From IMG/VR virus record IMGVR_UViG_3300032608_000348: DNA of 64,000 nucleotides. One strand, 5' to 3'. The notes under the pieces are model-generated. The model worked only from the letters and a program-made list of their open reading frames with translations. It made no database searches and was not told the origin of the DNA. Source of the DNA: an uncultured virus (IMG/VR IMGVR_UViG_3300032608_000348) (taxonomy: Duplodnaviria > Heunggongvirae > Uroviricota > Caudoviricetes). Position numbers and translations under genes: made by a program. Each line of letters starts with the position of its first letter. The first letter of the stretch is position 1. This document shows, in pieces, positions 1 to 64,000 of the stretch.

Positions 1-26
1 GTCCTTGCCTATGCAATGCTGCCTCC

Positions 27-452
27 GTGGCCTCCGTAGTAAGAGAACAAATGCACTGGTGCAACTACTTTGGTCTAGCTGGTATAGCATTGGTGGCGCG
101 ACTGCCAATTGCGCCGCATCATCAATCCACCCCGTTCGTGGTAGGCGTGGCACTGCATTTGTTATGTGATTTTGTGTTGCAGACATCTTGGATGTCAACC
201 GCCAGAATGAGTGACAAGCGAGTGTTGTTGCTACACAGCGCGGTCGCAGGATTTATCCCACTAGCCGCCGTGGGAATGGTAGGTGGCAATCCTGGGATAG
301 CGCTGGCGGGTGGACTGATGGGATTCTTGACGCATCTAGTGATTGACGGACTGAACAAGTTTGGCTTGTCATTCGTGCTTGGCCTGGCAGTTGACCAGGT
401 TTTGCATATAGCTGTGATTGGGACCGTTGCGGTTATGGTGGTGCTAGCATAG
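27..452 (+). CDS. DUF3307-like membrane protein
   Basis: Hydrophobic helices with HLLCDFVLQ...LLHS...THLVID histidine pattern. Confidence 0.7.
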   Translation: MASVVREQMHWCNYFGLAGIALVARLPIAPHHQSTPFVVGVALHLLCDFVLQTSWMSTARMSDKRVLLLHSAVAGFIPLAAVGMVGGNPGIALAGGLMGFLTHLVIDGLNKFGLSFVLGLAVDQVLHIAVIGTVAVMVVLA

Positions 453-473
453 GACTGTGTAGTATCATACTAC

Positions 474-510
474 AAACCATAGGCTGTGTCTTAGACATAG
501 CCTATGGTTT
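474..510. terminator. Bidirectional intrinsic terminator
   Basis: AAACCATAGGCTGTGTC-TTA-GACATAGCCTATGGTTT hairpin between convergent genes. Confidence 0.75.
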
Positions 511-521
511 TCTTGTTGCAG

Positions 522-743
522 CTAGTCCTCTGTTTCCTCTTTCCCCGCAAGCACAACAAAATCAATCATATCCAACTTCTGCATTTTCCCCACAGGGCCA
601 GCCTTAACTGCGCGGCGTCCGTGCAGCACGATCTGAACCACGCCGTATCCCGTGGTATGCTCATCAAGGTATAGCATCAGTGGTCCGTACCGATTCAGCC
701 AGTCTAGCAATTGTCCAACTGGAATATCTTCTTTCTGCATCAT
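522..743 (-). CDS. Hypothetical protein
   Basis: ORF MMQKEDIP... preceded by AAGGAG. Confidence 0.5.
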   Translation of the reverse strand: MMQKEDIPVGQLLDWLNRYGPLMLYLDEHTTGYGVVQIVLHGRRAVKAGPVGKMQKLDMIDFVVLAGKEETED

Positions 744-917
744 TTCATCTCCTTTACGGGTAGAACTACCTATTTTCCCAAAACTTCTTGAACACCACCA
801 TATAGGGGGGGGGGATGAACTATCTACCCCCACAGGTAGGGGATGCTCCTCTTTTCTATCCTGCGCGTTTTACACGGCGGCGTGTGAATTGCAGGAATTA
901 GGGCAAAAACGCCCCCT

Positions 918-1667
918 CTATTTTGGGCTGCTGTACGTTAGTTTGTACGTCGCCTGTTTCACACCAGCCAGCTTGTGTTTCATCAGGGCATAGTTGGCAC
1001 GCACTTCTGGATTGCGCAATCCCCCGTTGTAATGTGACCTGTCGTGATTTTGATGCACCACTGTCAGTATATCAGTGGCATCAATGACAGGAAAGCCCTG
1101 TGCCAGGGCATCAGCAACCAGCCAATTGTCCCACGCCAATCGCCCCCACGCAAATGGAGGAATGCTCTTCCACAAGCCCCTGGGAAAAGCAAAGTAATCT
1201 ATTCCCCATTCTCCGTGTTGTTGCCCTTCCCGTGCTACCTGGAGGCGCAGTTTGGTTTCCCAATGCTCATCATCAAAATTGATGGGGTCCTGAATGTCAA
1301 TGTCCCATCGCCGTCCTATCATTAGGAGATTAGGCGTTCCTACTAGCTGTTTGGTCACTTCTAGGGTTTTGACAAAATCCCCAAGCAGCACAATGTCAGT
1401 GTTAACACAAAGCATCTGGTCATGCTCTGCTATAGCCTGTGCTTGCTTGAACACATCGCTGACCAGGGGAGTTCCACAGAAATTTCGCTCCACTTCTGGC
1501 ACAGATACCGCGCCAAGTAAGGCACAGTGCGCCGCGGTGCCCGCTTCACCCCCGAACAGAATAATCTCTGGGCGCGGATTCAGCAGCGTCCAGCTCTTGA
1601 GCGCGTTCCACTGGATAGTTTTTATGTGCCCTTCCCAGGGCTTAGGTAAAGAAAACAAGGTTATCAT
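918..1667 (-). CDS. GT-A fold glycosyltransferase-like protein
   Basis: ITLFSLPKP N-terminus, VNTDI motif, GRRWD, IDYFAF, WDNWL, HQNHD. Confidence 0.65.
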   Translation of the reverse strand: MITLFSLPKPWEGHIKTIQWNALKSWTLLNPRPEIILFGGEAGTAAHCALLGAVSVPEVERNFCGTPLVSDVFKQAQAIAEHDQMLCVNTDIVLLGDFVKTLEVTKQLVGTPNLLMIGRRWDIDIQDPINFDDEHWETKLRLQVAREGQQHGEWGIDYFAFPRGLWKSIPPFAWGRLAWDNWLVADALAQGFPVIDATDILTVVHQNHDRSHYNGGLRNPEVRANYALMKHKLAGVKQATYKLTYSSPK

Positions 1668-1669
1668 AG

Positions 1670-4270
1670 TCAAGTCCTCCAAGCCACGATTTTAACGCCA
1701 TCCTCAAAGTCAAGTTCTGTCTGGTGCTCATTGATGTACACCATCAACGGGACCACCTCTTTGAACCCAAAGAATGAACCACCTTTCCAATAAGATGAGT
1801 ATGAATCCGGAATGTTTGCCACTAGGTCGATTTGTGGGCGCACGACTTCATTGAAAAAAGGCAAAAGGTTTTCTTCTGTTAATTCATCAGGACTATACCA
1901 CAGGTCATCAATGACCACCAAGCTGTTTGGGGGCAACAATGGGATAGTATAATCTAAAAGCTGCTTCATCACATCATCGCCGTGAACGTCAATGTACAAC
2001 AATACGGCATCATCAGCATCCCACAATTCAGCATAATTTACCTGTCTGGCATCTTGGTGCAACGCCCCTACCCGCGACATGTCCTCTGGTAGAAATGCGA
2101 GCGATTTTTCCAGTGCGCCAAAATCCCAATCTACAGATACCACGAACACATCACTGGCATGCAACCAGGCCCGCAGAGATAGACCCGTGGATGTTCCCAA
2201 CTCTATTATCTTGGTTGGTTTGTATTGATGCACCAGGGCGGTGAGCGCCATCAAGGATTCAGGCGTTTGGTCATGGAAATCCTCACGTTTCATTGCCGTG
2301 CCAAAAACATCAATCCAGTGCGCAAACATCTTGCGTCGCTTATCATTGTCACTCAGATACCAAATATTGGGAGCAAGTTCAGTTTCAGTGCATCCTGCCA
2401 TGCCCCAGTCTGGCGTGGAGACATGGGGCAAGCCAACCTTATAGTTCCAATTTGTTCGACCCTTGTTCGTGTGCTCCTGGTCACGCAGCTTGCAAAAGAG
2501 GCATGGGTGATCGGCCTTGAATACGCTGCCCAAGAACCTAAAACCAGCGCATCCCATTGATATAGCATTTAACAGAATGCGCCCATCAGGCCCCGCATCA
2601 CTAAAACCAATGTGCTCGTCGTACCCCAGATCGGGCAGGCTTTCTTTGTTGAATAGCGTAAAGTCACCGGCTGCCTCTGTGATTCTGAGGCCGAACCAGG
2701 AATCGTGCAAGCGGACCACGCGCTGAAACATTTCGGGAAATGGAAGCATAAAGCAATCAGGTGCTACATCCCTTCTTTCAGCACGGTATATGAGTAAGGG
2801 GTCAAGTCCCTCAGATATTTCTGCCAATACCTTGGGACCAAACACACAGTCAGGATTGGTGACCAATACCCAGGGATTGCTGGCACGGCGAATGCCCACG
2901 TTCTTGGCAAAGAACTGTAGGAATTCCATTTGTGGGGATGAGCAAACAGCATCGTGAATATCTGGGTCAATGACGTAACACTTGAATCCTTTATCCGCTA
3001 ACGTGTAGGACAAATAATCTTCATTGGGGGGATTCCACTCTATGAAAATCCATTCAGCCTCAATCCCTGCTTTCTCAAGTTCTATGCGATTGCGCTTAAA
3101 TGCTGCCAAGCAGCGCCCCGCAAAATCACCAGCGTAATCATCGTTTCTGCCACTGACCACGATAGAGATTTTGGGCTTGTCATCTTTCTGGGTCAATGAA
3201 ACTGGGACAGAATATGTGCGTTGGCGCTTGGGTTGCTGCATCAGCGCATCATATAAAATATTCATCTTGGGCGCGGCATTGGCAGCACCAAAGGTTTGCC
3301 AAGCGTAAACAGCGGCGTTGTCTCCTAGCCTGCGTCGTTCCTCTGGATTGTGATACAAGTATTGGATAGCCCGCTGATATTCTGTTGGGCTATGCACCAC
3401 TAATCCTGTGTACTCGTTCACCACCAGATGTCCTATGCCACCAGTAGGGAACACCACGGGTGGGACGCCAGCATACATAGCCTCCTGTATCACCAGTTCT
3501 GAGCCAGCATACCCCGCAGACTCAGGGCTGGAGGGATACCCAAATACGTCAAAATCTTGCAGATATTTCCCCACGTCACTGACGTACCCTGCAAAGAGAA
3601 ACCTTGCATCGGCTTGGGCTTGTGACACTTGCTGTGCCAACCTAGGAGCATTTGCTCCCCCCCCACACAGCGTAAAACGGATATTGGGGATATTGAGACC
3701 CACGCTCATTCTCACAAAATCAGGGTGTAACTTTGTGAGACTGCCTACATAGCCCACATTGAATCCTGCGTGTTGTCGCGGGCGCACTCCCTCCAGAAAC
3801 TCTAGGTCTGCCGCGCCGTACACCATTGCCAATTTCTGTCCAGCGCTGGATAGATTTGGCAACACTTTCTCATAAGTGTAGGCATTACAGGCCACCGCCA
3901 TGTCAGCATGGTCTATTAGTTCAGACGTAATGACATGCGGCGGGGCATCACCAGCGGTATGAAACCAGATGAGCAATCGCATCGGGGGCCAATCTGATTG
4001 CAAGAACTGGTCAATTATGGCATCTTTCCACCAGTGAAGATGAACGATGTCGCTGGCGCTAATTCTTTCAGACAGGTTGCTGCTGTCAAAGAGAGGCAGC
4101 CTAGCCTCAAACGCCAGATAGCCATTGGTAGAGTCGCGGTTGAGGGGCAATAGATTAACGGCTTCGTGTTGATAATCACCCAGCCGTGATGAATATTTTG
4201 CTATGGCTATCATGGCCCGCGCCGCCCCGCCCTGGGGTGAAATGTCACGAAAGATATGCAGTATTTTCAT
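1670..4270 (-). CDS. Three-domain fusion: GT4 glycosyltransferase + GT2-like domain + class I SAM methyltransferase
   Basis: GGAAR and EAMYAGVPPV (GT-B); SIVVSGRND, IEWNPP, KNVGIRRA (GT-A); IELGTSTGLS, YIDVHG, VIDD (Methyltransf_24-like). Confidence 0.8.
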   Translation of the reverse strand: MKILHIFRDISPQGGAARAMIAIAKYSSRLGDYQHEAVNLLPLNRDSTNGYLAFEARLPLFDSSNLSERISASDIVHLHWWKDAIIDQFLQSDWPPMRLLIWFHTAGDAPPHVITSELIDHADMAVACNAYTYEKVLPNLSSAGQKLAMVYGAADLEFLEGVRPRQHAGFNVGYVGSLTKLHPDFVRMSVGLNIPNIRFTLCGGGANAPRLAQQVSQAQADARFLFAGYVSDVGKYLQDFDVFGYPSSPESAGYAGSELVIQEAMYAGVPPVVFPTGGIGHLVVNEYTGLVVHSPTEYQRAIQYLYHNPEERRRLGDNAAVYAWQTFGAANAAPKMNILYDALMQQPKRQRTYSVPVSLTQKDDKPKISIVVSGRNDDYAGDFAGRCLAAFKRNRIELEKAGIEAEWIFIEWNPPNEDYLSYTLADKGFKCYVIDPDIHDAVCSSPQMEFLQFFAKNVGIRRASNPWVLVTNPDCVFGPKVLAEISEGLDPLLIYRAERRDVAPDCFMLPFPEMFQRVVRLHDSWFGLRITEAAGDFTLFNKESLPDLGYDEHIGFSDAGPDGRILLNAISMGCAGFRFLGSVFKADHPCLFCKLRDQEHTNKGRTNWNYKVGLPHVSTPDWGMAGCTETELAPNIWYLSDNDKRRKMFAHWIDVFGTAMKREDFHDQTPESLMALTALVHQYKPTKIIELGTSTGLSLRAWLHASDVFVVSVDWDFGALEKSLAFLPEDMSRVGALHQDARQVNYAELWDADDAVLLYIDVHGDDVMKQLLDYTIPLLPPNSLVVIDDLWYSPDELTEENLLPFFNEVVRPQIDLVANIPDSYSSYWKGGSFFGFKEVVPLMVYINEHQTELDFEDGVKIVAWRT

Positions 4271-5352
4271 GCTAGATACTCCTTAATAATCTGGTGTAAC
4301 TGTTGTGCACGCTTCTCCATAGAATGATCCCGTAAGCAACGCATCTGCCCTTGGAGTGCAATCGCCTCGCGTATATCAGGATGGTCTTTGTAGTACATCA
4401 GCTTGGCAGTCAGTTCCAGGGTGCTGCCAAAGGTCTCAATTTCCCGCCCTATCTCAAACATCTCTCCCAGATTGCTGTGTTTCTCAGCAAGCAGAAACGC
4501 GCCGCTTCCAGTAGCCTCAAACAGCCGAGCGTTGTTAGTTTCTGTTCCCGCCAGGTCTTTTTTCCCCACGCCAATATCGCCCCGTGCATCTATCGTTATT
4601 GCGCCGGAGCGCAGCGCCCGATACATTGACACCCCGAATCGTGGCCCTTGATTGTATCTTGCAACCACTGATGGTAGTGGAGAACCCAGAAGATAGAAAG
4701 CACAAGTCCGGGCTGGTTGCGCACGGGTATGTTCAGCGATGGTTTTCAGATATGCATTGCGCTTAGTGTGTGCTGCCGACCACTGACCAGCAAAAGATAC
4801 ATCATAGACAGGATGGGCACGACAAGCATTGCTCATCCACGCAGGAAACCCGGGCAGGAAATGGACCGCTTTCTTTGCGCCATGTTCTATGGCCACGTCA
4901 CGCACGCCCCGCAGCCCAGACAGGATAATATCAAATGCAGACCAAACAATGTCTGGGGGCATGTTGGAAGCCAGCCATCCTATGACAGCCCTGGGTCGCC
5001 ATTTGAGTGCCCTGATGAAGTGACTGTCGTATGTTATAGGATCGCCAATATACAATACATCTGGTCTGAATATCTCAACTTGGCGCTTGACTATCATTCT
5101 TTCTGAAACAATCTCTGAAGTGATGCCCATTTCTCTGAGCCATTGATGTTGGGACCACGAGCAGTTAGCAATGACCAACGCAGGGACATAGCCGTGTCGT
5201 TGCATATAGGGCGCAATCAAATGCGTGCCCGTGAATCCATGTTTCAGTATGGCCTGTGTCTGCGTGCTGAAAGATGAATGCTTGAGCGTGGCATCTCTGT
5301 AGATGTCTCGGATTGCGGCGTCGTAGAATGTGTGGATTTGCAAGAATTTCAT
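4267..5352 (-). CDS. CgeB/DUF3880-type glycosyltransferase
   Basis: YDVSFAG, NARLFEATGSGAFLL, FEIGREI motifs. Confidence 0.8.
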   Translation of the reverse strand: MKFLQIHTFYDAAIRDIYRDATLKHSSFSTQTQAILKHGFTGTHLIAPYMQRHGYVPALVIANCSWSQHQWLREMGITSEIVSERMIVKRQVEIFRPDVLYIGDPITYDSHFIRALKWRPRAVIGWLASNMPPDIVWSAFDIILSGLRGVRDVAIEHGAKKAVHFLPGFPAWMSNACRAHPVYDVSFAGQWSAAHTKRNAYLKTIAEHTRAQPARTCAFYLLGSPLPSVVARYNQGPRFGVSMYRALRSGAITIDARGDIGVGKKDLAGTETNNARLFEATGSGAFLLAEKHSNLGEMFEIGREIETFGSTLELTAKLMYYKDHPDIREAIALQGQMRCLRDHSMEKRAQQLHQIIKEYLA

Positions 5353-6089
5353 TGCGTCACCCACAAGTCCTCCATCCCCACATGCTCAAAGCGATAGTAG
5401 CCAAATTGATTCAGCAACTTGATGATCTTCCCAGGACCATACCCGAACTGCGAGGTATTTCTTGCATTGAATTCAATCAGAATATCTGGGTGTTGAGCCA
5501 TAAAGAACTCCTCACCACCCTTCAATACAAACAGTTCGCAGCCCTCAGTGTCAATCTTAACAATGTCAAATTGGTCTGTAGGATGAAGCAACGTATCCAA
5601 TCGTCGCACTTCTACTTCTACCCCCCGCCACTTGCTGAATCGAGTAGGAGTGTCGCCAAAGCAAGCTACCCCAGAGTTCCAGCGATGCGTGGGGACCTTG
5701 AGATTGTCTGGCCCATCCCCGCCGCCGATGGCAAAATCTGAAGCATACACCTTTCCTCCCAGGTTGTTGAGTTCAATGTTTTTCATCAGGATGCTGTATG
5801 GTGCTGGCGACGGTTCATAGGCCAATACTTGGGCGTTAGGGTGGAATTTTGCCAGCAAACAAAAAAGGCCTGTGCTGGCTCCTATGTCCAGGAAGCGTAC
5901 ACGTTTCCGTGTAAGCATCTTTTCATAGAAAAAGCGAACGCTGCCCTCAACGTCGTGCGCCTTCCCCTCCCTGCTCCAGGCCCCGCCGACCTCAAATGTC
6001 TGCGGGTCTAGTTCTAACTCTAAATCATCAAATAAAACCGTCTTAGCCAACGTACCTGACCCCCTCACAGAGTTGGATTTCTTGCTCAT
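5349..6089 (-). CDS. FkbM family methyltransferase
   Basis: FLDIGASTG, AYEP, VKIDTEGCE. Confidence 0.9.
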   Translation of the reverse strand: MSKKSNSVRGSGTLAKTVLFDDLELELDPQTFEVGGAWSREGKAHDVEGSVRFFYEKMLTRKRVRFLDIGASTGLFCLLAKFHPNAQVLAYEPSPAPYSILMKNIELNNLGGKVYASDFAIGGGDGPDNLKVPTHRWNSGVACFGDTPTRFSKWRGVEVEVRRLDTLLHPTDQFDIVKIDTEGCELFVLKGGEEFFMAQHPDILIEFNARNTSQFGYGPGKIIKLLNQFGYYRFEHVGMEDLWVTQ

Positions 6090-6927
6090 CTATCAGTCCC
6101 CAGTTGTCTGGATTTTCATATACGGCGGGTCCAGCGCATGTGCGTCGGGCACTATCCCATCCTGTCTTGCCCTTGCGCGCTATTTCCCCCTCTCCCTGCT
6201 GCATCTGATGAGCACCAGTGAGCGCATGATCGGCCTTGAAAACCGTTCCGATGAATTGGAAAACGCGCTGGTTATGAGTAAACCCATTGCTGCGTACAGC
6301 AGACCAATTGATGCAGAAGCGCGAATCCAGATGTAGCACCGTATCGTTGATAGCCTCATCGAGGCCCATCGCACTTTCTCGCGCGAACAAGAGAAAATCA
6401 CCAGAGGCCATAGTGAAATGGTGTCCACCTTGTACATCATGGCGATGGACGATGTTCTTGCTCATCTCATCAAAGGAGGCTTTGAGCAGCAGTGTCCAAT
6501 CTACGTCACACCTCTCAGCGCGGTATAGTATCTCTGGGTTCAGATTCCCCGCAGCAATAAAATCCCACGCGCGGTCGTCAAAAACATCATCGGCGTTGGT
6601 GACGAGAATCCAGTCACCTGTTGCACGCCGTATTCCTACGTTTTTGGCGCGGTGTAGCAAAAAGGGCAGTTGGTCACGCATCCCTGGCGCAACCTCACGG
6701 CGATGAATTTCCGGACTGACTATCCAGCACTTCAATCCCATCTTGGCAAATTCATAGGATAGACAATCTTCACCGGGGGGGGGATTCCACTCTATGAAAA
6801 TATACTCTATTGCAATTCCTCTAGCGCGGACCTCTGCCTGATTGCGCATGATAGCCGCTGTTGCACGCTCGGCAAAATTGCCGCCGTAGTGCCTACCCCG
6901 TCCAGCAGTAACGATGGACAGTTTCAT
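6043..6927 (-). CDS. GT2-like glycosyltransferase; paralog of the middle domain of 1670..4270
   Basis: LSIV, IEWNPP, KNVGIRRA, VTNADD, YRAER, FKADH shared with that domain. Confidence 0.7.
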   Translation of the reverse strand: MKLSIVTAGRGRHYGGNFAERATAAIMRNQAEVRARGIAIEYIFIEWNPPPGEDCLSYEFAKMGLKCWIVSPEIHRREVAPGMRDQLPFLLHRAKNVGIRRATGDWILVTNADDVFDDRAWDFIAAGNLNPEILYRAERCDVDWTLLLKASFDEMSKNIVHRHDVQGGHHFTMASGDFLLFARESAMGLDEAINDTVLHLDSRFCINWSAVRSNGFTHNQRVFQFIGTVFKADHALTGAHQMQQGEGEIARKGKTGWDSARRTCAGPAVYENPDNWGLIDEQEIQLCEGVRYVG

Positions 6928-7946
6928 TCTCGTTTTATCTCCAGTGCTTGGTACAGTTGTGCAAGCGGGCGTTCTAAGAAGAATACTTGTACCTGTGCAT
7001 ATTGATACTCAATGATTTCTTGCTCTTTTCCCCTGATTTTTTTCAGCGTCCTTGCTACATCATCCCAGTTTTTAGGTTGCACCCAAGTATCTGGGTGACA
7101 AAGATGATTGGCGTATTTCTGCCCTCTGTCTGCCAACACGATTGCTCCCAGTGCTGCGGCTTCTGAAGCCGACTGTCCAATAGCAAGACCACCACGGTTG
7201 AGGATGAAGTATTTACTACCCCCCACGCGAGTGAGGTATTCCCGCGTAGAGATAGGCTTGCGATTGGCTACCGCCAAGTAGGAATTGGCATAGTCCCAAG
7301 GCTCGTTGTGCATTATGCCTATGCCTAGTCGTCGTTCCAGCTTGGCACAGAATCCTGTCACGTCCTTAACCCACCGTATACAGTGCGTGTCTAAATATGC
7401 TCTATTTTGCTTCTCGGTTGACACAACTCTCTCAAACACCTTGCGACTGGACAGGTAGGGAAAGTTCAATGATAATGGCAAGTGCGTGACTTCATTATCC
7501 GCGCTATACAGACCATGATTGAGAAACAGATCATACTTTCCGTAAGGCTTTTGTGTGGACTGAACAAAAGATGCCTTTGTGTGTTCTTGCTCATAGTAGC
7601 ACCACAGGATACGCGGGTGCTGAGCAATCAATTCATCGGGTGCAATCTGGTCCATGGTGATAATTACATCATAATCACTCCAAGGCACATCACTCCATTT
7701 CACGGCTTGCAGTTCGCGGTATAGAGCCGCTACCGCGCCTGGCGCTGAGCTTTGCAAATCTCTGTACGTATCTGAGATGTAGCTACCATCCTCTACAACC
7801 CAAATATCCGCTTGCGTTTCGCACACCATCCCAAAGTTCTGCGCCCTCATTACAAAATTGTCTAGCAGTGTCTCAGCATCTGTCCATCGCTGAGATGTCC
7901 AAGTGAATTCTGGAACGTATTGTTGTTTGATGATGCCTAGTTTCAT
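6924..7946 (-). CDS. Putative GT-B glycosyltransferase
   Basis: C-terminal SKYF...GQSASEAAALGAIVL; glycan cluster context. Confidence 0.5.
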   Translation of the reverse strand: MKLGIIKQQYVPEFTWTSQRWTDAETLLDNFVMRAQNFGMVCETQADIWVVEDGSYISDTYRDLQSSAPGAVAALYRELQAVKWSDVPWSDYDVIITMDQIAPDELIAQHPRILWCYYEQEHTKASFVQSTQKPYGKYDLFLNHGLYSADNEVTHLPLSLNFPYLSSRKVFERVVSTEKQNRAYLDTHCIRWVKDVTGFCAKLERRLGIGIMHNEPWDYANSYLAVANRKPISTREYLTRVGGSKYFILNRGGLAIGQSASEAAALGAIVLADRGQKYANHLCHPDTWVQPKNWDDVARTLKKIRGKEQEIIEYQYAQVQVFFLERPLAQLYQALEIKRE

Positions 7947-7959
7947 TGTCCCCCCGCTG

Positions 7960-8235
7960 CTATCCAGCGTGACTGTTACTATTCAGCAAGCTATCCCGAC
8001 AAGTTCCCTCCAATAAACCAGAAGACAGAATGTCTCTAAGCAGACTTTCTGTCGCTTTTGTGGCAGTGTCTGCGTAGACTTTGATGGAGTCTCCCGCCAT
8101 TCCCTCAACTGGCCCAGCAAGAAAAACCCACGCCTCCCATCCGTTCACGTCATATCCGATGCCAGGGAATAGACCGGTCTTGCATAGCTTCTCTAATATT
8201 CCACCCACCTTCTGCCAATCTTCTTTGTGTTCCAT
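7960..8235 (-). CDS. Hypothetical protein
   Basis: ORF MEHKEDWQ... after AAAGGAG. Confidence 0.45.
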   Translation of the reverse strand: MEHKEDWQKVGGILEKLCKTGLFPGIGYDVNGWEAWVFLAGPVEGMAGDSIKVYADTATKATESLLRDILSSGLLEGTCRDSLLNSNSHAG

Positions 8236-8251
8236 TGTCACTCCTTTCAGG

Positions 8252-8914
8252 CTACAGGCATTGTATCTTTTCCTTAAACTCACTGACCGTCAGCGGCGTC
8301 GCCCACCGTGACGCATATTTATCACAGAACAACAGCGTTTCATCAATCAAGTCCTGCGCTGATTCCCAAGGCAAGGATTCTCCTGATGACCTAGCCTTCA
8401 TTACTTTGGAATACTCAGGCCAGAGGAAATGATTTTTCCCGTTGTAAAGCACAAACTGTACCAATGTAGCATCCTTTATCAGAAATGAATTGTGTCTTGT
8501 GCCCAATTTTCTATACCCCTCTCTCCTGTTAGCCAAGCAGGCCTCAGCGGCATAGCCTGCGTAGACAAGATTTTCAAATCTGGATGGGTCTACATCGTTA
8601 CGTATTCCCACGCAAGGATTGCCACACCAAGGTTCTTCATGGTAGCCTTCCTTCACAAACATCTGGGGCGCAATAGGCAGACTTGATACCAACAGCGCCT
8701 GGCGTAGGTGGAGCTGTGATGGAATAGGCCAGCCACGGTTGTTAAAATACAAAGGAATCCTATGCTCATTGGCAACTTCTACAAGCTCCGCGATTTTTGA
8801 CCTTGATCGTTCCCAAGCAGCGCAAACTGGCCCCAGATCAAGAACCTGCTGGGATGAAAGCCCCCAAATATCCAGCAGAACTATGCAGGTGTTGTTCACA
8901 TTCATTACATTCAT
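8252..8914 (-). CDS. Isochorismatase/cysteine hydrolase-like protein
   Basis: VLLDIW, K, YAGYAAEAC, IKDAT pattern. Confidence 0.5.
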   Translation of the reverse strand: MNVMNVNNTCIVLLDIWGLSSQQVLDLGPVCAAWERSRSKIAELVEVANEHRIPLYFNNRGWPIPSQLHLRQALLVSSLPIAPQMFVKEGYHEEPWCGNPCVGIRNDVDPSRFENLVYAGYAAEACLANRREGYRKLGTRHNSFLIKDATLVQFVLYNGKNHFLWPEYSKVMKARSSGESLPWESAQDLIDETLLFCDKYASRWATPLTVSEFKEKIQCL

Positions 8915-8978
8915 AATCCCAACTGGTATCCCACCAGGTCTTCTACACGTTCACTGGGAGCAGGATAAAAGAGAGTGT

Positions 8979-9671
8979 TCATCTTAGAAAATCTCCATCG
9001 TGGCCATGCCACACTTGCCTAGACAACAGTTCAAGATTCTCCAATTTCTGTATGAACGTCATCCCAGTTCTGAACGGCTCTAGGCGCATATCGGGATGAA
9101 GCCGATGCCCTCTTTCCGATACGAATTGAAATATCTCGTACCGCCCAGTTTCCTCTATTTCCCCTATGAGATGTTGCAGCCCTGTAAATTGCGTTGTGTC
9201 ATGCAGCGCCCACACACTAGTGAGTACCTGCGTATTGTTCCAGTCCATTTTTGCTTGCGCATAATCGTGAGCGCCGTCAATGAATACGAGGTCAAATTTG
9301 TGTCCCTCTTCAACCAATCGCGGGAGCACGCCGTTGCTGCTGCCCTCTATGAATGTGATTTTGGGCGGATTCAAATTAGGCACTAGATGCAGATGGTTTT
9401 GCGCACTTTGTTGGTCTTGGTTTATATCTATGCTGACTACCTGAACATCTGAACGAAAAAGGGATGCTGTATGGGCCAGCACCAAAGTCCCCAATCCGCT
9501 CAGTGTGCCAATTTCCAAGATGGCGCGTGGCTTGAGATTGGCTACTAGACCAATGAGTAGCAAATAATCCTCAAAGAAACAGCCCCCCCAGCTAAAGTCA
9601 GCTTCCTTGAGAAAGGAAAAGTCAAGATTGAGGTTGTTTATGGTTTTGTCGCTATACGCTATCAATGTCAT
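8979..9671 (-). CDS. Class I SAM methyltransferase (Methyltransf_24)
   Basis: LEIGTLSG, FDLVFIDGAHDY, LHD. Confidence 0.85.
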   Translation of the reverse strand: MTLIAYSDKTINNLNLDFSFLKEADFSWGGCFFEDYLLLIGLVANLKPRAILEIGTLSGLGTLVLAHTASLFRSDVQVVSIDINQDQQSAQNHLHLVPNLNPPKITFIEGSSNGVLPRLVEEGHKFDLVFIDGAHDYAQAKMDWNNTQVLTSVWALHDTTQFTGLQHLIGEIEETGRYEIFQFVSERGHRLHPDMRLEPFRTGMTFIQKLENLELLSRQVWHGHDGDFLR

Positions 9672-9942
9672 TGTTTTCCTTTAGCCAATCAAGAGGAGGA
9701 CCATACCAACAAGCATCCCCATCATCGTGACGTACCCAACCCTGACTTAAGCGGTATTCTACGGTTTCAGCAAGACTTGGCGGAGAAATAGGATAATGTT
9801 CATCCTCATAGGCTACCACAAGTGTCACTAGCACTTCCAACCGATCACCTTCAGGCGTATCAGGCGAGGCATCAAAAAGGCGGGCTATCTCTTCTAGCGC
9901 GGATTGGTGGTCTTCACTGGTCTTGATGGGCTTAACATCCAT
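9652..9942 (-). CDS. HigA antitoxin N-terminal-like protein lacking the HTH domain
   Basis: KPIKTSEDH..AL.EI..LFDA...TPEGDRLEVLVTLV.AYE..HYPI. Confidence 0.65.
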   Translation of the reverse strand: MDVKPIKTSEDHQSALEEIARLFDASPDTPEGDRLEVLVTLVVAYEDEHYPISPPSLAETVEYRLSQGWVRHDDGDACWYGPPLDWLKENNDIDSV

Positions 9943-10909
9943 TTTCCTGCCTTTTCACTTGCTCCTCTATCCACTCATAAGTTCGCGCTAGCCCCTCTTC
10001 CAATGAAACTTTGGGCTCCCATCCCAGAACCTCTTTGACTTTGGTTAAGTCAGCGTTGCGTCCTCGAACGCCTTGGGGGCCATCCACGTATTTCTTGACT
10101 ACTTTAACGCCCGCTATGTCTGCAATAATATCTACCAGTTCGTTGACAGACACGGCGCGGTCTGTGCCCAAATTGATGGGGTCTGTGTGCTCAGATAGCA
10201 TCAACTGGTAGATGCCATCCAAGCAGTCATCAATGTACATATAGCTGCGCGTTGCTTCCCCATCTCCCCAAATCTCAACTTCTGGATTGCCTGTTAGCTT
10301 TGCTACGGCAATCTTGCGACACATGGCGGCGGGGCACTTTTCTCTGCCGCCTCGATACGTTCCTTCGAGACCATAACAGTTGTGGAAACGAGCAACCCTT
10401 GTTTCCATCCCATAGGACCTGTGATAATACCCACACACACGTTCAGCAAACAGCTTTTCCCATCCGTATGACTTCTGCGGCTGCGCTGGGTATGCGTCTT
10501 CCTCACGCAAAGCATAGGCATCTGCGCTATATTGCATGTTGACTGGATAGATGCATGCACTACTGGAGAAGAAGTAGCGTTGCACGCTATTCATGCGGGA
10601 TGCTTCTAGTGTATGGGCATTGATCATGGTATTTCCCCAAGCAATAGAAGCCTGGTTGCGCAAGGCAGAAATATGTCCCATTCCACCAATATCAGCAGCT
10701 AGAGCAAAAACCCAATCCATGCCCGTAGTTGCTCTAAAGGCATCTTCCCAATAGCGCAAATCAAGAATCTTAAATTCATCTGCATCGGTCTCAGAGAATT
10801 CGGGATATTTGAGGTCAACGCCCCGCACCCAGAAACCTTTCTGTTTCAAATAGGTTGCTAGGTGAGACCCAATAAATCCACCACAGCCCGTTATAAGCAC
10901 CTTTACCAT
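9932..10909 (-). CDS. NAD-dependent epimerase, GDP-mannose 3',5'-epimerase-like
   Basis: GCGGFIG, AADIGGMG, SSSACIY, YGWEK, GGREK.PAA, GPQGVRGRN. Confidence 0.85.
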   Translation of the reverse strand: MVKVLITGCGGFIGSHLATYLKQKGFWVRGVDLKYPEFSETDADEFKILDLRYWEDAFRATTGMDWVFALAADIGGMGHISALRNQASIAWGNTMINAHTLEASRMNSVQRYFFSSSACIYPVNMQYSADAYALREEDAYPAQPQKSYGWEKLFAERVCGYYHRSYGMETRVARFHNCYGLEGTYRGGREKCPAAMCRKIAVAKLTGNPEVEIWGDGEATRSYMYIDDCLDGIYQLMLSEHTDPINLGTDRAVSVNELVDIIADIAGVKVVKKYVDGPQGVRGRNADLTKVKEVLGWEPKVSLEEGLARTYEWIEEQVKRQENGC

Positions 10910-11739
10910 TTCGCCTCCTTTGCCTTCCAAGTCAAATAAAGCGCCCCGCACTCTGCATCAATCTCAACTGCGTGCTGGGTGCTCAAAGCGCCATGCCAGC
11001 AATCAATATGAGCGTGTTCAACACTAACGCTTTCATCTATCTGCTGTATTACTGCGTCAGCAATTGGAATCCCCACAAAGTCATAGACACGTCGCGCCAT
11101 CTGTATAGGATTGTGCACAAATGATTCTAGGCTTACGACTAAATAGTTCTCTGGCGGAATGTAGCGACGGGCTTGATGTGCTTTGCCCATAATGACTTGA
11201 TAGTAGGCACAAAATTGCTCAACCGTCTGTACGCCCCAAGACTGGCGCATGATAGAAACACAGGTGTCTTTTGGTTGTCGGATAATATGAATGTAGCGCA
11301 TTTGGGGGAACATCCAGTATAGCACATCGGCATAAATAACCGTGCTAGGTGTTTTCTCAACCCAGTGTTTGTGCTCTGGCCTCATCACGAGGGCAAACAG
11401 ATTTTCAATGAATGTTCGTCCCTGCGTTACTCTGGTGACTGGCAGTTCTTGCGTAGACTGGTGAAGCGCATTAGCAACCGCTTCTGCCGTGTAGACTTGT
11501 TCAGCTTCTTCAAACCCAGCACCCTGTAGTTTGTGTATCAAGTTCCAGCGGAAGTGAGCAATCATCTTGTCTCGAAAACGGGTAAGAGACGTGCGCCCTA
11601 AAATGTATTCTGCTAACCCGTCCTCATCTGAGATAAAACGCGGTTCATTGAAATACATTATTTGAGGGTGCGCAGCAAACATAGCCCCTAAGACAGCGGT
11701 CCCACACCGGCCCGTTCCACCAATGAAGATTCTGCTCAT
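10903..11739 (-). CDS. Sulfotransferase (Sulfotransfer_3)
   Basis: IGGTGRCGT 5'-PSB loop, EKTP, HIIR.PKD...S 3'-PB. Confidence 0.85.
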   Translation of the reverse strand: MSRIFIGGTGRCGTAVLGAMFAAHPQIMYFNEPRFISDEDGLAEYILGRTSLTRFRDKMIAHFRWNLIHKLQGAGFEEAEQVYTAEAVANALHQSTQELPVTRVTQGRTFIENLFALVMRPEHKHWVEKTPSTVIYADVLYWMFPQMRYIHIIRQPKDTCVSIMRQSWGVQTVEQFCAYYQVIMGKAHQARRYIPPENYLVVSLESFVHNPIQMARRVYDFVGIPIADAVIQQIDESVSVEHAHIDCWHGALSTQHAVEIDAECGALYLTWKAKEAKW

Positions 11740-13100
11740 TTCCCTAGCCCCACGCCAAATGGAATATACGTCACGCTCTTATCCAACAACTGGGCATCCA
11801 AGATGCGCCAGCAGTCGATCACCGTTTGATTGTTGAAAAGCGCCTCTGTCCCCAAGAACTCGTCCCACATAGTAGTGATAACCACTACATCCGACATTTT
11901 AACACAGGCTGCAAGGGATTCCGCAAAGTAAACAGGCGGGACACAACGAAACTCTACGCCAGACGGATCATAAGCCGCAACCTTAAAACCACTCATAGCA
12001 AGTACCGCAGCAAGAAATGCGCCTGGGGATTCCTCAATCACGTCTGTATTGGGCTTGTAGGATAAGCCCAGAACACCCACCACGTCCTCCTCTGCCAGAT
12101 GATTTTCAACCAGTTGTTGCAGACGCCCCATCTGTTCATCATTGATTAAATCAATGATGGTGGCAAGTGGGAAGTATCCACCCAGACATTGCCCCAATGC
12201 ACGCATTGCCCGCACATCACGCCCAAAGCAAGGACCACCGAATGGGGTTGCGCCTGTCAAGTAACGTGTGCCAATCCTGCGATCCTGCCCAATAGCCTGC
12301 GTCACCGCGTCTACATTAGCTCCTGGCATTTTCTCGCACATTTGCGCCAGCGAGTTTGCGAACGCGATTTTCATAGTGACATAGTTGTTCAACGCCAACT
12401 TGGCAAGCTCGGCGTTGACAAAGTTCATTCGTGAGACTGGGACGCCATCCGTGACCTGGTTGTAAATCTCCTCTACAATATTACCAGACGATTCATCCGA
12501 TTCACCGATCAGAACAAAGTCGGGATTGAGATAGTCTTGAATGACCGAGCCCAGGGCTATGAACTCTGGACTGTAACAAACCCCAAAATCCACGCCACAT
12601 ACTTTGCCGCTGACCTTCTCTAGCAGTGGAACAATGTGGCCATCCATTGCGCCCGGCATTACTGTGCTCACTATTACAACGACGTGGAAATCAGGCATCT
12701 TGCGCAGCGCCTTTCCAATTTCCTGGCAGGCTGCCGCTATGTGTTCTAGTGAGAACCATCCATCTCCATCGCTGGGGGTGGGGACAACAACAAAAGAGAC
12801 AAAGGACACATCTGATCCCGCAACAGCAGCGTAGATATTGCTAGTTGCTACAAATCGGCTGCCCGCTTCATTCAGTAATTCCCCCACGCCTGGTTCAAAG
12901 ATTGGCGATCTTCCCTCATTGAGGGCGTCAACGGTGTTCTGGTTAATGTCTGCGCCGATGACGTGAAAGCCCTGGCGTGCCAGACAGACCGCCATGGGGA
13001 TTCCTAACTTGCCCAAGCCAATTACGGATAGGCTGGGAATATTAGGGATTGCGTCCCATTCCCCATCTATCCAAGCCATACCACGACTTTTGATGTTCAT
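11736..13100 (-). CDS. ugd: UDP-glucose/GDP-mannose dehydrogenase
   Basis: GLGKLG, VPTP, STV.PG, SPEF, GGPCF.RD, GLSYKPNT. Confidence 0.9.
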   Translation of the reverse strand: MNIKSRGMAWIDGEWDAIPNIPSLSVIGLGKLGIPMAVCLARQGFHVIGADINQNTVDALNEGRSPIFEPGVGELLNEAGSRFVATSNIYAAVAGSDVSFVSFVVVPTPSDGDGWFSLEHIAAACQEIGKALRKMPDFHVVVIVSTVMPGAMDGHIVPLLEKVSGKVCGVDFGVCYSPEFIALGSVIQDYLNPDFVLIGESDESSGNIVEEIYNQVTDGVPVSRMNFVNAELAKLALNNYVTMKIAFANSLAQMCEKMPGANVDAVTQAIGQDRRIGTRYLTGATPFGGPCFGRDVRAMRALGQCLGGYFPLATIIDLINDEQMGRLQQLVENHLAEEDVVGVLGLSYKPNTDVIEESPGAFLAAVLAMSGFKVAAYDPSGVEFRCVPPVYFAESLAACVKMSDVVVITTMWDEFLGTEALFNNQTVIDCWRILDAQLLDKSVTYIPFGVGLGK

Positions 13101-13113
13101 TGTGTTCCTCCAT

Positions 13114-13749
13114 TCAAAAATGCCTCAGTTCAGCGTCAATAAAGTTGATGGGTACACCCCCGTGCAACCCAACCGTGTTAGCAATCTGCCTAATGACTTT
13201 TTCTGGCTCCTCCACCAACCACGTATAAGATACCCAGTGCACAGGACACGCAAATTCATCAATGAGGTCATCAATGCGCTGGTGATAGGTGTAGGCAAAT
13301 TCAAGCCCCTGCGCTAACGGAATCTTGTTGCGTGCTTGGAGAGATTCCGCTATTGCTTCCTCTGCGCGCGTGACAATGACGAACTCAACATCGCGCAGGT
13401 GGGGGGCGTACAAGGGGAACGTCATCACGGTACGCGGGTCTTTCCAGCCCCAGATGCCTGTACGCCCAGACACCAGATTGCGCGCTTCATCATCAAACTT
13501 ATCGCGCGCATAGTCAATCCAATCACGTGATACGTTGACATTCCACGCGCCACCCACTGACGCCAAGATGCACTCATTGAGCGCCACAAACCGCTTGTCC
13601 TCAAAATAGCCCTTGGGATTTCTGGCATCTGGGGGCATAAAGTGTTCAGCCCCCATATCTACGCCCAGGTAATGCAAAACACCTGCAACGGCACTTGAGC
13701 CGCTACGGTGCATGGCAAGCACAACGATGGCTTTATTCTTCCCCGTCAT
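13114..13749 (-). CDS. Sulfotransferase family protein
   Basis: VLAMHRSGSS, NPKGYFE, WGWKDPR. Confidence 0.85.
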   Translation of the reverse strand: MTGKNKAIVVLAMHRSGSSAVAGVLHYLGVDMGAEHFMPPDARNPKGYFEDKRFVALNECILASVGGAWNVNVSRDWIDYARDKFDDEARNLVSGRTGIWGWKDPRTVMTFPLYAPHLRDVEFVIVTRAEEAIAESLQARNKIPLAQGLEFAYTYHQRIDDLIDEFACPVHWVSYTWLVEEPEKVIRQIANTVGLHGGVPINFIDAELRHF

Positions 13750-13957
13750 CGGCCTCCATTCCCTTGAGCTTTTGCAATAGGGCTATCATGTCATCTATGT
13801 CCCCAGCGTTAAAGTCAAAGCAATGACCTATTTCCTCATCTGCGCCAGTGCCGCCAAATGGATACCATACGCCGCACCAGGTTTCAACACCGCCACAGCC
13901 CTTGTTATAGCGCACTTTGTCCCCGCGCAGGGGACCTTGCCGCACAATCGTAGACAT
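13733..13957 (-). CDS. Hypothetical protein
   Basis: ORF with GGAGG RBS. Confidence 0.5.
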   Translation of the reverse strand: MSTIVRQGPLRGDKVRYNKGCGGVETWCGVWYPFGGTGADEEIGHCFDFNAGDIDDMIALLQKLKGMEADDGEE

Positions 13958-14002
13958 TGCGTACCTCCCAAAATCACTCTAGCGCTGGATAGAATGTTTG
14001 TT

Positions 14003-14473
14003 CTATTCGTCGTCAGCCCACGTCGCCAACAACTCATCCAGCGCAGTGTTGAACTCCGCGTCAGTGAAGTCCACGTCTCCAAGCCGGGCTGGCAAAATGA
14101 GCCCCAGTGTGTCAGCAAGCGAAAACTCCCACAGCGCCTGGAGGTCGTGCCAAGCGGCTTCCAGCTTTTCCATCATCACTGGAATGTCACTATCAGTCGC
14201 AAGAGGTCCAACCAGTTCTTCACAATCTGAGCAACAACTTTTTTCATTCATCTTTTCCTCCTTTGTGATTGCACTTAATTTTGATTCCCGTACAGTAGCA
14301 GTGGCGGGGCTGTGTCCCCAGAACTCACTATAGAGAATGGTATAAGATGGACAGGGAGCAGTTGTGTGAACTTGCAGAATAGCTGCTGTGACCATACGGG
14401 ACCGCCCCGCCTCTACTGCCACTTCCCCTTGGTCAAATAGCACCAGTTCCCCTAAGTTGAATTTTGGTGTCAC
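14003..14473 (-). CDS. Hypothetical protein
   Basis: ORF coupled to the upstream gene; internal AGGAGG before MNEKSCC suggests a second start. Confidence 0.5.
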   Translation of the reverse strand: MTPKFNLGELVLFDQGEVAVEAGRSRMVTAAILQVHTTAPCPSYTILYSEFWGHSPATATVRESKLSAITKEEKMNEKSCCSDCEELVGPLATDSDIPVMMEKLEAAWHDLQALWEFSLADTLGLILPARLGDVDFTDAEFNTALDELLATWADDE

Positions 14474-15318
14474 TTTATCCCTTCCATAAACAGCGAATCT
14501 GGCTTCCTCACGCTTCCATCTGGGTTGATGTCAAGCAAGTAGGAATTAAAGCACGGGATGCTTGACTCATCCGCATGGCATTGCTTAACATCTTGGAATC
14601 CCGCGTTGCGCAACACCCGTCCCAGTGAGAAGCTATCATACATCCACAGATGCGCTTCCCCGCTGAGCCGGAAGCGCCCAACTCGTTCTGCGTCCGTTTC
14701 CTCTGCAAGTGGTTCTCCGTCTGGCAGGTATGGTTTGCTTGGGCGTGGCACTTTCCCTATTCGGTATTCTATAAATTCAGTGGCGCGTTGGGGGACTCGT
14801 TGCCAATAGTTGAACATCTCGCCGCCAGGTCGGTGACGTGTCATCTGGTCCAAAAGCTCAATTGTGGCCCAATCATATTCATCCTCAAAATCAAATTGTG
14901 TTTCATCCCCAGTAAATCCATCAAACTGTAAGGCATCCTGTATTTCTTGCAGTTCATCCAGATAAGATAGATAGTTGTGCGCAATAGCTTCCAAATCAGG
15001 AACAGCAACCCGCACAATCCCCCCAGGCTTCAGCACCCGGTAGCACTCCTGCATAAACAGGGGCGCGTACCGTTTGGACAGGTGTTCCAGCAGGTGCGAG
15101 TGATACACGGCATCAAAGAGGTTGTCTTTGAACGGAAGTGGCTGGTACAAATCATGTGCCTGTACCCCACGCCCGGCCCGCACATCTAGGTTTATCCACG
15201 CTGGATGATAGTGAGAACCACAACCAGGGTTGAGTAGTCTTGGCGGCTCACTAGTCCCTAGTGGCTCCGTCACTTGGTTGAACCAGTTTGCTGTGGGCCA
15301 TTCTACCAATCTTGCCAT
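14470..15318 (-). CDS. SAM methyltransferase (Methyltransf_11-like)
   Basis: LNPGCG, W.NLD, LPF.D..FD.VYHSH.LEH, VLKPGG..RVAVPD. Confidence 0.85.
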   Translation of the reverse strand: MARLVEWPTANWFNQVTEPLGTSEPPRLLNPGCGSHYHPAWINLDVRAGRGVQAHDLYQPLPFKDNLFDAVYHSHLLEHLSKRYAPLFMQECYRVLKPGGIVRVAVPDLEAIAHNYLSYLDELQEIQDALQFDGFTGDETQFDFEDEYDWATIELLDQMTRHRPGGEMFNYWQRVPQRATEFIEYRIGKVPRPSKPYLPDGEPLAEETDAERVGRFRLSGEAHLWMYDSFSLGRVLRNAGFQDVKQCHADESSIPCFNSYLLDINPDGSVRKPDSLFMEGIK

Positions 15319-15336
15319 TGCCCTTCTCCTGTATCC

Positions 15337-16593
15337 TTATCCCCTGTCCAGGTAAATTGGGTAGCGTCCTGTTACTCCGTGCTCAGGATGAACAAAAAAC
15401 ATCTGTTGGCGCGGGCGCGACAATTTATGCACCCGCTTAGCTCCATACAGAGACACGCCTGCCATCGTTCCATTCACCATCACCTCCACATCTACGTCAT
15501 CCCACATTGCAGACTGGTGAAAGTGCGCCAGCAAGCAGTAGTCAAATTCCATCAAGAGAATCATCAGGTCCTCAATTGTTTCTGGTTTCTCATTGCGGAT
15601 ATTATTGCGTGTCATCAAGTGCATCATTGCCTGATAATCACGCACAAATCGTGTGATGCCATACCAAGGAAAGCCAGCCCAAGAGCGAATGTCCTCACCG
15701 TGTGCCATAAAGAATTTCCAGCCATATATATTCCACAGTGCATACCAGGTTTCCGGAAAGTCATAGGTAATGTTGTCTTGATTGGATAATAGGGCCTCTA
15801 TGTATCTGTAAGCCATATAGTCAAATGTTTCGGACGGCTCATTATCACCAGGCTTGGGCAGAACTCGTGTGTGGTTTCCTGGCACACCAATGACTTTGAC
15901 TTCATCAAATTCCGCCGCCACTGCTCTGACGCCCTGCGCGGCGCATTGCCCGAATTCCAATGTTTGTTGAACGATATTCCTGTCTACAAACTTTCCCTGT
16001 TGGGGACGCAAGTGACTTCCTTCTGCCTCGTCACCCATGAACAAGATATATGCAGCCTCAACATCAGCAAACGCTCGATGTTTGCCTGTGATAGACAGGA
16101 ATGTTTCAAACGTCTGGATGGTTCTTTCTTGTGCGATTTCACTATTGTACTGAGGCAGAACACCAACCTGTGCCTTGGGAGTTTCTTGCCCCCAGTGAAT
16201 GTCTCCTACCAACAAAACGGCGGCTTCTGAATTCCCCGTAGTTTTCACTGGACGTTGCACCTTGGGGGCTGGGGGGAGCACCGCCGCAACTTCTTGGATA
16301 ATGTCCTCCAACCACTCACGATATGACAGCTCGCGTTGGAGTGATTGGACCTGCGCCTGATAATGTTTCACTTGTAGTTTGTACTTTTGCAGGGAAACAT
16401 CAACGTCTAGGCTGAGTTCACAGCGAGCAATAAGGTCACTGAATTTTTCAATGTCGTGTTCGCGTCGCATTCCATCCTGAAGTGTGCGACGGCTAATACC
16501 CATTTGCCGCGCCAACCCAGACCAGCTTTCACAAGCAGGCGCAATTTCAAGTGCTTGCTCATATATAGCAATCCAGTCATGTTGTGTTGTCAT
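15337..16593 (-). CDS. Calcineurin-like metallophosphoesterase with N-terminal HTH/coiled coil
   Basis: GDIH, GD..EG, GNH, AHG, AHFH. Confidence 0.85.
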   Translation of the reverse strand: MTTQHDWIAIYEQALEIAPACESWSGLARQMGISRRTLQDGMRREHDIEKFSDLIARCELSLDVDVSLQKYKLQVKHYQAQVQSLQRELSYREWLEDIIQEVAAVLPPAPKVQRPVKTTGNSEAAVLLVGDIHWGQETPKAQVGVLPQYNSEIAQERTIQTFETFLSITGKHRAFADVEAAYILFMGDEAEGSHLRPQQGKFVDRNIVQQTLEFGQCAAQGVRAVAAEFDEVKVIGVPGNHTRVLPKPGDNEPSETFDYMAYRYIEALLSNQDNITYDFPETWYALWNIYGWKFFMAHGEDIRSWAGFPWYGITRFVRDYQAMMHLMTRNNIRNEKPETIEDLMILLMEFDYCLLAHFHQSAMWDDVDVEVMVNGTMAGVSLYGAKRVHKLSRPRQQMFFVHPEHGVTGRYPIYLDRG

Positions 16594-17141
16594 CAAGCCT
16601 CCAATAGCTGCACTATCTCCGCCCATTTTTCCCAGTCTGTTTCACCAGTTATGCGGGTGGCACGCCCGCACGGTCCAAAGTTATAGGGACGGTCCATAAG
16701 AAAAACGCGCGGGCATACTTGTGCCAGCGCGCGTGCCGTTTCAATATGGTCTTCAATCGCTGCCTTTGCTTTGCGGGCTAGGGCAAGGTCTACCTTATTG
16801 GTAAATATAACTGGGGTTTGTGCCGTAGAGAATCCGTGCTGAATCAGCCAAGCAGTGGTGATTCCGACGAGATGTTTGGGGCGAGAGGTTACAAACACGA
16901 TGTGCCAGCCAGCATTTGTGAGAACCTGAAGTCCCTCACGCGCACCTTCAATCGGCTTTAGGCGTAGATAGGTTGTCTCCTGATTGATGAACTGCGCAAT
17001 CTGTTCATCAGAGACCTGGGGGAACATTTCCTCTAAACTCCACGTGTTGGGAATCAAGGGGTCACCCCAAGTTCTTATGGCCTCAGCTAGAAAGTTAGCT
17101 GCCACACCGTCAATATCACAAATGAGTTTTCTTTGAGCCAT
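16593..17141 (-). CDS. HAD 5'(3')-deoxyribonucleotidase-like protein
   Basis: CDIDGV, VTSRP, K, IEDH, PYN. Confidence 0.85.
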   Translation of the reverse strand: MAQRKLICDIDGVAANFLAEAIRTWGDPLIPNTWSLEEMFPQVSDEQIAQFINQETTYLRLKPIEGAREGLQVLTNAGWHIVFVTSRPKHLVGITTAWLIQHGFSTAQTPVIFTNKVDLALARKAKAAIEDHIETARALAQVCPRVFLMDRPYNFGPCGRATRITGETDWEKWAEIVQLLEA

Positions 17142-17183
17142 TTAATTTTGCTCCAAGCTATTATTGTTCTACCTTCACTAAGG

Positions 17184-17212
17184 ATTATACCACGTATCTA
17201 TGGTTTTGTCAA
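17184..17212 (-). promoter_or_regulatory. Sigma70-type promoter
   Basis: TTGACA-N17-TATAAT with TG extension. Confidence 0.75.
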
Positions 17213-18261
17213 GACTTTGCCGCCCACCTCTTGCGCCCGCACACATAGATGTCTTGCAGAATCTCTTCCAGCGACACTTGTGGCTCCCAAGAATACGTTC
17301 TTTGAAACAGCGCCGTGTCAGTTATCCACCACAGATGATCACCGACACGCTTGGGACCATACTCAATCTCCATCTTATTTCCGGCAACCTGTTCACACAA
17401 ACCGATGGCCTCTCGTACTGAACAAGCCCGTTCGCGTCCACCACCAATATTGTAGATAACGGGAGGGCTGGGTCTCTCAATGAATGCCCTTACGGCTGCT
17501 GCCAAGTCACTTACGTGAAGCTGATCCCTGACTTGTATCCCCTGATGTCCATACACAGTATATGGTTTCCGCAAAACGGCGCACTTCATCATATACGCCA
17601 ACATCCCATGTGCTTCTGTCCCTGCATGATGCCCACCCGTGATACATGAGGGCCTAAAACACGCTATGGGCAAATCCCAGCGATGTGCATATTCCTGTAC
17701 ATAGAGTTCGGCAGCCCGCTTTGAGCGACTGAAGAAACTTGTCGCACCGTCTGTGACAATTGGGAGTGATTCATCAAAGCCATCGTAGTAACGATGGTCT
17801 TGGGGGAGGTCAAACCTATGGGGGTTTTTGTAATAGTCCATAAGTCTGTTGGGGGCACAGCCATAAACCTTGATCGTTGAGAGATGCACAAACGGCGCAT
17901 CAGGGCAAAACTCTTTCCAAGCCCCCAGAACATTTAGTGTGCCCGTGACGTTTACGCTAAAGTCCTCCAGCACTTCGCCGTCATGCGCTGGCTGCGCTGC
18001 ACAATGCACAATAGCATCAAACGGATACGCACCAAAAATTGCCGTGAGCATTTCCTTGTCCCGGATGTCAACAAAGAAGTTTGTGAATCTTGGCAACTCC
18101 TCCAGCCGCGCAAGATTCCACTGCACATCACCAGAGGGACCGAAAAGACGACGCCGCAGATTGTTGTCTATGCTGAGAACGTCCCATCCAGCAGCGTGAA
18201 GCTGCTCACACACCGCTGAACCAATCAGTCCGCCCCCCCCTGTCACAAAGATTCTAGGCAT
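17209..18261 (-). CDS. NAD-dependent epimerase/dehydratase, CDP-paratose 2-epimerase-like
   Basis: GGGGLIG, AAQPAHD, ST.KVYG, QVRD.LH, YNIGGG. Confidence 0.8.
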   Translation of the reverse strand: MPRIFVTGGGGLIGSAVCEQLHAAGWDVLSIDNNLRRRLFGPSGDVQWNLARLEELPRFTNFFVDIRDKEMLTAIFGAYPFDAIVHCAAQPAHDGEVLEDFSVNVTGTLNVLGAWKEFCPDAPFVHLSTIKVYGCAPNRLMDYYKNPHRFDLPQDHRYYDGFDESLPIVTDGATSFFSRSKRAAELYVQEYAHRWDLPIACFRPSCITGGHHAGTEAHGMLAYMMKCAVLRKPYTVYGHQGIQVRDQLHVSDLAAAVRAFIERPSPPVIYNIGGGRERACSVREAIGLCEQVAGNKMEIEYGPKRVGDHLWWITDTALFQRTYSWEPQVSLEEILQDIYVCGRKRWAAKS

Positions 18262-19132
18262 AGTTTTTGTACCACGCAACGGTTCTGTGAATCCCCTCTT
18301 CAAATGGAATCAGTTTACCAATTCCCAGAGGCAGAAGGGTGTCGGGATTTCCCACCACAACAGCGCCAGGGGACTCACCTGGGCGCATCGGAACATGCAC
18401 GATGGAACTAGAACTATCAGCAGCAGTAATGACCATCTGCGCAATTTGGTTCACTGTGGTATAACGTCCTGTGCCAGCCTCGTAGATTCTGTCATACTCA
18501 ACGCTGGGATTCAGGCAAGCCTCAAGGAGAATCCGTGCAACATCTTTCACGTAGATCATATCCATGACCTGGCTGCCGTCACCGTAAATTTTAATGTCCT
18601 CACCGGCCAGCGCCTGCGTCACAAAAGTTGGAATAATCTTGCGCACAGGAACAACTTTCTGGCGCTCACCGTAGGCATTGAGCGCACGCACCATAGCCAC
18701 TTTTGTGCCGTGTTCTTTGTTGTACATCCGAACAAACCTTATTGCTGTGGACCGGGTGATGCTGTAGGAATTTTGCATCCAGTGATTCCCTACACCAATC
18801 TGGACGCCGCGCACTTTATGGAATTTGGTGGGACGACAGGCTTCCAGAAAGTTTACTGTGCCGATGGTGTTCGTACAGATGGATGGGATAGGATGATTGA
18901 TCGTCTCTTGCGTTCCTAAGATTCCAGCCAAGTTGATGGTGTAGTCAGCCAGATTGACGGCTTCTTGTACTGCCTCAGCGTCCCGCACATCACCCCGGAA
19001 TCTCTGGCAATCTCCAGACGCTTTATTATCATACCTGTCAAAAAGTATGACTTTTAGCCCCCGACTCTGGGCTTTTTCTTTGACGTGGCTGGCTATGAAA
19101 CCACTTCCACCCAAGATTAGCAGTTTTTCCAT
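18254..19132 (-). CDS. NAD-dependent epimerase/dehydratase
   Basis: GGSGFIA, NLAGILG, NAYGERQ, GDGSQ..D.IYV.D. Confidence 0.85.
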   Translation of the reverse strand: MEKLLILGGSGFIASHVKEKAQSRGLKVILFDRYDNKASGDCQRFRGDVRDAEAVQEAVNLADYTINLAGILGTQETINHPIPSICTNTIGTVNFLEACRPTKFHKVRGVQIGVGNHWMQNSYSITRSTAIRFVRMYNKEHGTKVAMVRALNAYGERQKVVPVRKIIPTFVTQALAGEDIKIYGDGSQVMDMIYVKDVARILLEACLNPSVEYDRIYEAGTGRYTTVNQIAQMVITAADSSSSIVHVPMRPGESPGAVVVGNPDTLLPLGIGKLIPFEEGIHRTVAWYKNYA

Positions 19133-19151
19133 GACGCTTTGCCTCCTAGTT

Positions 19152-19180
19152 ATTGTACCACATCACACCAATTTTGTCAA
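19152..19180 (-). promoter_or_regulatory. Sigma70-type promoter
   Basis: TTGACA-N17-TACAAT with TG extension. Confidence 0.7.
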
Positions 19181-19187
19181 GGTATCA

Positions 19188-21290
19188 TTATCTGTAAACA
19201 CGCCCCCGCAACTTGTAGATTGTCTCATGCCGACAATTCCCATCACACTGCAAGCTCCCGATAGGCGGGATGCTTTGTGAAGGTGCCCATCCCATAGCCA
19301 TCACCGCACTACAGTCTAGGCAAGTAGTAATGTCATCAGGGCCTTCATACCGCGCCAATACATCCACGCCAATAATGCGCCCTGTTTTCCAATCCCGCCG
19401 CAACTCAATCTCCGCCTTTTGTGCAGAGGGCAACAGCTTATTCCAGATAGATGTGAGATGCGCAAAGTTGGCCCAAAACGCATAGACGCTGCCTGCGTAC
19501 AAGCTAGTTCTATAGCGGAAAGCAGCAAGCAATCCCACGATAGCCAGTGCGATAGCCGTTTTCTTTGTGGCTTCTTGCTTTAGCCGGCGTCGTTCAGCAA
19601 CCACCTGCTCCTGAATAGCAGGTAAAAGGCGATCCTGAATGTACCCGTTCTGTTCCTCTAGCACCGCCAGGATTGCTCTCAGTCCCTCTATTGACAAGGG
19701 CTGTCCCGTCTCCTTATCCCAAGTGGAAAATAGGCCCCGGTGAATCCTTCTCAACATTGCCGCTGAAAGCCCCGCCAGCGCAAGCGCAATGATGGATTCC
19801 CATTCACCTTCATCTTCCTCTTCAGCCAATCCCTCAGCTAGTTCTCGCGCAAAAGCATCATAATCACGCATCAAGAGTTTGGCAACTCTGCCAGAATATT
19901 GATCGGCATCGTGTTGCCCAAAGTTTTCAGCGAATTCGGAAAGTTCTTCTTGTTCTTCCTCATCTTTCTCTTCATCATCCTCTTCTTCTTCCTCTTCCTC
20001 TGGTTCTGGTTTTTCTTTTGGCTCCCCTGATTCAATAGGAACAAGCGCCATTGGGGGCTTGAACGTAATGCCAGGTTCAGTGATTTCCTGCAACCCAATC
20101 TGGCGGCGAACCTGGTTCTCAGTCTCCATATCGTAACTCAGCGCACCAGAGTTGAATAGGCTGGCAATAACGTCGGCGAAATCACCTATGTCAATCTTGG
20201 TGATGGGGGTGAAATACACAGATGGCAGCCCCGTAATGCCAGGGAAGGCGTTTAGGTCAAAGAGGCGCGGGACACCGTGCCGAGTGATGACGTTGGCGAT
20301 TTTCTTAAGGTACGCATTTAGGCTACGAGTGTACAGTGTGGATTTGTCCTTGTGCATCGCCCAACTGCCCTGGTCACCGCCGCCTAGCATGATAAAGTCC
20401 ATCATGAGTGTGCGGGCCAAGTCCCGCCTGTGCCGGGTGATGACCCCGCCAGTGTCAATGGCCGGCCCTGAACTTGGCACAGCATACCCGAACTCAAAAC
20501 CCGCTGGGAGCGTCAAGCCCATATCCTCAGCAGTCTTGATGTTTCGCACAACTCGCTTGGCCCTTTCCAGGTCTGAACTTGAGCTAGAGTCAGTAGTTGC
20601 TCCTTCAGGCAGCTTGATGAACGGAGTCCCGGCCATTCGTTCAATAATTATCGCCTCTTGAATCGTTAGGTTCTTGGCGAAAAACCAGGATGCGTAACCC
20701 CGATCCAGAATGGACTGCCCTTCAGGGTTATTTTTCCCCATCCCTGTCGTGGTAAAGTGCAGTAGTTTTTCAATGGGGATAGGGATTTCTTTGTAGTCGG
20801 GTGGCCCTGACTGTATCATCCCAGTCACCCCGCCGTGGGCATCAAAGACCCACCCAGACAACGTTACGGGATGCCGGGGTGCCCACTTGCGCCACCCGAT
20901 GCGCCCATCATCAAACTGGCTCTTGGACCCGTCCCGTCGCCAGTACACCGTCTCCATATCAAAAAAGCCATAGGGCAAAAAAAGTACGATGTCAGACATT
21001 GTTTCGGCCCAAGATTTGGTCATGTCAACCAGCGCCGATTCCAAGAACTCTGCGGCGTCCATGTCGGCGCGTGACGTACTGACAGCCTCTACCCGTGGCT
21101 CTGTGTTGCACATAAACATTGAGGTGGTGCCTACCATTGCGGCAACGGTGGGATCATAGCGGTACATCTCATCATATACCTTGATGCGCTTGCTGGAAGT
21201 GTTGAGCGCGGCGATCCAGGTTTCATGAACCATGCCGCCGTAATGTTCCAAGCCAGTCACGCCAAGTTCACCAAATCTTTCTGCCATCAT
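19188..21290 (-). CDS. Phage portal protein (DUF935/Mu gp29-like) fused to a MuF-like head morphogenesis domain
   Basis: NPEG.SIL..Y..W..K portal motif, acidic linker, C-terminal D..TC.DC...PP.....C..NCR; follows the terminase. Confidence 0.85.
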   Translation of the reverse strand: MMAERFGELGVTGLEHYGGMVHETWIAALNTSSKRIKVYDEMYRYDPTVAAMVGTTSMFMCNTEPRVEAVSTSRADMDAAEFLESALVDMTKSWAETMSDIVLFLPYGFFDMETVYWRRDGSKSQFDDGRIGWRKWAPRHPVTLSGWVFDAHGGVTGMIQSGPPDYKEIPIPIEKLLHFTTTGMGKNNPEGQSILDRGYASWFFAKNLTIQEAIIIERMAGTPFIKLPEGATTDSSSSSDLERAKRVVRNIKTAEDMGLTLPAGFEFGYAVPSSGPAIDTGGVITRHRRDLARTLMMDFIMLGGGDQGSWAMHKDKSTLYTRSLNAYLKKIANVITRHGVPRLFDLNAFPGITGLPSVYFTPITKIDIGDFADVIASLFNSGALSYDMETENQVRRQIGLQEITEPGITFKPPMALVPIESGEPKEKPEPEEEEEEEDDEEKDEEEQEELSEFAENFGQHDADQYSGRVAKLLMRDYDAFARELAEGLAEEEDEGEWESIIALALAGLSAAMLRRIHRGLFSTWDKETGQPLSIEGLRAILAVLEEQNGYIQDRLLPAIQEQVVAERRRLKQEATKKTAIALAIVGLLAAFRYRTSLYAGSVYAFWANFAHLTSIWNKLLPSAQKAEIELRRDWKTGRIIGVDVLARYEGPDDITTCLDCSAVMAMGWAPSQSIPPIGSLQCDGNCRHETIYKLRGRVYR

Positions 21291-21325
21291 CTCCTCCAAT
21301 TCAGTCCAGCACTGGACTGATTTTA

Positions 21326-21991
21326 TTACGTGTATTCTAATAACTCCATTGCCGCCCCGTGGTGCGTCCAGAACAACTCGTGTTGCCGCTTTGTCATCTC
21401 AGTACGCCAGCTTCCAGATTGCCCCTTGCGGAAGAATTCAGGCCAGTAGTTGTGTAGATGCTCAAACTCTGGCATGCTCTTCCCCGTAAGTTCATACGGC
21501 AAGCCCAAGCTGTCCATTGCTTGGATTGTTGCTTCCAGCGGGGACTGAATCAAGTCTTCATATCTGATAATAGTGACAGGATAAGGCACGTTTCCTTGCC
21601 AACTGAATGCGTGACTACTCCAGTTGTGACGTGAATCAGTAATCAGGCTGGTCAGCATATCCCGAAACCTTTCTTTGTGTTTCTCAATCGTTAGACGATA
21701 GTGGGCATAAGACACCATCGCATCGCGCCCATCTCTCACGACTTGTATGGCTGCCTCACCACTGCGATGATTCTTCGCTCTGTGATGTGTCTTGACATAG
21801 TGTGTTTGGTCATCATATTGCCAAGTGCCGATGTCCGCTATCTGGCAGTGACCCACGATTCCCCCCACACGGGAAGCCAATGTCCCGTCCCCGTGGTGAA
21901 TAGATGCTGTCTGAATACCCATCAAACAGCATAAAGATGTGCGAAACAATGTATTCCCACTACGAGGATATGACGCCAGCCAGACTATCAT
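21326..21991 (-). CDS. Sulfotransferase (Sulfotransfer_1)
   Basis: WLASYPRSGNT, KTH, VRDGRD..VSY, FFRKG.SG.W. Confidence 0.9.
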   Translation of the reverse strand: MIVWLASYPRSGNTLFRTSLCCLMGIQTASIHHGDGTLASRVGGIVGHCQIADIGTWQYDDQTHYVKTHHRAKNHRSGEAAIQVVRDGRDAMVSYAHYRLTIEKHKERFRDMLTSLITDSRHNWSSHAFSWQGNVPYPVTIIRYEDLIQSPLEATIQAMDSLGLPYELTGKSMPEFEHLHNYWPEFFRKGQSGSWRTEMTKRQHELFWTHHGAAMELLEYT

Positions 21992-21992
21992 T

Positions 21993-23642
21993 TTAATACG
22001 GAGCCCACTTTCCGCCTTTCCCGCTAATCCCTTCCCACCATCCCGCCTGAGTCTCGGTGTCAGGGAATCTCGCCGGGCGTGGCGCAGGCCCGCCCATATA
22101 CGCATACTCAAGCGCGTTTGGGCTGTGGCTGAAAGGCATATCAGGCTTGCCCCGATCAAACGTCCCATCCTGATGCTTTTTGCAGTGGTAGCCCTTGCCC
22201 ACGGAAGTTATAAGGTCCTTGCAAGAAGGATCAACCCACAGTGATACATTTCCCTGGGCATCACGAAACGCATCGCGCACTTGCCCGATGCGGTATGCAA
22301 TGTTGCGCCCATCTGGAGGAACAATCTTTCCATTCAGTCCTATTGTTTGCCAATCAGCGGCCTCATCAGCGGCGGAATGCTCCATCCAGAAAACCTCAAT
22401 GTTAAGTCCGAATTGCTCACGCACATTGCGGCGCAACTCAGCAGCGGCGCTCCGAATCATGGACGGCGTAGACCCATCATCGGCCCATTCCGCAATGATC
22501 CACCGAGCACGCCGTCCGTTTGGCAGAACTTCTGGTGCTTCTACCATCACTTCAATACGGCCCTTCCAGCGCAGGTCAATGCCAGCAAATGCCTTCCACT
22601 TTGATATGTCTACCCCTTCTGGCGGGAATTGTTTAACATGCACGTCTTTGTTGAACGCGCTGTAGACCATCCCCATAGATGTGCCGCGCAGAAGAAGCAT
22701 CTGCAAGGCAAACATTTCCATATCAGTGGTCATCAAGATTTTATCAGTGGCATCACTGTAGGGATAGTGCCCGTCAGCCTTGGCCCCGCGTCCCTTGCAC
22801 AATTCCTCTTCCGCACCGCTGAAGGGATTTATCCAGAGATAGAACGGGCAATCTTGGCATTGCTTTGGATATGAGTGCTCACAGCCTTGCATTACGTCAA
22901 AGATGTCATACTCATATACGGCAATCCCGCGTTCTGGGGCTTGGTCTAGCATGGTTTGCAGTGCGCCGTAATAGGCGTACTGGCTAGACCCCATTATTGT
23001 TTGCGCCCCGTACATGCCTTTAGAGATAGGCATTTGCAGCGCGGTGTCTAGTGTTGTCATCTGGATATGGTCTAGTTCATCAATCCCCAGTAGATTGGGG
23101 TGAGGGCCAGAGACACTTTTAGCAGACCCGCCAGTGCGAATTTCCAGTCGCGACCCGTTCTTCAACGCAGTTTTAGAGACCATCGGCTCACTTGCCAATA
23201 AATCACTAAAAGCAGGGCGTCGGATAAAGCCAGTGAACCCTTCTTTGGTAGGATCACCTGCAAAGTAAGCGTACCCTTGTCTGGCCTGAACCTCTGTCCC
23301 TCCTATATGGACTATATCACTCCCTGGCTTGAATATGACGTTCAAAAGGTAAATAGCTATGAGGGAAACAGTTTTCCCCCCGCCTCGGTTTGCGCGTACC
23401 AACGCTTTGTCTTCGCGCTCAAAGTATATGTCAGACAGAAACTCAAAGGGCGCTCTGTGTCCATCCTTCGTCACTGTACGAGCGTAGCGCAGGCCCAGAA
23501 CGTCCCGCAACCACTCCCAGAGTTCGTCATCCGTTTTCGGGCGGTTCTTGGCTTTCCTCAATTTCCGGCGGTCCTGTTCCGTTTCCATCGCCGTCAGCAT
23601 TTCCTTGAGTAATGTCAGAGAAACGTCCTTCGATGATGTCAC
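21993..23642 (-). CDS. terL: Terminase large subunit
   Basis: ANRGGGKT Walker A, IDELD Walker B, GIDL RNase H-like nuclease domain. Confidence 0.85.
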   Translation of the reverse strand: MTSSKDVSLTLLKEMLTAMETEQDRRKLRKAKNRPKTDDELWEWLRDVLGLRYARTVTKDGHRAPFEFLSDIYFEREDKALVRANRGGGKTVSLIAIYLLNVIFKPGSDIVHIGGTEVQARQGYAYFAGDPTKEGFTGFIRRPAFSDLLASEPMVSKTALKNGSRLEIRTGGSAKSVSGPHPNLLGIDELDHIQMTTLDTALQMPISKGMYGAQTIMGSSQYAYYGALQTMLDQAPERGIAVYEYDIFDVMQGCEHSYPKQCQDCPFYLWINPFSGAEEELCKGRGAKADGHYPYSDATDKILMTTDMEMFALQMLLLRGTSMGMVYSAFNKDVHVKQFPPEGVDISKWKAFAGIDLRWKGRIEVMVEAPEVLPNGRRARWIIAEWADDGSTPSMIRSAAAELRRNVREQFGLNIEVFWMEHSAADEAADWQTIGLNGKIVPPDGRNIAYRIGQVRDAFRDAQGNVSLWVDPSCKDLITSVGKGYHCKKHQDGTFDRGKPDMPFSHSPNALEYAYMGGPAPRPARFPDTETQAGWWEGISGKGGKWAPY

Positions 23643-24153
23643 TAAAATCTCCTGTCTCTCCCGTGCGCAGTTTCTGTGTTACCAGTTCCATCGCTCGTGA
23701 CAGCATCTCGTCACTCACGTCACCAAAGTTGAATGTAGTGCTGTGGTCAACGTTCTGTACAGCCTCAATATGCTGCTGGTGTACTGGTCCCTGTGCGATT
23801 TTCCGAATCTCGCTAATAACGTCAACGGGGTCCTTGCCCGTTAGGGCAACGCCCCTCTTTATCCGCCTGTCAATAGCATCCTCATAGATTTTCTGAAGCT
23901 GTGCTAGTTGAACAGCAGTGTTGGCAAGTGGGTAGGCTTCAATAACGCGGCGCTCATATTCTTCTTTCCAAAGAGGGACAAGGCCGCCGTCCAACTGTGA
24001 AAGATAGGACAGGGAACAGCCAAGCCGCTTAGCAATTGCCTTCTTTTCCCCGTGGGGAACAAACCCGCCGTAGTCATTAATGACTACCTCTAGGTATTGT
24101 TGTTGTAGGTCTGAAAACCCCTCACGCTTTTTCCGTAACGCTCTGAGTGCCAT
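23527..24153 (-). CDS. Putative terminase small subunit
   Basis: N-terminal HTH (IAKRLGCSLSYLS) directly upstream of terL. Confidence 0.6.
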   Translation of the reverse strand: MALRALRKKREGFSDLQQQYLEVVINDYGGFVPHGEKKAIAKRLGCSLSYLSQLDGGLVPLWKEEYERRVIEAYPLANTAVQLAQLQKIYEDAIDRRIKRGVALTGKDPVDVISEIRKIAQGPVHQQHIEAVQNVDHSTTFNFGDVSDEMLSRAMELVTQKLRTGETGDFSDIIEGRFSDITQGNADGDGNGTGPPEIEESQEPPENG

Positions 24154-24173
24154 AGGTTCCCCTCTTATCACCT

Positions 24174-24260
24174 ATCTTAGCAGATTCAAGGGCTAATGTC
24201 AAGTGTGGCTAAACTTGTTTACGCTAAAGGCTTGACAAGATGATAGAAGTGTGGTACAAT
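24174..24260. promoter_or_regulatory. Divergent sigma70 promoters
   Basis: Minus strand TTGACA(24202-24197)-N17-TAAGAT; plus strand TTGACA(24232-24237)-N17-TACAAT; both have TG extensions. Confidence 0.75.
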
Positions 24261-24298
24261 TGCTTGTGTTGGGAAAGAAACTATCTTCTTCCCCAACA

Positions 24299-24482
24299 AG
24301 CACGGACTGGGAGGCGTGGCGCTTATGACACGCAGGGGCTGTCCCCATGGGGGATGATGATATAAGTTGGGTTAGCGCCCAATGAACTGTCATGGCTCAG
24401 ATGCCAGAATAACAATACTGGTAGGGCTTCGTCCTAACGGAATTGGCCGTAGCTAGGTGAAAGACTGGCCCCAGTCCGTGCT
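24299..24482 (+). ncRNA. Putative multibranched structured RNA (unit 0)
   Basis: 13-bp closing stem AGCACGGACTGGG/CCCAGTCCGTGCT with several internal hairpins; ends repeated at 25468-25585. Confidence 0.55.
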
Positions 24483-24502
24483 AAACATGAAGGAGGAAAA
24501 CG

Positions 24503-24703
24503 ATGCATGATAGACAATGGCCCAGGGCGGCACTGGAAGAAGCCGCCGACGCGGTGGCGTTTGACCTGCCGGAGAAGTGGCCCGGCCGGATCACTGATCT
24601 CCTGGAGCGTCTCCAGGACGAGACCGACGCCGAACACTATGAAGAATTTCTGCGCTGCGTCAAGGGCGCGATAGGCGCCCGACTGGAGGATGGACGATGG
24701 TAG
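24503..24703 (+). CDS. Small hypothetical protein; paralog of 25609..25890
   Basis: AGGAGG RBS; shared C-terminus YEEFLRCVKGAI.ARLEDGRW. Confidence 0.7.
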   Translation: MHDRQWPRAALEEAADAVAFDLPEKWPGRITDLLERLQDETDAEHYEEFLRCVKGAIGARLEDGRW

Positions 24704-24915
24704 AACTTGAACTGCTGGAGAAAGCATTGCAAATGGAGAGGGAAATCGCCAGTCATCTCATGGTTGACGATCCGCAACCTCAAATCTGGAAGGAACTGTT
24801 AGAGGCATTTAGTTACACAAACGGGTTGATACAGGCGATGAAAGATACGCAACGTCATTGCTCCACCTGTCGCACGCCAACCGATGGCGCCCGACTGGAG
24901 GATGGGAGTTGGTAG
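24697..24915 (+). CDS. Small hypothetical protein; partial paralog of 25884..26291
   Basis: MVELE start and CSTCR.PTDGA motif. Confidence 0.55.
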   Translation: MVELELLEKALQMEREIASHLMVDDPQPQIWKELLEAFSYTNGLIQAMKDTQRHCSTCRTPTDGARLEDGSW

Positions 24916-24925
24916 GCTATATTGA

Positions 24926-25585
24926 CTGGGCCAAGCCTGTGATGTGGCTACCTCCCCTGGCACTACAGGATGGCAGGGGAATAGTAGTTCCCTAATTAGA
25001 TAGTGCGAGGGAACGAAACAGCCCCTCGACCCAGACGGGCCACTGTGGGCAGGCAAGGTGAGGGCGTGACGGTAGCGAAATATCACGTCAGCGGGTGGGG
25101 AGGACCTACCGCATAGCTAAGTGGAATGACGCTATGACCGTCCAGTGAGAATCTGGCTCACCTTTGCACGACCTTAACGAGGCGCGGGCGGCGTTGCTGG
25201 ATGAAACGCCTGCCCCTGGGACACCGGAGCAAGCACTCTGCTGAACAGGGTAGGATGGCTATGGTCCAGGTAGGCCATCACTGGCCGGATCGAGACCGGC
25301 CCCGCGCCAACCTTAACAGAGAGTGCGGTCAAGCCGGGCCACGAGAACGTGGCAAGCACAGAGAACCAGAAGGGAAAGCCACAGGGCAAAGGGTATAATT
25401 GCTCGAACTGTGCTTCGGTAACGGGTGCAATATCCAAGGCTGGCTACATGGTGCACCGACCGCAAACAGCATGGACTGGGAGGCGTGGCAGCGCAGACGT
25501 GCGTACTCAAATGCCACTGCCTGGGGATGGGACGCGACGTATATAGCTAGGTAGCCAGGCGGGGAACCTGGCCCCAGTCCGTGCT
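24926..25585 (+). ncRNA. Putative array of five multibranched or tRNA-like RNA domains
   Basis: Consecutive closing stems enclosing 2-4 hairpins each; no credible ORF. Confidence 0.55.
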
Positions 25586-25608
25586 AACACGAAGGAGGAA
25601 ATAACAAA

Positions 25609-25890
25609 ATGAAATGTCCAGACTGTGGAGAATACAACTTTCCTAATTTTAAGAAGCATCGCTGCTCAGGTCGACTAGAGGAAGCGATAACTGATAGACA
25701 ACAACTTATAGAGACACTGAATGAAGCTGCGATCATAATGCAAGCTGGGTGGATGCCAACGAGATGGGCAAGCTGGCTTGGTTATCTCTTAGAGGCACTC
25801 CAAAAGGACACCGACACTGAGTACTATGAGGAATTTCTGCGCTGCGTCAAGGGCGCAATCACCGCCCGGCTGGAGGATGGAAGATGGTAG
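25609..25890 (+). CDS. Small hypothetical protein with N-terminal CxxC
   Basis: AGGAGG RBS; paralog of 24503..24703. Confidence 0.7.
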   Translation: MKCPDCGEYNFPNFKKHRCSGRLEEAITDRQQLIETLNEAAIIMQAGWMPTRWASWLGYLLEALQKDTDTEYYEEFLRCVKGAITARLEDGRW

Positions 25891-26291
25891 AACTTGAAAT
25901 GGTAAGGCTGGCAAGAACACACCTTGAGAAAGACCACATGCTGGCACTGTTCATGGTGCGCGACTTGCAAGTTGTAGAGGACATGGAGTTAAATGATCTT
26001 GTCTGGTCAATGCACCAGAATTATTGCGTGCGCAGTGAGGTCGCCTGGCTACTCGATGAATTAGAGGCATACCTGGTGAAACAGACGCGATATTGCTCCA
26101 CCTGTCGCATGCCAACCGACGGCGCTCCGCTGTGCAACCGGTGCGCCCGGCCAATGCGACGCGACTGCAAGGTGACACGCCTAGCAATCATTGCCAGGGC
26201 CGGCGTCGGAAGTGGGACAATCCGCAACCTGCGGCGGGACGAGGCGCTGCTGGAGGGACAGGCCGAATGGGAGGAGGAACACAATGCTTGA
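25884..26291 (+). CDS. Zinc-ribbon hypothetical protein
   Basis: CSTC...CNRC. Confidence 0.6.
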   Translation: MVELEMVRLARTHLEKDHMLALFMVRDLQVVEDMELNDLVWSMHQNYCVRSEVAWLLDELEAYLVKQTRYCSTCRMPTDGAPLCNRCARPMRRDCKVTRLAIIARAGVGSGTIRNLRRDEALLEGQAEWEEEHNA

Positions 26292-26601
26292 CCTGAATGA
26301 GATTGTGGCGGCTTGTGAATCACTGACTTGTGATGAGCATAGAGGCTGGACCGAGGGAGAGAGCTTCATCACCCGCGCCCGCGCCTGGCTGCCCGCGCTG
26401 GTGGAGGAACTGACGCAGGCCCGCGAGGAACTGGCCGCTGTGAATGAAGTTGTGAGCGAGTTCTATGCACCATCGTGGGAATATATGCAGCCAGAGATTG
26501 GACGCCTGCGGGCCGAAATTGAGCGCCTGCGGACAGAAAGCAAGCATTGCCTTGAGCCCGGCTTCCAGGATGGCAATACACTGATAGCAGCGGGCATCTG
26601 A
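26284..26601 (+). CDS. Ead/Ea22-like phage protein
   Basis: FITRAR..LPALVEEL followed by coiled coil; GGAGGA RBS. Confidence 0.55.
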   Translation: MLDLNEIVAACESLTCDEHRGWTEGESFITRARAWLPALVEELTQAREELAAVNEVVSEFYAPSWEYMQPEIGRLRAEIERLRTESKHCLEPGFQDGNTLIAAGI

Positions 26602-26650
26602 AATCACTCCAGCGCTGGATAGATTTGTACCGTGAGGGGGAAAAACGACT

Positions 26651-26956
26651 TTGTTGAAGAATGAAGTCAATAGACAGAATTGGATAGCCGTCATACACCG
26701 TGACAAAGGCAAGTGCGTCATTTGTGGTGAGAGGGCGTGTGATGTTCACGAAATTATCTCCCGCAGCCATTTCGGCACAAAGACAATGCCCATCTGTTTA
26801 TCTGAGAGAAACCGCGTATGCCTCTGTCGTCCCTGTCACAAAAAAGTGCAGGGGCAAGCAGCATGGATGGCGCAGTTGTTGACAATGCTCAAGAGCAAGT
26901 ATGGGTATGATTATCCTGAGCCTGTGTTCAGGCGGTATTTGGGGGGACAAGAATGA
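26651..26956 (+). CDS. Small HNH-like nuclease
   Basis: RD..KCVICG...DVHEI...N.VCLC..CH. Confidence 0.75.
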   Translation: MLKNEVNRQNWIAVIHRDKGKCVICGERACDVHEIISRSHFGTKTMPICLSERNRVCLCRPCHKKVQGQAAWMAQLLTMLKSKYGYDYPEPVFRRYLGGQE

Positions 26957-27324
26957 CAGACAAGGAATTGGATGCGCTGGTTGCTGAGAAAGTGATGATG
27001 TGGAGGCTAACGGCTACTGCGCACTCTGTCAATCTCTGGGTGGACCAAGACAATCTGTTGACAGGCTGGTGTGATAATGAATGGCCTAGCACAGATAATT
27101 GGAGTAATCGTGTGTGGCGTCCGCTAACTGACATAGCGTGTACTTGGCAAGTTGTAAAGAAACTTCTTGAGAGGGAACTAGATTTCTGTTTGTATACCAG
27201 TCATGGAGAATGGATTTGTGAATTGAATATATACTATGTAGATGATGATGAGGCACTTGTTATAGAGAAGGCAGAAACACCAGGGTTGGCAATCTGTTTA
27301 GCAGCGTTAAGGAGTAGGGGATAG
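26953..27324 (+). CDS. Phage ABA-sandwich (BC1872-like) domain protein
   Basis: ELDALVAEKV..W, P..DIA..W.VV, AICLAAL. Confidence 0.7.
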   Translation: MTDKELDALVAEKVMMWRLTATAHSVNLWVDQDNLLTGWCDNEWPSTDNWSNRVWRPLTDIACTWQVVKKLLERELDFCLYTSHGEWICELNIYYVDDDEALVIEKAETPGLAICLAALRSRG

Positions 27325-27325
27325 C

Positions 27326-27784
27326 ATGAGCCATAAAGCAGATAAAGAGCTGGACGCGCTGGTTGCAGAAAAAGTGTTGGGCTGGACGCTTTGGGATGGA
27401 GGCTTTCCTGTCAAGTTTTGGATTGGTCCAGACGGGCTACTGACAGGCTGGTGTGATAGTGATTGGCCTGGAACCGGTGAGTGGGGGGATGCACCAGGGC
27501 TGTTTAGTGACAACGGCGTATGGCGACCACGCATTGATATTGCCGCAACATGGGTGATTGTGAAGGCACTGGCACAAAAAGACTGGCACTTGGTGCTCTA
27601 TGCACCAGGGACTTATACAGATGAAGGACTGGGACCTGGCAAGGGATGGACGGCTTTATTTTACCAAGCCGAGGGTGGTTGGTACAAATGCGAAGGGGCT
27701 TTTGATATTGAAACAGAACACACAGCGATTTGTCTGGCCGCCTTGAAGGCTAAGAAATCACAACAACGGGAGGGAGAATGCTAG
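27326..27784 (+). CDS. Phage ABA-sandwich domain protein; tandem paralog
   Basis: Same motifs as the preceding gene. Confidence 0.7.
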   Translation: MSHKADKELDALVAEKVLGWTLWDGGFPVKFWIGPDGLLTGWCDSDWPGTGEWGDAPGLFSDNGVWRPRIDIAATWVIVKALAQKDWHLVLYAPGTYTDEGLGPGKGWTALFYQAEGGWYKCEGAFDIETEHTAICLAALKAKKSQQREGEC

Positions 27785-28437
27785 AAGACATATACCCAGG
27801 ACCCGTGACGTATAAGAAAGTAACACTAGAAAGACCGCAGAGATTTGGCGATGCCGTGCACATAGCAGATGAACTTGCGATAGATGATTCCAGCCCCTAC
27901 CTTTTGGAATTCGCTAGGCAACGACTAATAGAGCGCTTTGAAACGACTATCACGTTGCGCGGGACTGCCCTTTACAGTTACGCGCGGTTTGCGGGTGACT
28001 GCGATCTTGAAGTAGCCAAGAAACTGTATGCGCCCGTTGTTCAGTATTTGCCAGTTGGCCTTCGTGACCTTGTGCTACTCAAGGTGGAACGCTGGATTAG
28101 GAAGATTGCTTGGAAGGTGGCACGGAAGCGTGTATACAGGGATCAACTCCCTGATTGGCTACAAGCAAAAGAAAAATGTTTCTATACGCTGGGAGTTCGG
28201 GAAGAGCAAGCAAGGGTAGAGCGCATACAAGAAGCCCTGCTGGCCCAGATACACATGCTGAAAGGATTGAAGCTAAAGCCTCAAGCTGTGCTGGCAAGCC
28301 CAGATATTGTAGGTGGCTTGATGGCTTATCAGACAGAGCATCAGCACGCAAGGATGTATGTTCCTGAGAACTTGGAATTCGCAGGGTTGCCCGTCATCAT
28401 GTGCCCAGAACTGATTCAGGGCGCGATTGTAGTCTAG
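27778..28437 (+). CDS. Hypothetical protein
   Basis: Translationally coupled 219-aa ORF. Confidence 0.6.
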   Translation: MLEDIYPGPVTYKKVTLERPQRFGDAVHIADELAIDDSSPYLLEFARQRLIERFETTITLRGTALYSYARFAGDCDLEVAKKLYAPVVQYLPVGLRDLVLLKVERWIRKIAWKVARKRVYRDQLPDWLQAKEKCFYTLGVREEQARVERIQEALLAQIHMLKGLKLKPQAVLASPDIVGGLMAYQTEHQHARMYVPENLEFAGLPVIMCPELIQGAIVV

Positions 28438-28448
28438 GAGGATGACCA

Positions 28449-28991
28449 TTGGCACATGAACGGGGGCAGGCCGACTTGGAAGCTGGGCGATCAATGCGTT
28501 CTTGGGGCTGGTTGGCCTACAAGAAGCGTGACGCTACCTACTGCCCACATTGTGGCGGGAAAGTGCTTCCTGGCGGCAAGCCAGGAACTTGGGATTTTCC
28601 CAATGTGGGCATACCAATCTGGCATACCAGAAAGGTTGTTTTCATTGATGTAGAGGTGAAAGCAGCGACCACAGCGCTCCCATTCTCAGAGTTACAAGAG
28701 AACCAGCGCCTCTGGGCTGCTGAGAACCCTGAACGCGGCAAGTGGTTATGGATTGGGCTGGGCAAAAACGCGGTGAATGCTCTAATTGAGCCTCGAAAGA
28801 CCTATCTTTTGCCCTATGAGACATGCTTGTTCCTTGAATCAGCATTATCAGACACACGCAAATCATTGCCCTATGATCTTGTGGATTTGCAAAAATACGA
28901 ATTGGTATGGGAGGGCAACAAGATTTGGGGCTTGCCCCTACGGCACATAGCAAGTGTTTTGTATAAAGAAGGATGGAGGCAGCCGAGATGA
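28449..28991 (+). CDS. PD-(D/E)XK nuclease, Holliday junction resolvase-like
   Basis: WDF...DVEVK...ENQ; Zn ribbon CPHCG. Confidence 0.55.
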   Translation: MAHERGQADLEAGRSMRSWGWLAYKKRDATYCPHCGGKVLPGGKPGTWDFPNVGIPIWHTRKVVFIDVEVKAATTALPFSELQENQRLWAAENPERGKWLWIGLGKNAVNALIEPRKTYLLPYETCLFLESALSDTRKSLPYDLVDLQKYELVWEGNKIWGLPLRHIASVLYKEGWRQPR

Positions 28992-29201
28992 AACTAGTTG
29001 AATTTGTGGACGCTGAGGGGGAAACGCATTTCTTTGACCCGCTTGCCGTGGTTTATGTCAGCCCAAAGAGAGCAAACTATGTAGATGGGGGACCCAGGAT
29101 TCAGCAGATGTTCAGGGTTATCTACATGGGAGGCGCAATAAATATGGGGGGTGACAGAGATGAATTTGTGCGCCTAGTACAGAAAAGGAGAGGAGTGTAA
29201 A

Positions 29202-29360
29202 ATGGCAGGGATTCTCGTAGGATTATTGTTCATTGCTGCTGCTATTGACCCAGAAATCTTCATCCGAGACGTACCAGATTGCGCGGTGGTGGTAGTCGCC
29301 TCGCTGGCGTGGTGTATATTCCTGGATATAATGCACGCTGATAAAGGGAAGAAGGTATAA
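29202..29360 (+). CDS. 52-aa two-TM microprotein
   Basis: Translated by hand: MAGILVGLLFIAAAIDP...; GAGGAG RBS. Confidence 0.6.
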   Translation: MAGILVGLLFIAAAIDPEIFIRDVPDCAVVVVASLAWCIFLDIMHADKGKKV

Positions 29361-29361
29361 A

Positions 29362-29514
29362 ATGGCAGTGGCGATTCTTGTTGGATTATTGATTATTGCA
29401 GGAGCCATCAACCCAGATGTGCTTGAAGAGATAAATCCATCTGCTATAGCCATCTTGGCAGCATACTGCGTAGCCATAGATATATTCAGTCTCAAGTGGA
29501 ATAAATCTGGATGA
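29362..29514 (+). CDS. 50-aa two-TM microprotein; paralog of the preceding gene
   Basis: Translated by hand: MAVAILVGLLIIAGAINP... Confidence 0.6.
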   Translation: MAVAILVGLLIIAGAINPDVLEEINPSAIAILAAYCVAIDIFSLKWNKSG

Positions 29515-29687
29515 AACTAATCACCATACGTCTCCCAGAAGACCTGCTGGACATTCTTGACCGCGCTGCTGAACATTGCTACGGCGGCGACCGCTCAAAG
29601 ATGATGCGGGAAGCCTTGTGGGACTGGGTAGAAAGACAAGGAGATAAAAATGAGCCAACTGGAAAAAGCAACAGCCAAGCTGGATAA
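29511..29687 (+). CDS. Ribbon-helix-helix (CopG-like) protein, 58 aa
   Basis: Translated by hand: MKLITIRLPEDLLDILD...DRSKMMREAL; ATGA overlap. Confidence 0.75.
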   Translation: MKLITIRLPEDLLDILDRAAEHCYGGDRSKMMREALWDWVERQGDKNEPTGKSNSQAG

Positions 29688-30651
29688 GAAGTTTGGGGAT
29701 GGGACCGTGCGCCTATTCGTGGAGGTGGAGTATCCCGAAGTTGAAACTATCTCAACGGGCTCACTGAAACTTGACAGGGCCATCGGGGGACAGAAGAAAA
29801 TCCTGGGTATCCCTAGAGGGCGTGTATCTATTCTGTGGGGACCAAAAGGCGCTGGCAAGAGCACGGTCAGTTATCATATCATCAATAACGCCCAGAGATT
29901 AGGACTCAAAGCCGCCTTGGTAGACTGGGAATTCAGCTTTGATCCAGCGTATGCCCAAGCCTGCGGAGTAGATATTGAAACCCTGCTATTTGTGCGCACT
30001 TATGAAGAAGAAACCGGCGCAATGTTCAGCGCAGAAGATGGGTGGGAGATTATTGAAACGCTCGTAAACACAGGGGAAGTGGGGTTGGTTGTAGTTGACA
30101 GCATTGATGCCATGGTCCCCCGCGCTGAGTTGGACGGTGAGTATGGGGAATCCCATCCCGGACTAAAAGCACGCATCAATGGACAAGCCATGCGCAAGTT
30201 GTTGGGAGCACTACGCATCCACGAGACAGCCTTGGTAGCAATTACCCAACACCACTACAAAGTAATGCAGAGGTTTGGTGACCCTAGAACAATGAGTGGA
30301 GGTGAAAGCCTCAAGCACGCTGCGTCTCTCCGGGTTGATATGACACCAACAAAACAGGAAAAGGATAGGGGAGAGGCAATTGCACGGCTCAGCCGTTGTT
30401 ATGTGAAATGGAACAAGATTGCCCCCCCCAGCGGCGTAGCAGAAATCACAATCCGCTACGGTGAGGGCATAAGCCTGGAAACTGAACTATTGGATATGGC
30501 TTGTGAGTTGGGCGTCATCAATAAGCGCGGCGCATATTACTACTTTACAGAGGATGAATATATCCAAGGAAAAGCCAATGCCGTTCAGCATCTCAAAGAC
30601 AATCCCGACTTGTCAATGGGACTCAGAGAGCAAATTACAGCAACCATGTAG
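29650..30651 (+). CDS. recA: RecA recombinase
   Basis: STGSL.LD.AIG, GIPRGR, GPKGAGKST, VVDSI, GGESLK..AS.R, NKIAPP. Confidence 0.95.
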   Translation: MSQLEKATAKLDKKFGDGTVRLFVEVEYPEVETISTGSLKLDRAIGGQKKILGIPRGRVSILWGPKGAGKSTVSYHIINNAQRLGLKAALVDWEFSFDPAYAQACGVDIETLLFVRTYEEETGAMFSAEDGWEIIETLVNTGEVGLVVVDSIDAMVPRAELDGEYGESHPGLKARINGQAMRKLLGALRIHETALVAITQHHYKVMQRFGDPRTMSGGESLKHAASLRVDMTPTKQEKDRGEAIARLSRCYVKWNKIAPPSGVAEITIRYGEGISLETELLDMACELGVINKRGAYYYFTEDEYIQGKANAVQHLKDNPDLSMGLREQITATM

Positions 30652-30834
30652 TGGTTGTGGCGACGTGATGTTTGAGCACTCCACTACCGTTTTTGCTGAT
30701 GGGAACTTGGGAGAAGGCGCAACCGCGACATTGCGTACAGTGGGGGTTGGCATGGATACCGTTGAATACAACGTTGTGCTGCATTGGCTGGCGTGGAACC
30801 ATTTTAGCTTTGAGATTGTGGAGGAGGTAGAGCA

Positions 30835-31521
30835 ATGAGGTTTTGTGACCATTGCGGTAACCCTGTATACCAAGATTTGCCACATGCCTGCCCTAATGGA
30901 GTTAGAATTTGCCTAACTGGCTGGCCCAAGCCGCCACTCCCACCACGGCAGAGAAAGGATGAAGAAATGATGGAGACAGGAGTGAAACTTTGTGACCATT
31001 GCCAGGAAGCTATATATCCGAACCTAATGCATATATGCCCTGACATGCACGGCTTATTGATTGAGACAGATGGCTCAGTCTCAATAACATTTGAGGGGGT
31101 GCTAGAATGTAGACCAGCAATCCCCAACCCCGCCCGCGCTCATGAAAAAAGTGGCGCTTTCGACTGGCGCAATCACTATGGAGGCGAATCATCAGATGAC
31201 AGACGCCTCAAGGTTGGGAGGAATGTGGAAATGAGTGACATAGGAACCACCACAACTACCACTTGGCCGTGCGCTACTGCCTGGGTAGGATTACGAGAAC
31301 CGCTGTCTCTTTTTGTCATTTCCATAGAAGATGGCACGGAGCTTCTGGTAAGCGCACACAGGTTTGATGAGGCTTGGCGCATTGCATCAGCCAGAATAGC
31401 AAAACAGGCAATGCACCAGACGGGAGCACGAGCAGTTGAGATGCCAATACTGCCTGAAAACATTACGTGGATTCCGCTGCCAACCCAACCCCAACTGTTG
31501 CACGTGTTTGAGAAAGAATAG
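30835..31521 (+). CDS. Hypothetical protein with two CDHC..H.CP repeats
   Basis: Internal duplicated zinc-finger-like motif. Confidence 0.55.
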   Translation: MRFCDHCGNPVYQDLPHACPNGVRICLTGWPKPPLPPRQRKDEEMMETGVKLCDHCQEAIYPNLMHICPDMHGLLIETDGSVSITFEGVLECRPAIPNPARAHEKSGAFDWRNHYGGESSDDRRLKVGRNVEMSDIGTTTTTTWPCATAWVGLREPLSLFVISIEDGTELLVSAHRFDEAWRIASARIAKQAMHQTGARAVEMPILPENITWIPLPTQPQLLHVFEKE

Positions 31522-31839
31522 AACAAGCGTTCAGTCCAGCGATGGATAGACTGTAAGAATGGAGACCATAAATATGAAGCCTATGTCATATTGGACAATG
31601 CCAATTGATGCGCCAAGGAATGGCGTCTATATAGGCAATGCCCTGGGACTGGCAGAGTTGCTAGAGCGGCTGGCAGAGTGGGCCGTGATAGCTACTCTTT
31701 ACTACCTGGGCGATGCTGATTCTTATGCATCAGAACATCCAGGCCATGAAGATGACGCTGACATTACGTTCAAACTCGCCGCTGGCATCCGTGCGGCGCT
31801 GGCAGCAAAGATAGCAGAATAGATTGAGGAGGAAAAGAA

Positions 31840-34356
31840 ATGCTGAGAAATCCTGGATTTGAAGAGGATTGGGGAAGTGAGAAAAGTCACGATTGTCTAC
31901 TGTGTGCTCCTGGAGCAACACCAACACGAGTAGAACGGGGGAATATTTTCGTGCCCCCTGGATGGGTGGTCTGGTTCAATCACTATGACGATCTTGCCCA
32001 GCCAGAGGTAAAGGACGCTTGGCGCGAACATGACCCCCGACGAGTTCACAGTGGCGGAAAAGCGGTGTGCTTGTTCACCTTTGGGCGCAAGCACGATGCT
32101 GGGTTCCTGCAACAAGTGAGCGTGCCAGTAGGAAGCACTGTTCTGTTCAATGCTTGGGCGCAGGCATGGTCCAATCACAAGGACAAGGCTAGGCCCAATG
32201 ATTTTCCACATCCTGATGACCCTCGGTGGTCCGAAGGCGCAGGCTACGATCGCCTGATGCTACTGGACAATGAAATACCAGAGCTGAATGGGAATCCACA
32301 GAACGATGCCCTTGGAAACATCCGTTTCCGCGTAGGCATTGATCCAGCAGGGGGGACAGACCCCAATGCCAGTTCTGTTGTGTGGAGCGTAGGGGGATTC
32401 GCCTACAACTGCTATGCCCCAGTGCCAACCGTAGAGGCGGTGGCACAATCAGGCACCGTGACGGTGTTCTTGCGATCAACGACCCTGTGGGCCTTCAAGC
32501 ACAATGACACCTACTGGGACGACGCAGAACTAACGGTAGTATCTGGTGATGAGCCAGAACCGCCGCCAGAGCCAGAGCCAACAGAAGAGGGGCGGGGGCA
32601 ACCACGAACACAATATAAGCGAACCTATGTCTTGCTTTCCCCTTCGGCAAGTTCGGCACTTGCTCAAGCCGCAATCACGGACGGCGGGTGGGACGCGGTG
32701 CGCTTCACTATCGGGGGCAGTGCGGACGACGCTGGCGTAGGAGACCTTGATGACCGTCACGTGGTAGCCATCAACCCCAGTGAATGGGGGGTTGGTGAGG
32801 ATGGAGGATTGCTAGAGTTCTTTGAGAAGTATTATCCTGGCGTAGCCTACATTCCCCTAGATGCCACAGCCGCAAATGTAGGGCGCAAGCTCAAGGAGGT
32901 GTGGGGCCTCCCTTTTGGGCCTAACTGGGAGCAATACCTACTGTGGCAATGTAATCCTCTCTGGGGAAGCAAGCACTTTGGGGCTACTAGCTGTACCCTC
33001 ACTACCTGCCAAGCAGGCTGCTACTTGGATTCCTTGGCTATGGTGCAACGCATCTACAAAATAGATGAAAACGCCACGCCACTAACCGCCAACGCGGCGT
33101 TGGGACCAGAAGGATACACAGGCTGCTATCTTCTTTGGAGTGCATCCAAGTCCAAGTTGGGCATCAGCATCCGTTCTGGGAACACCGCTGAAGCCGAGGC
33201 ACACATGGCCAATGGTGGGGTATGCCTGCTGCGGGTTATGCCCAAAGACCCCATGCACTTTGTCCTTGCTGTTGAGATACTTGAGAACGGTGATTATGGC
33301 ATCTTGGACCCCTATCTCAACTACTATGGCCCACTGAGCGACCACTACCCCGGCGTCCGCAGTTGGCGCATCTTGAAGCCTGTTGATGCTCCTGAACCTC
33401 CCCCACCTCCACCCGTTGACCTGCCCCACATCTACGCCACCCACGAAGACTGCGACCACGAGGCCGCTTGTCTCATGAGAAACAATGGCGTCAAGGGCTA
33501 CATCGTGTGGACAGAAGGAATAGGATTCAACCCCAGTGACTACAGCGGGCGTGACTACCAGGTAGACACCAATAACTTTGGACACACCCCCATTGCGCGA
33601 CTCAACAATGGATACGGCAGCAGTGGAACTATCCCGCTGAAGGAATACTATGACAAGTTTGCCCAACGCTGCGCCAACTTCGTGGCAGCGTCACGGGGCT
33701 GCAATATCTGGATAATTGGCAATGAGCAGAACAATGAGCGCGAACAGCCAATGGGGCAAGTTGTCATGCCGGAAATGTACGCCCAGTGCTTTAACAAGTG
33801 CCGTGCTGCTATCAAAGCTGTACAGCCAGATGCCGTTGTGCTGCCAGGGGCCATTGACGGGTATAACGCCCAACTAATGGATAGTCGGGAATACATGCGC
33901 AGGATGTGGGTAGCGATTGACGGCGCTGACGGGGTGTGCGTCCATGCCTATACCCATGGGCCTGATCCCGCGCTCGTTGCATCAAATGTAGAGTTTAGCC
34001 ATGCGCCCCTCTTGGGAGTGTGGTACAACTTCAAGAACTTCATCAATATGCTAGAGCAGTTGCCAGCTTGGGCGCAGGGGCTTCCAGTCTACATCACAGA
34101 AACAAACACATGGGCGCAGACCGATGCCCCCAACCCGCCAGAGGATAAGCTGGGCTGGCTGGACGTAAACAACGGCTGGATTCAAACTGCGTATGGATTT
34201 GTGAACGGCTGGAACTCGGCGGGGGGGAAACAACAAATACGCTGCTTAACGGTATACCGCTGGCCCCCCATTGACCGCTGGGTTATTCACGGCAAAGGCA
34301 ATGTCATCGCTGACTTTGTAGCGGCGATGCAGCGCAAGTACAAACCGTATTTGTAG
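31840..34356 (+). CDS. Multi-domain putative cell-envelope hydrolase (carbohydrate-binding-like + C39-like peptidase + clan-A glycoside hydrolase-like)
   Basis: L.NPGFE...WDD; Q..P.W...AGC...HFVL...DP; IIGNE.N, HAY, PVYITET; Pro-rich linkers. Confidence 0.65.
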   Translation: MLRNPGFEEDWGSEKSHDCLLCAPGATPTRVERGNIFVPPGWVVWFNHYDDLAQPEVKDAWREHDPRRVHSGGKAVCLFTFGRKHDAGFLQQVSVPVGSTVLFNAWAQAWSNHKDKARPNDFPHPDDPRWSEGAGYDRLMLLDNEIPELNGNPQNDALGNIRFRVGIDPAGGTDPNASSVVWSVGGFAYNCYAPVPTVEAVAQSGTVTVFLRSTTLWAFKHNDTYWDDAELTVVSGDEPEPPPEPEPTEEGRGQPRTQYKRTYVLLSPSASSALAQAAITDGGWDAVRFTIGGSADDAGVGDLDDRHVVAINPSEWGVGEDGGLLEFFEKYYPGVAYIPLDATAANVGRKLKEVWGLPFGPNWEQYLLWQCNPLWGSKHFGATSCTLTTCQAGCYLDSLAMVQRIYKIDENATPLTANAALGPEGYTGCYLLWSASKSKLGISIRSGNTAEAEAHMANGGVCLLRVMPKDPMHFVLAVEILENGDYGILDPYLNYYGPLSDHYPGVRSWRILKPVDAPEPPPPPPVDLPHIYATHEDCDHEAACLMRNNGVKGYIVWTEGIGFNPSDYSGRDYQVDTNNFGHTPIARLNNGYGSSGTIPLKEYYDKFAQRCANFVAASRGCNIWIIGNEQNNEREQPMGQVVMPEMYAQCFNKCRAAIKAVQPDAVVLPGAIDGYNAQLMDSREYMRRMWVAIDGADGVCVHAYTHGPDPALVASNVEFSHAPLLGVWYNFKNFINMLEQLPAWAQGLPVYITETNTWAQTDAPNPPEDKLGWLDVNNGWIQTAYGFVNGWNSAGGKQQIRCLTVYRWPPIDRWVIHGKGNVIADFVAAMQRKYKPYL

Positions 34357-34373
34357 TATCATACTACAAAGTG

Positions 34374-34401
34374 AAAGCCCCCATCACGGTGGGGGCTTTT
34401 T
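34374..34401. terminator. Bidirectional intrinsic terminator
   Basis: AAAGCCCCCA-TCACGG-TGGGGGCTTTTT between convergent units. Confidence 0.85.
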
Positions 34402-34404
34402 GCA

Positions 34405-34478
34405 TGACCACGGCTGGAGTTGAACCAGCGAAACCTCACCCTTATCAGAGGTGCGCTCTACCGCTGAGCTACGTGGCC
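34405..34478 (-). tRNA. tRNA-Ile(GAT)
   Basis: Cloverleaf; anticodon loop CTGATAA. Confidence 0.9.
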
Positions 34479-34495
34479 TGGCCTTGCTCTACTCA

Positions 34496-34569
34496 CTGCC
34501 TGGGCAGGACTTGAACCTGCGAATCCGTTCGCTTAACAGGCGACCGCTCTACCACTGAGCTACCAGGCA
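34496..34569 (-). tRNA. tRNA-Asn(GTT)
   Basis: Cloverleaf; loop CTGTTAA. Confidence 0.9.
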
Positions 34570-35136
34570 TTATTCAATATGGACATAAGATTTCTTTATG
34601 GCACAGTTATAAACTAATACATGCGATTTCCCGAATTCTTTTGCAATGTTCCTAGTTGACTCTCCGAGATTATGGCGTCGCCTAATCTCAATCACTTCAT
34701 CTTCAGTGAATTCCCGATACCCATGCTTTTCAGAAAAGCATGACCGATTGCAATAGAACTTCTCTTGTCCTCTCTTGGTTCTTGCTCTATAGTCCCAAGG
34801 AAGCAACTTTATGTCTGCCCCACAATAATCACATTGGACAGTAATACGGTCAACAAGATTGCCACGTGAATAGGCCCTATTGCAAGCAGGATGGGAAAAA
34901 GCGATGTTCCCTAGATCAAAGAACTTTGTCTCTGCATCTGGTAGCCCCTCCCACCAATCAATGTGATCAATGCTAAATTCATCTATTGACTCAATTTTGT
35001 TTCCACATCTGTAGCAAGTATCTTCCCCAAGTTGTTTAGCCATGTCAAACAGCAACATGTTAACCAGTCTATTTCTTGCCGCTCCATGACTCATGCCAAG
35101 CTGTTGCTGAATTCGTGCCCGTCTAGCCTCTGACAT
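34570..35136 (-). CDS. HNH homing endonuclease
   Basis: CYRCG...SIDH...NIAFSH..CN; C-terminal HTH; own promoter at 35170-35197. Confidence 0.8.
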   Translation of the reverse strand: MSEARRARIQQQLGMSHGAARNRLVNMLLFDMAKQLGEDTCYRCGNKIESIDEFSIDHIDWWEGLPDAETKFFDLGNIAFSHPACNRAYSRGNLVDRITVQCDYCGADIKLLPWDYRARTKRGQEKFYCNRSCFSEKHGYREFTEDEVIEIRRRHNLGESTRNIAKEFGKSHVLVYNCAIKKSYVHIE

Positions 35137-35204
35137 TTCAACCCCCTGTTAATGAGATAAGATGATATAATTATAACACATTAACAGGATTTGTCAACTA
35201 CAGG

Positions 35205-35276
35205 CAGGCCCGGCGAGAGTCGAACTCGCAGAACAGGTTTTGGAGACCTGTGGTTTCCCTATTAGCCTACTGGCCT
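35205..35276 (-). tRNA. tRNA-Trp(CCA)
   Basis: Cloverleaf; loop CTCCAAA. Confidence 0.9.
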
Positions 35277-35811
35277 ACAATCCTATGTAAATTTTCCACG
35301 CCTCTGGCACATCCCCACTTGCTACCAGATAGTTAGTGCGCGGACGCTTTGGCTCCCACAACAGTTTCATCCCTGCCTCGTGGGCTGTGCGGTCGGCTTT
35401 CCGATGATTGCACCAGTAGCAAGCGCATGCCGTGTTGCCCCAAGTGCTACCACCACCCCGGCTGCGGGGGATTAGGTGGTCAACTGTAAAATCAGCACGA
35501 GTTAGTGTCTTGCCCTTGCGTGTGTCACCTGTGCCGATGCCGCAGTAGATGCAAGTGCAACTATCCCGTAGGATGACGTTGCGCCGACTCCACATCATCG
35601 TCCGGTGAGGGACATTGACGTAGTAACGCAACCGCAGCACGGATGGAACCTCAAAGATTCTGCTTGGCGTGCGTAGGCGTGCAGCTACACCGTCCACAGC
35701 ATCCACGACCCCGCGCATCATTAGGTCCACGGCGGCGCGGACTGTGAGGATGTCCAGTGTGATGTAATTAGCGTTAAGTAGCAACACAGCACGAGTATCA
35801 ACGTTGACCAT
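35275..35811 (-). CDS. HNH endonuclease (McrA-like)
   Basis: VLLLNA.Y, RD..TC.YCG, TVDHLIPRSRGG..TW.N....C..CN..K. Confidence 0.9.
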   Translation of the reverse strand: MVNVDTRAVLLLNANYITLDILTVRAAVDLMMRGVVDAVDGVAARLRTPSRIFEVPSVLRLRYYVNVPHRTMMWSRRNVILRDSCTCIYCGIGTGDTRKGKTLTRADFTVDHLIPRSRGGGSTWGNTACACYWCNHRKADRTAHEAGMKLLWEPKRPRTNYLVASGDVPEAWKIYIGL

Positions 35812-35823
35812 TTTTCCTCCCAG

Positions 35824-35897
35824 AATCCCCGACAGGACTTGAACCTGCATTCTCCATCTACGGCCCTCTGATTAGAAGTCAGAACCGCTACGGGGGC
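35824..35897 (-). tRNA. tRNA-like RNA with TCT anticodon and no canonical D-arm
   Basis: Acceptor stem, 7-nt connector, TCTGA-CTTCTAA-TCAGA, 18-nt extra region, intact T-arm. Confidence 0.65.
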
Positions 35898-35902
35898 CTG
35901 TA

Positions 35903-35974
35903 AGCTCCTGGTCGGATTTGAACCGACGCCTGCGGGCTACGAAGCCGCTACGCTGCCAACTACGCCACAGGAGC
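35903..35974 (-). tRNA. tRNA-Thr(CGT)
   Basis: Cloverleaf; loop TTCGTAG; C31-C39 mismatch. Confidence 0.75.
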
Positions 35975-35978
35975 AAGG

Positions 35979-36051
35979 TCAGGGCGGCGAGACTTGAACT
36001 CGCTACCTCACGGACCCAAACCGTGTGTGCAACCATGTACACCTCGCCCTG
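35979..36051 (-). tRNA. tRNA-Pro(TGG)
   Basis: Cloverleaf; C1-G72; loop TTTGGGT. Confidence 0.9.
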
Positions 36052-36055
36052 ATAA

Positions 36056-36129
36056 AGCTCCTGATCGGGATCGAACCGAATGACCTCGCACTTACCAAGC
36101 GCGCGCTCTGCCAACTGAGCTACAGGAGC
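36056..36129 (-). tRNA. tRNA-Thr(GGT)
   Basis: Cloverleaf; loop TTGGTAA. Confidence 0.9.
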
Positions 36130-36133
36130 AAAG

Positions 36134-36207
36134 TGGACGATGCAGGACTTGAACCTGCAACTCCCTCGGTGTAAACGAGGCACTCTATCCAATTGAGTTA
36201 ATCGTCC
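36134..36207 (-). tRNA. tRNA-Val(TAC)
   Basis: Cloverleaf; loop TTTACAC. Confidence 0.9.
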
Positions 36208-36210
36208 GCA

Positions 36211-36282
36211 AGCACCCTCCAGGACTTGAACCTGGCTAACTGGGTTACAAGGCCAGCGCATCGCCATCAATGCTTAGGGTGC
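36211..36282 (-). tRNA. tRNA-Thr(TGT)
   Basis: Cloverleaf; loop CTTGTAA. Confidence 0.85.
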
Positions 36283-36288
36283 ATAAAA

Positions 36289-36759
36289 TCAATCCCACCA
36301 ATGCTCAATATATCTGCCAAGCAAACGGAACAGTTCACAGTGATCTTGCCGTCTTTGTGCATCTGCCTTATTATATAAACAATAGCGAGCTTGTTTTTCC
36401 TGTTCCCTGTCTTCTCCGCACAGACTAGGAACTGCAATCTCTTTTAACTCAACAGATGCCCCATGCTGCTTCCCAAGTATGATCTCGGCCTCTCCCCATA
36501 CAGCCTCATGATACCGCAAGGCATTGGAAAGATAATCGGCTTGGATAATGCGCGTTGTCAGTATTCGACAGTAGCTTATTCTGTCAGCGATTTGCTCTGT
36601 ATCAATTCTGTGCGTGCCACCATCACAGAAAAATCCTTCCATCGCATGCAACTTGTGCTCAATAATCTTCAGGAAAAACCAGTGATCCCACTGACGATCT
36701 TGCCAGATTATCGGCAACCAATACCATAAGTTTCTAAGGCCAATCAAAATTGATTTCAT
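36289..36759 (-). CDS. Hypothetical phage protein
   Basis: GGAGGA RBS; W.PIIW.DR.WD...WWD. Confidence 0.7.
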   Translation of the reverse strand: MKSILIGLRNLWYWLPIIWQDRQWDHWFFLKIIEHKLHAMEGFFCDGGTHRIDTEQIADRISYCRILTTRIIQADYLSNALRYHEAVWGEAEIILGKQHGASVELKEIAVPSLCGEDREQEKQARYCLYNKADAQRRQDHCELFRLLGRYIEHWWD

Positions 36760-36802
36760 TGTATCCTCCGCGTGCCTGTCCATTCAGCCACAGGGTCAAA
36801 GG

Positions 36803-36886
36803 CGGAAGCGGCGGGAATCGAACCCGCAGACCTTTTACGGCCTCCCGCTTAGCAGGCGGGTGCGGCTACCATTTCGCCACGCTTCC
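36803..36886 (-). tRNA. tRNA-Ser(GCT)
   Basis: Long variable arm; loop CTGCTAA. Confidence 0.9.
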
Positions 36887-36890
36887 ACAG

Positions 36891-36963
36891 TGGGAGCGGT
36901 GAGACTCGAACTCACAAACCTCTACTTATGAGATAGACACTTTTACCATTAAGCTACGCCCCC
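36891..36963 (-). tRNA. tRNA with CAT anticodon (Met or Ile2)
   Basis: Cloverleaf; loop CTCATAA. Confidence 0.85.
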
Positions 36964-36968
36964 AATAA

Positions 36969-37041
36969 AGCGGGCGGCGGGCGACGATCCCGCGACTTGA
37001 GCTTGGAAGGCTCTCGTTTTACCAACTTAAACTACGCCCGC
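36969..37041 (-). tRNA. tRNA-Gly(TCC)
   Basis: GCGGGCG acceptor; loop CTTCCAA; T-loop ATCGTCG. Confidence 0.9.
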
Positions 37042-37045
37042 GCAG

Positions 37046-37124
37046 TAGGAGCGGCGGGGATCGAACCCGCAGCAATATGTCTGGTTTGAAAGACCAGCGA
37101 CTTTCCCTATTCGTCTACGCTCCC
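37046..37124 (-). tRNA. tRNA-Glu(TTC)
   Basis: Loop CTTTCAA; 10-nt variable region. Confidence 0.8.
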
Positions 37125-37128
37125 TCAG

Positions 37129-37202
37129 TGAGGCGGGTGGGCCACGATCCCACAACCTCTCGGTTAAAAGCCGAGTGCTTCTGCCAATTGAGCTACCGCC
37201 CC
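37129..37202 (-). tRNA. tRNA-Lys(TTT)
   Basis: Loop CTTTTAA; T-loop ATCGTGG. Confidence 0.9.
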
Positions 37203-37205
37203 TCA

Positions 37206-37282
37206 AGCCCTCGGCGGGACTCGAACCCGCATGTGTCCAATTATCCTTTCATCTGCTTAGAAGGCAGAGGGAATACAAGGGC
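37206..37282 (-). tRNA. tRNA-like RNA with TCT anticodon and no canonical D-arm
   Basis: GCCCTTG/CGAGGGC acceptor, 7-nt connector, TCTGC-CTTCTAA-GCAGA, 21-nt extra region, intact T-arm. Confidence 0.7.
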
Positions 37283-37286
37283 ATAG

Positions 37287-37359
37287 TGTGCTTGGTCAGA
37301 GTTGAACTGACTGTCTCTCACGCTTCAGGCGAGCGCTCTACCAGTTGAGCTACAAGCAC
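37287..37359 (-). tRNA. tRNA-Phe(GAA)
   Basis: Cloverleaf; loop CTGAAGC. Confidence 0.85.
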
Positions 37360-37363
37360 ATAG

Positions 37364-37437
37364 TGGGCCTGGCGGGCCACGATCCCGCAACCTCCGCTTT
37401 AAGAGAACGGTGCTTCTGCCAATTGAGCTACAGACCC
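37364..37437 (-). tRNA. tRNA-Lys(CTT)
   Basis: Cloverleaf; loop CTCTTAA. Confidence 0.9.
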
Positions 37438-37440
37438 AAG

Positions 37441-37515
37441 TGCCGCTGCCCAGAGTCGAACTGGGAACATCTTGTTTTTGAAACAAGCGCGTCGTGCCAA
37501 TTGCGCTACAGCGGC
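37441..37515 (-). tRNA. tRNA-Leu(CAA), short variable arm
   Basis: Loop TTCAAAA; variable region ATGTT. Confidence 0.85.
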
Positions 37516-37526
37516 ATATCAATCAA

Positions 37527-37598
37527 TGCCCCAGATCGGACTTGAACCGATACATCCGTGATCTTAAATCACGCCCTCTACCATTGAGGCACTGGGGC
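37527..37598 (-). tRNA. tRNA-Leu(TAA), short variable arm
   Basis: Loop TTTAAGA; variable region GATGT. Confidence 0.85.
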
Positions 37599-37606
37599 TT
37601 CAAAAA

Positions 37607-37678
37607 TGGCGCTGCTGGGACTCGAACCCAGACTAACACATTCTAAGTGTGCCCCTCTGCCAATTGCGGTACAGCGCC
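37607..37678 (-). tRNA. tRNA-Leu(TAG), short variable arm
   Basis: Loop CTTAGAA; variable region TAGT. Confidence 0.85.
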
Positions 37679-38173
37679 TCAATCAATGTCATTAGGAATC
37701 GCCCTGTCACCATTTGCTTTCAGGTTTGCTTCATTGTAGGCGAGCGCAGCTTCCCGTTCCGTTGCATAATACCCAACATGAACTTTCTTGCCATCAACGA
37801 ATATGCGTGCCCTCCAAGGCTTGGGTCGCCTCGGATCACAATACATTCCTTTATAATGAGATACACCATGTCCATATTTTTGCTGACGACGCGAACCGTT
37901 CCTGCGACGGGCAAGACTGTTACAAATCAAGTGAGAGAAGGCTATGTTTTCCAAGTCAAAGAACTTGCCCACAGGGTCATCACTATGAAGCCAGTGCTCT
38001 TTGTGTTCAATGGATAAGTCGCCCACAGATTCTATGGGGTGACCACACTGATAACAAGCGTCTAGCCCAAGTTCCTGTATCAAGCTAAACATTATGGCCT
38101 TCCGCAACCTGCCGCAAGCGGTGCCGTGCGGCATTCCAAGTTGTTCGGCTTTAATGCGATTGCTACTATTCAT
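37679..38173 (-). CDS. HNH-AP2 homing endonuclease
   Basis: N-half paralogous to 34570..35136; YKG...WRARI...G.Y.T..EAALAYN AP2 domain. Confidence 0.85.
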   Translation of the reverse strand: MNSSNRIKAEQLGMPHGTACGRLRKAIMFSLIQELGLDACYQCGHPIESVGDLSIEHKEHWLHSDDPVGKFFDLENIAFSHLICNSLARRRNGSRRQQKYGHGVSHYKGMYCDPRRPKPWRARIFVDGKKVHVGYYATEREAALAYNEANLKANGDRAIPNDID

Positions 38174-38224
38174 AGTCGTTGACCTCCGTCGTTGACTAAA
38201 CAAGATCGGATACAGTGTAACAAG

Positions 38225-38299
38225 GGTGACTGGTCGGATTTGAACCGACGCTCTCCTGAGTCACAGTCAGGAATGTTAGACCGCTACACCACAGTCACC
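38225..38299 (-). tRNA. tRNA-His(GTG)
   Basis: G-1:C73; loop CTGTGAC. Confidence 0.9.
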
Positions 38300-38307
38300 A
38301 TGTCAGG

Positions 38308-38393
38308 CGGAGCGAGCAGGGGTCAAACCTGCAAGGCTTGCGCTCGGCGGTTTTCAGGACCGCTGCCGTCGTCAGCTTTCGGCTTGTCGCTCC
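38308..38393 (-). tRNA. tRNA-Ser(TGA)
   Basis: Long variable arm; loop CCTGAAA (C33). Confidence 0.8.
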
Positions 38394-38399
38394 ATAAGG

Positions 38400-38473
38400 C
38401 TGCGGGACTTGGGCTTGAACCAAGAACCTCCTGCTTCAGAGGCAGGCGCTGCCACCGATTGAGCTATCCCGCA
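38400..38473 (-). tRNA. tRNA-Gln(CTG)
   Basis: U1-A72; loop CTCTGAA. Confidence 0.9.
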
Positions 38474-38495
38474 AAATTAGTATACGCAGAGGTAG

Positions 38496-38567
38496 TGGAT
38501 TAGGCTAGAATTGAACTAGCATCGGCGGGGTTACGGCCCGCTGTCCTGCCAATTGAACGACTAATCC
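38496..38567 (-). tRNA. tRNA-Tyr(GTA), short variable arm, C33
   Basis: Loop CCGTAAC; variable region CGAT. Confidence 0.8.
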
Positions 38568-38569
38568 AT

Positions 38570-39079
38570 TTATCCGTAATAAAAGTCCCTCCAGTTATCA
38601 GGCCACTGTTCTGACAATGGCATCAACTCTTCTGGGCAAATGAGGCCACTATGTATCATGCGGTGACAATTCGGACACAGAAGCGACAAATTGCTATGAT
38701 TGTCCGCATCAGGAATATCGCGTCCGCAAATATGGTGAATATCACAAGCCGCTTCATTCCAACCACAGCGTGAACATCCTAAACCAATCCGATTAACGAT
38801 TTTACTTGTTGTCCTAGAACTCACTTCACAGACAGATTTCAGCTTGTGTCTATTGGAAGTAGGTTTGGCCTTCAGTTCTCTCTGTTTTGCCATTGCTGCT
38901 TCCGATACTTTATGTTCGGCATAATAGGCTGTTACCCCGCGCGCTATCTTGCTCTTGGTTTCCTGAGAGACAGACCTGTGACTATTATTATAACTAGCTG
39001 CACACGACCTACCACAGAACTTATTTCTAGTCGGTTCCTCTAAGACGGTTTGGCATTCAGGATTCTTGCAAGTCTTCAT
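38570..39079 (-). CDS. HNH endonuclease
   Basis: FCGRSCAA.YNN; C..CGW....DIHH...NL..LCPNCH. Confidence 0.85.
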   Translation of the reverse strand: MKTCKNPECQTVLEEPTRNKFCGRSCAASYNNSHRSVSQETKSKIARGVTAYYAEHKVSEAAMAKQRELKAKPTSNRHKLKSVCEVSSRTTSKIVNRIGLGCSRCGWNEAACDIHHICGRDIPDADNHSNLSLLCPNCHRMIHSGLICPEELMPLSEQWPDNWRDFYYG

Positions 39080-39116
39080 ATTGCCATGATACCACACCTG
39101 AACCTATTTGTCAAAT

Positions 39117-39158
39117 TGTTTACAGCCAAGCCCAGCAACCCATATCTGGCTCCGACCC
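39117..39158 (-). pseudogene. 5' half of a tRNA-Tyr(GTA)
   Basis: GGGTCGG-AG-CCAG...CTGG-G-CTTGG-CTGTAAA, then truncated at the HNH promoter. Confidence 0.5.
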
Positions 39159-39162
39159 ATAG

Positions 39163-39235
39163 CGCCCTCGACACGACTCGAACGTGCATTTATCGGTTCC
39201 GAAGACCGACGCTCTTCCAATTAAGCCACGAGGGC
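39163..39235 (-). tRNA. tRNA-Arg(TCG)
   Basis: Cloverleaf; loop CTTCGGA. Confidence 0.9.
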
Positions 39236-39240
39236 AAGTG

Positions 39241-39314
39241 TACCGCAGGCGGGGCTTGAACCCGCAATCTCCACCTTGAGAGAGTGGCGTGTTATCCTTT
39301 TCCACTACTGCGGC
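39241..39314 (-). tRNA. tRNA-Glu(CTC)
   Basis: Cloverleaf; loop CTCTCAA. Confidence 0.9.
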
Positions 39315-39321
39315 AGAACGA

Positions 39322-39392
39322 TTGCAGGAAGAGGACTCGGACCTCTGTTTCCTGATTCAAAGTCAGGCGTCCTACCACTAGACGATCCTGCA
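39322..39392 (-). tRNA. tRNA-Gln(TTG)
   Basis: Cloverleaf; loop CTTTGAA. Confidence 0.85.
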
Positions 39393-39398
39393 TTTAGG

Positions 39399-39472
39399 CG
39401 GGCACGACGGGGTACGATCCCGCAATCTCCTCTTCGACAGAGAGGGATGTTACCAATTTACACTACGTGCCC
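39399..39472 (-). tRNA. tRNA-Asp(GTC)
   Basis: Cloverleaf; loop CTGTCGA. Confidence 0.9.
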
Positions 39473-39491
39473 AGACTCTCTATTTCACCAG

Positions 39492-39565
39492 TTGCGGGAG
39501 GAAGATTTGAACTTCCGACCTCTTGGGTATGAACCAAGCGGGCTTGCCATCTGCCCTATCCCGCA
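39492..39565 (-). tRNA. tRNA-Met(CAT), initiator-like
   Basis: TGCGGGA acceptor; loop TTCATAC. Confidence 0.85.
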
Positions 39566-39567
39566 GG

Positions 39568-39641
39568 TGGACCTAGTGGGATTTGAACCCACGCCTTCTT
39601 CCTTGCAAGGGAAGCACTCTCCCAGTCTGAGTTACAGGCCC
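39568..39641 (-). tRNA. tRNA-Ala(TGC)
   Basis: G3:U70; loop CTTGCAA. Confidence 0.95.
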
Positions 39642-39660
39642 AGGTTTTCCATTGCCATCA

Positions 39661-39762
39661 ATTATACCACATTCCTAGCGTTTGTCAAGTCTTTAGTGAC
39701 ACCCAAATTCCCAAACTCGCACACGCTAACCCCTTGACAAGAAAAAGAAAACGTGGTATAAT
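39661..39762. promoter_or_regulatory. Divergent sigma70 promoters for the tRNA array and the FtsK cluster
   Basis: Minus strand TTGACA(39688-39683)-N16-TATAAT; plus strand TTGACA(39734-39739)-N17-TATAAT. Confidence 0.8.
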
Positions 39763-39860
39763 TGCAAACAGTTAGGCTACACGGTAGCGTGTGTGTCAAA
39801 TTATTGCGCAAATCTATCCAGCGCTAGAGTGATTTGCGCCAATCTGAAAGGAGAAAGACA

Positions 39861-40157
39861 TTGACAGAGGTACTAGAACTTGAAGGCACAGAAGAAGTTT
39901 TTGATATTGTCCCATTTGTAGAAGGGTTAAAACTGGGGCTAGAGAGAGCACAGGTTGAGTTGAGCCATAAGGTTTGGGCTGTTGTGGCCGGATTGTTCTG
40001 GGCAACGTTCTTCACTTGCTATTGGAACATTCTCTTTGGTCAGTTTGATTGGCGCCATGTAATTGGCGGTTTGCTGAGCTTCATGTTGGCACTGGGCGCT
40101 ACTGCACAAACAGGAGGAGGAACACATGACAACGTGGAAAGAATTGTTCGGAAGTGA
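39861..40157 (+). CDS. Two-TM membrane protein
   Basis: AAAGGAG RBS, TTG start, two hydrophobic segments. Confidence 0.55.
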   Translation: MTEVLELEGTEEVFDIVPFVEGLKLGLERAQVELSHKVWAVVAGLFWATFFTCYWNILFGQFDWRHVIGGLLSFMLALGATAQTGGGTHDNVERIVRK

Positions 40158-40734
40158 AAAAGGCAAAAGCGTTAAGCTGTGGATAGGCCGCGTTGCGGCT
40201 GCCTATCAGCAGGCAAAGGGTGAGTTCACCTACCGAGAATTGGGTGACATGTGGGGCGTAGACAAACAGGGCGCTTGGCTGAAATTAGACACATGGATCA
40301 GGGACTATCCTGACCTAGTGCGTATTGAAAAAGACTCTATCCCCCATAGGGTTTGTCTCACATTCTCTGAGGCTGATGATTGGCTGGGGGCAATAGAGAT
40401 AGCTGAATATGAAGATTCTGTTGAGATGTCGGTTGCTGAATCTGAACCCCTTGAACCTGAAGAGCTTGCCGAAAGCGAGCCAACAATTGACTATCCCCGC
40501 TTTGTCGATCAAAGAGCATACGAACAAACAATGGACAGGCTGGATGGTATGGGAATCCTAGAAGAGAGCAATACGCTTGAGTTTGAGCGCCTGGGATGGG
40601 ACACCAAGAACCAAAGAGGCGGGTTGACAATCACTATCTTTGATGGCAAGCTGCCCGTGCTAGCCGCTGTAGGGCGCTACGATAATGGGTTTCTCGTTAC
40701 GCCGCTGCGAGTGAGTACACCAAAGATTGGGTAA
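40126..40734 (+). CDS. Hypothetical protein with putative N-terminal wHTH
   Basis: FTYRELGDMWGVDKQ; AGGAGG RBS. Confidence 0.6.
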   Translation: MTTWKELFGSEKGKSVKLWIGRVAAAYQQAKGEFTYRELGDMWGVDKQGAWLKLDTWIRDYPDLVRIEKDSIPHRVCLTFSEADDWLGAIEIAEYEDSVEMSVAESEPLEPEELAESEPTIDYPRFVDQRAYEQTMDRLDGMGILEESNTLEFERLGWDTKNQRGGLTITIFDGKLPVLAAVGRYDNGFLVTPLRVSTPKIG

Positions 40735-41394
40735 ATGCCAGGCTTTAAGGTCCACGAGAAGCTAGCGAGGTGCGTGCTTTGCCCACTCACGTTCGGGGCA
40801 ACGTGGGTAGTTGCAGGCGGTCACCTGCGCTGGGATGAAGCTACAGCCTTAGAATTTGGCGCTGCGGGGATGGTGGCCGTGGGGACTTACGCGGGAAGCA
40901 CGTTCCTGAGTCCAGACCTTGATATTCCGTCCCATCCTTACAACTCTTGGAAAGCAATCAGGTTTCTGTGGTTGCCATATCAAATTATGATTGGGCATAG
41001 AAGCCCGGTGAGCCACTGGGCTATTCTTGGGGCCGTGGCACAACACGTATATCTGATGGGAATGGTAACGCTGCTGGCAGTGGGGGCTTTGTGCCTGTGG
41101 AATTGGGTTCTAGTGCCATTCACAGACCTTGGACCGCGTTGGTATGGGGGGCAAGCACTCAGCGTCACGCTGATGGATATTGTTAGAACTGTTGTAAGTC
41201 CACTCAGGCATCCAGCGTATTGGCTTTTTCTGCTGGGCCAAACGATTGGATCAACGGCGCATTGCCTCCAGGACTGGTTGCACGGCAAGCGCTATAGGCA
41301 CTACCAGGGGCAACCAATGGGACCGTCCTCAGAAGATGAAGAAGATGCGGCACAAGGACAACACAAGAAAGAGCGAGGCATTTGGGAGCGATGA
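40735..41394 (+). CDS. DUF2227-like metal-binding membrane protein
   Basis: MPG.K.H, LSPDLD, W.PY, HRS..SH, H...D. Confidence 0.75.
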   Translation: MPGFKVHEKLARCVLCPLTFGATWVVAGGHLRWDEATALEFGAAGMVAVGTYAGSTFLSPDLDIPSHPYNSWKAIRFLWLPYQIMIGHRSPVSHWAILGAVAQHVYLMGMVTLLAVGALCLWNWVLVPFTDLGPRWYGGQALSVTLMDIVRTVVSPLRHPAYWLFLLGQTIGSTAHCLQDWLHGKRYRHYQGQPMGPSSEDEEDAAQGQHKKERGIWER

Positions 41395-42818
41395 ACGGCG
41401 TAATCGGTGACCAGGGCATCATAAACAAACTCAACAAAGCAGCCACCAAAATTGAGGCGGCTTGCTATGATATTGAAGTGCCTGTTATCATCGGGGATAA
41501 TGGAATCGTAGCGCTGGGGAATCAATGCCGGATGTACGCGCATCCTGCCAATAGTCCCAAACAACTAGCAGAACTAAAGCGGCGGTTTAGCTTATCCAGG
41601 GTTCTGCCTGGTGACAACGCTTTCCGTGCCCTCAGCAAGCTAAAAAAGCAAGGGAAAGACCTAATCAAAGCTGCCCTTGGGCTGCCCAAAAGCGCCGACT
41701 TTGCCATTGACATTGGACATGGCGCAATCGTCTTTGATTTTGCTTTATCTGACTTAGTAGGGGAAAAGTTCTTTGTGCCCTTGGTGGTAGGCGATCTGCC
41801 ATTTCCAGATGAAAACAATATCCCAATTGGGCGCACGCTGGAAGGTCAAACAGTGGACATTCAACTCAATGACCCGCGCCATTCCCATATTCTGATTTCT
41901 GGGCAAACAGGATCAGGCAAGACCGTGTTGGCTAACACCATCATCAGCGGATTGGCCAGGGCCTATATGCCAGACAAGTTGCAAATGCTGTTTTGCAGTG
42001 GGAAACCAGAGGACATGAAGTTGTGGGAAAATTTGCCGCACCTGCTGGCTCCACCCACGTGTGATCCGCAGGCGTCTTTTGCCATGCTTGCCTGGCTAGA
42101 AGAAGAGCGGCGACGACGTGCCAATCTGTCTGACAAAAATGGGATTCCGCGCCTCGTGTTATACTTGGGTGAGTGCTCAGTATTGGTAGACCTAAATACC
42201 AAGCAATTCTCTGATTTGCTGGAAAGCCTGGTAAGACTGGGCCGAAGTGAGCGCATCACAGTCATTGCGGCGACACAAAGACCCAGGGGGGACCAGGTAG
42301 GCAGTGCTGTAACTCGTGCACAGTTCACACTTGTCTTTGCTGGCAAAATGCACTCGCCGCAAGATTCCTACTTGGCGCTGGGAAAAGGAAATAGCGGCGC
42401 TGAATTCTCGCCTGGGTGCGGAGCGTTTGTAACCAGCAGTTTGGTAAAGTTCCAAGCCGCTTTCTTTGCCGATATGGAAAAGCCCGACCGCGCACAAAGT
42501 CTTATTGAATGGTTCTCTAGGAAGCAATGGCAAATTGAGCCTGTCCATTTGACCAGTGTGGCGGTTAGTGACATCGGCGCAACAAAAGAGACTGACGTAC
42601 TCAACACCATGCGCTGGTTGGCGCAAGAAGAGGTGGATACAATGTCAATCAACGCCATCTCTACAGCAATGTCGTGGGGGTATCCCCGTGCTAGTCGCGT
42701 GTTCAAGAGACTGCAAGAAATGAGCGTTCTGGATACGGAGCGGGATGACAACAAGCGCGTCAAGGTCAACCGTGAAAAACTGCCCAGCGCTGGACCGATT
42801 GGAGAGCAAGATGCCTGA
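41391..42818 (+). CDS. FtsK/SpoIIIE-family ATPase
   Basis: HILISGQTGSGKT, GRS....I.ATQRP, C-terminal wHTH (gamma-like). Confidence 0.85.
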   Translation: MNGVIGDQGIINKLNKAATKIEAACYDIEVPVIIGDNGIVALGNQCRMYAHPANSPKQLAELKRRFSLSRVLPGDNAFRALSKLKKQGKDLIKAALGLPKSADFAIDIGHGAIVFDFALSDLVGEKFFVPLVVGDLPFPDENNIPIGRTLEGQTVDIQLNDPRHSHILISGQTGSGKTVLANTIISGLARAYMPDKLQMLFCSGKPEDMKLWENLPHLLAPPTCDPQASFAMLAWLEEERRRRANLSDKNGIPRLVLYLGECSVLVDLNTKQFSDLLESLVRLGRSERITVIAATQRPRGDQVGSAVTRAQFTLVFAGKMHSPQDSYLALGKGNSGAEFSPGCGAFVTSSLVKFQAAFFADMEKPDRAQSLIEWFSRKQWQIEPVHLTSVAVSDIGATKETDVLNTMRWLAQEEVDTMSINAISTAMSWGYPRASRVFKRLQEMSVLDTERDDNKRVKVNREKLPSAGPIGEQDA

Positions 42819-43459
42819 ATGGATTTATATTTTGGGGGCCATCGCGTTAATTGTGTCATTTGCACTAGGCACATGGTTTGGGCTGCGCGTGCGCGTGCGC
42901 GTGCATAATATAACCAATGGCAACGGTGCGCCCATCTCCACTGAGAAGCCGCAACGGAAAAAGAGAAACGTGAGGATTCCAGCTTGATGAATGAAAAAAG
43001 AACAAAAAAACGATGACACAAGGAGAAAAAGATGCAGGAAGTATACAGGGATGGGACAGTAGGAAACCCAGTGCCGCTGGTCACAGGAAAGGAATGGGAA
43101 GCGATTGGGGCGGCGCTGAAAAACCCAATGGTTGCGCATGTCAAGGTTTATAGGATGAAGGCGCAGCAGCGGAAGAAACGGAAGAAGCGGCGGAAGGCAG
43201 CAAAGGATTCGCGCAAGCGCAATAGATGAGAAGCAAGAAAAGCTAATGCCATTAGCAAGACCACACAAACTTCTTGATGCCGCGGAACTAGAACACTGGG
43301 CCAATCTCTACCGTTTTGACATTCTTGATACGTGGGAATGCAGCGACTTGGTAGAGCAGGTGTGCTTTTGGGACTGGATCTGCATCAATTATCCTGATGA
43401 ACTTGATGCATTCAAGTATTGGTTTAGGTATGAGAAAGATTCTGAGAAACAGCTACTTG

Positions 43460-44011
43460 ATGAATGAGCACCTGATCTTCCACCGCTGCATTTTCGCAGC
43501 CATAAAAGAGATGAAACACGTCACCGCCCTGGTGGTGACATATCTCTACTTGGCTATTGGATTCACAGTTGTTGTGCTGATTCCAAATTACAAAAGCATT
43601 ACAGGAAGTGAAGGGCGCAAAGTTCCCTTACAGGTTGGCGGCATTTTCTTGTACATCGTTCTTCCAATAATAGTAGGGATTCTATGGTACCTGAGATACC
43701 ATGACCTAGGAGATGAAATCTATGAGGTCACGCCAGATGACATTATCCGAGTGACCTACAAGACCTGGGGGCAATTCACATCACCGCGAGAAGGCAGGGT
43801 GCATCGAGTAGACAACGGCCATTTTGTGCGTCGGGGATTAAGTCAAAATCTGTTCAACTGGGGGGACGTAGTTTTGCAAGTAGGCTGGTCAAGAGACCCT
43901 TTTATTCTAAAAGACGTGTACAAACCCGCGCGGGTACTTGCCCTAATCTTGCATAGAGCAAGACAGGAACCTATAGTAGTACGCGAAAGCGCCCTGGCAG
44001 GAGCGGAATGA
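43460..44011 (+). CDS. Membrane protein with bacterial PH domain
   Basis: Two TM helices followed by Y.VT...I...Q.LFNWGDV. Confidence 0.6.
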   Translation: MNEHLIFHRCIFAAIKEMKHVTALVVTYLYLAIGFTVVVLIPNYKSITGSEGRKVPLQVGGIFLYIVLPIIVGILWYLRYHDLGDEIYEVTPDDIIRVTYKTWGQFTSPREGRVHRVDNGHFVRRGLSQNLFNWGDVVLQVGWSRDPFILKDVYKPARVLALILHRARQEPIVVRESALAGAE

Positions 44012-44664
44012 AGCCGTATGTGGTGGGGATAATCATAGGCATAATCATGTTAGGACTGGGGCTAAGCATGTGCTCACAGGCTATAAGTCAGTGGTCACCC
44101 GAGCACCAAGCCGCCGCCACGGCTATGCTGCGCATGAATGCCGTGGATGTAACTGCTACCGCGCGATATAATGAGGAATTTCTGCCTACTATTCAAGCCG
44201 TTCGGGCTGAAGAGGAAGCGGGCACGGCCAAAACCATAGAGGGAACCAAGCGAGCAATTGCTATCACGGGCGCAACTGTCTTAAGCGTGATCTTCATTGC
44301 TACTGGTGCCGTGGGGGTAAGTTGGGCTGTTCGTCACTGGAAGAGCACTTGTACGCTCGTTGCTGCTCGGGCCTTATCCAGAAAGCCCATCTACTTGATG
44401 CCCAATGGATATGTCTATGATTGGCGGAATGGGGCGGTTGATGATACGGGGTTGCCTGCCCCAGCAGACCTGGACCGTTTACAAGCAACCAATCACGGTG
44501 ACGCAGAAAGAATAGCCGCTGTTGCGGCTGCTGCCCAAGGGGTCTTATTGGCGCTGTCACAGAAACCCTCAGCACGGTGGGGGCCAGCAGACAGACGCCA
44601 GCTTTCTTGGGCCACAACGCGCTTGCTAACTGAACAATCTGGGCAAGCGAGGGGGGAAGAATGA
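44008..44664 (+). CDS. Membrane protein
   Basis: Two hydrophobic segments. Confidence 0.6.
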   Translation: MKPYVVGIIIGIIMLGLGLSMCSQAISQWSPEHQAAATAMLRMNAVDVTATARYNEEFLPTIQAVRAEEEAGTAKTIEGTKRAIAITGATVLSVIFIATGAVGVSWAVRHWKSTCTLVAARALSRKPIYLMPNGYVYDWRNGAVDDTGLPAPADLDRLQATNHGDAERIAAVAAAAQGVLLALSQKPSARWGPADRRQLSWATTRLLTEQSGQARGEE

Positions 44665-45383
44665 CAGCAGCAATTCACGCTCACAAACAAGGCTTTATAA
44701 ATGGAATGCCTATAATGTCTGGTGACATCTCAATGCCAGACAGGCCGTGGAGTGATGCTTACCGTGGATTTAGACCCGCTCTCTCTCCCCCACGAGTAAG
44801 CGTGAATGTTGTCCTAATAATTTCGGGTAATTGGCAAATAGAATGGCTGGCGCAACTCTGCCAAGGAACTGGCAATATCGTATCTCTCGGAGCCGGGCGC
44901 GTATGTCCATATTGTGGTGATTACAACCCGGCTGGACTGGCAAGCTGCTGGCGCTGTGGGGGAAAGACGGGGATAGAACAATTTGTCAAAGTAGATAACT
45001 TCCCATTTGTTTTAAGCTGCTATCAAGTTTCCCAATTGGCCATTGGAAAAGACCCCGTTTTTGCGACAGACCTGGAGTTTGTTTCTACTGGCACTGTGCT
45101 AACTAGTCATTTGCCTTTTTTCAACCCTTCTCTATCTATTGAGGGCCTACCATATACCTACATTTCCAACACAGGGTATTATCTGTGTTGTTATTGTGGC
45201 TCAATGGTTGAGGATGGGAGCATTTGCCCCAACTGTGGGGGCGTAAGAATCCCCTGGAGTGAGGTGGTCAAGATGGACCGGGATTGCATATATTGCGGTC
45301 AGAAGGTGGTCGGCGGCGTAGTGTGCTCAAACTGTGGGGGACGCATCGCCGCAGAATCATATAGGATGTACAAGGAGGCTTAA
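44661..45383 (+). CDS. Multi zinc-ribbon protein
   Basis: Six CxxC pairs. Confidence 0.65.
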   Translation: MTAAIHAHKQGFINGMPIMSGDISMPDRPWSDAYRGFRPALSPPRVSVNVVLIISGNWQIEWLAQLCQGTGNIVSLGAGRVCPYCGDYNPAGLASCWRCGGKTGIEQFVKVDNFPFVLSCYQVSQLAIGKDPVFATDLEFVSTGTVLTSHLPFFNPSLSIEGLPYTYISNTGYYLCCYCGSMVEDGSICPNCGGVRIPWSEVVKMDRDCIYCGQKVVGGVVCSNCGGRIAAESYRMYKEA

Positions 45384-45384
45384 C

Positions 45385-46359
45385 ATGCGCATCGGAGTAG
45401 ACATCGGATATTCAGCAGTCAAGATAGTTGCAGGGAATCGCAGGGCAACTTTCCCGTCAGTTGTTGGTTCACCAGACAGAGCACGCTGGGCATTGAACCA
45501 ACAAGACGCCATCTTGCTGACAATGCCTGATGGGAACAAGGTGCTAGTTGGAGACGGGGCAATTGCGCAAAGCCAGTTCCTCAACCGGCGCGAAGATAGG
45601 CACTGGATACAGTCACCAGAGTACCATGCGTTGATGTTAGCGGCGTTTACAGAAATCACAAGTGCCAGCCGCGTAGACCTTGACATCGTGACAGGCCTCC
45701 CCATTGCCTTTTTCTTGGGCGACATGGAAACGGTGCAGGAACGATTCTTGGGAACTCACAAGGTAACACGTGAAGGACGACATGCCCAAGTCTTCCAAGT
45801 AAACAGTTGCACAGTAATTCCACAGCCGTTCGGCACACTGTTTGCCGTTGCTATGGACAATCAGGGTCGCCCAGTAGAGATGAAATACCATGGCAATGTT
45901 GGCATCATTGATATTGGCGGCAAGACAACGAACATCTTGAGCGTCAAGCGACTGGGGGAAATCGGTCACGAGACAGCCAGCATCAATGCAGGGACTTGGA
46001 ATGTGGTGCGCCAGTTGAAGAGCTGGTTATCAAACCACTATCCTGACTTGGACTTGAGAGACCATGAGATTATTGAGGCCATCACCAGCCGCCAAATAAA
46101 ATACTATGGGGACCCCGTTGACCTGACAGACATCGTGAAAGAATCACTAGAACACATGGCATCAGAGATTATTGCTGAAGGGACGCAATTGTGGAACGGT
46201 GCTGCGCGGCTAGATGCTGTTTTGGTCACTGGCGGGGGAGCCCATCTATTGGGGGCCTACATTGAAAGACACTTCCGCGCAACCATCGTCAATGAACCTG
46301 TCTGGGCCAACGCGGTGGGGTATTGGAAGCTCAGCCAGCGCCACAACATTGGTGGCTAA
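45385..46359 (+). CDS. parM: ParM/StbA actin-like partition ATPase
   Basis: GVDIGYSAVK, VTGLP, IPQP, IDIGGKTTN, TGGGA, ANA.GY. Confidence 0.9.
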   Translation: MRIGVDIGYSAVKIVAGNRRATFPSVVGSPDRARWALNQQDAILLTMPDGNKVLVGDGAIAQSQFLNRREDRHWIQSPEYHALMLAAFTEITSASRVDLDIVTGLPIAFFLGDMETVQERFLGTHKVTREGRHAQVFQVNSCTVIPQPFGTLFAVAMDNQGRPVEMKYHGNVGIIDIGGKTTNILSVKRLGEIGHETASINAGTWNVVRQLKSWLSNHYPDLDLRDHEIIEAITSRQIKYYGDPVDLTDIVKESLEHMASEIIAEGTQLWNGAARLDAVLVTGGGAHLLGAYIERHFRATIVNEPVWANAVGYWKLSQRHNIGG

Positions 46360-46373
46360 TATTAGCCACCAAT
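46348..46373. repeat. Perfect 26-bp palindrome
   Basis: ATTGGTGGCTAATATTAGCCACCAAT. Confidence 0.85.
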
Positions 46374-46395
46374 ATGATGATAGGAACACAGCGAC

Positions 46396-46698
46396 ATGGC
46401 TACAAGAACTGTTTCATTCACCCTTGATGACAAGAAGGACAACGACATCTGTGATTGGTTAGACCAACAAGATGGGCGCACCAAGTCCCAAGCTATCCGA
46501 GAGGTGTTGCGGGCCTACTTGCGCGAAAAGGGCGTAGGGAATCTAGCGACCGCTATAGAAAGCATGCACCACGACATTAAAGAAATGAAAATGAGAATAG
46601 AGAGTGGAGTTACCACAAGCACAACAGGCACAACCCAAGATGAATGGGTTGAACCACCAGACATCACGGCAAACCTTGCGAAACTGATAATGCAATGA
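46396..46698 (+). CDS. ParR-like ribbon-helix-helix adaptor
   Basis: VSFTLD...D.DI..WL...KS.AIR..L; directly follows parM. Confidence 0.75.
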   Translation: MATRTVSFTLDDKKDNDICDWLDQQDGRTKSQAIREVLRAYLREKGVGNLATAIESMHHDIKEMKMRIESGVTTSTTGTTQDEWVEPPDITANLAKLIMQ

Positions 46699-47459
46699 GC
46701 CGTAAACCCCAAGCCTACACCTGCAAGCAGTGCGGCGTAACGGCCCCACCCAAAAAGCAAAGAGCGCTGAGAAAAGAGGAGGGATGGGTCATCACGCTGA
46801 GCGGTGATTTTTATTGCTCTGTCTGTGGTCCAATATATAAGTCCACAGCCCGCAAGGGCAAGCGTGAAAGCAAAAAGGTAAATTCTGAGTATGCGGCCTG
46901 GTTGCGCCAAGAGATGAGTGAGCGTCGTTGTTCACAATCACGGGTAGCCAGAATCCTAAAAGTAACACACCGCACAGCCAACAACTGGTATCATGGTGTA
47001 GTGGAACCCACGCCAGACAACAAGGAACGCATCAAGGATGCACTGGCTACGTGCGACACAATCCCAACGTCTGAGTTCGGGAAATGGCTGCTGGACAACT
47101 TGGCAGAAATCAATATGGCGCAACGCGAACTGGCACGCAGGATAGGCGTTAATAGCCGGTCTGTCAATTACTGGTGCTGGGGAATGTGTTGCCCCAGCGA
47201 GGCCCACCTTGCTGCAATAAAGGATATATTGGCGGAGGAAACAGCACTAAAAGATGCCAGTGTGCTCTTTCCGCCTCTGCGCTTTGCCCACAGTAGTTGC
47301 GTGGGCTGCGCCAAAAGAAAAGAGTGTTCAGATCGTGTTGGACGTGGGTTGCCGATGATGTGTGAACCGTTAAATGAAGATGATTTGTTTGTAGCAGCAA
47401 TAAATGGATTGTCACAGGAGGTGGTCTGGTGGAAGGATTTATCAGTGTCTTTGACCTGA
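46695..47459 (+). CDS. Transcriptional regulator with two XRE HTH domains
   Basis: SQSRVARIL.V....ANNW..G...P and QRELARRIGV....VNYW..G...P. Confidence 0.8.
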   Translation: MSRKPQAYTCKQCGVTAPPKKQRALRKEEGWVITLSGDFYCSVCGPIYKSTARKGKRESKKVNSEYAAWLRQEMSERRCSQSRVARILKVTHRTANNWYHGVVEPTPDNKERIKDALATCDTIPTSEFGKWLLDNLAEINMAQRELARRIGVNSRSVNYWCWGMCCPSEAHLAAIKDILAEETALKDASVLFPPLRFAHSSCVGCAKRKECSDRVGRGLPMMCEPLNEDDLFVAAINGLSQEVVWWKDLSVSLT

Positions 47460-48088
47460 ATGACGCTTGGTTCGCCACGCTCAAAGAAGTTATGAAAAAC
47501 GGGCGTGTGTATACCGTGGAAAAGGGCAGCTTTGAAGGAACACAGCGCAGGCAACTTGACACATTGGTGCTGCACATATCACATCCCTATGTGCGTCCCC
47601 TAGCGCCCGTCGTCCCCGCTGGTGTTCCCGCTCCCACGAGTGAAGAATACATTGAGCAATACGCTGCACAATATTTGCTTTCACCAGATGTTTCCCCGCA
47701 AGAAGAATATACCTACGGGGAGCGTCTTCATGAGCAGTTGTTGGCTGCGATTGAGCGACTACGCGCAACTCCAAACAGTAACCAGATTTGCCTAGAGGTC
47801 GGGCAACCAAGTGACTTCTGGGTTGACGATCCTCCCTGTTTGCGTCTCGTTCAGTTCCAGGTACGTGAAAAACAACTGGATATGTACTGCTACTTCCGGT
47901 CTTGGGATGTGTGGGCGGGGTTGCCCACGAACTTGGGGGGATTACAGTTGGTGAAAGAGTTTGTGGCCCAAGAGTGCAACTTGCTAGATGGAAGCCTTTG
48001 GGCGTTTAGCCCAGGGGCGCATCTCTACAGCTACTCTTGGGAATTGGCTATTGCGCGGTTGGGGAAGGTGTTTGAGAATTGTTTATAG
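47429..48088 (+). CDS. thyA: Thymidylate synthase-like protein (short, archaeal-type)
   Basis: YTYGERL, PPCL..VQF, FRSWD...GLPTN, AHLY. Confidence 0.8.
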   Translation: MEGFISVFDLNDAWFATLKEVMKNGRVYTVEKGSFEGTQRRQLDTLVLHISHPYVRPLAPVVPAGVPAPTSEEYIEQYAAQYLLSPDVSPQEEYTYGERLHEQLLAAIERLRATPNSNQICLEVGQPSDFWVDDPPCLRLVQFQVREKQLDMYCYFRSWDVWAGLPTNLGGLQLVKEFVAQECNLLDGSLWAFSPGAHLYSYSWELAIARLGKVFENCL

Positions 48089-48395
48089 TTTCCCCGAACG
48101 CTCCATAGGCATCTACAAAGTCTTGAGCAAACACAGCGAGGTCTTCCAGCGGAACATCATCAAGACTATACCCATCTGCAAATCGGACCGCAAAGTTAAG
48201 GATAGAGATTGCAGTGCCCACTTTATCCTCTTGAAAGCGATATGGATAATATTGATACTCTCCCATCGGCGCAAAAGCATTAAGCATCCGTGTTATTAGA
48301 TTGCTTTCGATTGATGATCTCCCGCGTCCTATTGTAACAGCCTCAGCCAAGTCTGCCAAAGTAAAGCCAGAAAAATCAAATTGATACTTAGCCAT
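48048..48395 (-). CDS. Hypothetical protein
   Basis: TAAGGAG RBS. Confidence 0.6.
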   Translation of the reverse strand: MAKYQFDFSGFTLADLAEAVTIGRGRSSIESNLITRMLNAFAPMGEYQYYPYRFQEDKVGTAISILNFAVRFADGYSLDDVPLEDLAVFAQDFVDAYGAFGETINNSQTPSPTAQ

Positions 48396-48421
48396 TGTTA
48401 TCTCTCCTTATTCTAATCTCA

Positions 48422-48514
48422 TTTTGTGACGTTTCTTGTCACAAAACTGACGCCTCCTGTCAGTGTGTTTCATGTCAAATGACAGTCAGCTTGTGGGAGT
48501 TTCGTGACATGACA
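48422..48514. promoter_or_regulatory. Cluster of TGAC/GTCA sites
   Basis: Two tandem TGAC-N7-GTCA inverted repeats 21 bp apart plus five more half-sites. Confidence 0.5.
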
Positions 48515-48520
48515 TTTTCA

Positions 48521-48724
48521 TTATCTTTCCGCTGCCAGAACCGCATTGCGCCCCTTCTCGGTAGATTTAATATGACCCGCAGGAGTAATCCATCCCCAAT
48601 TGCGTAAGGCTATTATCCAATTGCGTTTTGGTGAGCTTCCCCATCGGAAATGCTCCGCAAGTTCCGTGGCTGGGAGTGGCTCATTCTCTACAATGTAAAG
48701 CATTATCTCATGATAGTATTCCAT
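48521..48724 (-). CDS. Small wHTH-like protein
   Basis: ATELAEHF...L..WGWI...TEKG. Confidence 0.55.
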   Translation of the reverse strand: MEYYHEIMLYIVENEPLPATELAEHFRWGSSPKRNWIIALRNWGWITPAGHIKSTEKGRNAVLAAER

Positions 48725-49306
48725 TTTCTTCAGCCTCAAGATTATGTGTAAAAACAATATCCACCTCTTCTGCTCTCGGCGGGCGAACATCCAGCAACGC
48801 GTCAGTCCCACAATATGAGACATAAACCATTAACGGGGCGCTGGGCACTGCATCAATCACAACCCTGGTGACAGTTGAAGGGTCAATCCCCATTTTGCCC
48901 AGAAACAGCTTAATCCATTCAGTACTCGTTATCACACCCATGACTTTTCCTCCATTTCTTGATCGCCCCCCTCAATCCCAGTAACAATCAGAACGTCTAC
49001 ATCAAAGAAACCCAGGGCGTCAAGTTTTTCCCTGTCTTCACCTGACACATCAGCGGGACCAATCAAAATGTACTGAGTGTCCCCTTCACGGTAAGCAAGC
49101 CGCTGGAGCTTGTCATCATATTTCAGAAGAATTTGCAATGCTTCCATTAGGTTTTTTATTGGTGATTTCATTTATCCTCCCATCCCCACAACAATGCTGG
49201 AAGCTCCTGCGTGTTGACGCGGTCCCAGCCGCGCTTCACACGCCACTGGTTGATGACTCTGGTACAGCTTCTTTATCCACTGCATTGCCCTCATTCCTCC
49301 ACTGTC

Positions 49307-49335
49307 ATTATACCACCAGTGCATCTTTTTGTCAA
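49307..49335 (-). promoter_or_regulatory. Sigma70-type promoter
   Basis: TTGACA-N17-TATAAT with TG extension. Confidence 0.75.
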
Positions 49336-49399
49336 TCCCCTTGCGCACATGAAATCTGTCCAGCGCTGGAGTGATTTTAAGAATTGCGCCCCTGGACAA

Positions 49400-52300
49400 T
49401 CACACTTCCACGCCCGCAAATCCGAAGAGGTCTGGCATATTGGCTTCACTCTCAGCCTTCTTCAGATTGTTGACAAGAACCTCAAAGTACTCCTTTTTCA
49501 ACTCAATCAGGATTGCCTTGCGCCCCAGTTGAATGGCTACATATCCCTCACTACCAATCCCTCCAAAGGGTGACAGAACTGTCTCGCCAGGATTGGAGTA
49601 TAGTTTGATGCATCGTTCAATTGTAGGCAGTTGCAGGGGGCAAATGTGCTTCTCGTCATCTGCCGCCCGCGCCGGTCCTTTTTGTAATGTATCTGTTTCT
49701 GAAATCCCAGTCCAAATTCCATGTGCCCATTCAATCCAAGTCTCATTGTCCATTTCACCGTTTTCTACTGGCGTAATGGGCACGGCGTTGTCCCCCTCTT
49801 TCCTGAAAATCAAGATTTGGTCAATCAGTGCGGGGCGTGAAGCAGCAGAATCCTTGCGCAACTGCACGAAAAGCAAGCCTTTTGAATGTGTTCGAATAGC
49901 CTGGGCTTGAGGGCACTTCTGGACGAACGCTCGCCCATGGAAAACCCATCCTTCTTCTTCATAAGCACGAATAACCGCGCCAGGAAAATCCCTCACGCCA
50001 ATATAGCCGTCCTTCTGTGCCAAGGCTGGAATGTCAGAAGTGTGGACACAAGTCAATCGCCCTGGCTTTGTCACCCGCAGTATCTCCTGAATGATGAATT
50101 TGTAATGCGTCAGAAATTCATCCCAATTGCGGGAATTCCCCAAGTCACGAGAGCTTGGAGAATACGTAAATAAATCGGCGAAAGGCGGCGAGTAAGCTGA
50201 CAAATCAACTGAATCCTCCTCCAGTTCCGCCAACCGCGTACAAGCATCCCCAAGCATCGCCGTCCATCCCTTGCCGCGTACGGTATCCTCATTGTACTCA
50301 GAATGTGTCTCAATAGTCATGTTCAATTCCTCCTTGGCATAGGTTCCAATTTGCTCTATGAGTCCTTCGCGCAGCCGCCGCGCTTGCGCATCCTTCCGCA
50401 TTACATTGTGGTAGATTGGTGCCTCAATATCTGACATGATAATGTGAACATCAACCGGATGCTCCTGGAGATAGCGCCACTCACGACGAATGCACTGGTA
50501 ATATTGTTCTTGGCTATGCCCAAGTCCCAAAAAAGCCATTTTGTGTGCCACTTGAAAATTCATCCCAAATCCACCGACCCTAGCCTTAGTGACTAGCACG
50601 CGATGCTTGCCGTCTTGGAATTCTTCAAAGGTGCGGGCCTTATATTCTGGCGTGTCGCTTCCCTTCACCTCAATTGCGCCTTCAATCTCTCTTGTCGCTG
50701 CTTTGCTTTCAGCATCAAGTCCCACCCATATAATCCACCGTTCTTCTTTGCCATTTGCATTTACGAGTTCCTTTAATCTGCTCAGGCGTTGAGGCAATGT
50801 TTGGCGGCGCACTTCTGCCTGATGGGCTATTCCCTTGATGTGCGTGAAAAATAACTGGCCTGAAGACTTATACTGTGCCGTTACAAAGTCCTTGTGAATA
50901 TTCAGGGGCGGCAATATAAATCCCTCATCACTATAGCCCAGGTCAGAAGGCTTTGTCATCGTAATTGCCCATGACGCCAACCACTGAAAGAAAGGTTCTT
51001 CTGCGTGATGCTTCAGTCGCCATTCCTGTCCGGCTTTATTGCTGCCCTTTTTTCTGTACGCTTTACCATTGACAAAAAAGGTGTGCTCCTTGTTGGCGTT
51101 GATGAAGAACATCGCCAGCATCTCGGAGCGGGTGCATATACCCAGAAATTCAGCGTGGTTGCCCAACTCAATGTAGTCATTGGGCGCTGGAGTCGCAGTG
51201 CAGCACAGCCGATATGGAATATTCTGGCACAGACTTGTTAGCTTTTTCCGCGTCTTCCCGCTGATAGCTTTCAAGATGCTTGAATTATGCACCAGAAGAC
51301 CATGGACACTGAAAGAGGGATGTCCCTCTATTTCCAAGTCATACAGTGCAACTCGACCTGTCTCATCACGGTATCTAGTGAAGATAGGATTGCTTGATTG
51401 GTAAATCGCAACACTGTCCACCCTAGCTCCCGCAACTTTTTCTCCTTTTTGGCGTCCTGTGCACGCCTTTTCATCGCAACATGGCTGTATCCATCTACTT
51501 CTATTGCTACCATCATTTGCGGGTTGGCAATATCTATCTTGTAATGTGTTGGGTAGCCCGACATCCGTTTCCCTAGACTTTGCGCGTATTCCCCTATCCA
51601 GCCCTCCCCCAATGCGTCCAGAAGCATCTTTTGAGGAATTGGCATCGGGCGTCCATTCCCTCCCTGGATTTTGGGCTTGTGTCCTATCCGCCTGAGCGTC
51701 ACCGACAACTTCTTCCTGGATTCTGGATTGGACATCGGGTTTAGCAGGCGTATTCGTTCCAGTTCCTTGAGAGCTGTTGGGCTTCCCGCCTTGAACCAAG
51801 CACTCCTTTTTCTCCCCCGTTTGGCTGCTACTTCTGGGGAGTGAACTTTCGCCAATATTTCTGGCTGGCTCATTCTCCATTTCGCCGAGCAGGATGGCCC
51901 GCAGAAACGATTCCCCTGCTTCATCTGCTTCTCCGTCAACAGTTTCTCGCACTCGTGCCACGCGCATGGCTTCTGTTGTATAGATGACACAATCATCCTC
52001 CTGTAAGTCTTGTGCTCCTACCCATCCCCGTTGAGTGAAAAAGGGATGATTGACAGAAGAGATTATAACACGACCTTGAATAGAAGTCAATACTAAAGAG
52101 TCTTTATAGCGTGTTTTAACGGCCTTCACTTTCTGCAATCCCGTCGCTGTATATACCATCTCACCAGGAACAATAGAATCAATGCGCTTTGTGCCAGTTT
52201 CGGTATCAACCAGGGTGTCACCTACAAAACATTCATCAAGTACCACTGCTCCCCATCCAGTTGCCAAGTCAAAATGTTCAATCATCTCATAGTTCGTAAT

Positions 52301-52642
52301 CCACAACTTGTCATCACCAACAACTTCGTCTTGGCCGCGCACGTAATGTACATCAAGGTCAATCTTGCGTCCCTCACGGACCGTCTGGCGTGCTACAGAC
52401 AACGGGGCAATGATAAGTGTCTTTTCCCCCAGTAGTCGCGCCCACTCTATCTGCGCGAAACTTTTCCCAAGACCCGTGTCAAGAAAAATTGCGCATCGCC
52501 CCTTGCGCCCCGCCCACGTCGTCACGTCACGCTGGAACGGAAACAGCATGGGATGTATGTCTGAAGGCTCAATGCGCTTGCCAAAGGCAATTTGGCGCAC
52601 AACCTTGCCACTGAGGAATTCGTCATACGATTGGGAATTCAT
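49400..52642 (-). CDS. SNF2-like helicase fused to an N4/N6 DNA methyltransferase; contains an intein
   Basis: DTGLGKS, VLDE[intein]SS, TATPAPND, GFGMNFQ; SPPF, HICPLQ, SPFGGIGSE. Confidence 0.9.
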   Translation of the reverse strand: MNSQSYDEFLSGKVVRQIAFGKRIEPSDIHPMLFPFQRDVTTWAGRKGRCAIFLDTGLGKSFAQIEWARLLGEKTLIIAPLSVARQTVREGRKIDLDVHYVRGQDEVVGDDKLWITNYEMIEHFDLATGWGAVVLDECFVGDTLVDTETGTKRIDSIVPGEMVYTATGLQKVKAVKTRYKDSLVLTSIQGRVIISSVNHPFFTQRGWVGAQDLQEDDCVIYTTEAMRVARVRETVDGEADEAGESFLRAILLGEMENEPARNIGESSLPRSSSQTGEKKECLVQGGKPNSSQGTGTNTPAKPDVQSRIQEEVVGDAQADRTQAQNPGREWTPDANSSKDASGRIGGGLDRGIRAKSRETDVGLPNTLQDRYCQPANDGSNRSRWIQPCCDEKACTGRQKGEKVAGARVDSVAIYQSSNPIFTRYRDETGRVALYDLEIEGHPSFSVHGLLVHNSSILKAISGKTRKKLTSLCQNIPYRLCCTATPAPNDYIELGNHAEFLGICTRSEMLAMFFINANKEHTFFVNGKAYRKKGSNKAGQEWRLKHHAEEPFFQWLASWAITMTKPSDLGYSDEGFILPPLNIHKDFVTAQYKSSGQLFFTHIKGIAHQAEVRRQTLPQRLSRLKELVNANGKEERWIIWVGLDAESKAATREIEGAIEVKGSDTPEYKARTFEEFQDGKHRVLVTKARVGGFGMNFQVAHKMAFLGLGHSQEQYYQCIRREWRYLQEHPVDVHIIMSDIEAPIYHNVMRKDAQARRLREGLIEQIGTYAKEELNMTIETHSEYNEDTVRGKGWTAMLGDACTRLAELEEDSVDLSAYSPPFADLFTYSPSSRDLGNSRNWDEFLTHYKFIIQEILRVTKPGRLTCVHTSDIPALAQKDGYIGVRDFPGAVIRAYEEEGWVFHGRAFVQKCPQAQAIRTHSKGLLFVQLRKDSAASRPALIDQILIFRKEGDNAVPITPVENGEMDNETWIEWAHGIWTGISETDTLQKGPARAADDEKHICPLQLPTIERCIKLYSNPGETVLSPFGGIGSEGYVAIQLGRKAILIELKKEYFEVLVNNLKKAESEANMPDLFGFAGVEV
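51284..52231 (-). mobile_element. Intein (316 aa) in the helicase Walker B motif
   Basis: Starts CFVGDT.V; block B S.NHPFFT..GW..A.DL; block F/G YDLEIEGHPSF...LVHN followed by Ser. Confidence 0.9.
51328..51990 (-). CDS. DUF559/Vsr-like endonuclease nested out of frame in the intein
   Basis: FC..SC Zn motif, NPMS.PE.R.K.S, Y.ID.A.....AIEVDG.SH...D..K...L...GW.VLRF.N; AGGAGG 6 nt before GTG. Confidence 0.85.
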   Translation of the reverse strand: MSSIQQKPCAWHECEKLLTEKQMKQGNRFCGPSCSAKWRMSQPEILAKVHSPEVAAKRGRKRSAWFKAGSPTALKELERIRLLNPMSNPESRKKLSVTLRRIGHKPKIQGGNGRPMPIPQKMLLDALGEGWIGEYAQSLGKRMSGYPTHYKIDIANPQMMVAIEVDGYSHVAMKRRAQDAKKEKKLRELGWTVLRFTNQAILSSLDTVMRQVELHCMTWK

Positions 52643-53471
52643 TTTGCTCCTTTGCCCCCGTTGTCACGGCAGCAGCCGTCCTCTTTGGCATTTCGTTGTG
52701 TTCTTGCCCGTCAAGCAGGCAACCGGCGGCGCGCTTGCCGACAAAGCGACCATTCTCAGGATCACGTGCGGCTGCATGGCCTGGTCGATGATCTATTGAA
52801 TCTATTGGGCCACCCTGCATTTCCCTGCGTTCCCCTCGCACTATCTTTGAAATGGTTTGAAAGGCAACTCCATACCTTTGTGCCAAATCAACTTGGAGGA
52901 ATTCTCCAGTGGAATATAATTTTCGGATCTCCTCCACTTCTTTATCAGATAGCTTTGCGCTCGGATTTCGCTCACCGCGCTGATCAAGCAGGCGGTTTTT
53001 ATGGGCATGGCTCATATTTTCAGAATATGTAACAATTTCCAAATTCCCCGGCCTGTTGTCATCCTTGATACCATTCTTATGATTGATACACATCCCACCA
53101 GGAATCAGACCAAAGAAATGATGCCAAACAAGACGGTGTGCCATGGCCCCTACCTGCGAAGCTCCTGGCCTTGGTGTAATTCTGATTTGAAGGTAACCAG
53201 CCTGGTTTCTGCTTTCCGCCCGTTTGCGGGGTATGGGAGCGAAATAGCTTTTGTGCCAGCGAGACCCCCTGCGAACCTGTAATTTCCAAACTCTCCCCTT
53301 TTCATCTATCTCCAAGACACCAGACTGAACCAGTCCGATTATTTTGCGTTCGGCCTGTGTGTGGTTAGTGGGAATTCGATATATTGCCTGCCGTCTAACA
53401 TCGGAAGTGGAATCTTCTTTCTTCCCACAATCATCTGTTTGTAAAACACTGGAACTTGATATTGCTTGCAT
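52623..53471 (-). CDS. HNH homing endonuclease (HNH_3 plus HTH); start codon uncertain
   Basis: AHRLVW, INHKNGIK.DNR..NLE.VT..EN..H, GE.NP.AKLS...V.EIR. Confidence 0.85.
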   Translation of the reverse strand: MQAISSSSVLQTDDCGKKEDSTSDVRRQAIYRIPTNHTQAERKIIGLVQSGVLEIDEKGRVWKLQVRRGSRWHKSYFAPIPRKRAESRNQAGYLQIRITPRPGASQVGAMAHRLVWHHFFGLIPGGMCINHKNGIKDDNRPGNLEIVTYSENMSHAHKNRLLDQRGERNPSAKLSDKEVEEIRKLYSTGEFLQVDLAQRYGVAFQTISKIVRGERREMQGGPIDSIDHRPGHAAARDPENGRFVGKRAAGCLLDGQEHNEMPKRTAAAVTTGAKEQNEFPIV

Positions 53472-54169
53472 TGTGCTATTAACCTCCTAACCCAGTTTCC
53501 ATCCATTGGCCTTGCGCCAGGCCCGCTCTCTGCCCCTATTATACACCAAGATATACCACAATGCAAATACTCGTTTAGGTCAATCTCGGACAACAATGGC
53601 TCACAACTCACAAGCCGCACCGCCGCCAGGCACTGCAACAGCAGCAGTATGCGCTCGTCGGCTGTGGTCTGGTTCTCGGCTGTGACACCGAGCCAGACGT
53701 TGGGAAGTGGCCAGTGGTCAGTATCTCCCACTACAATCCCCGTAGGGCCTCCGCCGTATCCCTTAGGTGGCATTCCATCATTGGTTATCCAGCCCTCCCA
53801 CTCATCGCATTGATTCAGGAATTGTAACATGCGTCCTGGTCGCTTGGTAAGCACTTGGTATGTATGCCATGGCGTGCTTCGCATTATTTGCCATACACGC
53901 GCGACATACTCAAGTGGCACGCCATCGTGAAACAAGTCGCCCATAGACACGACAAAAACTCGACGTGACTTGAGCCAGTGTCGCGGTTGCTCCAGTCTGT
54001 CGGGCCGCAGCGTCACGTCAAAGTGGTGTGGCGCTTCTGGATAGCCGTGCCGCCCAGCGAGGCGGCGGGACATTCGTTCAGCATAGCAGTGAGCGCAACC
54101 TGCGCTGACTTTGGTGCAGCCAGTCACGGGATTCCAGGTTTCGTCCGTCCATTCAATTTTAGTCGTCAT
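53339..54169 (-). CDS. Phage Gp37/Gp68 (DUF5131) radical-SAM-like protein
   Basis: TKIEWTD.TWNP.TGC.KVS.GC.HCYAE, SMGDLFH, LTKRP, S.EPLL, G.ESG..ARP. Confidence 0.9.
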   Translation of the reverse strand: MTTKIEWTDETWNPVTGCTKVSAGCAHCYAERMSRRLAGRHGYPEAPHHFDVTLRPDRLEQPRHWLKSRRVFVVSMGDLFHDGVPLEYVARVWQIMRSTPWHTYQVLTKRPGRMLQFLNQCDEWEGWITNDGMPPKGYGGGPTGIVVGDTDHWPLPNVWLGVTAENQTTADERILLLLQCLAAVRLVSCEPLLSEIDLNEYLHCGISWCIIGAESGPGARPMDGNWVRRLIAQCKQYQVPVFYKQMIVGRKKIPLPMLDGRQYIEFPLTTHRPNAK

Positions 54170-54172
54170 TCT

Positions 54173-54394
54173 TCACTCTCCCTGTGGGCCTTCAGGCGGT
54201 GGCATCCAATGAGTAATATCACCGTTTTCAACGAGGTGGTTCTGTGCCCCTCCCAGCCACCAAGCATCTAGGTGGTATGACCCAGCACGGTAAAACTGCT
54301 GTATATCTAGTGTGTAGTACCCCTCTGGCCAATATGTTAGAACACGCTGGCCATTTTCTGGCAACCGTTCCTCAACTGGAATCCACTCATCCAT
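54173..54394 (-). CDS. DUF551 protein
   Basis: WIPVEERLPE...VL...ITHWMP.PE.P. Confidence 0.85.
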   Translation of the reverse strand: MDEWIPVEERLPENGQRVLTYWPEGYYTLDIQQFYRAGSYHLDAWWLGGAQNHLVENGDITHWMPPPEGPQGE

Positions 54395-57300
54395 TTATCC
54401 CCTCCCAATCCTCCATCGGCGCAAAAGCATTGACCATTTGTTCAATGCGCTCTTGCTCCTGCTCTTGTTTTAGTTTCAGCAGTGCCTCTCTGCATTCTTC
54501 TGCGAAAACCAGCAGGGCGTGAACCCACGCCCCTGGCTTGAAAAGCACAATTGTTACAGGCCAACAATGTGACGTAGAGACAGCCCCGGAACTTTTTCTC
54601 CACGCCTTGTAGACAGGCACGCTGTCACCGTGGCCTACAAGAAGACGCACGGTGACAGCTTCCTGATATGGGCCTCGCACAATTGTCAGTTGCAATTCTG
54701 GTGTGCCGGCCCTGGCATGGAAAAAGCTTTGCTCGCCATCGGCCAGACTGGCACCAGCATTAGTTACGTGGACCATCCACTCTATACAGCGCCGAACCGC
54801 CCTGTCAATCCCCAGTTCTTTTGCTAATATCCGGCTTTGCGCCCTAAGCGCTTCTGCTTCTTGCTTATTCATCTGTTTCCTCCCTCAAATCACTCCAGCG
54901 CTGGAGTGATTCCTCAATAGCACCCTGTTCATCCATGTCTTCCAGATGGGCTTCTGCCCACGTCTCCAGCCCCAGCGCCTCTCTCAAGTCATCTACCAAC
55001 TGGTCAAGGCGCTCAAATGAAGCGTCACTAATCCCTGGGTCATCGTCGAGGACATACAAGCTGCGCAGACATAAGGATTCCAGCTTTGTTATTCTTTGCT
55101 GGAGGGCACTAGGCATTGCGCGCCCAATCCGAGAAAAGCTCCTGCATAACGTAAAACGTGTACACGCCCAAAACAAAAGCGGCAGGGTCCCGCCCGTCAC
55201 AGAAATGGAACATGGCCAGCCCCACCGCTGCTGGAAGAGCAAGCCCCAAGGCCGTTTTCCTAGCACCTTTGCCCAACACCAATCCCCAGTAGCGCCGCCC
55301 TTTGATTCTGGCGTAGCCCCCATTCTCAAACATTGCTGCTGTTTCCTTGTCATTCGTCGATACTTGCAGGCCATCTTTCTCTAGGTAAATCATTCTTTCG
55401 TCTCCTTTTCGTTTGCCTTTTCCGTAGCCGCTACTTTCCCTGAATCATAGTAATTCAAACAGCCTGTGCACCGATAGTATTTTGTCCCGCCTTTATGAAG
55501 AGCATCATACCAATAGAACTTGTTCTCTTGACCACATTCAGGACACTTCATGCCCTGTCTCCTTTTTATTTGTGCCGCTTTCAGTTTCAACAGGCGCTAG
55601 GCATGTTCTAGCGGAAGCAGAACAGGGAACACGCCACCAGACAGTATCATCTCTATAGTGCGCTGTAATGGTACCATCTTTATTAACCCGAACTCGTTTG
55701 CCACACCTAGGACATTTCATGCCCGTCTCCCTTAAAGATACGCGCAAATGCTTCTGGTGACAACAACTTTTCAATTTCATCCATTGCTTCATCGGCGCGT
55801 TCTGGGTCTGACATTGCATACCACGCCAGCGCGTTGGCAGCGATTCTCACTGCCGACTCGGCCTCACACCATGATTGGCGCTCGTGACCACATTGCCTGA
55901 TAAGTTCTGCGTTTAGTTCTTCAGCACGATGCGCCGCTGCCATTGCTACCTCTGCCGCGTCACGAGCGCCTTGCCAGCTTTGGCAAGCAGATTCTAAGCA
56001 TTGTTCCAATTCCTTCATCTCGGCCTGGTAGCTTGTAGCCCACGACCGCCACAGGACTACCTCCAATTCTAGCTTCTCAATCCGTTGCGTACAAAGGTCA
56101 TTTTGGTCACTCAATAGTGCCTCTGTGCTCATTGTTCCTCCTTGGATTCTACTTCGGCCCATCAACTTGTTCTTATCTTACCACATTATTGCGCCGTTGT
56201 CAATACTTTTCACGCTGCGGGTATCTTGCCGCAGTTCTCACCGTCAATTTCATTGTCTGGGCCATAGCGTCGTTCTCGCGCCATTGCCACGCTTTTTGCC
56301 AGCCGATTGCTTATTTCCGCAGAGTATTCAGCAAGTGTCCATCCCCCGTCACTAAAAATGCTCTCCGCGTTCTCAATATACGCTCGGCATATTTCATCAT
56401 TGTAGCACGCGGCATCCCCAGGCCAGATAGCATCTATCGCCTCGCCAAGCTGTTCAAAGGTCCACTTGTCCATTTCATCTCCTCCAATTATTGCCACGTT
56501 TCCTCCCACTAACTAGTAAAGACCTGACGGGTCTCCACCTTCTGGAATTCCTTTCCTGTCATTGTAAATCAGGTTTTCACCCACGCAATCTTCATTGTGG
56601 CAAATGTACAGACGGTACTCAAGTTTGCCTGTAGTTCTATTTACGATATTATCCAGCCAATCCATTTCCTCACCACATTCAGGACATTCCATTTTGTCCA
56701 TCCCCCATCGCATCCAGCACCTCCCCAAATATTTCCTCAAACCCGCACAGTGGGTATCCAATGTCACGGTAGAATTGCATATATTCTCCGAGGCTGAATT
56801 CACCTTGGTTATACGCCCGCGCCATATCATTCAAATCTATTCGGCCCCAAATCCACCGTGCCAATGGGCTTGCTTTGTATCTGAGCACGCCGTCAACCTC
56901 TACTATCTGGTGACTAGTCAGTCCCACCTGGAACCGCGCCCATTCTGGAATTTCAATTCTTGCCATGTGCCACCATCCTCAATTTCTATCCAGCGCTAGA
57001 GTGATTTGCGTCTCACAGCGCATCATGAGACTGCTTGAACGCTATCCCCGCCTCAATCATCTCTAGCGCCCAAGTGTAGAGCAAGCGGAATTCCTGCGTC
57101 TCGTTTTTTGTCAGCGCAGGCATCGGTGTCATAGCAAGAATTAAAAGACGCCTCAGTGCTGCTGTGGGCCATGTGTTACCCCAACATGCCTGTAGTTCGC
57201 GCAGCAGTTCCTCAATTGTCATTTTCAGTCCCCCTCTTTGCTCTGTCATTACTTGGCAAGAACTGGTCAGTGACCAATTTGATGACTACAACTGCGCACC

Positions 57301-59875
57301 CGTCCCGACCATTCATAACATCCTCAATCATGTGTTCGTCACAAAAAGAATTGTATATGCCACTAAAACCTTTGTACCACACATGCCACCGCGCAGGGCC
57401 ATCGCACTCCAAGCAGTTCAGGCTATGTGTCATTTCTCTCCAATTGCTCATATTCTGAATATAGGGATGCCAGGCGCTTCGCGGAGCAGTAGCAAGACCA
57501 AAGAGCACCCACTACACCGCTAATCATAAGCACAACATAGGGCGGCCAGTCTGACTTGCAATAGGCCACCCCAAGAACACCTCCTATAACGCCCCCAACA
57601 AAGAATTCCCATTGTATATCACTAAGTATTTGTTTCACCGTTCTCCTCTCACCCCCACATACTTGAAAGCCACCATCTGGGCTTGTCTTCTGCCTCAATG
57701 TTATGCTCTTCACAGAAATTAACCAACAAATCACGCTCCTCCTGCGTAATGACCATCTCACTTGGCGTTATCTCTTCTGGATAGCCACGGGATGCAACCT
57801 TGACGGTCCTGGGCACAGCCAATATGTACATTGGAAAATCATAACTGCAATGGAGTACTAATGCAATCGGAAGCGCAGGACGTGACTCTTTGAAATCATG
57901 CCACAATTGATAATACTCAGCAATTCTCTCTCTAGAAGGACAGATACCTTCCAAATACTCGCCATCAGCGTCAAATATCTCAAAGGGGCGCTGGTATCCT
58001 TGTACTGCATAAATCCACCAATCTTCTATATCCCCGTCGTACTCATCCGAATCCCAAGGGAACGTTGCGCCTTCCTCATTAAACGCAATCCCAAAGCAAA
58101 TTTGTCCATCTGTTGAAACACCCATTATTCTCTCCTTTCAATACTCACGGTCATAGTGCCAATCTGACGTATCCTGTGCCGCATCAGCAATCACGGCTTG
58201 CGCCTCTTTCAACTGTTTCTCAAGCTCCTCTATCCGCACCCTTGCCACTGCCAATGCCATCTCTGCCTTGGCCCAGGCTTCCTCAAGCAGCGTTTCTCTT
58301 TCCACCTCTTGCTCAAACTCCTCTGTCCTCTGCGCCACCTCTCTTGTGGTGGATTCGTTTATCTTTGACATTTTACTCCCTTGTTATCTCTTCTGTGTTC
58401 AAGTCTACTACCATCCCAACCTCAAAGGCGTTGTAGCCCTTCTCAGTCGTGATTGCCACTGAAACAACGACCTCGTAGTTGTGGCGTGTTCCGCGCACCC
58501 GCCAACCAAACACTGCTGCTGGCACGCCCTCTTGCTGCTCTATGGCGGCTCGTGCCGCTTCAACAATCTTGTCACTCAGTTTCATCACACCTTCGCCGCC
58601 CGTAGTCGCAAAAAGCGCGGCCGCGGCTCTATTCGCAAAAAGCGCACACGCGGCCCTATCTGGGCTGACGGATTGCCCGGATTGGAGACATTGGGAAACG
58701 TATTTGCTCGTGTGCCCAATCCCGTGCGCCCTCGTTTCTATGTGATAGCAGTCATTGCAGGTTGCACTCACTCGTCACCTCCTCAGTGTTGTATCAGTAA
58801 CCCCATCTAATGCTATTCTACCACATCATTGCGCCTGTGTCAATGCTTTCGCCACAGCATTTTGCCCTTCCACTACTTGGTCCCACCTGTCACATATTTC
58901 CAGCATTTCATCATCGTGGTCTCCGTCCCACCATCCAAGTTCTTCGCAGTGTTGATACATAGCGTTGATTTCTGCAACGAGTTCAGGGGGACCAGCCAGC
59001 GCCTTCTGTGGCTCTGCGTATGCAGCCCCACCTCCCTCAACGAGTAGCGTGCCTGCGGGGAATTCATCGCGCCAGACCTGAAGGGCCTTGGATACCACAT
59101 CGCTTTCCAGGTGAAACGATATAGAATCGTCACCAGCACTATACAAAGTAAATCCTCTCTGTTGATTGATAGTAGCCGCCTCAGTAGCACTGAGTTGTCT
59201 CATAACATCAATGTGCTCATCACCACATCTCAATCTGCCATAGTAATGCTGGCCCAATCCCAGAAAACGGTATGAACTGATTGTCAAGTATACAATCATA
59301 CATCTCCTTTTCACTTGCCCTATCCCTACCCGTCCAGAACACAGGGTATGTGTGTCCCAGCAGTGAAGGGAGCATATATATCGAGATTCTGGCCAGTAGG
59401 GAACGGTGATGTGCCCCCTCACGTAATGAAAACCTGTCCAACGCTGGACTGCTTAGCACGCCTGTTCTAATGAGACGGCAAAAACAAGTGGAATCTTAAA
59501 CCCATCAGGCTGTTGTCCCGCCCTAAAGCCTGGAGTCCCTACAACGATATGAGAGTTTTCATCACTCGTGCAAAACACAAAGGCAAATAAATACCTGTCC
59601 AAATCTACATCGTCATCACCGCCGCCATACGCGATTTTCTCACCAAGATAGCAGATTCTGTCTGTGTGTGTACTCTTTGCCATTTCCTCTGCCCTACAGG
59701 CTACAATGATTCTCCGGCCTGGAAAGCAATTGTCCAGAGAGGATACCAATTCGTGAGTGTGTTTGCCGCCCATTTCCCAATTAGGCGGCAATCCTTCCTC
59801 ATAACCTAATGCCAGTCTCATGGTTGAGATTGCTCTTGCACAACAGTTGTTGTCACTCGCCTGTGCTATTTTCAT
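54387..59875 (-). other. Cluster of about 17 small co-oriented hypothetical phage genes, several starting M(K/E)CPxCG
   Basis: Tightly packed ORFs with RBSs (e.g. 54387-54872, 55109-55393, 56679-56966, 57649-58125, 58138-58371, 59453-59875); promoters at 56175-56203, 58815-58843 and 59932-59960. Confidence 0.65.
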
Positions 59876-60797
59876 TTGTCAATCTTCCTCTGGCGTCCCA
59901 TCCTCTTTGATTGGTTTGTCCACCTGATGCTATCATACCACACGCTGCTAGCTTTGTCAATACTATGTGTTACACCAGTTTTTGTTACCGCTATGGGGTT
60001 TCAACCCCTTGTGCACGCCGCGCGTCGCGCCAAGTTTTTTGGGCCACACCCCTGTGGCGGCAAGAAGGGTTGCAATCGCGCTGGCCACAAGGATTGCGGT
60101 ATGGCTCGGTCGCTATCATTGCGACTACCGCCCTTGCTATGGCAGGGAGAGCAACAGCGATTGCGACTGTGGCTGCTACTGCAACGCAAGTCAACTTCTG
60201 ACTACATTGTTTATGTCAACCAGACTGTAAACTGGCGCAAGACCACTGCCAAGGGCAATAGAGATGTTGGTGTAGCAATGACACCAACTACCGCTGCCAA
60301 CCTGGTTGCAGACGTAGCCAGGCCACCAGGTTAGAATTTAGTGTATGCGTGACACTAAGCCTATCAGTAGCCACAACGTGTTTTGCAAAAGGCTTGCGCA
60401 TAGTGATATAAGCACATGCAATTGCTAGCAAATTAAGGCTATTGGCACCAACAGCTACACAATAGCCTACACGTTAACGTTTAAGGGCGCTTTTTGTGGC
60501 CTGTTTCTAACACGGTAGCGTCTATTCAACAAACTGCATATACTCTTACACGGTAACGGATAAGAACTGGACAAAGCGACGGTAGAATTTGGCAAACTGC
60601 AATGAGACATTGCCAAGATTGCGACGGCCGGTGCAATAGAATGTTGCAAGGCACAAGGCACAAGGGTGCTGGCAAGGGCTGTAGGGCCACAAAGAGGGCG
60701 CTTCTGCAATGCTTTATTGCAAGGCGGTGACAATCAAAGTGGTATTGACAGCAACCTTAAGGCTGGCAAGTGACACGCTTTCCTTAAGGTTAGGCTA

Positions 60798-60825
60798 TTG
60801 ACAAAGCGCAATAATGTGCTACACT
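60798..60825 (+). promoter_or_regulatory. Sigma70-type promoter
   Basis: TTGACA-N16-TACACT with TG extension. Confidence 0.65.
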
Positions 60826-60829
60826 TAAG

Positions 60830-61385
60830 TTGAAGGTGAAGGAAGGAAAGACAGGAACTTAAAAACTAGAAATAGAAAAACTCAAAACTCTCAAGATAGG
60901 GAGAGGCGAACAGCCAAGGACCCGGGGCTCGCAAGAGAAGAGAAAAGGTAAACGAAGGGGAGGCTAACCGAAGGGGAGAGCAGAGAGGAATAAAATAACC
61001 GCAAGGCCGACAGACAGAGACGATGGAAGCGATTGGCCCGGAGACTTGGCGGTGACCTGAAAACTGGGAGAGACGCGCTGGCAACAGTGGAAACCTCTAC
61101 CACCTAGTAAGAGAGCCAAGCAGCGTAACATACAATCGCGGATTCACCTGGGATAGGCCGACAGCGAGTAGCGAGAGAGTGAAGACAGGCAAACTCATTA
61201 CACTATTGTAACGGAGCTCAACTTGACATACTCCACACAATAGGAACGCAGAATGAGCGAGTTTGATTTCACTTTGGCGCACACAAACGAAGAGGCGACA
61301 ATTCCTGTAAAATAATAGACACAGGGGCAAGTCAAGCCAGGCTTGCATAGTTTGTGTGCAGCAAAGTGCGATCAAGCACTTGAGC
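60830..61385 (+). ncRNA. Candidate large structured RNA or leader
   Basis: About 550 nt with no plus-strand ORF; purine-rich; GCAA tetraloops; long-range stems. Confidence 0.4.
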
Positions 61386-61420
61386 AAAAAACAGAATCAC
61401 AATCACATAAGGAGACGAAA

Positions 61421-61732
61421 ATGACAAGGAATAAGAGACTACTTCTGTTGAGCGTAGCACTATTGGCAATCGGACTGGGTAACGGCGCGTGCGGCGCGTC
61501 TGATGACTTGACAGTTGAGGCGGTAGTTGAGCACCAGACCGAGTCTGCGGAAAGCGGTGTAGAATGCGAGTACACGTTTATATCAACAGAGATAAGCGTA
61601 CGGCTAGCGCATTATCGTATCTGCGAAGATGACGATAATGACAAGCGTTTGGCCGCTTTGCAGAACGCTATAGATGATTGCGTGAAGGTGTGCGCTGATA
61701 ACGCTGATTGCTTGGCGCAATGTGGCAAGTAG
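61421..61732 (+). CDS. Putative lipoprotein or secreted Cys-rich protein
   Basis: TAAGGAG RBS; signal peptide ending GACG. Confidence 0.55.
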   Translation: MTRNKRLLLLSVALLAIGLGNGACGASDDLTVEAVVEHQTESAESGVECEYTFISTEISVRLAHYRICEDDDNDKRLAALQNAIDDCVKVCADNADCLAQCGK

Positions 61733-61791
61733 TATATACACCGCCTGCGTGAGAGATTGCGCAGGCGGTACAGATCACAGGAGAGGATAAA

Positions 61792-62136
61792 ATGACACAT
61801 GCCATAGCACGTGCGTTACAAAGGTGTAACCCTTGTGCTTTCGGCCTAACAGCGGAAAGCGCAATCAGGAAAGCACAAAGCACAATCGCAAGGCTGGCAA
61901 GTGAAAGGCCGGAACTTAGAGAATATTTGCTGATTGTCGCAAAGAGCAACAGGGTTGTAGCGGATAACGAAAAAGGATCACGCCGTAGCAATGGCGATCT
62001 GCTATGCGCAATTGTGCGCAATCGCAATGGTCGGCGAGTGATTGCTACAATGATACTCAGGCGCTCGTCACAGCCTACACGACTTGACGGATTGCGCTAT
62101 GTTATAGTGCAAGGCAATCAAGTCATTATTCTATAA
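61792..62136 (+). CDS. Hypothetical protein
   Basis: GAGGA RBS; THAI.R..QR start. Confidence 0.6.
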   Translation: MTHAIARALQRCNPCAFGLTAESAIRKAQSTIARLASERPELREYLLIVAKSNRVVADNEKGSRRSNGDLLCAIVRNRNGRRVIATMILRRSSQPTRLDGLRYVIVQGNQVIIL

Positions 62137-62335
62137 AGGGGAGGTATAAAATGGGAAGCAAAGAAGCATCAAAAAAGTACCAGGAACGGCAACGGGAAAT
62201 ATATGCAAAGTTGGAGTGCATCAAGGTTTCGCTTGAGAATCATCAAGAAGTTGCTGCCACGGTGCATTATGGGCACGTTGGAGACATGGCGTATGTCAGT
62301 GGGCAACTTGATGAAATACTGACCTTTCTGAGAGT

Positions 62336-62860
62336 GTGAGAAGCATAATGCTAACATACAATCAGATTAGGAAACTGGCAAGGGCGTACTCGGACAAGCA
62401 AATGCTCAACAAAGATATGCGCTTGACACAGGGTGCTGGATGGTGGTCAAATGGCTTTGTCATGTTCCTGGAAAAAGAGCCAAAGAACAAAAGCGACAAG
62501 TGTGAGGTCGCAGACGGGAAACAAGAACACCTTGACGACGTTATGCGCCAAGCGGAAGGGAGTGAGCAAGCGTGGCCAGTGGAGATGCGCGCGCATGGCG
62601 ACAGACGAATAAAGGCGTTTGTGCGATTTGAGACGATGGATGGGCAGCCCAATGTCATACTCAAGGACAATGCTTTTGCCGTTATGGAACTGGCAATCCA
62701 TGAGATGGCGCATTACAGCGAAGCAAACCATAGCGCGCCTTACGAGAGCGCAAGATTTGAAATTGCCCGCAAGGTTGGCGTGGCGGCTCCTGCAATCCTG
62801 GCAACAATTGTCAATCTACAGGCAAGGCCAGCAAAGCGGGGGCGCTACTGGGAAAACTAG
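62336..62860 (+). CDS. Hypothetical protein with HExxH motif
   Basis: IHEMAHY. Confidence 0.5.
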   Translation: MRSIMLTYNQIRKLARAYSDKQMLNKDMRLTQGAGWWSNGFVMFLEKEPKNKSDKCEVADGKQEHLDDVMRQAEGSEQAWPVEMRAHGDRRIKAFVRFETMDGQPNVILKDNAFAVMELAIHEMAHYSEANHSAPYESARFEIARKVGVAAPAILATIVNLQARPAKRGRYWEN

Positions 62861-63007
62861 GGAAAAGGGCAGGGTAGTACCTGCCCGATCATGGGCCTCG
62901 GCCGGACCACTGCCAGTCCACATCTACAGCCACGGGCAGTCGGCAGGGTAAAACCTGCCTGATCAAATGTAGTATATGATACTACAAATTCACAAAGAGG
63001 AGACAAA

Positions 63008-63870
63008 ATGACACCAGAAGAAAAAAGAGAAAAGTACTCGGGCGTCAAGGTGACGCTTGACGGTCAAGCAGCAGAAATTATCGGATACCGCCACAAGTTT
63101 GCGGCAGTCGCAACCTTGCCCACTGGCGCGGCTTACCAGTGGACATGGGACGCTGTTGAGCTCGTCGTGAGCAAGGGCGGAGATTTTCGGAGTTAGTCAA
63201 GAATCCAAAAGGAGAAAAATGACAGGATATGAGTTAATCAAAAGAATCAACAAAATGGCAAAGAGTCCAGTGCAATATAGGGCAAACTGGAAAAAGCCTG
63301 CGGAGAGAATAGCAGGTCAAGTTGAGGATATAATCAGCAGACTGCGCGCGTTTGCCAATCACCACAAAGAGGGTTGTGTTGCTGACCGCTGCAACAGTGT
63401 GGCGGCCGACCTGGAAGCCAAGCTACAAGAATCCATGGCACAATTCTAAGGAGAGGAGGTCAAGATGACTTGGCAAACAAGGAAACTGGGATATGGGACG
63501 GATGTACCGTTGGAAGACTGGCACATTGTTACAGAGAAATTCTTTCGATGCAATATGGGACGCAAGCGCACACACATCAAAGCGGACTTGCTGGCATTTC
63601 TTGAAACCCATCCTGGCACTGCATTCAAAACACTATTCCGAGAATTCAGGTTTATGTCTTTCCCAAAGGGAGGAAGCAATGAGTCGGGATAACCTACGAC
63701 AGAAACAGGATAGAATCCTGGAACTTGTGGACAGTCTAGGGATAAACAGGAACTTGCGCATATCCTCAGATTTTCCTGGCTCCCCGCAGGTCTGGGAGTT
63801 GGCGCATTTCGTTTTTCCAGAATGGGAAGCTGCCATAAATGCAACATTGCGTTACCTTGAGCAAAAGTAG
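63008..63870 (+). other. Four small hypothetical genes
   Basis: 63008-63196, 63219-63449, 63465-63692, 63679-63870 with GGAG-type RBSs. Confidence 0.6.
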
Positions 63871-64000
63871 GCAAAAGTCCAAAAAGGAGAGAATAAAATG
63901 ATTACAAAGGCACAGTTGCAGGAAATCCAAATCGGTCAGCGCATCGGGTCAGTGACGGCTCCATGGTTTTTTCCCTCCCCTGGGTTGTGCGAAAGAGAGG

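Follow-up and report, generated by a model that had tools for sequence, protein, structure and literature searches.

The window, by which we mean the whole stretch of 64,000 nucleotides of viral DNA that was analysed, very probably carries a contiguous cis-splicing intein at VLDE|SSILK whose homing endonuclease is a separate gene of 220-222 aa, overprinted in the +1 frame. Ribosomes reading the host frame would make a precursor, in which the two Hint halves (residues 1-96 and 265-316) would dock with a loop of some 170 residues between them and splice the intein out, restoring VLDESSILK. Other ribosomes would initiate at an internal AGGAGG-GTG/ATG and yield the free nuclease. In turn, alleles that lack the intein may be cleaved by the nuclease close to the codons for VLDE/SSILK, and the whole element would be copied in upon repair. 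The features are the following:

49400..52642, minus strand: precursor of a phage-type helicase joined to an N6/N4 DNA methyltransferase (ORF of 1080 aa including the intein)
51284..52231, minus strand: contiguous intein of class-1 type and 316 aa (C1...H62...HN316, then Ser at +1), delimited by comparison with an intein-less homologue
51944..52231, minus strand: N-terminal Hint subdomain with block B, intein residues 1-96 (AF2 pLDDT 92-96 at residues 1-90)
51997..52002, minus strand: Shine-Dalgarno-like hexamer AGGAGG, formed by the Q-E-D codons of the intein
51328..51996, minus strand: overprinted nuclease gene in the +1 frame (ORF; product of 222 aa with the ATG as start, of 220 aa with the GTG at 51990)
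51944..51996, minus strand: 5' overlap by coordinates and pLDDT, about 18 first nuclease codons overlying intein residues 79-96, the final strand and turn of the N-terminal Hint subdomain
51889..51966, minus strand: zinc-finger-like module at the nuclease N-terminus (C11, C16, C32 and C36; the four Cys are invariant in 14 sequences)
51440..51871, minus strand: intein-frame linker, residues 121-264, which is the -1 reading of the nuclease gene (open, pLDDT <50)
51352..51546, minus strand: Vsr-like / PD-(D/E)xK catalytic core, nuclease residues 151-215 (YKID...IEVDGYSH...D..K...GWTVLRF; DUF559)
51284..51439, minus strand: C-terminal Hint subdomain, intein residues 265-316 (AF2 pLDDT 93-95)
51328..51438, minus strand: 3' doubly constrained segment of about 110 nt, nuclease residues 187-222 over intein residues 265-301

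The intein and its host gene

The host ORF matches the Pfam family N6_N4_Mtase (E 1.5e-18) and, at 22.7 bits against a cut-off of 23.5 bits, Helicase_C (E 1.2e-4); its Hint-type Pfam matches are all under their respective cut-offs. Using tblastn, we found mycobacteriophage genes annotated as 'DNA helicase' and 'DNA methylase' with 46% identity across the extein (71% of the query). The intein occupies residues 138-453 of the ORF (C...HN/S) and splits the host exactly at VLDE / SSILK, the helicase motif II (Walker B). In Mycobacterium phage SwagPigglett the helicase has no intein and reads AVVLDESSILK across the junction, so that the insertion is precise and in frame. These boundaries fit an earlier note on this DNA, which had read a 316-aa intein splitting DE-SS. 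Contigs over the stretch from the runs of two studies are identical and contain no indels; none of the runs found to contain it is an RNA run.

The first residue, the nucleophile C1, follows VLDE directly and is invariant in 14 of 14 sequences. G23, H62, V314 and N316 are likewise invariant in the 14-sequence intein alignment. H62 lies in SVNH, which we take to be intein block B, (T/S)xxH; the position three residues before it is S or T in all 14 sequences. The intein ends in LLVHN|S, N316 being the last residue, and among the open-frame relatives from metagenomes and genomes an xN|C/S/T junction was found close to the nuclease end in 98 of 101. Against the Pfam profile Intein_splicing (PF14890), the window intein scores 33.4 bits (E 4.8e-8; cut-off 35.8 bits), and in the family 13 of 14 members reach E<=0.01, with 2.3e-13 as the lowest value. 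The AF2 model of the intein has 31 Foldseek matches in the PDB at E<=1e-3. All 31 listed (down to rank 32, leaving out similar chains) are intein, bacterial intein-like (BIL) or hedgehog Hint domains, with the gp41-1 intein 6qaz at the top (E 1.5e-6). The C-terminal subdomain comprises the strand GARVDSVAIYQ, block F (VALYDLEIEG) and block G (LLVHN), and AF2 places its strands at residues 268-278, 294-301, 306-309 and 312-315. Fractured genes have the host as two ORFs with one intein half each; in the window, the host frame is continuous. We infer from the sequence and the model that the element is a Hint-fold intein, predicted to be competent for splicing.

The overprinted nuclease

The product of the +1 frame matches Pfam DUF559 over residues 151-215 (E 4.1e-11; 43.2 bits, cut-off 20.6), and so do 14 of 14 members of the nuclease family. 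Its AF2 model, made from the 14-sequence alignment, has a mean pLDDT of 87.7. The best Foldseek match is the catalytic domain of I-Bth0305I (3r3p; probability 1.00, TM 0.71 on the target, E 4e-3), followed by the DUF559 structure 3hrl and by Vsr (1vsr). Over these three matches, E ranges from 4e-3 to 9e-2, the probability from 0.97 to 1.00 and the TM score on the target from 0.45 to 0.72. A phmmer search of PDB sequences returned only 3hrl (E 0.018), so that the link to I-Bth0305I comes from the fold search. In the catalytic core, D155, E166, G169, H172, D181 and K184 are invariant and D168 is present in at least 90% of the 14 sequences; E166, D168, H172 and D181 were equated with the published EDxHD residues by motif order alone. 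One relative, L009, has IEING instead of IEVDG.

The zinc-finger-like module carries the near-invariant motif RFCGxSCSAKWRMSQPE. Pfam zf-FCS_1 matches one family member (E 0.006), and a relative in the protein database has a precomputed PF06467 match. The zinc site of the window is slightly atypical, since CAWHEC stands in place of the CxWCG of the relatives. Overall, our data show that the nuclease frame codes for a protein predicted to fold well, with a Cys4 zinc-finger-like module, a helical middle part and a C-terminal Vsr-like core that retains its conserved acidic and His residues. Judged from sequence and model, the product would be a homing endonuclease that cuts the element-free allele. 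The closest protein matches are 63-68% identical. Relatives in the protein database are mostly unnamed or called 'hypothetical protein' and lie on short contigs.

The gene ends with a TAG (51328..51330) within block F of the intein. At its other end, an ATG (51994..51996) adjoins the AGGAGG directly and a GTG (51988..51990) follows after 6 nt. The earlier note had described a DUF559/Vsr-like nuclease in the +1 frame, with an AGGAGG supplied by the Q-E-D codons 6 nt before a GTG; it was right on both counts, and the adjoining ATG is to be added. A start codon is present upstream of the first Cys motif in 15 of 15 sequences, and in 8 of these an ATG is no more than three codons away from the frame-opening stop. 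The window has a TAG in the +1 frame seven codons upstream of the ATG. An AGGAGG 6-9 nt ahead of a start codon was found in 4 of the 15 sequences (the window, L002, L005 and L013) in a count made without a shuffle control, and the same scan gave no Shine-Dalgarno sequence in the AT-rich relatives L006, L007 and L012. The RNA around the nuclease start folds like its shuffles (minimum free energy -25 kcal/mol, z -0.48), so that a regulatory hairpin is unsupported. The nuclease is presumably translated from its own internal start.

Two frames on the same DNA

The same relative frame, with the host frame open across the nuclease, was found at 15 of 16 viral (IMG/VR) loci. No stop interrupts the host frame within the match at 101 of 115 loci from metagenomes or genomes, the loci being those with at least 100 query residues matched among the best 80 of 352 metagenome and the best 80 of 145 genome relatives. 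Since the best 80 were taken per scan, these relatives lean to the clade of the query, for which a 10-sequence subset of the 14-sequence alignment was used. Their GC content ranges from 28% to 69%; in the third frame, which is open in none of them, the median number of stops is 13. This agrees with the separate, overprinted gene under a host frame kept open that the earlier note had supposed; the two measures proposed there, stop-codon avoidance and frame-specific dN/dS, point the same way.

Over the nuclease ORF, the intein frame of the window contains no stop. When the codons of the nuclease ORF were permuted synonymously, a mean of 5.3 host-frame stops arose and none in only 0.11% of 20000 trials. 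Simulation with the codon usage of the window gave a mean of 10.5 stops and not one stop-free case in 20000. In the window gene, codons that precede a codon starting with AA, AG or GA never end in T (0 of 60), whereas 27 of 161 do so elsewhere. The window and 15 relatives behave alike: host-frame stops are absent in 16 of 16, where 5.7-14.8 would be expected, and the danger positions are never T. The claim of about 220 open, low-complexity codons thus held as far as the lack of stops is concerned. It did not hold for the lack of structure, since the overlap ends inside folded Hint subdomains and the structureless stretch is limited to residues 121-264 or so. These data show that codon choice keeps the host frame free of stops over the nuclease; the middle part of the intein is otherwise apparently unconstrained and predicted to be disordered.

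At 70% amino-acid identity or more, 12 gap-free pairs of loci were found, two of which differ by 1-2 nt and are uninformative. The remaining 10 give dN/dS values (NG86) of 0.14-0.32 in the nuclease frame and of 0.82-2.53 in the host frame; the estimate is biased for overlapping frames and the 10 pairs share five sequences. In 91 of 91 pairs, conservation is lowest at the third position of the nuclease codon. Over the same columns, amino-acid identity among the relatives is 0.377 in the nuclease frame and 0.214 in the intein frame. The data show purifying selection on the nuclease frame, which the host frame over the same DNA does not share.

The ends of the overlap are different. In the 3' segment, the last strand and helices of the nuclease overlie the intein C-subdomain from its first strand to block F, with GWTVLRFTN over RVDSVAIYQ at its core (51397..51423). 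Both products are modelled here by AF2 with high pLDDT (93-97 for the nuclease and 93-95 for the intein). Where sequences share the nuclease residue, third-base identity amounts to 0.526 in this segment and to 0.423 in the middle of the gene; for G192 it reaches 0.71, compared with 0.25-0.34 for other glycines. We have thus shown that both ends, and chiefly the last 110 nt or so, code for structured and conserved parts of both proteins. The 3' segment is a natural case of sequence entanglement, in which folded parts of two proteins are written in two frames.

Several other explanations have to be weighed against a separate gene overprinted on a cis-splicing intein. Two compensating frameshift errors could mask an ordinary in-frame fusion of intein and nuclease, which the earlier note had named as what would overturn its reading. 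An in-frame relative (L076) exists, and the Pfam match of the nuclease stops about where block F starts. However, the host frame is free of stops where 5-10 are expected, which an arbitrary alternative frame would not be, and the same layout recurs in about a hundred diverged relatives (101 of 115 loci from the best-80-per-scan sets). As the contigs of two studies also lack indels, we rejected sequencing error on the strength of these contigs and of the recurrent layout; such an artefact is scarcely credible. The nuclease might also arise by programmed +1 ribosomal frameshifting, as a fusion to the N-extein and the N-terminal Hint half. Internal initiation within a translated ORF may be inefficient, and some relatives have a nuclease frame that stays open over tens of codons ahead of the conserved part (the median from stop to match start is 55 codons). 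In the window, by contrast, this frame is shut by the TAG seven codons before the ATG, the ATG lies within three codons of an upstream stop in 8 of 15 sequences, the AGGAGG is well spaced in 4 of 15, no conserved slippery site was seen, and the fold of the start RNA is that of shuffles (z -0.48). On these points we rejected the frameshift fusion, which we regard as highly improbable.

Homing endonucleases often decay once they are fixed, and the +1 ORF could be such a relic, non-functional in the window and left behind in an immobile intein. The atypical CAWHEC of the window and the IEING of L009 would fit this. Against it, the ORF is intact and keeps every invariant residue of the catalytic core, the nuclease dN/dS is 0.14-0.32 across the family and the model has a high pLDDT, so that we consider decay unlikely. 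It has also to be asked whether the intein-frame linker is functional itself, as a disordered regulator of splicing or as a helical element near ILLGEMEN. AF2 predicts a helix at intein residues 104-119 (pLDDT 66-76), and the intein-frame alignment shows conservation of L110 and L114. This conservation coincides, however, with the near-invariant nuclease motif RFCGxSCSAKWRM read in the -1 frame; moreover, the host-frame dN/dS is about 1 or above and residues 121-264 have a pLDDT below 50. A function of the linker is therefore very unlikely.

Relatives and known systems

The overprinted element belongs to a large intein family whose insertion point lies behind the DE of Walker B / DExH or a few residues further on. 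The hosts are many helicase genes and also a putative terminase gene, and the carriers are environmental phages and prophage-like contigs. Not all relatives are overprinted. L077 and L096 show the fractured (split-intein) layout, L076 has the nuclease in frame with the intein, L023 has a single host-frame stop, and free-standing relatives of the nuclease also exist. The earlier note had suggested an intermediate on the way to a split intein flanking a free nuclease gene. The forms that such a passage calls for are present, but in the nuclease tree the fractured, in-frame and free-standing forms are nested within overprinted clades, which makes overprinting look dominant and lasting rather than passing. 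From the sequences, the overprinted form looks like a stable state.

We tentatively put forward, as a possibility, that overprinting is ancestral and stable in a large undescribed family of inteins at the Walker B site, with nuclease and Hint domain entangled (GWxVLRF and RVESIEI being written on the same bases), and that the fractured, free-standing and in-frame forms were derived from it repeatedly. How inteins acquire endonucleases and how split inteins originate are long-standing questions. If overprinting is ancestral, a single nonsense mutation in the linker frame, which is unconstrained, may give rise to a natural split intein, L023 with its one stop would be a candidate for the first step, and the usual direction of the invasion model would be reversed. 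Since the four states (overprinted, fractured or split, in-frame and free-standing) occur in one set of relatives, the transitions between them can be traced and rebuilt at the bench. Gene callers register only the long ORF, so that such inteins are taken as 'mini' or 'decaying' and their nucleases stay unannotated. The family may yield new contiguous and split inteins related to gp41-1 as well as new site-specific nucleases.

Intein nucleases encoded out of frame are already in print, namely in the dnaX intein and in actinophage inteins, and the idea is not new in kind. In the literature searched, mostly outside the subscription journals, we found no contiguous intein described as containing a Vsr-like/DUF559 gene in the +1 frame of the sense strand. 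Nor did that literature yield a report of this combination of nuclease type, frame and host range. The dnaX intein, for which Gorbalenya (1998) is reportedly credited, is likewise contiguous, with a disordered in-frame middle part; its endonuclease is encoded by an ORF that overlaps it on the sense strand and is preceded by putative Shine-Dalgarno motifs, and omega is high when computed for the host frame but low for that of the endonuclease. It differs in that the endonuclease is of the LAGLIDADG type, in a '+2 ORF' and in one bacterial gene, whereas the family of the window has a Vsr-like/DUF559 nuclease in the +1 frame and resides in phage helicase-family and putative terminase genes. The doubly structured 3' overlap further sets the window element apart.

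For actinobacteriophages, non-canonical inteins have been described whose endonucleases, VSR-like ones included, are encoded outside the intein frame, and invasion by a free-standing endonuclease gene has been proposed as their origin (bioRxiv 10.1101/2025.01.02.630785). According to this preprint, the VSR-like nucleases lie on the antisense strand, in contrast to the sense +1 frame of the window, and just one out-of-frame nuclease is on the sense strand, an endonuclease VII-like one in frame 3. Host genes given there are those for DNA polymerase, minor capsid, terminase and thymidylate synthase, and Dassa et al. (2009), on split inteins, is named as the sole earlier report of an intein-linked VSR-like nuclease (bioRxiv 10.1101/2025.01.02.630785). 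In the fractured genes of that report, the endonuclease gene, of the Vsr-like or GIY-YIG type, stands free between the halves of a split intein (Dassa et al. 2009, PMC2677866). The likeness to the window is that the same type of nuclease lies between intein halves in phage genes of DNA metabolism, and its 3' end overlaps the coding region of the downstream intein-C part (PMC2677866). The top structural match of the window intein is the gp41-1 intein, and L077 and L096 share the fractured layout exactly. In the window, by contrast, the host frame is unbroken, the intein contiguous and the entire nuclease gene overprinted. Dassa et al. described Vsr-like endonucleases as 'not known to be present in inteins' (PMC2677866).

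I-Bth0305I is the prototype of the 'EDxHD' homing endonucleases (Taylor et al. 2011, PMC3239194). It shares with the window nuclease a Vsr-like catalytic domain, an N-terminal DNA-binding region followed by the C-terminal nuclease, and the conserved E, D, H and D residues; it differs in being encoded in a group I intron of recA, with no overprinting of an intein (PMC3239194). In the aligned core, the two proteins are 22% identical. In the ShiLan-type insertions, out-of-frame HNH ORFs have been reported in phage methylase genes (PMC11855218). The endonuclease ORF is hidden there in another frame of an insertion that is open in the host frame, as in the window; the nuclease is of the HNH type and no splicing domains are present, whereas the overlap in the window is flanked by Hint halves.

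Two overlapping frames at the helicase motif II site

We have shown that two overlapping frames occupy this locus, one for a conserved, foldable Vsr-like nuclease with start signals, the other for a Hint domain that is split by a stop-free, unconstrained loop. The two-frame layout of the earlier note, a Hint-type frame together with a DUF559 frame, is confirmed, with no host-frame stop and with recurrence in relatives. The features are:

49400..52642, minus strand: host ORF (single, 1080 aa), fusion of a phage-type helicase with an N6/N4 DNA methyltransferase
52231..51284, minus strand: intein, 316 aa, host residues 138-453; Cys first, His-Asn last, then Ser
51996..51328, minus strand: nuclease ORF, 222 aa, +1 frame, entirely within the intein insert
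51997..52002, minus strand: AGGAGG hexamer made by the Q-E-D codons of the intein
51397..51423, minus strand: GWTVLRFTN over RVDSVAIYQ on shared bases, both models confident

By tblastn, the host ORF is closest, among cultured phages, to mycobacteriophage genes labelled 'DNA helicase' and 'DNA methylase', with 46% identity and covering 71% of the query, which is the extein. One of them reads AVVLDESSILK unbroken, where the window has AVVLDE/C...HN/SSILK. Because this intein-less homologue reads straight through the junction, the intein is inserted precisely and in frame at helicase motif II. Pfam matches of the intein frame are of Hint type only (Intein_splicing, E 4.8e-8, 33.4 bits, slightly below the 35.8-bit cut-off), and the nuclease ORF matches DUF559 (E 4.1e-11, 43.2 bits versus a curated cut-off of 20.6).

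A sequencing or assembly artefact is contradicted by contigs of two DNA runs, X1 and X2, which are identical to 51200..52300 and align without gaps; the runs belong to different studies, and the sequence may have come from either. Of the words sampled from the stretch, seven DNA runs from two studies contained at least half, and five of the seven contained all. The nuclease has an ATG immediately after the AGGAGG and a GTG 6 nt after it. Production as a frameshift fusion is unlikely, since the +1 frame is closed close to this start: in the window it is shut by a TAG that precedes the ATG by seven codons, and in 8 of 15 sequences an ATG lies at most 3 codons from the frame-opening stop. In the arrangement that we favour, translation of the host frame would give a precursor that splices in cis, the nuclease would be translated separately from the AGGAGG-GTG/ATG signals, and its cleavage of intein-less VLDE/SSILK alleles would lead to homing.

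The helicase and DNA methyltransferase form one continuous ORF in the window and in the related locus L001, and two adjacent genes in the mycobacteriophage homologues. Immediately upstream, a 282-aa ORF (52623..53471, minus strand) overlaps the helicase start by 20 nt and by eye looks like an HNH-type endonuclease (…CINHKNG…NLEIVTYSENMSHAH…). Mycobacterium phage SwagPigglett likewise has an annotated HNH endonuclease gene ahead of its helicase gene; this ORF may therefore reflect conserved synteny rather than a recent invader. Elsewhere in the window, a free-standing 175-aa ORF (38570..39097, minus strand; E 0.003 by tblastn with the nuclease) has an N-terminal zinc-finger module like that of the nuclease (CKNPEC...FCGRSC), followed by an HNH-like motif (CDIHHICGR...CPNCHRMIH). 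It looks like a second homing-type nuclease with a shared DNA-binding module.

Constraints on the two frames

Across the nuclease ORF the intein frame has no stop in the window. Shuffling synonymous codons within the nuclease gave a mean of 5.3 expected stops, with none in 0.11% of 20000 trials, while drawing codons from window usage gave a mean of 10.5 and no stop-free case among 20000 trials. The mechanism of stop avoidance is visible in the codons, as T is avoided before codons starting with AA, AG or GA (T-ending codons at 0/60 such positions, 27/161 elsewhere). The window and all 15 viral loci have no host-frame stops, against 5.7-14.8 by permutation, and T at no danger position.

In a codon alignment of 14 sequences, nuclease codons were least conserved at their third base in every one of 91 pairs (0.51, 0.55 and 0.38 at positions 1, 2 and 3, respectively). 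Over the same columns, amino-acid identity was 0.377 in the nuclease frame versus 0.214 in the host frame, again higher for the nuclease in all 91 pairs. NG86 dN/dS was 0.14-0.32 in the nuclease frame versus 0.82-2.53 in the host frame (10 informative of 12 gap-free closer pairs); five sequences recur among these pairs, and standard dN/dS estimates are biased where genes overlap.

The nuclease model, built from a 14-sequence alignment, has a mean pLDDT of 87.7. Its best PDB match is the I-Bth0305I catalytic domain (3r3p; probability 1.00, TM 0.71 on target, E 4e-3), and further matches are the DUF559 protein 3hrl and Vsr (1vsr). Invariant throughout the 14 sequences are C11, C16, C32, C36, GGNG112-115, E136, D155, E166, G169, H172, D181 and K184. 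The intein model reaches pLDDT >90 at residues 1-96 and 268-316 and falls below 50 at residues 121-264. Foldseek gave 31 hits for it at E<=1e-3. Each of the 31 top-ranked matches listed (down to rank 32, leaving out similar chains) is an intein, a bacterial intein-like (BIL) domain or a hedgehog Hint domain. Highest among them is gp41-1 (6qaz, E 1.5e-6, 32% identity), a split intein that comes from a fractured gene.

The two products are entangled at the 3' end, where the same DNA encodes nuclease residues 187-222 (the last strand and helices) and intein residues 265-301 (the first C-subdomain strand through block F). The family consensus LGWKVLRFWNQEI, shifted one base earlier, gives RVESIEILESG, and the free-standing nuclease of relative L123 still reads VEGVEVLERG in the intein-equivalent frame. 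Synonymous third-base identity was 0.526 in this double-coding segment versus 0.423 mid-gene. At G192, whose third base opens an intein Val codon, it was 0.71 versus 0.25-0.34 at other glycines. Moreover, Y152 retains TAC in 92% of comparisons, as expected if TAT before Lys would make a host-frame stop. A 175-nt contig (run X6, record 4) matches only the double-coding GWxVLRF/RVES segment (51363..51428; 6 differences, 2 gaps), beyond which its sequence departs; the contig probably stems from another member of the family in the same sample.

Recurrence among relatives and known systems

Searching viral contigs with the nuclease gave 16 loci with 34-56% identity, two of which (L003 and L004) are records that agree wholly in the region they share. 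In 15 of the 16 a long host frame (337-1343 aa) runs unbroken through the nuclease, which is always +1 of the host; the exception, L016, is a match of only 45 residues. Searching metagenome and genome contigs with an alignment of 10 sequences yielded 352 and 145 relatives, of which the best 80 each were retained. At least 100 query residues are matched in 115 of these 160 loci; in the remaining 45, ordinary cellular genes of the DUF559 family, the match is confined to the core. The host frame is open over the entire match in 101 of the 115 loci, which span 28% to 69% GC, and the third frame of these 101 contains 13 stops at the median and is open in none. As a control, the -1 frame is stop-free in just 5 of the 45 core-only genes. 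A junction of the form xN/C, S or T lies close to the nuclease end in 98 of the 101, and in 91 of these 98 the nuclease stop is inside the intein. Insertion sites vary, namely after DE/SSILK, after DE/CH (DExH), a few residues later (DExHx/CK...) and at a terminase-like DEASR/CKE, with helicase and terminase labels of the relatives judged by eye from motifs.

Individual loci deviate in detail. In L013 (2980..3747, plus strand) the nuclease frame has no stop in the intein and extends 91 nt beyond its end into the C-extein coding region. L009 (2842..3450, plus strand) has IEINGGSH in place of IE(V/I)DG and GYLVLTY in place of GWxVLRF; this nuclease copy may be inactive, though its host frame is still without stops. 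The host ORF of L014 (161..4189, plus strand) has an apparent second, upstream insertion directly after GLGK (Walker A), with LAGLIDADG-like motifs (…LGDGS…, …DTDGHS…) and the end …VVTHN/T, which may be an ordinary in-frame intein beside the overprinted one.

Out-of-frame intein endonucleases are already in print. A LAGLIDADG nuclease is described in the '+2 ORF' of the cyanobacterial dnaX intein, with SD motifs and frame-specific omega, in a text that credits Gorbalenya 1998. For actinophage inteins, antisense LAGLIDADG, antisense VSR-like and frame-3 endonuclease VII-like nucleases are described (bioRxiv 10.1101/2025.01.02.630785). In other studies, Vsr-like nucleases are free genes between split-intein halves (Dassa 2009, PMC2677866), I-Bth0305I is a Vsr-like nuclease in a group I intron (PMC3239194), and an out-of-frame HNH is concealed in a non-splicing insertion (PMC11855218). 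The intein of this window differs from the dnaX intein in carrying a Vsr-like/DUF559 nuclease in the +1 frame, and from the actinophage VSR-like cases, which are antisense, in its sense-strand orientation. A full-text literature search found no sense-strand gene of Vsr-like/DUF559 type in the +1 frame of a contiguous intein, no spread of such genes over helicase Walker-B sites and no entangled nuclease/intein 3' end; on this search, these three features appear to be new.

Other architectures and a possible direction of change

In L077 and L096 an SNF2-type helicase gene is fractured, and its N-half stops shortly past the nuclease start. Their nuclease is free-standing (22 and 35 host-frame stops), and the C-half has a Met start within the nuclease 3' end (…RVESIE…VYDLEIEGNHNY…HN/C). 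The nuclease is also free-standing in L038, L091, L115 and L123, and in L076 it lies in frame inside the intein. In a midpoint-rooted FastTree phylogeny of 117 unique nuclease sequences, eight non-overprinted or stop-bearing forms are dispersed within overprinted clades (the nodes that enclose them mostly have local supports of 0.74-0.99, a few lower), and Fitch parsimony gave an overprinted root with 7 changes. This suggests that overprinting is the lasting state from which the other forms may derive; we treat both points as a lead, because the sample is the best-scoring 80 per scan and the root is arbitrary. The reading of the earlier note is supported, except for its suggestion of an intermediate between canonical and split intein: the overprinted form looks like a stable majority state rather than a fleeting one, and the other forms are nested in overprinted clades. 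L023 (349..1737, plus strand, on a contig of 1738 nt) is a typical overprinted intein except that its linker holds exactly one host-frame stop (…FRAWG*WDGID…). It might represent an early step towards a fractured gene, a dead allele or simply an error.
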